A stretch of DNA of 64,000 nt, from NCBI GenBank assembly GCA_964016885.1, contig OZ024753.1:27714001-27778000 (forward strand), in the 5' to 3' direction. The notes beneath the pieces are model-generated. The model was not told the DNA's origin. It made no database searches and worked only from the letters and a program-made list of their open reading frames with translations. Below, in pieces: positions 1-64,000 of this stretch; positions within the stretch are counted from its first letter, which is position 1; each line of letters begins with the position of its first letter. The stretch comes from Eledone cirrhosa (taxonomy: Eukaryota). A program made the translations under genes and the position numbers.

Positions 1-38
1 TGAGAGAGGTGAGTGGTAGAATCATTAGAACCCCATAC

Positions 39-198
39 CAGACCTGTGAACTCTCCCCGTCCTACGGGGATATCTCCCACCCACTTTAGGGTGGGTGAGA
101 GATGTCTTCTCTTGTGAAAATGGGGATAGCTCTCATTATGTAAAATCTCCCCATTTTGCCTCATTTCTCCCGGTTTGGGTTTTTAGAGGTTGGCAGCA
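39..198. mobile_element. MITE family B (CAGACCTG termini)
   Basis: cagacctgtgaac...aggttggcag; related to the inverted copies at 3453-3603 and 6183-6374. Confidence 0.65.
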
Positions 199-334
199 TT
201 TAATTACATATTTTACATCCAAACGCCAAATACAACCAGACTTAATAAAATAAGAACCAATAAAATAATAGAGGCCAATTCAATTTATAACGCTAGATAC
301 CGGATGGTTATATTTCTGCTCAGTGAGGCTAAAT

Positions 335-500
335 AATTGCTTCTACTTTTGGCATTACTGGTGCTTTATTTTATCGACCCCCGTAAAGATGAAAAGTAAA
401 GCTAACCTCGGCGGGATTTGAACTCAGAACGCAAAGGGCCATAACTCTATACTGCAAAGCATGGTGTCTGATGCTCTACCGATTCTGCCAATCCACCGCC
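335..500 (-). mobile_element. SINE family 1
   Basis: A and B boxes plus the same body as 25197-25380. Confidence 0.85.
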
Positions 501-601
501 CACATGGTAGGCTAAACAATAGTAAAACCATTGGCACAAATTTTTTGTTAGAAAATATTATTTTATTATTTTATTTTTTTTACTTCTTTCTCATTTTGAA
601 G

Positions 602-805
602 ATTAAACCTAAAGGAAACGTAGAATGGACTGAAGACGGTGTAAAAGTAGTAGCGACTTTCCTTCACGGACATTTGGCTGCGAGAAAGCTTAGACTTCAT
701 CATTATCGCGATGGTAAAAAGCTTGATGATATCAGTTATGATGATAATTATGATTTCAACTATCAAAAAATGAGGCCCTTAAAGAAGGAACTTACGTTTT
801 TAAAG
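602..805 (+). CDS. MOXD1: DBH-like (MOXD1-like) copper monooxygenase, internal exon (Cu2_monooxygenase C-terminal domain)
   Basis: ttttgaag|ATT...AAG|gtaag, 204 nt, phase 0. IKPKGNVEWTEDGVKVVATFLHGHLAARKLRLHHYRDG...DDNYDFNYQ carries the HxH copper ligands and the YDFNYQ motif of the DBH/MOXD1/TBH family. The exact paralog is uncertain. Confidence 0.88.
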
Positions 806-937
806 GTAAGAAATATGCGTCGAACCCTCCTCCATTTCCTACAAGCCCGAACCTAATATAATTGTGTATTTTTGCATCCCTGTGTTTGCTTTGTTTCTTT
901 TATCAACTATATGTATATATATATATATTAATTTCAG

Positions 938-997
938 AATGACATCATAAACCTAGAATGCATTTATGACACTACAGATAGGAAGAATTTTACATAT
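938..997 (+). CDS. MOXD1: DBH/MOXD1-like monooxygenase exon
   Basis: tttcag|AAT...TAT|gtaagt, 60 nt, NDIINLECIYDTTDRKNFTY; matches the family (G)D.L..EC.Y.T..R...T segment. Confidence 0.88.
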
Positions 998-1059
998 GTA
1001 AGTAGTATTTATTTTTGAAAATATTGTTGTTGTTTTTTTTACCAGATTTACTTTAGGAT

Positions 1060-2668
1060 ATCATCATCATCATCATCATCGTCATCGTTTAACGTCCCTG
1101 TTCCACGCTTGCATGGGTTTGGACGGGGGTTTTCCCACTTGAGGCAAGAGTGGTTGTCTTGCTCTCATAGGACTGTCTGGCGGGTTTTCTACAGCTGAAT
1201 GCCCTTCCTAACACCAACCACATTTACAGTGTGGGGCTGGGAGGTTTTTACCGTGTTGCCTACACGGCCACATTACAGCATGGACTGTCTGGCGTGTTTT
1301 CTACAGCTGGATGCCCTTCCTAACACCAACCACATTTACAGTGTGGGACTGGGAGGTTTTTACCGTGTTGCCTACACGGTCACATTACAGCGTGGACTGT
1401 GTATTTTTTTGTCGTGACACCTACACGATCTCGTTTGTTTCGGCCTGGATGTTGTGGCACCAACATAACTTTGCATTGAAGGGGGCGGTGTGGATGGGGT
1501 GGGACGGGGGTGTATTTTGTTAGAGATGCCTACTGACTAGTAGGTTTTACTTTGTATTTAGGTAAGGCGGGTCTTCTCTGTTACTGAGTACCGCCAAAGG
1601 TCTCGGTCCAGTGACATTGTCTTGGAGAGGTGTAAGTGTGTGAGGTCGGAATTTATCAGCTCGTCCCAGGTTTTCCTGGGTCTGCCTACTCCGTGGCTAC
1701 CATCTATCTTTATTGCCCTGCACTTTGTTATACAGCTGTCGTCTTTCATGCGCATCACGTGACCATACCAACGTAGCCTTCTCTCGAGTAAACAACATCT
1801 GATCCCTCTTATTTCTAATTTTTTCCTTAGTTCGTTTATGCTTTGCGGTTCACGTATATTACTATTACACATCCAGCGGAGCATGCAAGCTTCGTTCCTC
1901 TCTAGTCTGCGTATATCCTCTGCACACAATGCCCAGGTCTCACTGCCATGCAACATTGCTGTTCGTATGCAGGCATCATACAACCTGCCTTTCATTTTTA
2001 GGGAGAACCCTTTAGCGGCTAATAGTGGTATAAGCTCTCTGAACTTTTTCCATCCAGTTCTGACTCTAGCTACTGTACTTTCAGAGCACCCTCCTCCACT
2101 GCTGATTTTGTCACCCAGGTAACGGAAGCTGTCCACTATTTCTATAGAACCCTCTGCGCAGTTGAATGAGCTAGTATTTTGTGGGCACTTGCTGCTACTT
2201 ATTGCACCAGAGCACCGGCCACATGTAAAATCTGTGTTCTTAGTTAGCTTACCTGTGATCCCATTACATCTTTTATGCACCCATACTTTGCATTTGGGAC
2301 ATAAAATGGAGTTTCTACCTACGCCTTTCCTAAACACTGAGCATGGCCATTTCCCGGAGGGGACCGGCGCCTTATTTTCTTTCCTACAAACTAGAACTTT
2401 AGTCTTAGCCAGGTTAATTTTAAGGCCTTTTGATTCTAGGCCGTGCTTCCATGTTTGGAATTTCTTCTCTAGCTCGGCCATTGATTCAGCTATGGGCGTT
2501 AGATTATCTGCGTATAGGAGTTCCCATGGGCAGCCGGTCTTGAACTCCTCTGTTATAGCCTGAAGGGCAATAATAAATAGTAGGGGGCTAAGAACAGAGC
2601 CCTGATCGACACCAACTTTTACGCTAAACTCTTCACTATATTCGTTGTTAATTCTAACCTGACTGTTT
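1060..2668 (-). mobile_element. 5'-truncated RTE-clade LINE (RT C-terminal half, 3' UTR, (GAT)n tail)
   Basis: Frame reads GVDQGSVLSPLLF...LLYADNL (YADD changed to YADN), GLKINLAKTKV, FRYLG, LHGSETW, RRLRWYGHV, GRPRKTW. The 3' UTR has a ~112-bp tandem duplication (about 1169-1400) and ends in (GAT)n. Confidence 0.92.
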
Positions 2669-2679
2669 CTTTATACATA

Positions 2680-3105
2680 TTTTTTCCTTTTTTTTTTTTA
2701 AGTCATTTTTATTGTACATAAACATATGTCAACCATTTTTACAGACAGAAGTTATACAATGATGGAAATATATAAAAAAGATAAAAACAAAATTAAATAA
2801 TGAATAAAGTGTGACGAGATAAAGAAGAGCAGATCTTGCTGATTAGGAAAGTAAAGGAAAGACTATAAATACCTTAAAGGAGTAGAAAAGGGGGGAAAGA
2901 GCAAAGATTATTAAGCAACGGGAGAGAGAAAAGGGGAAGGGGAGAAGGTGGCAGACTCTACATCTAGGTCAGAGTGGTATTTCGGCTGCGCCCCGCAGAC
3001 AAAACTGAAAAGGCATTTCCGGGGACGATGGCCAACGACAACCGCTGCAACAGCCACCCTATCTCGCGGGGCTCCTTCCTCAGTCGGGCTGCTGACATTC
3101 CAATT
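2680..3105 (-). mobile_element. 3' UTR fragment of a poly(A)-tailed LINE (L1/Tx1-like) carrying the conserved GC-rich motif
   Basis: On - ends in AATAAA...A-tail at about 2715-2680; the GC-rich head recurs at 14880-15070, 51150-51330 and 63770-63850. Clade assignment is an inference. Confidence 0.55.
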
Positions 3106-3452
3106 TTGATTATAGTTATTCAGTAGAATATGAAACAAAGTATTTTAAATCAACAGTATTCAAACTGTTATTAATCTTCGCCGACAAAGTCAATCTAAAT
3201 ATTATTTGAACAATTCATTAAGTTACGAGGATGATTAAAAAATATTACGATAGCAACATAGCGACGAGTAACGACCTAGTATCATAAAAAATGTTGTGGT
3301 GTTATCTGAGAGAAATTTAGCAGCTTCTTCTAACAGGTCAAGGGACTAAGTTAAATTAAGTAATTTTAGTTGTTGTTTAGAATTAGTCTATAACTGACTG
3401 AGCAGACCTATCTGTAAATATATCCCAGTCGAGTTTATTCTATCGGACAGTT

Positions 3453-3603
3453 TCTGACCTAACTTCTAAAAACCCAAACGGAGCAAAATGGGGAGATTTT
3501 ACATAATGAAAGCTATGACCATTTTCACAAGAGAAAACATATCTCACCCACCCCAAATCCTATTGCAAATGTCCCAGTCGGACGGGGAAAGTTGACAGGT
3601 CTG
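3453..3603. mobile_element. MITE family B
   Basis: Reverse-complement match to 39-198; ends gttgacaggtctg. Confidence 0.65.
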
Positions 3604-3986
3604 TAGCTTATCAAGAATAATTTTATCCAATGTATCCTTTTGTTTGTAAGACAATAATATGACATTTTCAGTCAATGGAAATCTATATCTACAAGATTCA
3701 ATGTTTCCTTCTCTTCTGGTGATTAGGGGGAAACGAATATTATCTGTAGTATTTCAAATCTTTCCATTATTTATCAAATCTTCGAAACAAAATGATTGTT
3801 GATTTTGAGACGAGAAAAATAAATTGAAAACTTGGGAATAGTTTCAACACAATTTGTAGAAAATTTCTGACGAATATCTCAAAGAGAAAGGTTGTAATGT
3901 GATATCTGTAAATTTGTTAATGTATAGCGATATTTGCATGTGAATTTCTTAACTAATTATTAAATATATCGTACTTTGCTTTATAG

Positions 3987-4105
3987 GGTGGCTTGAGCAC
4001 TATGGACGAAATGTGTTTGGCTTATCTTATTTACTATCCTCGAATTGAACTAACAAATTGTGTGAGCTACGTAGAATATGACATAAACACAATGATTAAA
4101 TCAAT
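3987..4105 (+). CDS. MOXD1: DBH/MOXD1-like monooxygenase exon with the CuM methionine
   Basis: ttatag|GGLSTMDEMCLAYLIYYPRIELTNCVSYVEYDINTMIKS; GG.ST..EMC....YYP motif. The donor (at|gtatat, phase 2) is weak, so the 3' end is uncertain. Confidence 0.85.
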
Positions 4106-4139
4106 GTATATTTTAATAAATAAATATATATATATATAT

Positions 4140-4414
4140 ATTAGTAAGAGGAATTCAAACTTTGTCTGATTTACTCGTTTTATTTACAATCCTTTAAAAT
4201 TTATAATGGTATTATAATGAAATAGTATGATTCCAAACTTGACTGTCACCACATATTATGAACTTGAAGATTGCGAAAGCATGAAAGTACTTGTTCAATT
4301 AACACTTAGAATTTAATATTCTATCATACTATTTCATTATAATACCATTATAAATTTTAAAGGATTGTAAATAAAACGAGTAAATCAGACAAAGTTGGAA
4401 TTCCTCTTATTAAT
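4140..4414. repeat. Inverted repeat, ~92-bp arms and ~91-bp spacer
   Basis: 4140-4231 is the reverse complement of 4323-4414 with about 2 mismatches; (TA)n on the left. Confidence 0.92.
4259..4297 (+). ncRNA. Minimal hammerhead (U3 variant) in the loop of a long inverted repeat
   Basis: TGAAC TTGAAGA T-TGC gaaa GCA-T GAA AGTACT T GTTCA. Confidence 0.65.
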
Positions 4415-4602
4415 ATAATCTTCTATACACAATCATACACACCCATGTATATTTATCTATATATATATATATATATATATATGAGCTACGTAGAATATGA
4501 CAAAAACACAATCGGGTATGATTAAATCAATGTATATTTTAATAAATATATATATATATATATAAAATTAAAAACATTTAGAAGACCATACGCTATCAGT
4601 TT

Positions 4603-4678
4603 TATCCAGGAAGAAGATCTTAACGGTTCATGCTTTTTCCAGGAAAAACTTGAGCCGTTAAGATCTTCTTCCTGGATA
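4603..4678. repeat. 28-bp-arm hairpin followed by sequence related to the 22-kb palindrome arm
   Basis: tatccaggaagaagatcttaacggttca / tgagccgttaagatcttcttcctggata; 4677-4795 matches 22424-22555. Confidence 0.85.
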
Positions 4679-4913
4679 TGTCAATATTTATAAAACAAAC
4701 TTTGTATTTTATCTCATGAGAGCGTACCAAAGTTTTGGTACCCTTCAAATATATATAATAGAATAAATATGGTTTTATAAATATAGTTTCCATTTATTTA
4801 ATATCATTGAATATTATACTCCAGAAAACTTGTTGAGTGCTTCAAATCAGTTATAAACATGTGTATTTGTTGAATTACCAACAAATTAAATATCCCTTTT
4901 GCTTATATATACA

Positions 4914-4959
<46 letters not shown>

Positions 4960-5031
4960 CATATATATATATATACACACACATATATTTATCAAATATA
5001 TATATATATATACAAATATATATATATATAT

Positions 5032-5076
<45 letters not shown>

Positions 5077-5202
5077 AACATATATATACAAATATATATA
5101 TACATATATATATATATATACAATAAATATATATATATACAAATATATATATATATATATATAGAATTCACAAGAATCAAAGCTATGTTCAAAGCATTTA
5201 TT

Positions 5203-5249
5203 CACTTACAATTGTTTCATCCAAACCTAGGCTTGGAGTCTTCGGAGCA
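5203..5249 (-). ncRNA. Minimal hammerhead, degenerate core (CCGAAGA)
   Basis: tgct CCGAAGA c TCCAAGC ctag GTTTGGA t GAA ACAATTGT A agtg, then AATAAA. Confidence 0.6.
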
Positions 5250-5515
5250 TTTTTCAATGTTTGTACACATAATTGACCTCCTTTCCAACACAAGAGACAT
5301 ACAGATACATATGTATACATAACTGCTCTGTAGAACAACTGATGTTATTTCATTGAGCTATTTATCTTACTGGTAATAAGGTAGTAATAAATTACTGACT
5401 TCACTGATTAGGGTTTAAAATATATATAACTATAAAAAGTTTTAGTATATATATAACTATAAATAGTATCCTTAATATTATATATATATATATATTGAAA
5501 CATATATATATACAA

Positions 5516-5551
<36 letters not shown>

Positions 5552-5729
5552 ACAAGGAAATCTAAGAGTTATTTAGCTGCTACTTTTTGCAGATTAAATG
5601 ACTACACAAGGGCTTCCTAGGTGCCTCGCAACGTAAATAAAAAGCTCAAATTATTTGCATTCGTATACTGAATTAATAGCGATTTAATTATATATGAATA
5701 AAATGATTAATTATCATTTTATATTTCAG

Positions 5730-5844
5730 GAAAGACCCATTGCTATATAAGTATAACCAAGATTCTATTAAAAAAATGGAAATATTAGTGAACGGTTTTG
5801 ATCCTAATATTGGTTTTACTCAAGTGTGCCATAATACTTCCAGT
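5730..5844 (+). CDS. MOXD1: DBH/MOXD1-like monooxygenase C-terminal exon
   Basis: tttcag|g AAA...AGT|gtgagt; phase-2 start fits the previous exon; open frame KDPLLYKYNQDSIKKMEILVNGFDPNIGFTQVCHNTSS. Confidence 0.7.
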
Positions 5845-6182
5845 GTGAGTTTTTTTTATTGTTGCAATTCTCTATTTGTTTTGTATATGATAATTTAACG
5901 TTTGCCAATAAACACTAACTTTTTATGTGTTACTGCTTCTAACGGTGCTAACCCTCTCTGAAACTTCTTAATAATTTAGCAGAGATTTTCATGTTTTAGC
6001 TAGAGTAGGAAAAGTGAGATACATGGCCGTTCTCTGGCCCCCAGAGGAAGGAAGAGGCCCAAACTCATATTTTCCTGTAGTAGGAAGTGATGCATGAGGT
6101 TATCAATTTATCATCTGACAGAAAACCAGATCAGAATGACTTCAACAAATTGAACTCTAGTAAAACATCCAGGGGCCAGGTG

Positions 6183-6374
6183 CAGACCTGCCAACCTACA
6201 AAAACCCCAGAGTGTACCATGAAAAAACGTGACCCAAAACAGGGAGAAATGAGGCAAGATGTCGAGATTTTACGTAATGAAAGCTATACTCTCCTAAAAA
6301 AAGCTAGACATCTCTCACCCACCTTAAAGTGGATGGGAGATCTTCCCGTCGGACAGGAAGTATTGAGAGGTCTG
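6183..6374. mobile_element. MITE family B
   Basis: TIR cagacctgccaac / ttgagaggtctg; internal match to the other two copies. Confidence 0.68.
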
Positions 6375-7638
6375 CAGGTGTTGGTGCTAAACCCAATGAT
6401 TTGGTTCACCATCCTAGAACATGTACAAACCCATAGACTTCCGAAAATGTATGCACAGGTTGGAATGGCCTGAAGCTATTATAGAATACAGTTGCCCAAC
6501 GTGTCGCGGAATATGATCGAACCTGGAAACACACGAGTGTAAAGTTAACTTTTTAACAAAACAGCTCAGCACTGGTGACGGAATACGAATCTCCAGCCAT
6601 CTACTTGTCGGTTGAGATATCTGCAACTTAAGGAAAGTATCTATATTCATGCATCTTGCTGCAAATGGTCAAGAACCAAATTTAAGTACACGACATGCTG
6701 AATCTACAATTCCACTCATAGCCTCAGATGAAGGCATTCTACTTCATATGAAACAACTTACTAACTTGATATCATTGATAAAATATTAACGTCGCCGAAC
6801 ATCCTTTACATATCTAGACCAATATTTAAGCAAATAATTGACTTGTGTAAAAGGGAAAATAATTGCGTAGCGTCTTCATGCTTTTCTCTAAGGAAACTTT
6901 CATCACAAGTGAAATGGTTTTAGCTGATAATCTAGAATGCACCATGCTCTCGACTCGCTAGATATTTACCAAATATTCTGTAGGATACTTGACATTTATC
7001 AATTGTTAAACACAATGAAATACTTTTATTCATATATCCATAATTTCTGTTAACATCAATTGTACGAATTTCACTCAGCCAGTGCTTTCCTGCCTTAAAT
7101 GTTTATTTGTCTCCTTTTTATAAAAAAGCATAACTTGCTATATTTGAAATTACTCTAACTTTTTATCAAAATAACTTAAGTTGGAAAGACTTTAAATGTT
7201 TACTGATTCAGTTATCAAATAGGCATGCATCAATTTCCTCAAAGATATTACAACATAAATTATGCAAGACATCTATAATGGAGATCTAGACCTGATCGTG
7301 GACACTCCTCATAAAAAAGTTGAGATTTTCCACATTTCAATATAAAACAACCAAACAAAATTTACTGATGTGTTGGGTTTCCTTCTTACTAAACATTAAA
7401 AAAATTTTTTTAAAGTCTTTCAGTATAGTTTTGTTTTTGAAATCAGCATTAGCTTTCAGTTATTATTCCCATAAAAATATGTTGTAGTCACCTATTTTAA
7501 ATTAGAGAGAATCCTAAGTAAGAGTTACTAAAAAACATAGTTAGGTGTCTAGTATTATTTAAAACATGGTGATGAATATATAACTTTAAAATATGTTCGA
7601 TTTTTCAAAACATAACCCTTGATATACTGTCTTTGTAG

Positions 7639-7716
7639 TCTGAAGTAATGCAAAGTCGGCAGCTCAATTTTCTTAAAGTTGATGATACTACAACAGTTTC
7701 TCCAACAACCGAAAAG
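7639..7716 (+). CDS. MOXD1: DBH/MOXD1-like monooxygenase C-terminal exon (Thr-rich stalk)
   Basis: ctttgtag|TCT...AAG|gtaaat, 78 nt, phase 0/0, SEVMQSRQLNFLKVDDTTTVSPTTEK. Confidence 0.55.
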
Positions 7717-8057
7717 GTAAATATTAATGTTTTGACAATAATATGGTTTGTATAGTGTTCTTCTTCACAAGGGCCCAAGACATCGGGGACAATACAAGAA
7801 CGAAAAACAACACAGAGTTGGGGTTTCCATCGAGTAAAGGAAAGGGGACATCAGCAAAAGGAAAACAGTAGATAATAACTATAATTGTAATAAATAGTCA
7901 TGATAAAATTACAAAACAATAATACGAACAGTGTTCTAGTAGGTGGGAACTATACTTTAGGGTAATTCCAGGAAAAAAAGGCCACAAAATCCTGTATTAC
8001 TCTGTCAGCTCACGGGTATTAAAAGTGCCCTCTACTGATTTCTTCCTTCCTGCTTAG

Positions 8058-8132
8058 AAAAACATAGTCAAAGTAAACCTATTCAACCTCGTCAATCTCG
8101 TCGTTCTTACATATCGTACATTTAAAAAATAA
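8058..8132 (+). CDS. Possible terminal exon of the monooxygenase gene
   Basis: Pyrimidine tract ttcttccttcctgcttag| then phase-0 KNIVKVNLFNLVNLVVLTYRTFKK*; AATAAA near 8388. No homology support. Confidence 0.3.
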   Translation, partial: KNIVKVNLFNLVNLVVLTYRTFKK

Positions 8133-8679
8133 CGCCAAAAAGGCAGTGTCTTCCTCTCTACTGTCACTATCGTCTTCAGCTGGTACTTAACGAAGTTGTT
8201 GAGGTCCTGGCCGAAAATTTAACACATTTGAACACAAGTTTACTTACAACAACAAGATCAAAATTCAGGCCATGCAGATTTCAATGGCTTAGCCACAGAC
8301 AATACAGATGTGATGGAATATTAACTGTAGACATGTCATGATTCAGTAAATTGTAACCCACTCCCACAATATCTTATTACAAAAAAAAATAAATCAAATG
8401 TGATTAGTTGGCGAAAGTTCAGGACAATGCTAAAGATAGTAGTTTGTACTATTAGTAGTCATTCTTTGTCTACTACTTTAGTGATTATAATAATAATAAT
8501 GAAATTATCTTTGTTGTTATTATTGTTGTTTTTGTTTTAATTTCCTCTCAGTAAAGTTGTAAGAAAATATAACTAAAATTGTTAATAATTTTAAAACCAT
8601 ACAGTTAAAAATTAGGAATAAAGATTAAATGATGATGATGATGATGATGCTTTTGTTATTACTTTGCAAACATTTAATT

Positions 8680-8835
8680 ACAGCCCTTTACATTCTGAGT
8701 TCACGTCCTGTTATGGTCAACTTTGCCTTTCATCCTTCCAGCGTTGATAAAATATGGTACCAGTCATATACTGGGTTGATATAATCAAGTTTCCTCTCCC
8801 TACAAATTGTTTGCCTTGAACCTAAATTAGAAATG
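8680..8835 (+). mobile_element. SINE family 1, old and truncated
   Basis: ctgagttca...ctttgcctttcatcctt...gataaaata. Confidence 0.7.
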
Positions 8836-9103
8836 TTGATTCTCATCATTATGATGTTATTGTTATTGATCTTGTCCAACACATTCCAGTATGGAAGGTA
8901 CACAACGCACACTTTCTCTCCCACAGTGGTATAGCTCCCACCACTCCCATCAATGTCTCCACAGTCCTGGCGCCACAACAATACCATTTTTATCTATATT
9001 TATAGAATATCTTTATTTGAGCAGAAAAAGTGTGTAGTTTCAGAAATCATCTGAGCATTATCAAGAGATGGGTTTGAGTTCATAAAACTATACAATGAAG
9101 CTT

Positions 9104-9270
9104 CTACCACCACCTTTCAATATGAATTCGATCCAAGTCAACTTCCAAATCAATCAATATATTCTCCATGTCATCAATTAAGCTGACAGGACCACAAATG
9201 TATACTTGGCATTTTTTTTTAGCAATCAATTTGAATGCTTCTTTGAGATCAGCAGAAGTTATTCGATGAG
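9104..9270 (-). CDS. OXNAD1: OXNAD1 last coding exon
   Basis: ttttctag|(A)HRITSADL...YICGPVSLIDDM...RIHIERWW*; YICGP and the terminal E(K/R)WW are typical of OXNAD1. AATAAA on - at 9012-9017. Confidence 0.93.
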
Positions 9271-10774
9271 CTAGAAAAAAAGAAGATAAAAGAATAAAAG
9301 TTGAGGGAAGCAACTCATAAAATTCTTCATGAAATTCACTATATTTTGTAATGTTACAATAAAGTAGCCTCTCTTTAATGTCTGACGTTAGCATGTCTCA
9401 CTGGCATGAAAACATTTTTGTCTATAATTTATACCAGCAGTTGCCAACTGGTGGTCTGCCACTGGTAGTCTGAAAGAAAATTTTGGTGGTCCACAAAAAT
9501 GTTGACATTATTTGCAATTTTTATGTTTTATTAATAAATTAAAACAAAAATAATATTCGGTTACAATATATTTTATAACACCCCTTAAAAAATGGTTTAA
9601 TAGGTGCATTTCATATTAAGAAAATGCAAGTTCTCTGATCATTATTTTACCAAATTTAAGGGTCTGTGAGGTCTGAAAGGTAACCCATGCAGGATACAGA
9701 GATAATTCTGGGAAAAAGATGAATAGAATTGGAAAACCATGATATTTATTTATTTAATCAATTTAAACGTCCGTATAGAGCTAGTAAGCCATGACAGACT
9801 AAGGGAAGTATCGAGTACTCCTTAATCAAAAAGATCTTGTGAGACAAGTAATAATTAAAATAAAATAAAATAAAATAAAATAAAATAAAATAAAAATTTC
9901 AAATATTGAAGGCTAATGGGAGGGAGATTATGGATAAGAAAATGAAAAGAAAAGAAAAATAGGAAACAAGGGATGTTGTAAAACAGCTAGAAGTTTCTGT
10001 TGTTGAATCTTTTCATAGCTTCCATGTACTCAAAGATTTTGTATAGAAAGAAATAGAAAAAAATGTAAAGTATTTTCACATACATAGAGATCAGACATAC
10101 AGATACTGACATACACATAAACATACATAAATGTAATACTCCATAGAGCATCTCATTTGAGCATTGTAGAGAGTGCGTAATAATACTTTAGCCTCTTGAA
10201 TAGAAAGTCCAGTCCTTGTGATTTGTTTTGATTATGTTGAGGATTATTTATTCTGTAAAAAGGATCATCAGTGATAGCAAGATTTAGCATTTGCAGTGAC
10301 TTTGAAGGTTCTAGCTGGGTTCTGTTTATGTATAGTGTGTGTATATGATAACGTTTTCTTGGTGGTGTGTATATGATAACGTTTTCTTGATGTGTATTTG
10401 TGTTGTTATAGGAGTCAAGATTGGCATGACCACATTGGAGAATGTTTTTACAGGTAATGCTTATGGAATCAGTGCAAATTTGACATGAAGGGAGTAGGTT
10501 GCAGAGAGTTAGGGAAGAATGAAGGTTGTAATCATCTGTGTCAGAGAAGATATTGTTGGAGATGAGGTCTTATATGTTGCTAATGTTGGGAAGAAGAGTG
10601 CAGGGAACAAAACTAAACATTCTAGGGTGCTCAGTTGATCAAGAATTGGCAATATAAGCACACTCCAGAATCAATCACACTCTTACACCAATACCAGAAA
10701 CTAAAAAACTAACTAAATAAATACATAAATAAATAAAATGTAGTAATGGTATTGAAAAAAAAAAACCAACTGAC

Positions 10775-10865
10775 CAGCAATATCTTCCACTTTGGACTCC
10801 TCTTGTGTCACAAAATATCGGCAATAAATGTTATTGTGTTTCTTCTGTAGCAAATCTAGGTTATC
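10775..10865 (-). CDS. OXNAD1: OXNAD1 coding exon 6
   Basis: ttctaccag|DNLDLLQKKHNNIYCRYFVTQEESKVEDIA g|gtcagt; phase 1 fits the last exon. Confidence 0.88.
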
Positions 10866-11514
10866 CTGGTAGAAAATAAAGAACAGCATTAAAAAGATGC
10901 CAAGCATAATGGTTGGTGCTAGAAAGTGCTAAACTCTTGTATGAATCAGTTATTAGTGCATCTGTGCAATGATTCAACCTGCTTAAAATTGCAATCAATT
11001 ACTCTTTAAATCACACACTATCATCAAACAACATATTAGATAAAATTAGTTTTAGATACATGTGAAAATATGAGTTAGTTATCATTGGAATACCTATGTT
11101 TAATCAATTTACCTGGGGCTAAACAACATCAAGACCATGATTCACATTTCTGTGACAATTATAATCACTGTCCCACCCCTTAAGACAAACAATAAAATGA
11201 AATGTGGAAGAATAACAATGAATCAGTGTAATAACTATTTTATTATTAATATTCCCTTATCCTTTCATGTATATAAATTACTACTACAGTAACGATGATA
11301 ATAACAAAAGATATCAGTGATGGTGATGAGAATAATTACTGGAGAGCAATGGTGGGAGGTGTGATGGTGAGGAATATAAGGAGTTGTGGGATCTTGAGGA
11401 AGCAGCTGTTGTCTGGGTTGGTCTGTTCTCTGGGTTTGGAGTTTCACTGTGGGGTGGGGAAGAAAGCTGGGTAACCAATGATCTCTAACACCCTGTGGAA
11501 CTATTTGATCTCTT

Positions 11515-11560
<46 letters not shown>

Positions 11561-11561
11561 A

Positions 11562-11592
<31 letters not shown>

Positions 11593-11717
11593 TGTAATAA
11601 ACAACATAAGGCAATTATTCCATTTACCAGTGGTTTCTTAAAAGCAAAAGATTTTGCTTTCAATCCTCAGAATGAAAAAATCCTGGTTTGTTTCTTTTGC
11701 TTTTAAGAAACCACTCA

Positions 11718-13510
11718 TATAATAATAATAATAATGAAATTATTGTGTAAAGTGCTCAGGTGCACTACAACTCGTCAATATAGTACATAGAATAATACAC
11801 AAATGCCAGGGAAGTACATGTTTGTATGTGTTAGCTGTAGTGTTGGCGGATCTCGGGAAGCATGGAGGCCTTAAAGGATGCAGTGTCTCGACAGCTAACA
11901 ACTGATGCAGGTAGTTTGTTCCATGCTTCAGCAACTCTGAGCGTGAAAAAATGTTTCCGAAAGTCATGGGAACTGTGCTGTTTTCTTACTTTGTGGGCAT
12001 GTCCACGTGTGTTAGACACATGGAAATCGAAAAGGCACTCAGGGTTGTTGTTGGCAACATGGTTAACAATTTTGTGGGTGTTTACCAAGTCAGTTGCCAG
12101 GCGTCGGAGCTTCAATGAATCCATGCCCAGGGAAGCAAGGCGATCAGAGTATGGTAGATGCCTGATGGAGGGTATTCGCTTGGTTGCACGTCTCTGAACA
12201 GTTTCCAGGCGGTCAATGTCCTGAGCAAGATAGGGGTTCCAGACTGGTGATGCAAATTCTAAGTGTGGTCGCACCATAGCTGTATACAGCCTTAAATAGA
12301 TATCTGGAGAGCGGCTGACAAAGGTCTTGCTGAGTGATGCTAAGACACCCTCGGCCCTCTTGACAATTTTAGAGACGTGCCTCGTCCAACGCAAATCGCT
12401 GCTGACCGTAATGCCCAGGTCACGTTCACAGGAAGACTTCTTGATATTAGTGCTGTGGAGGGAGTATGTGGACGCTGGGTTTTTACTCCCAAAATGCATG
12501 GTGGTGCACTTGTCCACAGCTAGCTTGAGTTGCCAGTCTGAGATCCACTGTTGCATTGTGTCCAGGTCAGACTGCAAGCAAGATCTATAGTGTTCAGGAT
12601 CTGTCCTTTTTATCTCAAGGTACAGCTTGATGTCGTCTGCGTACTTTAGTACTGTGGCATTCCTTAAGTTGGCATCTATGTCATTAATATATGCCACAAA
12701 CAAAAGGGGGCCAAGAACAGATCCCTGAGGTACACCAGATGACATCTCATATGGTGAGGAATGCTGTCCCAGAACCGTGACTACCTCTCTTCGACTGAGA
12801 ATGAAGGACTTCAACCAGTTAAAAAGATCATCCTTCACACCCATTGCAGAGAGTTTTGCCATAAGCCTTTTGTGCGGCACAGAATTGAAGGCCTTCGCAA
12901 AGTCAAGGTAAACAACATCCACCCATGAGCCGCCATCAGTGATCCGGGTGATGTCCTCAAGAAACTCTATAAGTTGATCACAGCAGCTGGAGTTGGGGAT
13001 AAATCCAAATTGCGAGGGCCGGATAAGACTGTGAGAGCTCCAGAAGTTCCAAAGTGTTTCTCTGACACAGGATTCCATCAGTTTGGCGATGCAACTAGTA
13101 AGACTGACTGGACGATAGTTCACAGGTGATGTGCGGTCACCCTTTTTGAACAGAGGAATTACACTGGCAGTTTTCCACTGTTCTGGAGTAGCACTGTTGT
13201 TCAGACAGAATTGGAAGAAGTGTGATAACTGGTGTAGAAGGAAGTACCCACCACGTTTAAGAAGCAGGTACGTAACACCATCAAGACCAGGAGAGGCATG
13301 GTTGCGTTTATTTTTTAGGTGACGTCGCAGCATTGCAGGTGTAAATTCCATGGTTGTAATAGAGTCCGGTGTCATAGGTGGTGGAGATGGTACACTCTGG
13401 TCTTCAATGGTGAAAATGCCTGCATAGCATTCAGCAATGAGCTCTGCGCATTCCTTGGGGTCGTCAGTAACCTGGCTTGTGTGGGGATTGCGAAGAGGAC
13501 CAACTGGAGC
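11718..13510 (-). mobile_element. 5'-truncated CR1-clade LINE with an uninterrupted RT ORF (11831-13375), inside an OXNAD1 intron
   Basis: NYRPVSLTS, QFGF, DVVYLDFAKAFNSVPH, SGVPQGSVLGPLLF, YADD, ERDLG, VRPHLEFASPVWNP, TRGH, WNKLP; (TTA)n tail at about 11720-11735; no endonuclease domain. Confidence 0.95.
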
Positions 13511-13544
13511 GTATATATATATATATATATTTAATATAGAAATG

Positions 13545-13593
13545 GCTTCTACAGGATTAGAACTGTTTCATTCAGGAGAAATCATCAGGAAGC
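13545..13593 (-). ncRNA. Type I hammerhead ribozyme motif, intact core
   Basis: On -: GCTTC CTGATGA T-TTC tcct GAA-T GAA ACAG ttctaatc CTGT A GAAGC; stem I 5 bp, stem II 3 bp plus U.U, stem III 4 bp, GUA cleavage triplet. Confidence 0.85.
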
Positions 13594-13754
13594 TCTGATG
13601 TGTATTGAGTATCTTACTTACTGTAGTTACCCCCGATTGAACCTGGGATAAACTTTTATATATACATATATATATATATGTCATAGACAATGCACATGAA
13701 ATTATATGAGATTGAATTAATAGAAACAGAAGCAAAGGAAATGCCTGAATTTAC

Positions 13755-14003
13755 CTTAAATAAAAGTTCCGATGCAATACTAGAGGAATACAAGAGAAGT
13801 GTGTTTCCTGGTTGATAACCTGAAGGATTCTTAGCAGACTGCTTTGCTAAGTTGAAGTCTGCTACTCGGTTCATGATACTGGAAAGTGGATTAATTCCAA
13901 TTCCTCCACCAATCAGAAGCAAGTCTTCACTTTGGTCCTCTTCATTTGGATCATAGAAAACATCACCACCGAAGGAGATGGAAAGACTATCACCAACAGC
14001 ACA
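13755..14003 (-). CDS. OXNAD1: OXNAD1 coding exon 5 (NAD-binding GGxGINP)
   Basis: gtttcag|CAVGDSLSISFGGDVFYDPNEEDQSEDLLLIGGGIGINPLSSIM...LLLYSSSIASELLFK|gtaaat, 249 nt, phase 0/0. Confidence 0.94.
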
Positions 14004-14679
14004 CTGAAACAGTCAATCAAAGCTATAGTTAGGTTTCTGAATGAGAGTATTACTGAAGGTGAAGTTAGAGATGGTGTAGGTGATAGAATATTGCTTGAAA
14101 TTGAACACTACCCAAAGAGAGATGGGGAGCCCATCTGGCAGTATGTGCCTAAGATATGCTGCAAAGTAGTGCACCAACAACCCTTGAAAGTCAAGAGAAA
14201 AGTGAAGTGAAGTGAAACAACAATTACTTAATCTAGTAGTCTCTAAGATACTCACCAACTTATACTACAAATATGAAACAAGTCTTTCAGATACTAATCA
14301 GCTCTTGCTACCTATCAGCCTACTCTCTGAAATATTTATTAACATCTACTACTAATCAGTTAGTCTCTACACAACGACAATGCTTTGGGATCTCATGCTT
14401 AGGATAACCCTGGCTCCATTGAGCAAGAGCAAGAAGAAGACTAATCAGTTAGTCTCTCAGATATCACTTAACTCAGAACATGCTGAACTACAACAATACA
14501 TTATGACATTAATATTTGTCTCATATAACAATGAGTTAATGAGGGAACTTATATGTAGTCTCCTGCTGAACATAGTAGCTAAATATCACTGAAATCACAT
14601 GGCTAAGAAAGACAGATAGATATAAAGTGTCAACTGTCTAAACATACCATTAGCATAAAGAATGAAACATAAAACATAC

Positions 14680-14821
14680 TTGCTTGTGTACCCAATAAGT
14701 AGGAGCATGGTCACTAAACTTAACAGCCAGCTGTAAAATTCCATCATCCTTAAAGCTGACTGGACTGTTGACCATAGAGTAGCCACCTACTCTGCTAACA
14801 GTTGGAATCATCAAATCAAGC
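14680..14821 (-). CDS. OXNAD1: OXNAD1 coding exon 4
   Basis: ttatag|(W)LDLMIPTVSRVGGYSMVNSPVSFKDDGILQLAVKFSDHAPTYWVHKQ|gtatgt; VGG(F/Y)S...SP, LAVK...H.P..WVH motifs. Confidence 0.93.
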
Positions 14822-15214
14822 CTATAAATAAAATCGTAAACAAATCTATTTCAAATAACAACCACATTACAGATATTTAAAAACGGAAAATGAAGGGAAG
14901 GGCAAGAGCTCTAGGGTCACAGAAGAATGGGGCGAGGGTGATGGGCTCTGGCAGTAATGGGGCTGCGCCTTGTGGACAAGATTGTAAAAGCATTCCCATG
15001 GACAATGGCCAGTGACACCCGCTGCAACAGCCACCCCACCTCGCGGGGCTCCTTCCTCAGATGGGCTGCTTGTGTTCTGATCTTGTGGAGGAACTCGGTA
15101 GTATGAGTCCAAGTATGCCTGAGCTTATAAATTAAATAGAGAATTATATGTCAACAGATAACACTATGGTTAAAAAAACCATGGAGATAATAGTTAAGTG
15201 GTTGTGGTGACAGG

Positions 15215-15480
15215 GAAGGCATGTGGCTTAGTGGTTAGGGTATTTTAGTCTTACAATTATTATGTTGTGGGTTCAATTCCTGGAATGGGTGATATATGAT
15301 CTTGAACAAAACACTTTATTTTACAATGCACTCAACTGAAAATGAATACCAGCAGTAGTTGGGAGTTAACCCTGCAATAGATTGCTATTCTGTCCAGGGA
15401 GGAATCTTGTACACTTAGTCACTTAATGTCAAAGAAACTGAGATGAGCACCAGCCCGAGGAACATCTGGGCTTGGAGCAC
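15215..15480 (+). mobile_element. Old tRNA-derived SINE, family 2 (CORE/V-domain-like)
   Basis: tggcttagtggttag A box, ggttcaattcc B box, cttgaacaaaacacttta, aaccctgcaatagat...gtccaggga. Superfamily recalled, not verified. Confidence 0.6.
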
Positions 15481-15973
15481 ACTTTAACTAGTTAACTGGT
15501 TATGGTGACAGTGACTTAGAATGACAGAAATTGGAATGATAATTATAGCTAACTCTGGAAAAAATCCACATACTTAAGTATTTAGAGTGTTACTGCAAGC
15601 TTTTCATTGTCTTTGGGTAAGGGAAATACATCTCCTACAGATGTGCTGTCTCTTCTATTTCTCTCTCTCTCTCTGTTCTTCTGAACTCGCTAGTTACATA
15701 TCCAAGCACACAATCAATCAGTCAGTCTTATTTATTCAGTCAATCACTCAGTCAATCAATCATCCAGTTAATCACTCACTCATGAACTCAATCACTCACT
15801 CATCTAGTCACTCAGTTAGCCACTCTCTCATATACCCACTTACTCACTTACCCACATACTCACTTACCTACATACCTACCTACACACTCAATCACTGATA
15901 CACCCACTTACTTACCCATACACTCAGTCACTCAGAGCATCAATGAAAGCAGATAGAAACAATATTAACTTAC

Positions 15974-16083
15974 CACTGACCAGCTTTGAAAGACATATTC
16001 TTATAATAATTGACATTCAATTTAATAGTTTTCACAGTGGGAGACAGAGACGAAACACTGACAACTGAGGCTGGACTAATATC
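15974..16083 (-). CDS. OXNAD1: OXNAD1 coding exon 3 (start of FAD-binding FR-type domain)
   Basis: ttctaaag|DISPASVVSVSSLSPTVKTIKLNVNYYKNMSFKAGQ(W)|gtaagt; FKAGQW motif. Confidence 0.92.
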
Positions 16084-16832
16084 CTTTAGAAAAGAAAACA
16101 TAGGGCAATAATCAAGCAATAATATTTGTAGAAAGCTACAATTGATTAATTCATATAAATTGAGTATGTTAGCTCTTATTTCATTAACAGATTATAGTCC
16201 ATATGCACGACGATGCTTTGGGATCACTGGCTTAGGATGACTATGCCCTGATTGAGCAAGTGCAAGAAGGAGAAGACATAGTCCTGGATATATGAAATAA
16301 CAGAAATGGAAAGATGTCTGAATAAATGCCTTTACAATCCTCTATATCTGAGTTAAAATCTATACATGTCAAAGAATATTGACTGATTTTATTGATTCTC
16401 AAGATAAGAAGGTAGAACTGCAAAATAACAGGTGTTTATTTGTATTGCTTAAGCTGAGTAAATATGCTCAAGAAGACTAAATATACTGAGGGTTTACAGC
16501 AAGGTAAATGGACCATTGGCAGATATCTATTTCTTGGAGAACAAAGTTATTTTTTGTTTAACACCCTAGTTGTGACCCAGCAGATAGTTAGCTGTGACTC
16601 TCTAGCTAACCTCTTGTTAGTTGTGATCCACTATCTAACTATTAGCCACCAGTTAGCTGTGACCCTCTAACTAACTAACAACCTGTTAGTTGTGACCTAA
16701 CAGTTAGTTAGCTGTGACCCACCAGCAATTAGCTGTGAACTACCAGCTAGCTGCAACCCTGCAATTAGCTGTGACTCTCCACCAGCTAGACAAGATGCTT
16801 CAGTTATTTGTTCAGTTGATTTGTGTACTTAC

Positions 16833-16914
16833 AGGTGCTTTATTAGTTTCTTTAATTGTTGAGTCCATGTGGTCAGATTTGTTTCTGGATGACATTCTTT
16901 TCAGCAGACGAAAA
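16833..16914 (-). CDS. OXNAD1: OXNAD1 coding exon 2
   Basis: tttgcag|...|gtaagt, FRLLKRMSSRNKSDHMDSTIKETNKAP; resembles the DHM..T motif at the OXNAD1 N-terminus. Confidence 0.8.
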
Positions 16915-17715
16915 CTGCAAATAAACAAGGAAAGACAAAGATATATGCAAAACCATCAGTTTAGACTTTCATTGCTATTTACACATGTCAAAAACTGGTG
17001 CGCTATTTATTATCAGTGAAGCTTCAGAAGTTTTAGATTTCTTGTCGAATTGACAACAGAGCGTATCCCATATTCAGTTTAAAGGAAAGAGTTAACATTT
17101 TATATTTAAATTATCAAATTGATTTGGTTTTTATTGAATCTAAAATCAATGTAATTCATGATGCAGCATGGGTTGTGGTTGAATTTCAATTCTTTGAGGC
17201 TTTTATAAGCATTGCAGATAATGAAAGCCATTGACTCAGCTTTCAAAATCAACTCTTTCAACTGCAGATAGTTCGACAGATTTGGGTGAGGTTAGTCCTG
17301 ATCTCAGGATTTCACAATTTCTTTTACTGAGAGCTGACAAAGGTACATGGTCTAGTGGTTAGAGTTTGATGTGGATAGAATGATGCGTTCTTGAACATTA
17401 TGCATCATTTCACATTGTTTTTTATAATAGGGTTAGGGCTCTTATCATTAAAACACTCAAGAAACCGCCTATCAGATGCAAGCTCGTAGGAGGCCAGCTA
17501 AATAAGCAAGCATACGAGTGAGCTGTAAATTGCAATTTTTTAATACAAACTTTAAAATATCTTGTTAATTTATGATAACAGAGTTAGACTTTAGCTCTTA
17601 GCTATCATCATGTGATCCTCTGATACAATATTTTTTTCATTTCAAGTGTTTCCATTGTTGTTTTAAAAACATATACATGTTTCTTCCTACTCTCAAGAAG
17701 AAGAAGAAGAAGAAG

Positions 17716-17746
<31 letters not shown>

Positions 17747-17757
17747 GATGATGATGA

Positions 17758-17890
17758 TGAGGCCCTGTGCTAGTTAAGTTACTTGGGCCCTGAAGGAAGT
17801 AAAAAAATTTGTTGGCAGGAAAATGGATCCCTGCTGGCCAACGGAGCCCTGTTCTTAAGCACACCTAAGCACAATGGTAAATTTGGCCCT
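17758..17890. mobile_element. Partial MITE, family A
   Basis: Internal sequence matches 35460-35600. Confidence 0.7.
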
Positions 17891-18937
17891 AACCTAGTAC
17901 TTGATTGGTACATTTTAATTTTATCGAGCTCAGAAAGGTGGAATTAGAACTCAAATGTAAAGAGATGTACCTCAGTACCACAGGCATTTTGTTCCACTAT
18001 CCAGCGAATCTGTTTCATTTGCTCAACATAGGAGTCAAATCTCCTTCATATCATACCCATACTGTCTTCTTAAAATAAAAAAGAAGGCTACATTAGATAA
18101 TATAGTCAGAGATACACTATGTCTGAATTAAAAGAAAGATGATCATGGCTGGAAAAATGCCTTGATGATAATAGGGCTGCTCAGTAAATGTTGAACGTTA
18201 GTTTAAACACAAATAACAAACGAACACACACACACATACAAACACACCACAACAGAATTAAGGAAGCAGTTATAGTAATTGATTAAACAAAAATTAATTT
18301 AAACAAAATACAAAAAGTCGCTAAAACTTACAGCAAACATTAAGACAAATTCCTTAAATGTAAAAATCAAATGCTGAGTGAGTCTTAAAAATTCTGTGAA
18401 GAGGAGGGAAATACCCAGAAAATGAGAATTTTAAACTGGTTGTTAGAAGTAGTAGCTTTGTGAAGGAGTCATTGAGTGGGATATGCTCGAGTTATTACAT
18501 CTATCAATAAACATCGAGTTTGATTTTAATGTTGAAATTATTATGAATACGTGAATACTTATCAGCAGGCATAAACTGGTTACTTATCTCTGCTCAACTT
18601 CCTTCTAGTCTATTAAGTCAGAAAAGTTCTATAAAGTCCAAAAACCAAAACAGCAACAAGAAAAAAACCCCAAAACAAATAAACAAATATTCAGCTGATA
18701 AGCTTTACATGACAATGATGTAAGAGGCTATGTTGTTGGAAGAAATTGGGTCATCTGACTTGGGTGAAAAGTTCTAATTAAATATTAACCTATTTTATAA
18801 TAACAGCACAGCATCTCATATCTGCCTACCAAGCACGAGTGCTGCAATTGCACAGAAAGTTTTTAAAATTATTATTAAGTTGTTCAGAAATTATTTTATC
18901 GATCTCATAGTCGAACAGCTATGTCACAACACACATA

Positions 18938-18982
18938 TTCCTGATGATTTCATACGAATGAAACAGTTCTAGTAATGTAGAA
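18938..18982 (+). ncRNA. Type I hammerhead ribozyme motif, same family as 13545
   Basis: TTC CTGATGA T-TTC atac GAA-T GAA ACA gttctagtaa TGT A GAA. Confidence 0.75.
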
Positions 18983-20516
18983 GCCATTTCTATATTAAAT
19001 GATTATATATATATATATATAATTTCACTCATAAGGCATTAGTGAAGCTAAACGCTTTGACAACTTAAACTTCAGTGAGCTCGAGGGCCTGGTTGATGTC
19101 AGACTCTCTCTCCAGAGTCCTGTGACTAGACTGCCTTGCACAAACGGTTTTGAGGTTCTGGTCTACCTTACTTTCTTTCCTCCATCCATGCTTGCTCCCT
19201 TTTAATAGGTGACATCCTCTCCTTTCCAGCATGGACTAGATGGACTAGTTCCACCAGGGAGATGAGTGAGATTATACTGACGAGGATAGACGGAAGCAGA
19301 GAGTATGGGATAATGTACATTTGAGTGCAACATTTAACTCTTTCTTTGATCATTCTGATCAATTTTCTAGGTACCGCTTACTTTCTGCAAAAATTCTCGA
19401 GGGACTGGATTAATGCCCTGCCTGTGGTTTTCTCAGTCTGGCAAGGCTCTACATCTCCATTGCACTCTGAGTGGGAGCCTCAGCTATATAAGTGTATAAA
19501 TAAAGTGGCATTTAAATCTGAGATATGTAAATAAGATTTCTAATCGAGATAGAAAATTTGTGAATCAGCACGACTTCTATTAAACTGGACTGATAAGACG
19601 ATTACGCTGAGAGTAAAAGAGGGCTGTATGAGGTCACTCAAACACATAGATACAGCAGTCAAATCTCTTCCAAATCATACCCACTATTTTACTCTCTCTT
19701 TGATCATTCTGATCAATTTTCTAGGTACCACTTACATTGGATGTCATCTGGAATATATAATTTCTTTTAAAAAATTTAACTGGAATGACTTGAGATCAGG
19801 GTTGATCCAACTAAAGTTTTCGAAAGTCTACAAAAGGTTCATATATATCCTGTATAACAAGCTTAACGATCTCTATGTTTAGAGTACCATTTATTTTTTC
19901 TTTTCATTAACAAAAATCATTGGCGATCCTTAACCTTGCTGTGTAACTTTCACTTTAATTGCAGTTGCAATTGAGGATTATTTTTTGTGTTGTAGTTGAA
20001 TTATGTTTTGCTGCTGTTGTTTTATTGGATACATTGTGTAATATGATTGGGAACACATTTCTTAATCATTTATTTATTTATTTTTAATTGGAATTAATTG
20101 GACCGGTGTTAATCAGATCTAAACAACACTTGTTTAGTGGCCACTAATTATTTCTTTTTCTTTAGATGCAATGCTGCGGCCAACGTGTTTATCATCGAGT
20201 GACATTTGTAGTTGCAATTACGGATTATTTTTTGTATTGTGGTTGAATTGTTTTATTATTGTTCGTCATTTTTGTATTGTATTTATAAATGGCGATAATT
20301 GAACATATGAGTAAAATACCTTTCATTTGTTTCAAATTATCATTGCTAAAGCAATATTGTCTTCTTTTACTTGCTTTTACTAGCTTTAATCAATATATTT
20401 ATTCAAACATTTAGTATGAGTAACTTTGCAGGATTCATGTACGAACGACAAAGCATGATTTTCGTGTTTACTATATAAATACTGTATACGAAAAAAATAA
20501 GTGCAATGTTACTTAC

Positions 20517-20566
20517 AGCCGTCGACTGACAATCGATAACGGAGAGGTGTTCATCATCACAAGCAT
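20517..20566 (-). CDS. OXNAD1: OXNAD1 first coding exon (putative mitochondrial presequence)
   Basis: ttcttattag|ATG...CT|gtaagt, MLVMMNTSPLSIVSRRL; phase 2 joins the next exon (FRLLKRMSS); Arg/Ser/Leu-rich with no acidic residues. Confidence 0.7.
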
Positions 20567-21091
20567 CTAATAAGAAAACAAATAAAAAATATAGACAAAT
20601 ATAGAGGGAAAACAGTTAATTTACAGCGATACACTCATCATTACATAAGGTGCAAAATTACAAGGGAGATCACTCTCCAACAGAAGAGCAGAATTTATTT
20701 TTAGGCTAATTATGTCCCTTAGCTTTCATGGCTGTATTTCCAAAGAAATTCGCTATATTTCAATTAACTAATTAAAGAAAAAAAAAAATTGAAGGATAAA
20801 CCAAAATTGTTATATATTTCATTACCAAAATATTAACTTAATATATGGTTCTTATATAAAACTAGGTTGGAATATTTTGATTCAAATAAGAACCCTCTAA
20901 AATAGGCAACTCATAGTACTAGTGCCTGTTTTGGTAGGGTCGGTATCAAAAGGTGTAATTTGTATTATTTCTTATTCCTATGACTTTCTCAATTGCAGAG
21001 ACCTATATGATGGATATACTGTATATCTTAACTCTTTTATTGGATACCTTTCGTAATGTATTTCGAAACAGATAGTTTCTTAATTATTATT

Positions 21092-21275
21092 ATTGGCAGT
21101 ATCGGTAGAGCGTCAGACACCATGCATTGCAGCATAGAGTTATGGCCTTTTACGTTCTGAGTTCAAATCCCACTGAGGTTAACTTTGCTTTTCATCCTTA
21201 CAGGGTCGATAAAATAAAGCACCAGTAATGCACTGAGGTAATTGCTGGCGTTGTGCCAAAAGTGGAAACAATTAT
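21092..21275 (+). mobile_element. SINE family 1
   Basis: A box, B box and body. Confidence 0.85.
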
Positions 21276-22201
21276 TATTTTTTATTGGAATGACTTTGAT
21301 CATTGTTCAATTAGGCCAGGGTTGATCCTAACTAAACCACACTTCAACATTTTCAAATGTTTACGAAAGGTTTATTTATATTGTGTATAACTAGACATAA
21401 ACGATGTCTCTGTACAGTGGTTGCAATACGTTTATTATTATTATTAATAATAATCTTTGGCAACCCTTAAACTTACAATGCCACTTTATATTGTCAATTC
21501 TAACTAGTATCAGTTTGTCGAGTGACCGCGAACTTTTTCGCTGAGGTCAGCTTCTTTATGATGGCAGGTTATTAGAAGTTGTAATTAAGAATTATTTTTG
21601 TGTTGTTGAATTAAACATATTTGGAATTTGTGCACTCTGACATGGGTTCAGCTAGCCATATGAGATCCTATGGGAAGTATATGGCCTAAAACTGCTTCTT
21701 TCACCTTCTATCCTGGCATTGACAAGGGTTTAGCTGATGGAGGAGATCCTATGGGACGTATACGCTTTGAAGCCATTACTTTCGCCCTCTAACCAGGCAT
21801 TTACCAGGGTTTACTAATTTACTATTATATTCCTCACTTTGGCGGGGAAATTTGTCTTTTTTCTATGGTTTTTAATGTGTTTTGAACGAATCTAACATTC
21901 AAAACCATCGGAGCTTATAGATTATTTGTGGCGAGTGAGGGGGGGGGGTGATAACAGGTGGGCGCCGTCAGGCTTTTATGGCTTGTAAGGGGAATTTACT
22001 TTTTTAGTGTGCCTAAAATATATAACCACACCACATTCCAGGTTATTCTTGAAAATGTCCCGAGGTACGCCCCCCCCCCCCCCTATATATATATATATAT
22101 ATATATGTAGAAGTTCTATTTAAATTGTTGGGATACAACAAGCAAATATTTTTATAACTGATATAAAGCACTCAACAAATTATTGGAGTAAAAATACAAT
22201 A

Positions 22202-22562
22202 TATTAACAAATGGAAACTATATTTATAAAACCATATTTATTTCATTATACATATTTCAAGGACACCAAGTTAAATTATGGTGTGCTTTCATCAGATAAA
22301 ATATAATATAGATCAGTTTTATAAATAAATATTGACATACCCTTAAAGAATGCGACCATTACTGTTGGAAGCTCCCAGATAGTCTCCGGGAGCTTCCAAC
22401 AGAAATGGTCGCATTCTTTAAGGGTATGTCAATATTTATTTATAAAACTGATCTATATTATATTTTATCTGATGAAAGCACACCATAATTTAACTTGGTG
22501 TCCTTGAAATATGTATAATGAAATAAATATGGTTTTATAAATATAGTTTCCATTTGTTAATA
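22202..22562. repeat. Near-perfect palindrome, ~175-bp arms and 11-bp loop
   Basis: 22202-22376 versus 22388-22562, one visible mismatch. Confidence 0.95.
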
Positions 22563-22567
22563 AATCG

Positions 22568-22679
<112 letters not shown>

Positions 22680-22745
22680 TGTGTGTGTTTGTGCGTGTGT
22701 GTATATATTAGTTTGGATGTGTCTTTGCACATATAAACTTGCATA

Positions 22746-22833
22746 TATATCTGAAGAGATGTCTTGGAAGAGACGGGACACGGTCATTATCATTGTAGCC
22801 TGAGCTGATCGATATTGAAACAATTGTAATATA
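22746..22833 (+). ncRNA. Minimal type I hammerhead with long loop II and palindromic stem III
   Basis: TATAT CTGAAGA GATGTC...GATATT GAA ACAATTGT A ATATA, then AATAAA at 22836. Confidence 0.75.
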
Positions 22834-23008
22834 CCAATAAAGTTTATATATATGCTGCAACACTGACTTCGATTCTATTTACTTTATATAAACTGTGCAA
22901 ACTACAGCCGCCTTAACTCTATAATACAACCCAACACGAGACGGAGCTCGTAACCGCATCGAACATTTCAAACGGCGCACCGCCTGTAACTGTGGTTACA
23001 CAGCTAAC

Positions 23009-23074
<66 letters not shown>

Positions 23075-23357
23075 GATTTCTCTCCTTTCTATATTTTTCT
23101 CCTTTGGCTAAGCCCTCGCGCACTGTTCTCTCCTTTCTTTGTCAGTTGACGCATTTGGGGTGCTTTTTCTTCTATATCTGCGTATTACTTCTAAACGCAT
23201 AACTTATCTATATCTATTTATTGTATCCAATGTACACTGGAATGAATGGTATCAACCTTAATGATCCGAAACCGTAGTGATTTCCAGAAGTTGACTGAGG
23301 AGAGGCGACTGTTCGTCTTTCCGTTGTTCAGTCCATTGTCTTAGTCCTGTTTTTTGA

Positions 23358-23463
<106 letters not shown>

Positions 23464-23924
23464 ATAAAAGAATGTTTCGTAGTATTTATAACATACATAC
23501 ATACATACATGCATACATACATAATACTTATATACATACATATATACATACACACACACACACTCGCACATATTCATATACGGGTACGTCTGTGTGTATA
23601 TGTGCATGCGCGCGCGCGCGCGCGTATGTGAGTGTATGTCTGTGCGCCTTTCCAAACTATTTAATCCATTAAGCAGCTGTCTCATTTGACAGCATATTTT
23701 ACACTAAATCGCACTACCCTATTAAACTCTCTCACTTAACACAGTGGCGTGAGCGTCCCGATGGGGATTGCCACATAGTCAATTTTCATTGCCTGTTGTG
23801 TAATTTCACTTCACATACTTTTATCCCTGCTATATCGTCTGTTATCCAAATATACAATAGGATTCTTGGCAGTGGGGGTGCAGATTGCTGTTCATCTTCA
23901 TCGAAGCCCTAACTATCATTATTA

Positions 23925-24100
23925 GTACGGTAGAGGGTTTGACGCCAAGCTTTCCAGCATAGAGTTACGTCCCTTTACGGACTGAGTTCAAATCCCGCCG
24001 AGGTTAACTTTGCCTTTCATCCTTACCGGGATCGATAAAATAAAGACCCAGTAATGTACTGGGTAATTGCTGGCCTTGTGCCAAAAGTAGAAACAATCAT
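23925..24100 (+). mobile_element. SINE family 1
   Basis: B box gttcaaatccc and body. Confidence 0.85.
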
Positions 24101-24887
24101 TAGTAGTGTGTCCACATATTTGCCGCGTAATGAGATACCCGATTGGCATAATACATACTTTTAGGTGACCCAACAGCGGTTTACATGTTTACACTGCATT
24201 TTCAATAGCACACGCTCGCGCGCGTGTACATGATGCCTTGCAGCATCTCTTACTAAATTTTCTTGACTACTGCAATCAGAAATTTTTTCAGTGCTTCAGG
24301 GTTGTTTTATATACATTAAAAACGGTTCATTATTTAGTGATAGTGATGAAATACCGTTTCGTTTGACAGATTTTTAAATGTTGTGTTACTAACGCATTAT
24401 CTATGGTTGTCATCGTTTCATTTGCCACTTTGTTGGTTGTTATGTTTGCATTCACCAGTTTTACAATTACATCAGGGTTCTCATTTGTTTTCAAACTATG
24501 ACAGTGGCTATTCCAAGGAACAAACTCACTGCACATTTAAAAAGTGATTTATTAATTGTTGTGAGTTTAGTTTGGTGAAATATTGACTAAACTTCTTTTA
24601 CTCAAACTCTCATCCATTCTCCCTGTCATCACGAATGACCACACACACACACATACATGTATCCACCCATCCATACATACACACATCTATACACACACAC
24701 ACACGCACACACACACACATGTATCCATCCATCTATACATTCATACATACATACATCTATACACACACATATATATATACGATTTTATATATATACGATT
24801 TTTACACATCTGTAACCATAGCATACATTTCTAAAAATTCATCATATAAGAGTGTAAGTATGTGTTTGTATATGTGGTATATGTATG

Positions 24888-24940
<53 letters not shown>

Positions 24941-25196
24941 GTGTGCATGCATATGGATATGCACAGACGTATAATGATATAGAGCTAATGGAACTATCTC
25001 AGGTGAGCTAGTGGCATACATTTAGATACTTCAGGTAGATAGTGATGTATACAAGAAATCCTCCATGAATTGTGATTTATCTCTTTGAGAAAGAAAGAAA
25101 AATACCTAGTGGCAATTAACGTCGCTGGAAAAGGGAGGAAATTATGAATTAAGTTCACTGAAATTTTAACTGTTTTAATGACAAGAGAAAAATAAT

Positions 25197-25380
25197 TGTT
25201 TCTACTTTAGGCACAAGGCCAGCAATTACCCAGTGCATTACTGGTACTTTATTTTATCGACCCCGTAAGGATGAAAGACAAAGTCAACCTCGGCGGGATT
25301 TGAACTCAGATCGTAAAGGGACGTAACTATGCTGGAAAGCATGGCGTCCGACCCTCTACCGATACTGCCAATCCACCGCC
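25197..25380 (-). mobile_element. Full-length tRNA-derived SINE, family 1, with 14-bp TSD
   Basis: A box TGGCAGTATCGG, B box GTTCAAATCC, body tttcatccttacggggtcgataaaataaagtaccag; TSD aagagaaaaataat at 25183-25196 and 25381-25394. Confidence 0.9.
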
Positions 25381-26086
25381 AAGAGAAAAATAATGCTCTT
25401 TGTTAGCAAGGAAGATTATGGCTAAAGACATGTTTCGGTCTTATTAAATCTCAACGGCAAAATATTATTTGTGTGTGTGTGCGAATGTGTGTATGAGTGT
25501 GTATCACCTCAAAGTTCCAACGGAATGAAGTCCCATCTTCGAATTAATATATATGTATATATATTATATAAAAAAAAAACACAGACACATAATGGTGGTC
25601 TTATATTCAAGTATTTTCTTGTTTAATAGAAGAGAGAAAAATAAAAAAAAAGAAATAATAATCATATGAAACAAACTAACTAACAAACACAACTACATAC
25701 AACAATTACAAAGAAGAAAAACCTACGAAATACTATTTCGAAAGCAGACTGGGGCAAAATGTCAAACGAAGGTGATTCACTTATCTGAGAGAACGGAGAG
25801 GAAGTGAGTAAAGAGTGTAATGAGTCTGCGAGAAGAAATATAGAAATATATAGAACAGAAAGGAACAATAACAACAGAAGCTCTTTCAACGAAAGATCTT
25901 GGCCAATAGAATTTGACTGTGAAAGGCCGAGAGAAAGGTAAGTAAGATAAACGAAGTTAAAACGTAAAAATAGACCGAAATATACACGAGTAACAACGAA
26001 CGGAGAGGAAATTTGATCTGTTTCTCTGATCTCAGCTGAATCTAAATCTAAACAGAATATGGTAAATGGCATCGAAAACTACTTAC

Positions 26087-26170
26087 TTTAGAGACCGTCA
26101 CGTTTTATTTCAGTGGTTTTTATCCAAACATCGTCAACAACCAGCCAACCACACCCGAGCTAAGAAGAAA
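26087..26170 (-). other. OXNAD1: Probable non-coding first exon / TSS region of OXNAD1
   Basis: The first coding exon begins directly after an AG acceptor, so an upstream UTR exon is expected. Donor AAA|gtaagt on - at 26081-26087, in a relatively CpG-rich, non-repetitive stretch. 5' boundary approximate. Confidence 0.45.
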
Positions 26171-27194
26171 CCTTCGAACCAACGGGAACGGCAGATGGAA
26201 ACAGAAGAGCGAACCACTACGTGATCGGTCGATCTACTAGAAATAGCAGACATAATTCCCTCAAATCCCACCCTAGTATCTTTTTTCTTTTTTTTTTTAT
26301 TCTAGATTTTGTTGGATAATGTAGTTGCGTCTGAATAGCAGAATGTAGAAAGTATCATCTACGACCGTCACTATTAAAAGCTAACGAATTACGGAAAACA
26401 CTTTTCTATATAAGTTTTGTATACAGGTGTGTAATGGAATGGAATGGATCTCCATCAGTTTCAACAACGACTGGTCCAGTTGTTCAAGCAACAGAACAGC
26501 CAGCTAGTGAAAATAACGTGAACATGTATGAGCATTCCACAGACACGCCTGTTTGTCACATTTACATTCATTGCACCAGTGAGGAGGCGCTCTTCTGACC
26601 CCATCTGCGTACGAGTGAAGAAGAGGGGGAGGTACTATTGTTACTGTGCTTGTTGTTTTTTCTCCCTGTACTTAGGGAGTTGGTAGCAGTGGTTGGGAAG
26701 GCTACGTATCCCCCCTCTCTTTCTCTCTTCACGAGACAGAAGACCCTAAAGTGATTTCTTTCGCCGCACCTGCAACTACTTCCCGAATTTGCTCGTTGTC
26801 CTCGAACTGAAAATGATCCGGGTGGCTGGTCACCGTTCTTGGCTTGACCATTGCCTGGAACTCCAATATCATTCTAGTTTTATTTGCCATCAGTTTGGCC
26901 TGGTCTGGTCCCTCTAGGGTGTAACATTGTTAATGCGATTTCACGTGAATCACTTAGTGTCAGGCGGTACAGGCTATTGCGATGAACATGCCAACTTCTT
27001 CGTTTTCACACATGTCGGTTATCATTCCGTGTTGCTTTCCTATCTAGATGTAGATGACTGAGCGCCACGCCCCCTCCAGGTATTTTTAGTCTCAGCGGGA
27101 ACGGGGTAGTTCAACCTCTTTTATCCTCCATTAATGCAAAATGTTAGAAAGAGGAGCAAGATAAGGAAATGGCTTTTCCCCGCTAATGTTTACA

Positions 27195-27965
27195 TCATCA
27201 ACAAAGTTAACTGGGAGAACATGGATATCAAAATAGATGGTGAACTCCTACGCTACCTAAACTTCGCAGATAGATAATATCATCCTAATAGGCTATATAC
27301 CACAAGAATTGGAGGAGATGTTCAATGCTATTCACACAGTGAGCCAACCATTCATCTTGGGATAACCAAGGTCATGTTTAGCAGCCACGCTAAACCATCA
27401 CCAGTTATTGTAAATGGAAAGACCATTGAGGAAGTAGACAGCTATGTGTATCTCGGAAAGAAGATTGCAAGAGCTGGTGCCCAACTTCCGGAGGTCAAAA
27501 GAAAGATTGTGCTTGACCAGGCGACTTTTGGAAAATGTATAACATCATTAGAAGTCCAAAGTCAACAATCGAAACCAAAAGAAAGCTGTTTAATGAATAT
27601 GTTCTGCTGGTGATGACTTTTGGAAGTCAGACGTGGGCATACAACACCAGCACTACAGAGACTCTTGAAGTGGCTCAACATAAAATGGAACGAATCGTGC
27701 TCAGCATCATACTACGTGACAGGAAGAGCAACATCAGGACTTGACAGTAGACTGGCTTGAAGGACATAATTGAGACCACCAAGAAGGGCAAAGATAAATG
27801 GACCGACCATATCTCTCGTTTCAAAGACAACAGGCGAACTATTAGAGTGAGAGTGTGGATACCAAGGTGGTGGGGAAGAACCAGAGAGCGGCCAAAGGCC
27901 AGATACCTCGGCCACATATGGCCTAATGTGGCCAGAGATAGGAAGTGGTGGAGGTCAACCTAGGA
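27195..27965 (+). mobile_element. Degraded RTE LINE RT fragment
   Basis: Frameshifted pieces IKIDGELLRYLNFAD, IEEVDSYVYLG, KRKLFNEYVLLVMTFGSQTW, KWTDHISR...RERPK. Confidence 0.85.
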
Positions 27966-28129
27966 AGGCTTTGGGATTTTGGATTGCATTTATAGAAAAT
28001 GGTCCATTTCGTTTGAGGGGAATTTCATTATTCCTGGAGACACGATGTCAGCTTCGAAATCCTGGCTCAAAATCAATGTTCTGTATATTGCAAGTTGTCC
28101 AATCTTTTTTGAGTTAATCACTGTTTTTT

Positions 28130-29640
28130 TTTACTGTTGTACTGGTTGTACTGGCTATTGTGGATGTTGTAGTGGTGTTGCTGTTGTTGTTGTGGTTGTT
28201 GTGGTTGTTGTGGCTGTTGTGTTTGTTGTGGTTTGTTGTGTTGCTGCTGTTGTGTTGTGGCTGTTGAGGTTGTTGTTGTTGTGGCGGTTGTTATTGCTTG
28301 TTGTGTTGTTGTTGTTGTTTGTTGTGGTTGTTGTTGTTTGTTGTTGTTATTGTTGTTGTTATTGTTGTTGTTGATGAGGTTTTTACAGTTGTTATATTAC
28401 TGTGGCACCAGTTAATGTAGCTAGTTACCATCATTATCATTTTCGTCATTGCTATCACCATCATCATAACCATCATCATCACCATCATCATAACCATCAC
28501 CATTGCCATCATCATCATGATCAATATCGCCATCATCATCATCATCATCATCATCATTATTATCATTTTCGTTATTGCTACCACCATGATGATGATGATC
28601 ACCATCAGCAGCGGCAGCAACAACAACAGCAGCAGCAGCAATGGTAGTGACAGCAGCAGCAACAGCAGCAGCAGCAGTAACAGCAGCTACTTAATGCAGC
28701 AAGTGGTGTAGCAGCTAGCAGCATTATAGATGTCTATATAATCAGTTGATATTGATGATTGTGATGGTGGTGGTGGTGGTGGTGGTTGTGGTGGTGGTGG
28801 TGGTGGTATTGGTGGTGGTGGTGGTGGTTGTGATGGTGGTGGTTGTGGTGGTATTGGTGGTGGTGGTGGTGGTATTGGTGGTGGTGGTGGTGGTTGTGGT
28901 GGTGGTATTGGTGGTGGTGGTGGTGGTTGTGATGGTGGTGGTGGTGGTGGTGGTGGTGGTATTGGTGGTGGTGGTGGTGGTTGTGGTGGTGGTGGTGGTG
29001 GTTGTGGTGGTGGTATTGGTGGTGGTGGTGGTGGTTGTGATGGTGGTGGTTGTGGTGGTGGTGGTGGTGGTGGTGGTATTGGTGGTGGTGGTTGTGATGG
29101 TGGTGGTTGTGGTGGTGGTGGTGGTGGTGGTGGTATTGGTGGTGGTGGTTGTGGTGGTGGTGGTATTGGTGGTGGTTGTGATGGTGGTGGTTGTGGTGGT
29201 GATTGTGGTGGTGGTATTGGTGGTGGTGGTTGTGTTGGTGGTATTGGTGGTGGTTGTGATGGTGGTGGTTGTGGTGGTGATTGTGGTGGTGGTATTGGTG
29301 GTGGTGGTTGTGTTGGTGGTATTTGTGGTGGTGGTGGTTGTGGTGGTGGTGGTGGTATTTGTGGTGGTGGTGGTTGTGGTGGTGGTGGTGGTATTTGTGG
29401 TGGTGGTGGTTGTGTTGGTGGTGGTGGTATTTGTGGTGGTGGTGGTTGTGATGGTGGTGGTGGTATTGCTAGTGGTATTGATAATGGTAATGGTAGTAGT
29501 AATGGTTGCGGTGGAGGTGCTGGTGGAAGTGTTATTGATAGTGGTATTGGTAGTGGTAGTGGTGGTGGTAGTGGTGGTTGCGGTAGTGGTGATGGTATGG
29601 AGGTGATAATAGATGGTGATGGTGTTTGTGCAAGTGGTGG
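28130..29640. repeat. Trinucleotide low-complexity tracts (GTT)n, (CAT)n, (CAG)n, (GGT)n
   Basis: Direct reading. Confidence 0.95.
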
Positions 29641-29810
29641 GGATGATGATTTGGGGGTGGGTGGATGGTTTGGGTAGTGGTGGTGCTGATAGTGATAATG
29701 GTTGTGGTTGGGCTAATGATGTTTCCGTTACTGTTTCGTTTCTGGTCAGCTCTGATTAGGGAAAACTACTATCAAAGACAACCCAACCGTGACTATATAG
29801 GGATATAAAG

Positions 29811-30016
29811 GGCGGTAGAGCTTCATACACCATGCTTTGTGGCATAGAGTTATGTCCCTTTACGTTCTTAGTGCAAATTCCACCGTGGTTAGCTTTGCCT
29901 TTCATCCTTACGGGGTCGATAAATAAAGCACCAGTAATGCACTGGGGTCGATTTAATCGACTCTCCCCCCCCAAAAAAAAAAATTGTTGGCCTTGTGCCT
30001 AAATCAGAAACCATTA
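29811..30016 (+). mobile_element. SINE family 1
   Basis: Body match including the gtcgatttaatcgac hairpin. Confidence 0.85.
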
Positions 30017-30253
30017 TTTAATGTTGTTTTCTTTACTCATTTTAAAGACAGAATAAAGTGCAATTTGAGGGAGATTTAGCTGCAATATCTAGCAGATCGA
30101 GCAACCACGTAGAAGTTCTCTCAGTGGTTTGCAGTAGCAATGTTGTTGTTGAGATGGGGTGGGGGATAGTGATGGTGATGGTGGTGGGTGTGGAAGTGGT
30201 GGTATTGATAGGAATAATGATTGTAATTGTAGTGTTGGTGGAAGTTGTGACAA

Positions 30254-31580
30254 TGGTTGTGGTGATGGAGGTAGTCTAACAGTGTTGGTGGTAGTGGTGG
30301 TGGTTGTGGTGATGGAGGTAGTCTAACAGTGTTGGTGGTAGTGGTGGTGGTTGTGGTGATGGAGGTAGTCTAACAGTGTTGGTGGTAGTGGTGGTGGTTG
30401 TGGTGATGGAGGTAGTCTAACAGTGTTGGTGGTAGTGGTGGTGGTTGTGGTGATGGAGGTAGTCTAACAGTGTTGGTGGTAGTGGTGGTGGTTGTGGTGA
30501 TGGAGGTAGTCTAACAGTGTTGGTGGTAGTGGTGGTGGTTGTGGTGATGGAGGTAGTCTAACAGTGTTGGTGGTTGTTGTGGTTGTGGTGGTGTTGGTGG
30601 TGGTGGTTGTTGTTGTGGTGGTTGTGGCGATGAAGATGGAGGTAGTCTAACAGTGTTGGTGGTAGTGGTGGTGGTTGTGGTGATGGAGGTAGTCTAACAG
30701 TGTTGGTGTTTGTGGTGGTGGTTGTGGTGGTGTTAGTGGTGATGGTTGTTGTGGTGGTGGTTGTGGTGATGGAGATGAAGGTAGTGTAACAGTGTTGGTG
30801 GTAGTGGTGGTGGTTGTGGTGGTGTTAGTGGTGATGGTTGTTGTGGTGGTGGTTGTGGTGATGAAGATGAAGGTAGTGTAACAGTGTTGGTGGTAGTGGT
30901 GGTGGTTGTGGTGGTGTTAGTGGTGATGGTTGTTGTGGTGGTGGTTGTGGTGATGGAGATGAAGGTAGTGTAACAGTGTTGGTGGTAGTGGTGGTGGTTG
31001 TGGTGGTGTTAGTGGTGATGGTTGTTGTGGTGGTGGTTGTGGTAATGTAGATGAAGGTAGTCTAACAGTGTTGGTGGTAGTGGTGGTGGTTGTGGTGGTG
31101 TTAGTGGTGATGGTTGTTGTGGTGGTGGTTGTGGTGATGGAGATGAAGGTAGTGTAACAGTGTTGGTGGTAGTGGTGGTGGTTGTGGTGGTGTTAGTGGT
31201 GATGGTTGTTGTGGTGGTGGTTGTGGTGATGAAGATGAAGGTAGTGTAACAGTGTTGGTGGTAGTGGTGGTGGTTGTGGTGGTGTTAGTGGTGATGGTTG
31301 TTGTGGTGGTGGTTGTGGTAATGGAGATGAAGGTAGTGTAACAGTGTTGGTGGTAGTGGTGGTGGTTGTGGTGGTGTTAGTGGTGATGGTTGTTGTGGTG
31401 GTGGTTGTGGTGATGGAGATGAAGGTAGTGTAACAGTGTTGGTGGTAGTGGTGGTGGTTGTGGTGGTGTTAGTGGTGATGGTTGTTGTGGTGGTGGTTGT
31501 GGTGGTGTTAGTGGTGATGGTTGTTGTGGTGGTGGTTGTGGTGGTGTTAGTGGTGATGGTTGTTGTGGTGGTGGTTGTGT
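30254..31580. repeat. Minisatellite: 47-bp unit grading into a 92-bp unit
   Basis: Period 47 (30301, 30348) then 92 (30781, 30873, 30965); anchor gtagt(c/g)taacagtgttgg. Confidence 0.92.
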
Positions 31581-32095
31581 TGACAATGGTATTGATGTTA
31601 AGGGTAGTGATGGTAGTGGTGGTTGTGCTTATAATGGTATTGATATTGTGGGTAGTGGTGGTGATGGTGGTGTCGATGGTGATGATGTTGATGGTTGTGT
31701 TAATAATGGCATTGATATTGATGGTGGTGGTGGTTGTGCTGGTGGTGGTATTGGTATTGAGGGTAGTGATGGTGATGGTGGTTGTGGTGATGGTGACAAT
31801 GGTTTTGGTAGTGATGACAGTGTCGGTGATGATGGTGTTGGTTACAATGGACGGGAGCGACAGTGGAGACAGTGATAATGATAGTAGTGACGCTGATGTT
31901 GCTAATGGTGCTAGTGGTTGTCAATTGTTGTGATGGTAGTGCTGGTAATGGTAGAAGTAGTGATGATGATTGTACTAACGACGATGATGATGATGATGAT
32001 AACAGTTGTGATGGTAGCTGATGGCAGTGGCTGTAAATGGTTGTGATGGTAGTGCTGGTAATGGTAGAAGTAGTGATGATGATTATACTAACGAA

Positions 32096-32146
<51 letters not shown>

Positions 32147-32440
32147 AACAGTAGTGATGGTAATGATGCTAGTGAAGATGAACGTGTCAGTGGTAAGAAT
32201 AACAAAGAGGCTTGCATTTGGTAGTGGTATGAACTGTTGTGACGATGGTAGTAATGGCATGGCATTGTAAAGGAGCTGATGGTGTTGTTCATATTGTTTA
32301 CAGTAGTGGAAGCATTGCTGATGTTGTGCTAATGGTAATGCTATGGCTAGTTGTAGTGGTATGGTGGTAGGAAGCATGATGAAGGTGTATCTTGTGATAG
32401 TGCAGCTATTGTTGTTGTCATTATCATGGTGCTGGTGCTG

Positions 32441-34095
32441 GTGGTGCTGGTATGGTTAGTGGTACTGTTGTGGCGGTATTAGTGGTGCTGGTATGGTTAG
32501 TGGTACTGTTGTGGTGGTATTAGTGGTGCTGGTATGGTTAGTGGTACTGTTGTGGCGGTATTAGTGGTGCTGGTATGGTTAGTGGTACTGTTGTGGTGGT
32601 ATTAGTGGTGCTGGTATGGTTAGTGGTACTGTTGTGGCGGTATTAGTGGTGCTGGTATGGTTAGTGGTACTGTTGTGGCGGTATTAGTGGTGCTGGTATG
32701 GTCAGTGGTACTGTTGTGGCGGTATTAGTGGTGCTGGTATGGTTAGTGGTACTGTTGTGGCGGTATTAGTGGTGCTGGTATGGTTAGTGGTACTGTTGTG
32801 GTGGTATTAGTGGTGCTGGTATGGTTAGTGGTACTGTTGTGGCGGTATTAGTGGTGCTGGTATGGTTAGTGGTACTGTTGTGGTGGTATTAGTGGTGCTG
32901 GTATGGTTAGTGGTACTGTTGTGGTGGTATTAGTGGTGCTGGTATGGTTAGTGGTACTGTTGTGGCGGTATTAGTGGTGCTGGTATGGTTAGTGGTACTG
33001 TTGTGGTGGTATTAGTGGTGCTGGTATGGTTAGTGGTACTGTTGTGGTGGTATTAGTGGTGCTGGTATGGTTAGTGGTACTGTTGTGGCGGTATTAGTGG
33101 TGCTGGTATGGTTAGTGGTACTGTTGTGGCGGTATTAGTGGTGCTGGTATGGTTAGTGGTACTGTTGTGGTGGTATTAGTGGTGCTGGTATGGTTAGTGG
33201 TACTGTTGTGGTGGTATTAGTGGTGCTGGTATGGTTAGTGGTACTGTTGTGGCGGTATTAGTGGTGCTGGTATGGTTAGTGGTACTGTTGTGGTGGTATT
33301 AGTGGTGCTGGTATGGTTAGTGGTACTGTTGTGGTGGTATTAGTGGTGCTGGTATGGTTAGTGGTACTGTTGTGGTGGTATTAGTGGTGCTGGTATGGTT
33401 AGTGGTACTGTTGTGGTGGTATTAGTGGTGCTGGTATGGTTAGTGGTACTGTTGTGGTGGTATTAGTGGTGCTGGTATGGTTAGTGGTACTGTTGTGGTG
33501 GTATTAGTGGTGCTGGTATGGTTAGTGGTACTGTTGTGGTGGTATTAGTGGTGCTGGTATGGTTAGTGGTACTGTTGTGGTGGTATTAGTGGTGCTGGTA
33601 TGGTTAGTGGTACTGTTGTGGTGGTATTAGTGGTGCTGGTATGGTTAGTGGTACTGTTGTGGTGGTATTAGTGGTGCTGGTATGGTTAGTGGTACTGTTG
33701 TGGTGGAGATTGTTGTGGTATTAGTGGTGGTGGTGGTGGTGGTGCTGGTATGGTTAGTGGTACTGTTGTGGTGGAGATTGTGATGGTATTAGTGGTGGTG
33801 GTGGTGGTACTGGTATGGTTAGTGGTACTGTTGTGGTGGAGGTTGTGGTGGTATTAGTGGTGGTGGTGGTGGTACTGGTATGGTTAGTGGTACTGTTGTG
33901 GTGGAGGTTGTGGTGGTATTAGTGGTGGTGGTACTGGTATGGTTAGTGGTACTGTTGTGGTGGAGATTGTGGTGGTATTAGTGGTGGTGGTGGTGGTGCT
34001 GGTATGGTTAGTGGTACTGTTGTGGTGGAGATTGTGGTGGTATTAGTGGTGGTGGTGGTGGTGGTACTGGTATGGTTAGTGGTACTGTTGTGGTG
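32441..34095. repeat. 41-bp minisatellite, about 31 near-identical copies then expanded variants
   Basis: Unit ggtgctggtatggttagtggtactgttgtgg(c/t)ggtattagt from 32441 to about 33700. Confidence 0.95.
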
Positions 34096-35057
34096 GTGGA
34101 AGTTGTTGTGGAGGTTGTGGTGGTATTAGTGGTGCTGGTGGTGCTGGTGGTGTTGGTGTTAGTGGTGTTGGTGTTAGTGGTGGTTGTGGTTGTGGCGGTG
34201 ATGTTGGTTGTGGTGGTGGTGTTTGTTGGTGATGCTGGTGGTGTTAATGGTGTTGGTTGTAGTGGTGTTGGTGTTAGTAGTGTTGGTGTTAGTGGTGTTG
34301 GTGTTAGTAGTGTTGGTGTTAGTGGTGTTGATGTTAATGGTGTGGTGATGGTGGTGATAGTGGTAGCGGTGATGGTGGTGTTAGTAGTGATGGTGGTGGT
34401 GGTGATGGCTGTGGTTGTTGTTGTGGTGTTATGACTAGTTGTATTGTTGTCATGATAATGTGGGAGTGATACTTTAACTAATGGCATGGTGAAGAATGTC
34501 TTGATAGTACAGCTGGTGTTGTTACAGTGGTGGTGGTGGTGGTGGTGGTGGTGGTATGAACTGGTTAGTAGTGATGTTGTTATTGTGGTTATAGTGGTGG
34601 TAGTGGTGGTGGTAGTATGGACTAGTTAGTAGTAATGTTGTTGTGGTTACAGTGTTTGTGGTGGTGGTATGGACTGGTTAGTAGTAATGTTGTTGTGGTG
34701 ATTACAGTGGTGGTGGTGGTATGTACTGGTTAGTTGTAATTTTGTTGTGGTAGTGGTGGTGGTTGTAGTTGTGATCGTAGTGGTTGTGATGGTGTTAGGC
34801 GTGGTGTTGGTGGTTGTGGTGGTGGGGTTAGTGGTGGTGGTGTTAGTGGTGATGGCGTTAGAGGTAGTGGTGTTAGTAGTAGTAGTGTGAGTGATAGTGA
34901 TGGTGGTGTTAGTGGTGGTGGTGGTGGTCGATTTGGTGGTATGGACTGGTTGGTTGTAATTGTTGTTGTGGTGGTAGTGATAGTGGTGGTAGTGGTGGTT
35001 GTAGTCGTGATTGTGGTAGGTGTGATGCTATTAAGGTTAGTAGCAGTGTTGTGGTGG

Positions 35058-35105
<48 letters not shown>

Positions 35106-35108
35106 CCC

Positions 35109-35142
<34 letters not shown>

Positions 35143-35437
35143 TATAATCATTATAATCAATGTCCGATTTCCCTGCAAGCAAAAGTTGAATGTGTACTCA
35201 CAGATAAACTCAGTACTTAATCATAACAACTGACCTCTTAGATGAGCCTGGAGGGGTGGGCTGGGCTGCGGCATCTCGTTTACGTACATTCCTGCACTCG
35301 GCCCAGTGTGCTCGGTGCATTTTATCATGGCATTAGAACAAGGGAGGTTGTCATCTCTTTGACACAACTGAAGAGCCTTTTCAATCCTTTGTTTGACAAG
35401 TTTTCTATGGCTGGATGCCCTTCCTATCACCAGTACA

Positions 35438-35603
35438 CAGTGCTGGATTTAGGACAAACGAGGTCCTATGCTAGTTAAGTTATGAGGTCCTTTACTTGGG
35501 CCCTGAAAGAGGTGAAACATTATTCTGGCAGGAAGATGGGCCTTCCTGGCCAACGGGGCCCTGTGCTTAACTACACCTAAGCACAATGGTAAATCCGACA
35601 CTG
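35438..35603. mobile_element. hAT-type MITE, family A
   Basis: TIR cagtgctggattt / aaatccgacactg; degenerate 8-bp TSD ccagtaca / gcagtata. Confidence 0.8.
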
Positions 35604-35817
35604 GCAGTATACTAAAAAAAAACAACAAACAAATATGGGCTCTTTGTCCTTTTGGAGACACTATGTTTAGTGTGGTCAAACTTCTGTATAATATGGCCTT
35701 TTCCTTTCATGGTGACCAAATTATGATGTTGTTTTTTTAACGGTGTTGCTATTGCTAATAGATGGTGATGGTTGTTATATGGTCACAGGGCCAATTGTAG
35801 TGCAGGTGGCTATGGTG

Positions 35818-35858
<41 letters not shown>

Positions 35859-36335
35859 GGAAAAAATGAAACGATATTTCATTTCCCACTCTTAGTACGG
35901 CTGTTACTTAAATATAAGTATGTACACGTACATACATATATGTATACCGACGTACAGTAGTATGTATATATATATGTGTTGTGATGATATGAAGTGTGAA
36001 GGTGGAATGGCTGTCACAGCTAGTGGTGTTGTTTCTGGTTGTTGTAATGGTATGGCTAATTATAGTGCTGGCGGTTATGGTAATGGTATGGCTAATTATA
36101 GTGCTGTGATGGTATGGTGGTATTAAGTGTGAATGTGAAAAGACTATTGTCACTGTGGTCTGGTGCTGGTGGAACGGTTAACAGTCATTTTAGCAGTGGC
36201 TGTAATGTATAATAAAATTGAAAGTGGTGATGGTGATGGTGTTAGATTTGCTAGTGGTAATATTAGCAACGATAATCATTGCTGCATCAGCTACCACCAC
36301 CACCACCACCACCACCACCACCACTACTACTACTA

Positions 36336-36401
<66 letters not shown>

Positions 36402-37177
36402 TCCAACATCAATACTATTTCTAGTTCTGTTATTGCCGAACTCTTAGCCTCTCAGACTCCAAGACTGCTTCCAGTGCCTTGTTTGTACTTTACCTTAAAA
36501 AAGCTTCACTCGCGACTGTCACTCCACCTTCACTCTTATTTAATTACACACACACGCGCGCGCATGCACACACATACACACACACACACATGATAAAATC
36601 GTATATACATTCAAACATACGAACATAAACAAACCACTCACACTTTTATATATAAAGTACCCTACATACACACGCACATGCACACACACACACATACACA
36701 TACACACACACACACTCACACACACACACACACATATATATATGAGAGAGAGAATAAAAGAAAATGCGTAGACATAAAGATAGACGCACTCAAATACATT
36801 CCAACATACATATGCTTCACCTAGAGACATTTACCTGCACATACCCATGCAGGCATGCGCACATACTCCAATATACGAACACAAGTTGCACTCACTCACA
36901 CGTGTACACATCTTCCCACCCTCACGGACGCATGCGCATGCACGAGCTTATACACAGGCACACTTACATACGCGCGTAAATACGCTCACAAACACGCTTT
37001 GTCACACCCTAACTTACTAGTGTGCATGCTGACAAGTGCGTACTAATACATTATATTAGATGCTCGTGCGAATATAGATGCACACGCGCACATACAGCAA
37101 ACCATCAAAACATATGCTCGCGTGCGTGCATCATCCACCCACGCATACATACAATCAATCAATCCATCTATCTATCC

Positions 37178-37219
<42 letters not shown>

Positions 37220-37220
37220 G

Positions 37221-37251
<31 letters not shown>

Positions 37252-37547
37252 AAAATTGTATTGCCCGGAGGCTGGCTGAAGCGGAAGAGATGTTTTTGTT
37301 CATTCGTCCCACGTCTTTCGTTTTTTCCTGCGCAACTTTGTTGTATATACATGCATACATATATACATACATACACACATACACACACGCACATACGCGC
37401 GCGCACACACACACACACACGCACACATATATGTATGTATATATGTATGTATGTATGTATGTAAATGGTAAACAGAAATAACAACATAATCGGTACAGTA
37501 TATGAAAGGAATATATTAGGTTAACGCTTGAAATAGCAGGAAGCGGG

Positions 37548-37583
37548 TCTTAACGTTTCGGACGCTAGTCCTTCACCAGAAGA
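37548..37583 (-). ncRNA. Minimal hammerhead, one core change
   Basis: TCTT CTGGTGA a GGAC tagc GTCC GAA ACGT T AAGA. Confidence 0.6.
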
Positions 37584-37648
37584 AAGAATCATAAATAAGA
37601 TAGATTGAAGGGATGGGCGGGGTGGAATTGGAAAAAATGTCTTTAGAT

Positions 37649-37679
<31 letters not shown>

Positions 37680-37843
37680 ACACACACACTCTCTCTAGGA
37701 ATCAGTTTGTCTCACTCAGTTTCTCTCTCGCTTAAATAAACGTACATAGATTGTATGTCACTTACACAAACATGCGCGCCAATTCAGTTTGTATATTACA
37801 CACACAGACACACCTCTTTCTCCCCCCTTCGCGCGCTCTCTCG

Positions 37844-37931
<88 letters not shown>

Positions 37932-38301
37932 GTGTGTGTGTGTATGTATATATATAAATATATATATATTTTATATATTTATATATACATATATACATAG
38001 AGAGAGAGAGCTGGATAAACACATTCACTCTATCGCTCTTTCACACACACGCACTAATGATTTTTTTTTGTAAAAAAAATTTCGTGCCTTACTTATATCT
38101 CACACTTTCCACACACATACATGAAACTGTGCCGCTTACTTTCTCTCATACACATACTATATTTTTCACACAAACGTACACATTTGTATGCTTGTTCCTC
38201 GTGATACCTCTCCATTACACATTTATTCTTTGCACCGCTCTCTCTCACCCCCCCCCTCTCTCTACACACACGTGTATGTTTACATATATATATATATACA
38301 T

Positions 38302-38343
<42 letters not shown>

Positions 38344-38348
38344 GAATG

Positions 38349-38398
38349 GCTTCTACAGAACTAGAACTGTTTCATTCGGGAGAAATCATCAAGGCTTC
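38349..38398 (-). ncRNA. Degenerate hammerhead, same family as 13545
   Basis: TTGATGA T-TTC tccc GAA-T GAA ACAG ttctagtt CTGT A GAAGC; C3 and the 5' strand of stem I are damaged. Confidence 0.6.
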
Positions 38399-38431
38399 TT
38401 GTTATGTATTGAGTACCTTACTTACTGTGGT

Positions 38432-38468
<37 letters not shown>

Positions 38469-38937
38469 ATTACACCCATACTCATGCCCTAAGCATCTCA
38501 CCAGGTCTCTATTGCACACACACATACACACACACACACTTAGTACTACCCTCTATCTCTTTTACTCTTATTATCTTTCGGTTACAAACGCACTTTCAAT
38601 TCCCCCTCTTTCTCTCTCAGTATCACATGTATTAGACTATCTCTGCATTAGACGCTCTTTCGATTTTTATTTTCTTCGCTTTTTCTTTTACTCTCAGAAC
38701 TTCTCAGTTTCTCTTTTCTTCTTTCACTATCTCTCTATTCTATGTAGCTTCCTCCCCCCTCTCTTTTGTTTTATCTATCTCTCCCTTTTACTCTACCTAT
38801 CTTCAGCTTTCGCGCTCTTATTCTCCCCCCCCCCCCCTCTCTTTCTACCTACCTCTAGCTTTCGCGCTCTTACATTCTTTCCACGCCTCTCTCTCTCTTT
38901 TAGACTACCTATCTCCAGCTTGTGCGCTCTTATTCTC

Positions 38938-38983
<46 letters not shown>

Positions 38984-39058
38984 TCTGCCTATCTTCAGCT
39001 TTCGTGCACTTTCTCTCTCTCTCGCTCTTTTACTCTACCTATCTCCAACTTTCGTGCA

Positions 39059-39124
<66 letters not shown>

Positions 39125-40023
39125 CTCGCTCTTTTACTCTACCTATCTCCAGCTTTCGCGCACTTACTCTTTCTCTTTTTACATTACCTATCTCCAGTTC
39201 GTGCGTGCTCCCACTGTCTCTCTCTTTCTCTCTCTCTCTCTCCGTTCCTCTCAGGCGCCACACACAATACCATTCTCACAGCATCCACCACCATCACCCC
39301 CGTTCTACGCACGCGCACACACCCTCCCTCAGCCATTCACTCAACGTAACAGCATCTAACAACACTGGAACAAGGTATGAGTCGCTCTTAAAGTGAAGAG
39401 ACTGACACTACAGACACTCGAATTGGAAGTCTTTTTAACAGCAGACACACGACTTTCGTGTGCGGATAGCGCGCGCGCGCGTCTGTGTGTGTTTTGTATA
39501 TATATATATATATATGTATGTATATACAAAGAGATATATACATATGCGCTCATATTAATATATGATATGTATGAATGTATATAGTTATCTGTCTAAAAAT
39601 TATGCGTGCGGACACAAAAGTCGGTCGTTCAAACTACACACGGTAGTCAAATATAGAAATATTCTCACTCATTTGAATCTGACGTGAACCACAAAGAATA
39701 ACTAGAAAAACAAAGTTATATACACATATACATACACACACGCAAAACAAACATACATGTACGCAGACACACAAATGCATACACGCATTTACATAGATAT
39801 ATAAACATACATACATATACAGTCAAGCACATATACACACACATAAACAAACACGTACATATAGAGAGATATAAACAAACACATACACCTGATTACATAA
39901 ATACAAAGATAAACACTTACGCATACACACACACACATACATACACAAACACACATATACATACAACTCCACATCACATTCACATATAGGCACAATTATA
40001 TAATTATATAAGAGTACACATAT

Positions 40024-40094
<71 letters not shown>

Positions 40095-40159
40095 AGCGCA
40101 AGCGCGCGTACACACAAACACGCGTCTTTGAGTATACATATTATTAAATAGATATTATA

Positions 40160-40246
<87 letters not shown>

Positions 40247-40644
40247 ATATATGCATATAAATACAATCACACACCAAGTTAACGCGAAATAGCAACACAA
40301 AACAAGAACAACAACCAAAATAACAAGTGTTCGTCATTATCATTATTATTGTTATAATCATCATCAGCACTGTTAGCAACAACAGCAAAAGCATCAACAC
40401 CACTACAGTCATCAACATCACTATCATCATTATTATCGTCGTGGTGAACTTTATCGTCATTATCATCGGTTCTATGAGAGAAGACGGCCGGAGTGTAAAT
40501 GACAACAGAGAACGTATAGCGCTGTATGCCGGAAATGAGGTAGGTGAAACTTTGTACACTCTCATCCACCATCACACACTTATATACATACCTCCTATAT
40601 GTATGTGCACATATATGTCTGTATATTTGTATGAAAACGCAAGC

Positions 40645-40688
<44 letters not shown>

Positions 40689-40744
40689 ATATATATGTGT
40701 GTGTGTATATATGTATGTATGTATATACACATACAATTATCAAT

Positions 40745-40794
40745 TATATATATATATATATATACAAACATACAAACATATATATATATATACA

Positions 40795-40856
<62 letters not shown>

Positions 40857-40974
40857 TATATACAAACATATATATATACAAACATATATATATATATATA
40901 TATATACAAACATATATATATATATACAGACACATATATATATATATATATATACAAACATATATATATATACA

Positions 40975-41008
<34 letters not shown>

Positions 41009-41067
41009 AATATATATATATATATATACAAACATATATATACAAACATATATATATATATAAACAT

Positions 41068-41136
<69 letters not shown>

Positions 41137-41271
41137 AACATATATATATATATATATATATACAAACATATATATATATATATATATATATACAAACATA
41201 TATATATATATATATATATACAAATATATATATATATATATATATACAAACATATATATATATATATATAT

Positions 41272-41324
<53 letters not shown>

Positions 41325-41411
41325 AACATATATATATATATATATATACAAACATATATATATAAAAACATATATATATATACAAACATATATATATATA
41401 TATATATACAA

Positions 41412-41449
<38 letters not shown>

Positions 41450-41451
41450 AC

Positions 41452-41535
<84 letters not shown>

Positions 41536-41545
41536 ATATACACAC
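40745..41545. repeat. Compound (TA)n-CAAA(C) microsatellite
   Basis: Direct reading; similar tract at 4905-5162. Confidence 0.95.
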
Positions 41546-41971
41546 ATAGACATATTGTTTATTAGAACACCGTCTGCAGCAATGCAGCATTACAACATCC
41601 CCATATTTTTCTATCTTTTTATTCTTGTTTCCTATATATAAAATTCTTCTATACCCTTTGAGAATGAAAATAAATAAGTGATTAAATGTAGAAAAAAAAA
41701 CAAACGTTTTTCCCATTGGCAACTGTTGAAAGTTCGTCAGAGAATAATTTTCAGAGAAATGGTTTTTGTTACTTCGCACCTGAAGATTCTGAAAAAGAAG
41801 CAAATAATAATTCTTTCTTTCTTATTAACGACCATGGTTTCTTTATTCCTTTCTTTCTTTGGTAACCACTACGGCACCGTTGGACACGACCAAACGAACG
41901 AAAACTATATATGAAAAATAATTTTTTGTATATCGTTTGAATTTATATATACACATATATATACACATATA

Positions 41972-42048
41972 TAAGGTGTCCCCAAAAATGTATACGCACT
42001 TCAACAGTATTTTAATGAAAGTATGTATATATTTTTGGGGACACACTG
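41972..42048. mobile_element. Tc1/mariner-type MITE, family C
   Basis: TA-embedded inverted termini related to CAGGGTGTCCCCAAAAATGTATAC. Confidence 0.7.
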
Positions 42049-42125
42049 TATATTTATTTATTATTAGTACAGATTCGTAATTATTAATACTATTATTATT
42101 ATATTATATTATATATATATATAAT

Positions 42126-42215
<90 letters not shown>

Positions 42216-42540
42216 GGCGGATTCTTGAATTATTGGTGGTTCCAATAAGAATTCTTCCCCATATGATACCATGGTAGGGAGATCTATATATATAAGCAAA
42301 TTTAGATAGAATTCTTTTTTCTTTATCTTATTTATACTCATATAAATTGAGTTTTTTCTCGCTTATTGTTAATATATATATTATATATATATTATATATG
42401 TATCTATATATATTTATATATATATGTGTGTGTGTGTTTTTGTGTGTATAGTGTATATATGTATATATATATAGTGTATATATCTATTTATATATATATA
42501 TGTGTGTACATAGTTTATATATATATATACACACATATTT

Positions 42541-42606
42541 CCAGGTTTGTCCCCAAAGTAAGGGTACTGATGTTCCTATGTATGCCATGGTAAGGCAGCA
42601 CCTCGT

Positions 42607-42683
<77 letters not shown>

Positions 42684-43798
42684 CGTGTTAGTTATGACCT
42701 CGGCTGCACTTCCATACTTGTTTCAACATGATCGATTGAGTCAGTTGTGAGTTATTTATGTACAGACGTGTTTATAACCTCTGTTACGTTTGCGATGCAG
42801 AAAAATATCTAACAACAGCACGTTATTAAATTTTCTGTTAAAATCAACAAATCTGCTACCGAAATATTTAACACATGCATATGGAGGTGCCACTGTATCG
42901 AGGAATAAGGTTTTTAAGTAGCACACAGTTTTCAACGAGGGCCGAGAAAACGTTGAAGACGAACCTCGTTCTGGAAGGTCAATCTCGTCAACACATGAAC
43001 AAAATGTGGAAGTGGGACATGCATTGATGGCGAAAGATCACCGATTAAGTGTTAGGATGATTGCAGAAGAAATGGGCTTGAATAAAAATGCAATTCACAG
43101 AATGTTACAACTAATGCCCAAACACTTGTCTGAGGAGCAAAAAGCGAACCGGTTGGAAATTTGTCAGGATTTGATAGAAAGACTCGAAATTGAGCCACAT
43201 TTCTTGGATATAGTATTAACAGGAAATAAATGATGAGTGTTCGAGTACAATCCAGAGACAAATTGGCAAAGCGAGGACTGGCACACGAAAAATTCTCCTC
43301 GTCCGAAGAAAGCACGCATGAGCAGATCCGTTCTTACCTCAGGACAGAAAGTTAATTGCACCTTGGAACGACTTGGAAAATGGGTGCAGCAAGTCCGAAA
43401 CGACATTGCAGTAGATTGTAGGCACTACATCACGATAATGTGCCTGTTGACACAGCACTTTCAATTAGAGAATTTCTGGTGAAGTAAAACATTCCCACTC
43501 TTCCACATCTTTCATTCAGCCCAAATATATGTCCGTATGATTTCTACCTATTCCCTAAGTGGAAATCGAAGTTGAAGGATGCTACTTTTGGGACTGTGGA
43601 AAACATACAAAAAATTGTAACTGACGAGCTAAGGACACTCACAGGAAATGACTTCCGCTACGATCAACGATCAATGGGAAAAAACATTAGAACCACTGTG
43701 TGGCTTCCTGCACAGAAAGGAGATAACTTGCAATTTCATGAACATTTAATATACATTTAAATAAAACATCTGTATCCTTACTTTTAGGACAAACCTCG
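42541..43798 (+). mobile_element. Decayed mariner transposon
   Basis: TIRs ccaggtttgtccccaaagtaagggtactga / tctgtatccttacttttaggacaaacctcg followed by TA; transposase relics EGRENVEDEPRSGR, FEYNPETNWQS, FSPNICPYDFYLFPK (a YSPDLAPxDF variant). Confidence 0.9.
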
Positions 43799-44031
43799 TA
43801 TAATACATATATACTATACATCATATATATATTATATATATATTACATATATGTGTATAAATATTATAGAATATGTATTCCTGTTTCTATTTTTGTACTC
43901 CTGAAGAAGGGCTAAAACCCGACAAGTCGAACTTTCTTTCCCCTTTTCCATATAAAGCGTGAAACCTTTTGTATCTCTATTTTGTCGTTTCTTTGATATA
44001 TATACACACACACACACACACATACACACAT

Positions 44032-44088
<57 letters not shown>

Positions 44089-44644
44089 CACAGTTTAAAT
44101 TATGCCACAGTCTCCAAAAGGGAGAAAATGCAGGCGAAACTAATACATTAGTTTCGCTCGCACCACATCCCTAACTGCAATTCCTCGAATTAAAAGACAA
44201 TATTGATTATCCTAATAAATTAAGACAACCAATATTGGTCGAACATTCTTTCATTAGAGGGTTACTTTGTTTGGAGAAAGTTGTATTCGTCGGTTAGTGA
44301 TACAGACCTTATCGAAGCAGCATGGTGTATCTGGGGACACGCATGCGTAGTTCGATTACAAAGATGAATATTTGTATATCAAGGACAAAATGACAGATTA
44401 GTAATGATGCTAGAAAAAACACCCATCAGACCTGTCTATAGCATCTCGTCAACAAAGGAGTCGTATTTAACTAACAGAGAAAAAGAAAAAAATGGTGTCA
44501 TTATATTACGGGACATCTCAAAGAAGAAGACAGCTAAAATGTCTAAATCTGAGAAGCATATAAACACAGTTTAAATTATAACATATTTAGGTGTCTTGTT
44601 CATTGAGATGTCCCATATATTAATAACAATTATTTTGCCTGTTG

Positions 44645-44800
<156 letters not shown>

Positions 44801-44859
44801 TGAAATCGAAAATGCAACTGGAGTCTTATTTTTAAGAATATATATATATTTATTTGGTT

Positions 44860-44897
44860 CCTTTACCGGTTTCGCAGTTCTTCTGCTTTTCAAAAGT
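44860..44897 (-). ncRNA. Degenerate minimal hammerhead
   Basis: ctt TTGAAAA GCAG aagaa CTGC GAA ACCGGT A aag, then AATAAA and (TA)n. Confidence 0.45.
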
Positions 44898-45015
44898 AGA
44901 GTTGAGATGGAGGGTCTATGGTTTTCTGAAAAACCATTTCATCTTTTTTTCTTTATACTTTCACTCGTATAGGACATCTCGGTTATTTTTCATTTTGTAA
45001 AAAAAACCTCACTTT

Positions 45016-45072
<57 letters not shown>

Positions 45073-45435
45073 AAAGTAGTAACGGCGGGGTTATTTCACC
45101 ATAATTGCTTTGCTGTATGATATATATTTCTGTTAATTGGTTATGCATGTGACTTCATCAGATGCTTATACAATCCTAAGTGTAGTTATGCAATCAATGA
45201 GATATGTCGCTGGTCATGTATTACCACCCAATTGTAATGCCACCAGATATAATCACCAACTCTGGGATAAACTACTGACGTGAAGTGCTTTTGAATTGCT
45301 CAGACCGGCTTATCCTTAAGAAGTTACAACGTAACAAGCACGTAAAAGGAACTTAAATATATATATTTATATATATATATAGTAGGATTAGTTAATTACA
45401 ATGGTGATATCTATCTGTACTGTAATTCACACTCA

Positions 45436-45490
<55 letters not shown>

Positions 45491-45535
45491 AACATTTCGT
45501 ATGGAAAAAATAGTCTCTGTTTAGGAACATTTTGG

Positions 45536-45584
<49 letters not shown>

Positions 45585-45738
45585 GAAGGAAGTAGGGTAA
45601 GGAACCAGGTGGACCATAACGCACCAGAGTAGTCAATACTTAGGGTAGTAGAGTGGGTAATAAGAAAAAGTTCAAGACCCCGACGGCAGAGCTCAAGCCT
45701 TTTCGACGGCTATACACATATGTATGTACATATATATA

Positions 45739-45782
<44 letters not shown>

Positions 45783-47794
45783 GGTGATGTTATGCATACA
45801 CAATTGATTTATTGAACATAATTACGATGTTTCAGCAAAGCGAGTGCTCGCTAAGCTTCATGAGCTTATGTGTGTGTGTTGTTTATCTCTGTTCCACTTC
45901 TGCATACTTCCACTCTGCTATCATCTACACATTACTCTACTCAGCTCTGTGTTCTGTAAAACGTCACACTTCTCTATTGTAATCTGTATCATTCCCGTCT
46001 TATCTACCTCCTCACTTTTAAACGCCACACAACTCTTCATTCAACTATTGTATGCATGTCTGTCTGTCTGTCTGTATGTATATGAATATGTGTGTGTGTA
46101 TATATGTATGTGTATATGTGTATGTATATATGTGTGTGTGCGTGCGTGTGTGTGCTTTTCTACATAAATAATATATTCATATATACACATCAATATACAG
46201 TACATTGATTTTGATGTTTCGTTTTTATAAACCATGGAAGGGTGTAGTGGCATTTAGAACCCATGTCATATTTTTCTCATTTGAAATTGCTGTGATACAG
46301 TTCTTCTCAGGGACAGGACGCTTCCACTACAGGCTGATTTGTAAATATTTACTATAAGTACGTATGTAGCCACACCTCACCATGTGTAGGTATTCATTAT
46401 TGTTATATACAGTAAATCTAGCTGTAAACAGGTACCAACAGGTACGTTCCACGAGGCTGTAAATAGATTCCAGGTTGAGGTACAATGTACCTAACCTTAT
46501 CGTATCACATTGAATCTCTCTGAGAACTACGTTAAGAGTGCACTTGTCTGGGGAATGCTCAGCCACTTGCACGTTAATTTCACGATGAGGATATTTCGTT
46601 GATCGAATCAACTAGAGAACTCATCGTCGAAAACGACGGAAGCCCAACACCAACAAATAGGTTCAAAACTGATGCATAGTCCACTAAGATGTTAAAAGGT
46701 AACATTTTTAGGTAGAATTTGCTGGTACGGTACAAGGTAGAGATACAGTCCACTTAGTTGTATATAGATACTATGTTAAGTTACAGTCTACCTGACTATA
46801 TATAATTATAGAGAGATACATTTCATCTTGTTTGTATTCTACCTGACTATAGAGAGCTATATTTCATCTATCTGTAAATAAGCATCTTGTGGAGGTACAG
46901 ATAACTTAGCTGTAATAAGTAAAGGTGTGACTTTTGGGGGAGATTAACTCGTACAAGGGTCTTAGCTGTAACAACTGATAATTTAGTTATATTTTGTCTA
47001 ATTGAAACAAAGCCTAAATATGATATTTATAGAAGAACAAAAATTAGATTGAGAAGCAAGAATGGAATGAAAATAAGAAAATATAATTATAATTCATTTG
47101 GTAAAATTGCAGCTCGTTTTTTCTTAAGTCTTAACGCCATATACCGCATGATGCAGCGTTAGTAAGACATTCTTTAAAAAAGTATAAAACGGCACTGTAA
47201 CTGCATCACATTGAACATTTTCTCGACTAAAAATACTATAAATATTTGAATTAAGAAACCCGTTTTTAAATATTTTCTGCTAAATAATTATAGGATATTA
47301 AGAGTTTATTGTTTTAATGTTGGAAAAAGTAGTGATATTGCAGGCGAGATATTGAAACATTAAATCGCAGTGCTGTTTTAGCTTCGAGAGAACTCAGTGT
47401 GCTCCACAATATGTGTTTTGCATTTGACGCAAACGCAAAGTGTATTCTGTTACTGTTGAGCTCGTAGTCAACTCCGTTCTATCGGACCTCGATCAAATGC
47501 ATTCTATTTTAGGAACATTTCTATGATTACATTATTCGATGCCTCTTATCCCTCATATCACAATAGAGTGTGATATGAGGGATAAGAAAAGCGCAATCAA
47601 CACAATATGTGCAAATTGAGAATATTTATATTCAAAGTATTATTTATTTTTGCATTACCAAACGGTATTATCAGATGCGATCAGAAAAATATCTCTTTGA
47701 TCGCATCTGAGAGAGCTGGTTGTATTTACGATCACGAAACCATTTGATAATTCAAAAATAACCCAAACTATATGCTTATATATATATATATATA

Positions 47795-47872
47795 CAAGGT
47801 ATTCCCAAAAATGTATAAAGACTTCAACAGCATTCTAATAAATATGTGTATACATTTTGGGGGTACACTCTG
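47795..47872. mobile_element. Tc1/mariner-type MITE, family C
   Basis: Same termini and core (ttcaacagcattctaataaa), inside (TA)n. Confidence 0.7.
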
Positions 47873-48066
47873 TATATATATATATATATAAGTAAGTATG
47901 TTTTGAAACAGTGAGCAGGTTTGAAATTAGAAATAGAATAGCTTTCACTGTATTGATGTACATCAATACTCATCTTTTTCCATTTATCTGAGGGTTCTAA
48001 ACCCCATTATCAGACTAAAAGTTCTTTAGTAAAAAATACGGTGAAAGCTATTCTATATATATATAC

Positions 48067-49550
48067 TAGGGTGTTCCATTTTGCAAAGTGTTTGCCAATC
48101 ATCTCGTGTTGAATACTCCCGTGTTCGAGGTGATGAAAGAACGAAATATGCAATAGAATAATATTTAGAAGTTGCACACTTTTCCATTATTTTATTTATG
48201 ATGATTTTTTGGATCTGGTCTATAGTATATTGTCCTTTCTATTCTCTTTACTAAATCTAACGAGGAAATTGCACGTCAGAACGAAATGAATGAAAATAAG
48301 CAGGAGTTATACATTCTAAATATACAATAATACTGGGATTAAAGAGAGAAACACTTTTTTATGAATGAAATTTATAACCAGAAATGACTTTTGTAGATCT
48401 TTTGACTCACGTGGTGTAAGCTTAAGTTGTTATTTGAACAGAACTATTTCGAACACATATATGGCCTTAGCCATCCAATGAGCCTGGTGGTAAGTTCCTG
48501 GGATCGCGAAGGAGAACTGGGGAGATGGCCAACCGCCAAGTTAGAGAAGGTAGACCTTTATGAACTCAGCATAGTCTTCTCGAGGATGATCTCCAGAAAG
48601 GACTATAGTCAGTAGACATTCAACCATCTCCTCCCTATTTTGCTTGAAAAAAACCTTCCATGAGCTCATCATCATCCAGGATATTTTGATAAGGCTTATC
48701 AGTGGAGTCACAACGTTCCTGGAACTTTTTGAACAGTGGGATATTACGAACAGTCGATGGGAAAAGATCTCAAAGACTTTCTTCAAAACCAGTTTAACAA
48801 TGTGATAGAGACAAGCCAGATATAAGATGGATTTTTTCAGAGCTGCTTCGATGTTAGTATTGGCTCCTTGGTGCATGCCGGTGTTACTGGCAGCGGTGTC
48901 GAAGGGCTTACCACTTATTTTATCCTCAATTTTGAATCGCTGAATTTCCTTCAGAACTACTTCAGCGACTTGTCCGGTTCCATCCCTCACAATCGGAACA
49001 CATAAGAGCTCCTCTTTTCCTTTTCCTGTAACTAAAACTACAATCCGATCTTTGAGTTTGCTAGATCGAGAAGCTAATGGTAATAATTCTCTATCCCAGT
49101 GGAGGGCTAGCTAGGATTTGCCTTCATGTGGGAAAGCGGATAACTCGATTTCCTGAGTCATCTCAAAGTGACTGGTTCTTTCTCGATAAACAGTTGAAGG
49201 GGAAATCGAAAGTTCAGACACATCATGACCAAGTCTCCTTGCAATTACGATGTAAGAAGTACTTATCTGTTGATTCGATAGTTTCCCCATTCTCACGTGA
49301 CAACAAGTGTGGTGTCAAGAGTTGACTTTATTCGCGGTGATTTTCGGGGCAGTGGTGACTTGAAAATTTCATCATCATCATCATCATCATCATCACTAAT
49401 AGCTGCGTTAGATGACGAACTTTCACGAGCTGTTTTCTCGGACATCTTGACGTCTTCATCCTGCTTTCATTTTCTTACTTTCATATCGTGAATCTTCTTT
49501 CTTCTGAATGGTTCTCATGTACTGCCTCAACACCAACCATGAATCAATAG
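48067..49550 (-). mobile_element. hAT (hATm-like) transposase remnant
   Basis: Terminus TAGGGTG at 48067; broken frames LALHWDRELL, DRIVVLVTG, FDTAASNTG, LYLACLYHIVKLVL, PREDY, AYHQARWMAKAIY. Confidence 0.75.
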
Positions 49551-49580
49551 CCAACAATGTTATCTGTCTGCCTCACCCTC

Positions 49581-49657
<77 letters not shown>

Positions 49658-49659
<2 letters not shown>

Positions 49660-49755
49660 GGGTTTTTCAAAAATGTGTACACAGTTCAACATCATTCTAA
49701 TAAATATTGCCTGTACATGTAATCAAAGTATGTATACATTTTTTGGGGGGACACC

Positions 49756-49758
<3 letters not shown>
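49658..49758. mobile_element. Tc1/mariner-type MITE, family C
   Basis: Ends ttttggggggacaccctg followed by TA; inside (TA)n. Confidence 0.7.
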
Positions 49759-49804
<46 letters not shown>

Positions 49805-49901
49805 GTAGGAGGTGAGTTTTATTGTAGTACAATAAAGCAATGCAGATATCGGATAAGAAGCACTCTACAGTTTGTAGGACTGGAGTATACATAATATAAT
49901 A

Positions 49902-50008
<107 letters not shown>

Positions 50009-50043
50009 CATATATATACACACACATATATATATATATATAT

Positions 50044-50147
<104 letters not shown>

Positions 50148-51435
50148 ATTGTTGTCTATTGATTCTTTTCTTTGTCTTGCCATTTGAGTTATATATGCTT
50201 CACTTGGGAGGTTTAATGTGGTCGAAACATGTACGTTGTATTCACGAGTTGTCGTTAAAGACAACAACAATCTTAACTATATCGTCTTTATTTTTCTACA
50301 TTTGTCAGTTGTAGAATTAGGTTGTAGTTTAGTTATGGTATTAGCTGACAGTTGTCAGCATATTCACTTAGTGTGGAAACAGAATTAACTGTATAAATCT
50401 GCTACCAAATAAACAATACGTTTTTACTCTTCCACCCATTTCTCACTCTCTATATTTCTATTTCAACTATTATTTCTTATTCTATTATCTACCCCCCACC
50501 CCACTCCACCTTATCAACCTAATAATTATATTTGTCTCCCCAAACTACCAAAACACACATCTATTTGTATATGTGCTACAATTTATCTACATGTTATGTT
50601 TATCGCATATCGAAGTGTTTTATATCTTGGTTGATATTTGATAGCAACAGCTAAACTAATCACTACAACTAAATTGACCAAATCCCCCCCCCCCCCCCAC
50701 ACACACACCTCTCAATTCAGAAATGCTTCCACCGCCCCTGATATTGTTTTAGCAACAATATCATGCCGCACCGGAAGTTAGTATCATGATAGCATGTGGT
50801 GATAGTTGCTGATAATATGGTATAACGTCATCAATAAAAATATGGCACAACACACGTTTTCACATTTTAGGTCACGTGTTTCGGGTTTAAGGCTTCATTA
50901 TTTTGTCAGAGCATTTTTCTGTGTATGAATTCTTGCACTCATATTTACGGCGTAAATATTTTCATTTTACACATTGTTTTAATGTTTCTATACATATATT
51001 TTCATCCAACACGTGTCTTCTCTTATCTTCTGTTTACTTTGGTTTAATCTTCCTCTTCTTCCACTTCGATTTCCTCGTTCAATTTATGTCGTTTTAACAC
51101 ACACACACACACACACACACACACCAATGTTTCAGAAGTGTTTATGTTTTGAAATCGCAGACCGTCTGAGGAAGAAGCCCCGCGAGGTGTCTGATGCAGC
51201 GGGTGTCGCTAGCCATTGTTTACGGGGCGCCGCGATCTATGACTAGAACCCATCACCCTCCTCCTCCTCCTCTCTCCCATTCTTCTGTGTTCTTTGAGCC
51301 CTTACCTTTCCCTTCCTTTTTCGTTTTTAATTATTAATAATTATCTAACTGTACTCAGAGTTATTAATTTACAAATAAACGTCTGGAGTTAAGTCAAACT
51401 GTTAATATAAATGGTCAATTTCTACATAATGTATG

Positions 51436-51680
51436 TTCCAGTTGAGTCGCTCAACGGAACAGCCTGCCCGTGAAATTAACGTACACGTGACCGAGCAGTT
51501 CGCAGACACGTGTATTATAGTTGTCATGGAAAATGTGACAAACTTGGTCCTTCGAATTACAGGAACAACTCATTTTTTGTCAGCTGAGTGAACTGGAGCA
51601 ACGTGAAAGGACACAATGCGCCGCCGGTAATCCAACTCATGACCTTACGATCATGAGCTGAATACTCTAACTACTAAGTC
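51436..51680 (-). mobile_element. tRNA-derived SINE, family 3 (related pieces at 26450-26550, 46490-46640 and 51960-52070)
   Basis: On -: ttagtagttagagtattc A-box region, gagttggattacc B-box-like; shared tail gtgaaattaacgt...cagacacg. Confidence 0.6.
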
Positions 51681-51768
51681 TTCACACACACACATACACG
51701 CACGCACACACATACACGCACGCACACACGCACGCACACACACACACACACACACGCACACACACACA

Positions 51769-51821
<53 letters not shown>

Positions 51822-52080
51822 TTATACGTATATGTATATGTATGTGTGTGTATATATATATATATATATCGACAGTCGATCGACTTTCGTCAAATCGGAC
51901 CGAGGAAACAATGTTTCCGTTGGTCTTTCCAATTGCTAGTACTATATATCGGTCGCAAATCCAGGTAGAAGGAGCAACGTGAAATAAAGTGTCTTGCTCA
52001 AGGACATAACGCATTGCCCGGCTTCACGATTGCGAGTAACGACTCTCTAACTACTCAGCCACGCACCTTCACAGAATAGG

Positions 52081-52126
<46 letters not shown>

Positions 52127-52474
52127 GTGTAAGTATGTGGCTCCCCTCTATTCATACTGGCGTGTGCCATAAAATATGTTGCATTCACACACATACTTAA
52201 CACAATTTCTTTGAGATGTTTGTGACCTTAATGATGTTTAGCCTCCAGAGTAGCTACCGTCTTACATAACTATGACCGTGAAGCAAACCAACCGTGGCCA
52301 TCCTTTATTTTTTTACTGATAGTGTATTACATAATCTAATATGTCCCTTTTTAGCGTGTAGGGTGTGATTTGAAGGAGAAGCTAGCCCCTATTTCTAGCA
52401 GGTCGAGCAAACACGCTGTGACTCCTTCGTTATCTTGTGATTATAATAATGGTTAGTATTAGTTACTCTCATAG

Positions 52475-52745
52475 ATGGTAGTACGAAATACATTCAAATA
52501 TTGATCATATATGTAGAAAAATACATTCACATATGCACACATACATAGTAACACATTTTTTCAGCTATAATAGTTTGTGGTACAAAATATATTCAAATAT
52601 TGACCACATATGCAGAAAAATATATTCACCTTCCCCTCCACACACATATCTACGATAGTAACACTATCTTTCAGATATTAGACGCTAGCGTATAATATAC
52701 ATTGAAGTATTGACCAGGTATGAAGAAAAATACACTGATGTACAT
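52475..52745. repeat. Diverged ~100-bp tandem repeat x3
   Basis: tacattcaaatattgaccatatatgyagaaaaatacattcac recurs near 52490, 52588 and 52698. Confidence 0.75.
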
Positions 52746-53004
52746 ATACCTTCACACCATCATAGTGTCTGGTAGATAATTTTGGCTTTATTAGTTAGTA
52801 GTATAACAAATGTTGTTATTGACTCCATACATCTATATATGAGCGCTTAACTTCTTGTGGCGACGTAGGGGCGCCGTAGTGAAAAACGGACTGTCTTGAG
52901 CATTTAAACTTGGTGAAGCCCATCCCTCACCAACTTGAAACACTGGCAATTTCCTCGGGGAAAGAGAGCGCGCGAGAGAAGTGAGAAAGTGATATAGAGG
53001 AAGA

Positions 53005-53110
53005 ATCGGCCCCAGTTTTGAACTGGTACTTTATTCATTGATCTCAAAACAATGGAAGCCAAAGTTGACCTCGACGGAGTTTGAACTCACAGCGCGTCTG
53101 AGATTCTGCC
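53005..53110 (-). mobile_element. SINE family 1, degraded
   Basis: aaagttgacctcgacggagtttgaactc match. Confidence 0.65.
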
Positions 53111-53398
53111 TTGTTGGAGCTGAACTTACCGCATATATACAAAAGGATTTCGTTGAGCGCGAATAGTGGTGCGAACTACGCAACGGCTTTACGTCTAGAT
53201 TTTTTTTCTTGCTAGATATAGGACGGTGAGCTGGAGAGTAAGATATTCTCTCGCTGTGTGATACTTTGGACCAATGGCCTTTGCTATTATAGCCTTAGGT
53301 TGAACAGCACTTTTAATGAAATTTGGTAGACGAAAACAATGTTTAGGTTTATTACTGACATAGCGATAAAATAAGTACTATAAAATATATACTGGACT

Positions 53399-53559
53399 CA
53401 CTGCTGGATTGACCATTGCACTTAGGTGTGCTTAAGCACAGAGCCCTGTTGGCCAGAGGGCCCATTTCCTGCCAAAAAATATTTTTACGATGAATTTTTC
53501 AAATCAGGGCCTCATAACTTAACTAGCACAGGGCCTCATTTGTCCTAAATCCGGCACTG
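53399..53559. mobile_element. hAT-type MITE, family A (opposite orientation)
   Basis: TIR cactgctggatt / aaatccggcactg; degenerate 8-bp TSD actggact / aatggatt. Confidence 0.8.
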
Positions 53560-53917
53560 AATGGATTCAACATGATAGACTCAATCCATTGAAGGCAACG
53601 TCCCAGCATGGTTGCAGTTTGATGTCTGAAACCAGTAAAAGAATAAAAGGATTTTTTTTTAATGTCTATCTGTTGTATCTTTGCGTGTATGTATGTGTGT
53701 GCGTGTGTACGGTGTTGCAAATATATACAAAGTATTCAGTACATCCTTCTATTAGAAGTAGATATAGTCTGTTACTGTATATTATGTTGTAACAAGGTTT
53801 ACCTAGCCACGCCTAAAGTTTTATCTCATACACCTTTCAACTCTGTGTTGAATAAATATAGTATAGCTCACACAAGTGGCTTTTGCACACACTTTTATTT
53901 ATGGTGTGGATATTCTA

Positions 53918-53962
<45 letters not shown>

Positions 53963-54219
53963 GTTACTGCTGCTGCACACACACACACATGCGAACGCAT
54001 ATACACATACATGGATCTCCATATACATATAAAATCCGTAAGTACAATGTACGTGAGAGTAGATACGCGTGTTGTTGATACGTGCCTGTATGTATGTGTA
54101 TTCACTGGCGTACTTGTTTTCCTGCTTTTATAGCTACATGAGCATAAGTATATGCATGTATATATATAATGTAGTATAATATATGATATAGCACATATAT
54201 ATATATATATATATATATA

Positions 54220-55293
54220 TGAGGGTAGGCTGAAAAGTCCATAGGCTGATCAAGATACTGTCATGGAATGAAGTTTATTTGTCAACATAGTCCCCCTTGC
54301 GGGCAATACACTTCTTACAACAGTGTTGCAGTTTTTGGATCCCATTGGTAAAGAAGCTTTCATCCTGTTGGTCAAAAAGTTATCAACAATAGATATGACG
54401 TCATCATGACTGCGACTCTGGTTCCCAGCCAATAATTTGTTTATGTTGGGGAACAGATGATAGTCAGATGGGGTTAAATCAGATCAGAGAAGGTAATCAA
54501 CTAGTTCAAAGCCACAGTCACGCACAGCAGCCATTGAAACCAAGGACTTCGGTCCTAATGAAACAAGACCCCTTCGTCACTTTTCCGGGGCGTTTGGTTT
54601 TGATAGCTTTTTGTAACTGTCTCAACAAGATGGCATAGTACTCTCAGTTGAAGGTCTGTCCCTTTTGAAGATAGTCAATAAATATAATGTATTTTGCATC
54701 CCCAAAACCGAGTGTGTTTCCACTGCATGTATTGTCTCATCCTGGGATAGGAAACGTTTAAGGAAACCAGCTGGATCTGCCTCAAACAATGTCAGATTTA
54801 CCTGTGATGTGATCAGCCTGGTCCGCTTTTGGTCAGGTACCAGAAGACATAGCATCCACCGAGTAGAAACCTTGATTATACCAGGTTAATTGTGCAGAAT
54901 ATTCTCAACTTTCTTACGGGATATGCTAATAGCCTCGGTGGTGATAGTTGCTGGACGGCCAGACCTTAAATCATTTTCAAGATTCTCCCCCTCATAAATT
55001 CAGGTGCCCACTTTTACACTGTTGACGAAGCTGGAACATCATCCCCTAATGTATCAACCATGTCAGCATGAATGTCCTTTAGGGCAAAGCTCCTTTTCTG
55101 CAGGTACTTGATAACACCACGATGCCAAATTTTATCTATTTTCAAGAGATGTCACTACTAGTTACTTTTGATGTCTTCTTTAAACAATCAGATGTCAGTT
55201 TACCTGGAAGGAAACAATACGGTCGAAATTAATACATGCAAGATTGCACAGCCCTAGCATTACTCCGTTCATAGACATTTCAGCCAACCCTCG
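54220..55293 (-). mobile_element. Decayed mariner transposon
   Basis: TA-flanked TIRs tgagggtaggctgaaaagt / atttcagccaaccctcg; relics HRGVIKYLQK, RSGRPAT, FLKRFLSQDET. Confidence 0.88.
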
Positions 55294-55320
55294 TATATAA
55301 ATATATATATACATACACAC

Positions 55321-55785
55321 ATGGTGGCTGCCAACTCGTTTTCGAGTACGGCCACTACTTTATATACATGTAGGAGAACCCCTACTGATGCGCTAAACGA
55401 GTGTGACTTTTTAGTCCAGCCAGCGACTTGAAAACTCTGGTACAAACACTACACTTGTGACAACTATTGACACATAGTGATGGGCCCATGGTACCATGTG
55501 ACGACAAGTGCAGAGAGATCTCCAGATATAAAGCAATGCCTGTGCCGTGAAGCTTTTATAGTGAGCAAAGGCACTGCACAAAGCCAGTCCCACTCTCTTA
55601 ACCAAGATGATATTTACCAAAAAGAAGAACAAGTCAACATCATTGGATACCATCAGGGTTGCAGGTGTTATATCAGAGTTTTCCTTCTCCTAGAATTCTG
55701 CCTTGACAAAGGCTAAGGGGTCATCTCTCCCGGTGATTTTGGATGGCCATTGACTCTTAAGAACTCCTTTGCCCTTTGACAGGTT
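55321..55785 (-). mobile_element. 5'-truncated copy of the same RTE-derived element
   Basis: Near-identical to 61635-62100; intact C2H2 finger CSVCTRVFKSLAGLKSHTRLAH*. Confidence 0.7.
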
Positions 55786-55849
55786 TATACACACATACAT
55801 ACATACATACATACATACATACATACATACATACATACATACATCCCCC

Positions 55850-55896
<47 letters not shown>

Positions 55897-56758
55897 AACG
55901 GAGTTAAAGACTCGCGTTAATCCCCTCAAAGTATTATACATTATATTATATTATATTAATATATGTAAGGATAAATCTAAAATTCACATCCCCTGCAGGA
56001 TGTTCTCAGATTGTCTGTTGCTTACTCGAGTAACCATTTCACTCCATACCGTATACAGTTTCACCCGGGCTGTTTCGCACAAATTGCCATAGTATAATTA
56101 GTATTTTGATGTGAAGGTGTAACTGATAGTCGTACAGCCAACACATAGCACCTTTACTAACACATCTTATTAATTGTGCTTTTATATAGACATAGCTGGA
56201 AACTCTATACATACTCTTAATTATATATGTATGTATCTGTGTGTTTGTGTGTTACACAGACACACATATATATTATATATATGTATATTATATATATGTA
56301 CATTATATATATGTATATTATATATATTATATGTCATATATTTATTATATATATATAATATATATATCATATATATATATTGTATATATATATATAATAT
56401 ATATATTATATATATATTATATATATATATATTATATATATATGTGTGAATGAAGTAATTCCGTCGGAAAAGTCCAGGAAAAAAGAGTGCTCTATGTAGG
56501 TAACAGAGCTTAATTATTATTATGTAATAAACAACATAAGGCAATTATTCCATTTACCAGTGGTTTATATATATAATATATTATATATTATATATTATAT
56601 ATATATTATATATTATATATATATATTATATATATTATATATATTATATATATTATATATATATTATATATATTATATATATATATTATATATATATATT
56701 ATATATATATATTATATATATAATATATATATATATTATTAGATATATTATATATATA

Positions 56759-56819
<61 letters not shown>

Positions 56820-56937
56820 TGGATATATTATATGTATATATAATATATATATATATATCATATATATACACACACATATATATATATATATTATATATAT
56901 TATATATATATTATATATATATATATTATATATATTA

Positions 56938-56980
<43 letters not shown>

Positions 56981-57049
56981 TATATATATATATATATTAA
57001 ATATATATATATTATATATATTATATATAAATTTTATATATATATATAT

Positions 57050-57110
<61 letters not shown>

Positions 57111-57195
57111 ATATATATATATATATTATATAGTAATAATAATAAATTTGAAGACTAAAATCTAAAGAGGGTTCGATAAGGATAAATATATATAT

Positions 57196-57249
<54 letters not shown>

Positions 57250-57262
57250 TATATATATTATA

Positions 57263-57363
<101 letters not shown>

Positions 57364-57549
57364 ATGTAGATAAATATATATATATATTGTTATACTTTGG
57401 GAGGGTCATGTTGCCAATAAGAAACACACGCACCAGTTGCTTTCACTTCAATTTATTATATATTTATAAATTTATAAATTTACAAATTTACAAACTTATA
57501 AATTTCTGGTTGGTTGGTTGGTTCCACAACCAGATAGTTGTTTATATAT

Positions 57550-57594
57550 AGTCATAGTCCTTTCGTCACACACTCTGTGACCTCTTCAGTGACT
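57550..57594 (-). ncRNA. Minimal type I hammerhead, intact core
   Basis: AGTCA CTGAAGA g GTCACA gagtg TGTGAC GAA AGGACT A TGACT. Confidence 0.78.
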
Positions 57595-57645
57595 GGGGAT
57601 TCCTTTCTTTGTTTCTGTGCCTTTCCTTTCTTCTATCCTACGCCA

Positions 57646-57845
57646 NNNNNNNNNNNNNNNNNNNNNNNNNNNNNNNNNNNNNNNNNNNNNNNNNNNNNNN
57701 NNNNNNNNNNNNNNNNNNNNNNNNNNNNNNNNNNNNNNNNNNNNNNNNNNNNNNNNNNNNNNNNNNNNNNNNNNNNNNNNNNNNNNNNNNNNNNNNNNNN
57801 NNNNNNNNNNNNNNNNNNNNNNNNNNNNNNNNNNNNNNNNNNNNN
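57646..57845. other. Assembly gap (200 N)
   Basis: Run of n. Confidence 1.
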
Positions 57846-58317
57846 ATATATTATGCATATTATATATATATATTATATATATATTTTATATATATATATG
57901 TTATATATATATTTTATATATATATTATATATATGTTATATATATATCATATATATATATGTTATATATAAATTTGATATATATATTTTATATATATATT
58001 ATATATATATATGTTTTATATATATTTTATATATATATGTTATATATATATTTTATATATATATTATATATATATATATGTTTTATATATATTTTATATA
58101 TATATGTTATATATATATTTTATATATATATTATATATATATGTTATATATATTTCATATATATTATATATATATGTTATATATATATTTTATATATATA
58201 TTATATATATATATTATATATATATTTTATATATATATTATATATATATGTTATATATATATATTATATATATATATATTATATATATATTATAAGTATA
58301 TTATATATATATATATT

Positions 58318-58426
58318 AATCCCGCCGAGGTTAACTTTGCCTTTCATCCTTACGCGGTCGATAAACTAAAGTACCAGTAATACCCTCGGGTAATTGCTCT
58401 CCTTGTGCCAAAAGTAGAAACAATTA
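58318..58426 (+). mobile_element. SINE family 1, 5'-truncated
   Basis: Body match from aatcccgccgagg onward. Confidence 0.8.
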
Positions 58427-59269
58427 TATATATATCATATATATACATTATATTTGATATATATTTATCCTTATCGAGCCCTCTTTAGATTTTAGTCTTC
58501 AAATTTATTATTATTACTATATTATATATATATATATATTTTATATATATATTATATATATAAACAAACACACATATAATTCTTATTAATTGTGATTGTT
58601 TAATTAAAAGTTTTGCTAAAGTTATTGACTGTTCTATTTAACCAATAATATCGGCGAAACTTCGAAGTAAACATTCCCCATTAATAGCATTATGTTGAGC
58701 GTGTATGATTCCCTAATTTCTTTCCTCTTTAGTGTGTTTACCATATAAACCCGTAAAACACGCATCCATTCCAATCCAGGGCCTTCTGACTTCTCTTGAG
58801 GGAATCTCTCCATCGTTGACCTCTACAGCTTTCTATTAGGTTTTGGTCATGTGAGGAGTATAGCCATACTCACCACCTGTGGACAATTGAGGTTTGGTGA
58901 GGCTATTTAACCCATAGTTTCCAGCAGAAGTAGCGGAGGATAATTGTCTATGTATTTCGAACTCTAGTTCTTATCGGGCCAATGCTTCCCCATGCTTATT
59001 GTTAGAATTTAGACAGGCGAAAATATATAGTTTATCCTCCGCTGCTTCTGCTGGAATCCGCTAGACGGCACTGACCGTCAGACTTCTATTCATAGCTTTG
59101 CTTTCAAAATGTTTATTTATTAAACATAACGTATATACTTAGATACAAGAAATCCACATGTATGTATACAGCTATACCAACGCAAAATTTTAATATATAT
59201 ATATATATATATAGGTGTGTGTGTGTGTGGGGGGGGGGGGGGTGTATGTGTGTATGAAAAGTGATCTTC

Positions 59270-59900
59270 TTAGTGTTGAATCCTTCATATACCTTGGGAG
59301 TACAGTGAATAAAGATGGAGCACTGGATACTGGATTCAGAAATATTTCTAAGGATTCGAAAGACAGCAAAATCTTATAGTAATTTAGAGCCTTGGATTTG
59401 GTCATAAACACATATTAAGAATGAAACAAAAATATCTGTTTATAGATCCTTTGTGTTATCTTCTCTTCTGTACTCTTCTGAAACTTGGACGTGTTACAAA
59501 TATCACTTTAGACTCCTGGAACGATTCCATAAAAAATGCCTACGCCATATTCTGAAAATAAAATGGAATTCATTCACTCCTGACTCTGATGTTCTAGTTG
59601 GATCTGGTATTTGTTCATCCAGGCAATAATTTTGAAAAACAACAGCGTTTGTCTGGACATATTGCCCGCATGGCTGACGAGCGAATCCTAAAGCAACTAT
59701 TTTATTGCAACATGCTCAGGGAAAAGAAAACAGTAAGACAAAGAAAAGGTTCAAGGATGAATTGAAGGAGAACTTGAAGAATGTAGGAATTGACTTCCAG
59801 AATCCTGAAAAGACTCGTAGTGGATCGTTCTACTTGGCATTCAAAAATATGGAATGATGTGAAAACCTTTGAGCAAAACAGGCTAATGCAAGTAGATATT
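59270..59900 (+). mobile_element. Degraded RTE/BovB-like LINE fragment
   Basis: VESFIYLGSTVNKDG, KISVYRSFVLSSLLYSSETWT, LERFHKKCLRHILKIKW, GHIARMADERILKQLFY. Confidence 0.85.
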
Positions 59901-60418
59901 AAGGGGAATATGTTTGTGTAAAGTTAAAAAGAATGCCATATGTTCCGATATTCTATTCTCGGCGAAACGAACTCACTCTACCCGTGTGTTACTCGATTGC
60001 CCCTTGATTTAATTACCTACTAATTTTAATTAAGGTTAAGTGGATATCATATTAACAATCGACATATTTGCTGATCATGAGTTCAAATTTCTTCTGGACT
60101 CCATCTGAATCTTTAGACAGCACGGTAATCTGCATTATCTCAGATTCTTTTATTTCTTTAGTTCCTTTTGAGCCCAATGGAGTATTAGGTGACGAAAGAT
60201 CTCTATTCCTCACCGTTGCGAGCCTTGTAACAGTGCTGCTGTCACACACACACACACAAAGCCATTGAAATTAATAAGAAAATGTTATTGATTCAAAATA
60301 CCATATTCATTTGTATATATTTACAAACAGGAAGAGAAAAAAATATGTGTATGTGTGTGTGGAGCATTCAACCCCCTTTCCTGGGCACAATACATCTTAG
60401 CTGCACCCAATGATCGAT

Positions 60419-60454
60419 TCTTCTCATGAAGGACTAGCGTCCAAAACGTTAAGA
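60419..60454 (+). ncRNA. Minimal hammerhead, degenerate sister of 37548
   Basis: TCTT CTCATGA a GGAC tagc GTCC AAA ACGT T AAGA. Confidence 0.5.
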
Positions 60455-60565
60455 CCCTTTTCCTGCTATTTCCAGGATTAAACTAATATATTCCTTCTTT
60501 GTATTGCGCCGTCTGTTTTGTTGCTTTTGTTATTTCTGTTTACCTTTTACATACACACACACACT

Positions 60566-60607
<42 letters not shown>

Positions 60608-60875
60608 GGGGAGAGAGACATTGACTATATCTGTCCAAGAGATTCCAGTGGGTCCTTAAGAATTCAATGAAATGTACCTAAGCATCTTGTGCCTACAAAC
60701 ATTTAATACAGAACAAGAATGTTCGCTAGAACCTTTCACTGATTATCCGCAACTATATCGACTCAACAAACCAACTACTGTTGATTTTTTATTATTAAAT
60801 GTTTTCCACTGTTCTTGCAAATAACGACAACAACGGTGATGATGATGATAATAATAATAATAATGATTTATACTA

Positions 60876-61267
60876 TGGGCACAAAATCAATAATCTTTTG
60901 GGGGAGGAGAAAGTCGATTAAATTGACCCCAGTTAATTACTAGTACTTTATTTATTGACCCCATAAGGATGAAAGGCAATGCTAACCTGGGCGGGATTTG
61001 AACTCAGAACGTAAAAGGCCGTAACTCTATGCTGCAAAGCATGATGTCTGACGCTCTACCGATACTGCCAATCCACATAATAATAATTGTTTTCTACTTT
61101 TGGGACAAGGCCAGCAATTATACCAGTGCATTACTGGTGCTTTATTTTATCGACCCCGTAAGGATGAAAGGCAAAGTTAACCTCGGCGGGATTTGAAATC
61201 AGAATGGCAAGGGCCTATATAAGTCAAAGCATGTCGTGCGACCCTCTACCGATACTGCCAATCCACA
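60876..61267 (-). mobile_element. Two tandem SINE family 1 copies (60876-61077 and 61083-61267)
   Basis: Each has A box, B box and body; arranged head to tail. Confidence 0.85.
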
Positions 61268-61445
61268 GAGTAAGTAATGAAAGCAGAAACCAATTGTACG
61301 TCATCCAATGAGAAAGCAGCGTATTGTGACTGGTGTGGAGATGATTTCATTGAACTGAGAGGAAAATACAGCAATCACGTGCCTTCTGCTACATTGTGGT
61401 TCTATCATATATACACATCGACACATCATTACATACATATATATG

Positions 61446-61528
<83 letters not shown>

Positions 61529-61605
61529 ATATGCATACATACATACATACACACACACACATACATGCATACATACATACATACATACATACATACATAC
61601 ATACA

Positions 61606-61634
<29 letters not shown>

Positions 61635-61636
<2 letters not shown>

Positions 61637-62242
61637 GGTGGCTGCCAACTCGTTTTCGAGTACGGCCACTACTTTATATCCATGTAGGAGAACCCCTACC
61701 GATGCGCTGAACGAGTGTGACTTTTAGTCCAGCCAGCGACTTGAAAACTCTGGTACAAACACTACACTTGTGACAATTATTGACACATAGTGCTGGGCCC
61801 ATGGTACCATGTGACGACAAAGTGCAGAGAGATCTCCAGATATAAAGCAATGCCTGTGCCGTGAAGCTTTTATAGTGAGCAAAGGCACTGCACAAAGCCA
61901 GTCCCACTCTCTTAACCAAGATGATATTTACCAAAAAGAAGAACAAGTCAACATCATTGGATACCATCAGGGTTGCAGGTGTTATATCAGAGTTTTCCTT
62001 CTCCTAGAATTCTGCCTTGACAACGGCTAAGGGGTCATCTCTCCCAGTGATTTTGGATGGCCATTGACTCTTAAGAGCTCCTTTGCCCTTTGACAGGTTT
62101 TGTTTTTAGTCCTGCAGGATGTCCAAAGTCACCCTCCTCACCAAGAAACCTTAGTGGGGTTGCCAGTTTAGTCGCCAACGACCCGACCATGAGACAGGTT
62201 GTACTGGGATACATGTTACCAGTAGCACCAAGTGGTGACCTG
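61635..62242 (-). mobile_element. Non-autonomous bipartite RTE-derived element (5' UTR-like head joined to C2H2 zinc-finger 3' end), apparently full length
   Basis: Near-identical to 55321-55785. Contains TAGGAGAAGGAAAACTCTGA (recalled as an RTE 5'-region motif) and HKCSVCTRVFKSLAGLK; flanked by (ATAC)n on both sides. Confidence 0.7.
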
Positions 62243-62348
62243 ACATACATACATATATATATATGCATACATACATACACATATATATGCATTCATACAT
62301 ATATATATATATACATATACATATATATATACATATATATATATATAC

Positions 62349-62408
<60 letters not shown>

Positions 62409-62756
62409 ATATATATGCATACATACATATATATATGCATACATACATATATATATATGCATACATACATATATATATATATACATATATATATATACAT
62501 ACATACATATATATATATACATACATATATATATATATACATACATACATATATATATATGCATATATACATATATATATATACATACATACATATATAT
62601 ATATATACATACACACATATCTATATATACATACATACATATATATATATACATACATACATATCTATATATACATACATACATATCTATATATACATAC
62701 ATACATATCTATATATACATACATATATATATATATACATACATACATATCTATAT

Positions 62757-62830
<74 letters not shown>

Positions 62831-62831
62831 G

Positions 62832-62877
<46 letters not shown>

Positions 62878-63080
62878 TACATACACATATATATGCATAC
62901 ATATATATATATGCATACATACTTATATGCATGCATACATACATGCATACATACATACATGCATACATACATAAATATATATATATATACATATATATAT
63001 ATACATATATATATATACATATACAAATATATATACATACAGATATATATACGCATACATACACACGTACATACATACAC
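62243..63080. repeat. (ATAC)n/(TA)n compound microsatellite
   Basis: Direct reading. Confidence 0.95.
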
Positions 63081-63153
63081 ACACATTATCACCCGCCTAT
63101 TACACACTTTATCACCCGCCTATTACACACTTTATCACCCGCCTATTACACAC
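63081..63153. repeat. Short tandem repeat, ~23-bp unit x3
   Basis: ttatcacccgcctattacacac(t) repeated three times. Confidence 0.9.
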
Positions 63154-64000
63154 ATTAACACTTAATATACATCATAACAAAACCAATTTTATTTGTGTGT
63201 ACGATAATACAAACAAAAACAACGTGCGCACACACATACACTCACCCATATGCATGATGGTGGTAGTGCGCATTTTTACACATGCCACCCCACTACCACA
63301 ATACTGTTCTCTCACATCTATTTAATACTCGCTATGCACATGCAGTTATTCAATATAATATATGGTGGTGGTGGCGGGGATAGTAATGGTGATGATGATG
63401 ATGATGATGGGGTTACTATGTCATTGGAGGAGATTTGACTGTTATTTTTAACAAATAGAGTGACTACGCATAGACTCCCTGTTGATAGAAGTTCTGGTGG
63501 TGGTGGTAGTAGTTGTTGTTGTAGATAGAGGTAGTGATCGTGGTGGTTGTGATGCTGATGTTGGTTGTGATGGTGGTCTTAATTTTTATGGTGGTAATGA
63601 TGGTGGTGGTGGTGGTGATGATGATGATAGTATTGATATTGATAGTTTTAGTGATAGCGGTGGTTGTGGTAACGCTGATGTGGATGCTAATGGTTGTAGA
63701 GATAGTGCTGTTTACGTTGATGTCTGTGGCAATAATAGAAAAAAAACATCCCTCTGCTGACAAGACCGCAAAAGCACTTCCGCGGACGACACCCGCTGCA
63801 GCAGCCACCCTCACCTCACGAGGCTCCTTCCTCGGACAGGCTACTGAGGTCTCGACGGCGACCGGACAACCCTCGGTGTTTGTTTGCAGTATCTAATCCG
63901 ATTTAGTATGCTCTAAGTTCAAATAGTATGGCAGATACTATTTGTCTATTTATACTAATAAATAGACAAATGAAAACATTGTTTCCTTGATCGGTCTGAT

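Follow-up and report, generated by a model that had tools for sequence, protein, structure and literature searches.

The locus described here raises a question of origin as well as function: does a hammerhead ribozyme that lies just 5' of a LINE reverse transcriptase (RT) frame, on the sense strand of an OXNAD1 intron, serve that LINE, or did the two elements reach the intron independently? A first, sequence-only reading proposed a chimera in which cleavage of the OXNAD1 pre-mRNA releases an RNA beginning just ahead of the RT frame, in the manner of ribozyme-processed R2 and RTE transcripts, and held as its fallback that both elements had inserted at the same TA tract. Our analysis covers the whole 64-kb stretch of DNA in which the locus lies (hereafter the window, to which all positions refer), and published work is cited throughout for the portions covered.

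A hammerhead-bearing dispersed repeat in an OXNAD1 intron

The host gene, encoded on the minus strand, was recognized as OXNAD1: across the exon it is 84% identical to the protein of Octopus sinensis, a value that makes another octopus the likely source of the window. Six of its coding exons were mapped; the first coding exon, for residues 1-21, was not found in the window. The exon for residues about 130-213 (13755-14006, minus strand) lies upstream of intron 13754-10878, with the donor at 13754, and stem I of the hammerhead begins 161 nt into this intron, matching the earlier estimate of about 160 nt. The earlier name for this exon, exon 5, is plausible but unproven, the exon being the fourth coding exon mapped and that for residues 1-21 missing from the map. 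A 1,589-nt contig of sequencing run X4 matches the exon only (13754-14003) with zero differences, and X4 depth is nil on 13700-13753, as would be the case for normally spliced mRNA, X4 itself not being on record as RNA and contigs, by their nature, not revealing RNA ends. A contig of a related species begins to match at 13717.

On the OXNAD1 sense strand, at 13593-13545 (minus), the window contains a complete type I hammerhead motif, with the CUGANGA, GAAA and UH core elements and three helices of that class. Stem I comprises 5 bp (GCUUC, 13593-13589; GAAGC, 13549-13545), the core reads CUGAUGA (13588-13582), GAAA (13569-13566) and GUA (13552-13550), and stem III has 4 bp and an 8-nt loop; the intact core and both stems are thus as the sequence-only reading had them. 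The cut is predicted after 13550, between 13550 and 13549. Stem II consists of a U.U pair (13581/13570) and 3 bp, closed by a UCCU loop. This first pair, already remarked upon as a departure from the usual G-C, is borne out here, and U10.1-U11.1 occurs in reported natural hammerheads and is the mismatch that this position tolerates best (Perreault et al. 2011, PMC3088659), for which reason we rejected the idea that the U.U pair marks a dead copy. Because a strict hammerhead descriptor, run on both strands of 60 Markov-shuffled 64-kb windows, yielded 0.03 matches per shuffled window, the motif is beyond chance. It is not matched by any Rfam hammerhead model: no family reached its gathering score in a scan of the window, and a scan of 13300-13900 up to E 10 returned weak unrelated matches only and no hammerhead family. 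We also observed that UUCUA of loop III complements UAGAA over the cut site (13562-13547, minus; the same in all three copies of the repeat), a pairing that is possibly a built-in off-fold of monomers.

The motif is part of a short dispersed repeat, copy A (13531-13655, minus), which sits between two (TA)n tracts, one on its 5' side (13656-13680) and one between it and the LINE (13512-13530). BLAST located two further copies within the window. Copy B (38339-38433, minus; 85% over 96 nt), inside TA/CA tracts, carries a core C3 to U change and has lost the 5' strand of stem I, and copy C (18938-19003, plus; 88% over 57 nt, BLAST 18938-18994), which ends at (TA)n, has an intact core with stems I and III of 3 bp each; both retain a CUAG palindrome. 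The TA tract begins 10-24 nt past the cut site in all three copies, and stem II is invariant among them, with loop II different in each. The LINE adjoins copy A alone, none following copies B or C, and all three copies are solo, with neither an inverted piece nor a tandem partner seen in the window.

The size of the family was gauged by matching four sequencing runs to the window at 80% likeness, with the TA tracts and 11650-11746 skipped. In the bin 13536-13617, summed contig depth reached 622,178 in run X1, 358,275 in run X5, which comes from another species, and 5,189 in run X4, compared with 9.6, 18.1 and 25.1, respectively, for single-copy DNA. As summed contig depth is not true copy number and gives an order of magnitude only, these values point to a rough family size of 10^4-10^5 copies, in agreement with three copies per 64 kb; the family is abundant in the second species too. 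Many records (195, 16, 1399 and 201 in the four runs) end their match at 13591 with mixed letters upstream, and several subfamilies therefore share the hammerhead end. In a search of mostly open-access literature on hammerheads in octopus, on octopus repeats and on hammerheads together with CR1, we found no description of the family.

The neighbouring LINE and the TA cluster

The LINE (11720-13511, minus) is a 5'-truncated element of the CR1 group whose open RT frame, without an APE endonuclease, stops at 11833-11831 and is followed by an (ATT)n tail. Homology begins at about 13510, about 34 nt past the hammerhead, and the first in-frame Met (13375) gives 514 aa with an RVT_1 match (E 1.7e-38), so that the RT frame, its strand and its distance of about 35 nt had all been described correctly beforehand. 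Between stops, the open frame extends over 578 codons (13567-11831); we rejected this longer frame through the hammerhead as meaningful, since it has no start before 13375 and crosses the TA tract. Three out-of-frame AUGs (13451, 13430 and 13425) lie between the cut site and the RT Met. Relatives of the RT frame have APE endonuclease domains upstream, and the closest of them (88% identity over 46% of the query), aligned from 'PVGPL' at about 13510, runs upstream into the endonuclease where the present copy has the hammerhead. The LINE copy is therefore truncated inside ORF2, without endonuclease and ORF1, and its junction with (TA)n falls between APE and RT. A hammerhead that is the leader of the LINE family was rejected on two indirect counts, namely that the repeat is independent and high-copy and that the relative continues into APE. 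The provisional CR1 label fits the APE-RT layout of ORF2 in the relatives, the short tandem (ATT)n tail, the 5' truncation, and the nearest named RT matches, which are bird and turtle proteins (34-39%) that we take to belong to CR1.

Read depth also differs between the two elements. LINE depth declines toward the 5' end, as expected from 5' truncation, to 31,179-51,496 in the two 5' bins of X1; the hammerhead bin is 12-20x deeper than the adjoining LINE 5' end in that run, and the same step is present in RAD-seq reads (X17). The adjacency itself rests on the window assembly, the (TA)n junction having been skipped in read matching. An X4 contig matches the LINE with 1 difference in 206 nt, which, together with the open frame, suggests that the LINE is the youngest of the three insertions in this intron. 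Elsewhere in the window, a second LINE RT fragment (1558-2670, minus; 370 aa, RVT_1), presumably RTE-like, has a PHD-like cysteine cluster inside it.

The third insertion is a second hammerhead insert (11588-11716, minus), again on the sense strand of the OXNAD1 intron, about 45 nt 3' of the LINE tail and followed by (TA)n. It is unrelated to copy A, having nothing in common with it except the core: its motif (11677-11618) has a 7-bp stem I, an 11-bp stem II and a palindromic helix III, and a 23-nt piece of the insert stands in inverted form ahead of the motif (11715-11693). An exact second copy of the final 47 nt of the insert lies at 56566-56520, beside a TA tract. The TA cluster of the intron has thus received a hammerhead insert, a LINE and another hammerhead insert.

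Hammerhead-like motifs are frequent across the window. A relaxed descriptor found eight, from several families, compared with 0.305 per shuffle, and its strict-core subset six, compared with 0.04 per shuffle (200 shuffles). With, in addition, one family at roughly 10^4-10^5 copies, octopus is a seemingly extreme case for solo hammerheads. Counting copy B, 7 of 9 motifs lie at most 50 nt 5' of a TA tract, compared with 9-14% of random positions; the window holds 68 TA tracts of at least 12 nt. Inverted layouts occur at three inserts (22084-22567, 4142-4412 and 11716-11588). The first is a long inverted repeat between TA tracts with one hammerhead per arm, each arm having an 8-bp stem I, a long helix II and a palindromic helix III; a related copy at 4640-4925 has a decayed core and a helix II that is changed yet paired. 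The inverted repeat at 4142-4412 carries in its loop a U.U-type hammerhead-like motif at 4264 (UUGAAGA core, palindromic GUAC). Two more minimal hammerhead-like motifs, at 44893 and 57589 (both minus), end at TA tracts, one with a U3-A8 core variant and the other with G10.1-C11.1 and one additional base following A9. Other contents of the window include an exon of a copper type II monooxygenase (422-853, plus; Pfam Cu2_monoox_C, E 1.5e-11), a run of G/T-rich trinucleotide repeats, about 6.5 kb long and extremely skewed between strands (28700-35200; GC skew up to 0.85), and a 496-nt direct repeat pair of 96.6% identity (55294-55786 and 61606-62100).

Predicted folding and the competing explanations

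In copy A, six upstream bases, CAUCAG, pair with CUGAUG of the core in a competing 6-bp hairpin (13583-13600, minus); by prediction this hairpin, which copies B and C do not have, covers both stem I and the catalytic core. The CUAG palindrome of loop III is in turn lost in copy A, and the predicted loop III self-duplex weakens from -14.2 kcal/mol in B and -6.8 in C to -4.7 in A. The hairpin and the three upstream AUGs, like the two further copies and the second hammerhead, go beyond the sequence-only reading. The predicted share of the active fold in copy A is 0.017 for the core alone, 4e-5 to 2e-4 once at least 7 nt of upstream sequence are included, and 1e-7 to 2e-6 when the RNA begins at the intron donor; the fold of the region is weak (z -0.45, predicted). 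Because folding models undervalue hammerheads, with three natural type III look-alikes also scoring low by the same method (0.0016-0.039 alone, 5e-5 to 0.02 with flanks), these low values are suggestive only. As modelled, the active fold would be rare in the intron context and copy A would cleave weakly at most. The second hammerhead is predicted to be locked by its 23-nt inverted arm, with an active share of about 1e-15.

A pattern scan with the helix II letters fixed gave four matches in metagenome contigs, of which three form complete type III folds that share the helix II of copy A and one has no stems; the copy A family was absent among these four, and scans of viral and prokaryote contigs gave 0 matches. 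The type III folds, with U.U and a UUC/GAA helix II like that of the octopus family, lie at 6001-6025 of contig L001, 210-234 of L002 and 6001-6025 of L003.

Copy A belongs to a high-copy octopus repeat with a type I hammerhead about 20 nt before a TA tract. On the whole we think it probable that this copy represents the terminal repeat, truncated at its 5' end, of a Penelope-like retroelement (PLE) or a non-autonomous derivative; that it stands beside the LINE through shared targeting of TA microsatellites only; and that it is, by prediction, a weak cleaver at most. In the parent element, the hammerhead would cut tandem transcripts, probably as a dimer via the palindromic loop III, and reverse transcription primed in (TA)n would often end prematurely, the short 3' remnants so produced still containing the hammerhead. 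Two remnants from different families would have settled in one TA cluster of the OXNAD1 intron, and a younger CR1-group LINE would have inserted into the TA tract between them, the order being the one we infer. Solo, its palindrome lost and its core hairpin gained, copy A would for the most part remain uncut and leave the transcript with the spliced intron. The fallback of the sequence-only reading, insertion of both elements at the same TA tract, is supported, in that the copies end in (TA)n and only copy A has the LINE beside it.

Against a Penelope origin, the 4-bp helix III of copy A could act as a monomer. A related explanation, to which we give a rather low probability, keeps the same origin and the chance adjacency but has copy A measurably cleaving the nascent OXNAD1 intron as a monomer, tolerated or mildly regulatory, with the LINE playing no role. 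The intact core nucleotides, the best stems of the three copies (5, 3 and 4 bp for stems I, II and III), an isolated core that scores like the natural look-alikes, the tolerated U10.1-U11.1 pair (PMC3088659), and the roughly 2.7 kb of intron that lie past the cut site all speak for such cleavage. The hairpin over the core, which is transcribed first, and the exon-only contig in X4 speak against it. So does loop II, which has no purine; a purine in this loop serves the usual loop-loop contact of hammerheads. Moreover, 8 of 9 Xenopus retrozyme dimers remained uncut in vitro (preprint 10.64898/2026.07.22.740005). Somewhat less likely again is that the repeat is no plain pLTR fragment and is instead SINE-like, or a retrozyme monomer, and carries a Pol III head of its own in the manner of Schistosoma Sm-alpha. 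The 5' end of copy A does contain a T-arm-like hairpin with GGTTCAATC at 13643, one of three such matches in the window, and SINEs account for 11.6% of the DNA of Octopus vulgaris (PMC13282606); however, the GGTTCAATC match is without the last C of the B box, there is no A box, ARAGORN finds no tRNA, copies B and C have no T-arm-like match, no tandem array was seen, and the case has been made that the retrozymes of animals are in turn derived from PLEs (preprint 10.64898/2026.07.22.740005).

The working chimera of the sequence-only reading, in which the cut frees RT-encoding RNA as HDV-like ribozymes do for R2 and RTE, here perhaps as a 1,925-nt unit with the second hammerhead, is very improbable. 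In its favour are a hammerhead and a LINE 34 nt apart on one strand, the open 514-aa RT frame, and the second hammerhead 3' of the LINE. The idea is not supported, given the independence of the repeat, whose other copies have no LINE and which shows the 12-20-fold depth step, the endonuclease present in the relative at this point, and the predicted rarity of the active fold; the LINE copy has neither endonuclease nor ORF1, three out-of-frame AUGs precede its Met, and the second motif is the one predicted to be locked. In addition, uncapped 5'-OH RNA from an intron is expected to be degraded. In a bolder and just as improbable reading, octopus introns would hold tens of thousands of hammerhead motifs, two of which, mutually unrelated, would have come to bracket a young LINE here by accident; were both to cut, the intron would free a 1,925-nt RNA whose 5'-OH and cyclic-phosphate termini could let it close into a circle and whose RT frame is intact, an accidental RT-coding retrozyme. 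Such an RNA would be a new retroelement architecture arising by chance; nothing in the data supports its release. That copy A is a chance look-alike without hammerhead ancestry, for which one might cite the missing Rfam match and the weak predicted fold, is refuted both by the existence of a repeat family and by the shuffle counts, with 0.03 matches expected per window and an invariant stem II beside a variable loop II in all three copies, and can be given next to no probability.

Comparison with known ribozyme-bearing elements

Several known systems place a ribozyme in a comparable setting. The HDV-like ribozymes at the 5' ends of R2, RTE, Baggins and L1Tc LINEs (PMC6765202) resemble the present locus in that a ribozyme motif precedes a LINE RT frame within a host transcript. 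However, those ribozymes are the conserved 5' end of the element itself, whereas copy A is a separate repeat at an ORF2 truncation point, as the APE/RT junction, the APE-bearing relatives and the depth step indicate. Conserved intronic ribozymes, such as the amniote hammerheads and CPEB3, resemble copy A in their sense-strand intronic position, but they are single-copy and conserved, whereas copy A is one of many copies of a repeat. A hammerhead-rich octopus genome would allow selection against sense-strand intronic copies to be tested, through their depletion or inactivation. Hammerheads with U10.1-U11.1 (PMC3088659) show the same mismatch as copy A; among the metagenome matches the type is III, on microbial or phage-like contigs.

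Closer likenesses are found among the animal non-LTR retrozymes (PMC7229834; preprint 10.64898/2026.07.22.740005), which are non-coding and PLE-related, have a type I hammerhead and occur as many solo monomers. Li et al. (preprint 10.64898/2026.07.22.740005) link them to pLTRs and argue that they derive from PLEs, and in Xenopus 42-44% of copies lie in introns and one of nine dimers was cleaved in vitro (same preprint). The copy A family differs from them in that the window contains no tandem unit of 150-400 nt, all three copies being solo, and in having no canonical loop-loop contact.

The likeness extends furthest to the PLEs. PLE terminal repeats bear minimal type I hammerheads, with solo copies numbering in the thousands in a single genome (Cervera and de la Pena, PMC4209133); their helix III is palindromic, and a tested monomer was uncut and dimers cleaved little (PMC4209133). 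Dimeric PLE hammerheads were also treated by Luense et al., as cited in PMC6765202. PLE insertions show 5' truncation, inverted copies and 30-40-bp tails (Craig et al., PMC8557442), and a bias toward (TA)n is stated for Naiads and put forward as a hypothesis for Neptune (PMC8557442). In Octopus vulgaris, both PLEs and CR1 have been active recently and are abundant (PMC13282606; PMC8967140). The portion of the PLE hammerhead alignment examined (PMC4209133) includes no cephalopod. With these elements the copy A family shares the type I topology, a helix I of 3-5 bp, AU-rich flanks, the loop III palindrome kept by sibling copies B and C but lost in copy A, and thousands of dispersed solo copies that are 5'-truncated, with a fixed 3' end and a short tail, and inserted in (TA)n microsatellites in 3 of 3 cases. 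An inverted truncated neighbour copy or a partial tandem, an optional trait of PLEs, is absent at copies A-C and present at three other inserts of the window. Copy A differs from PLE hammerheads in its helix III (4 bp, closed by an 8-nt loop) and its 3-bp helix II, a U.U pair and 3 bp standing where the PLE consensus has G10.1-C11.1 and a long helix II. This trait has exceptions, however: hammerheads of Hydra and Drosophila willistoni PLEs (PMC4209133 Fig. S3, as parsed from PDF text) have, like copy A, U.U at the base of helix II and an A at position 17. A Pfam scan of 86 of the 93 non-low-complexity frames of the window found no GIY-YIG or Penelope domain, the other seven frames overlapping the LINE, an exon or low-complexity intron DNA. 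Since no PLE ORF in the window is linked to copy A and G10.1-C11.1 is lacking, membership is unproven; the shared features nonetheless make it likely that the copy A family belongs to the PLE hammerheads. Solo Penelope-type hammerheads are ordinary, with thousands per animal genome, and copy A would add one more family to them.
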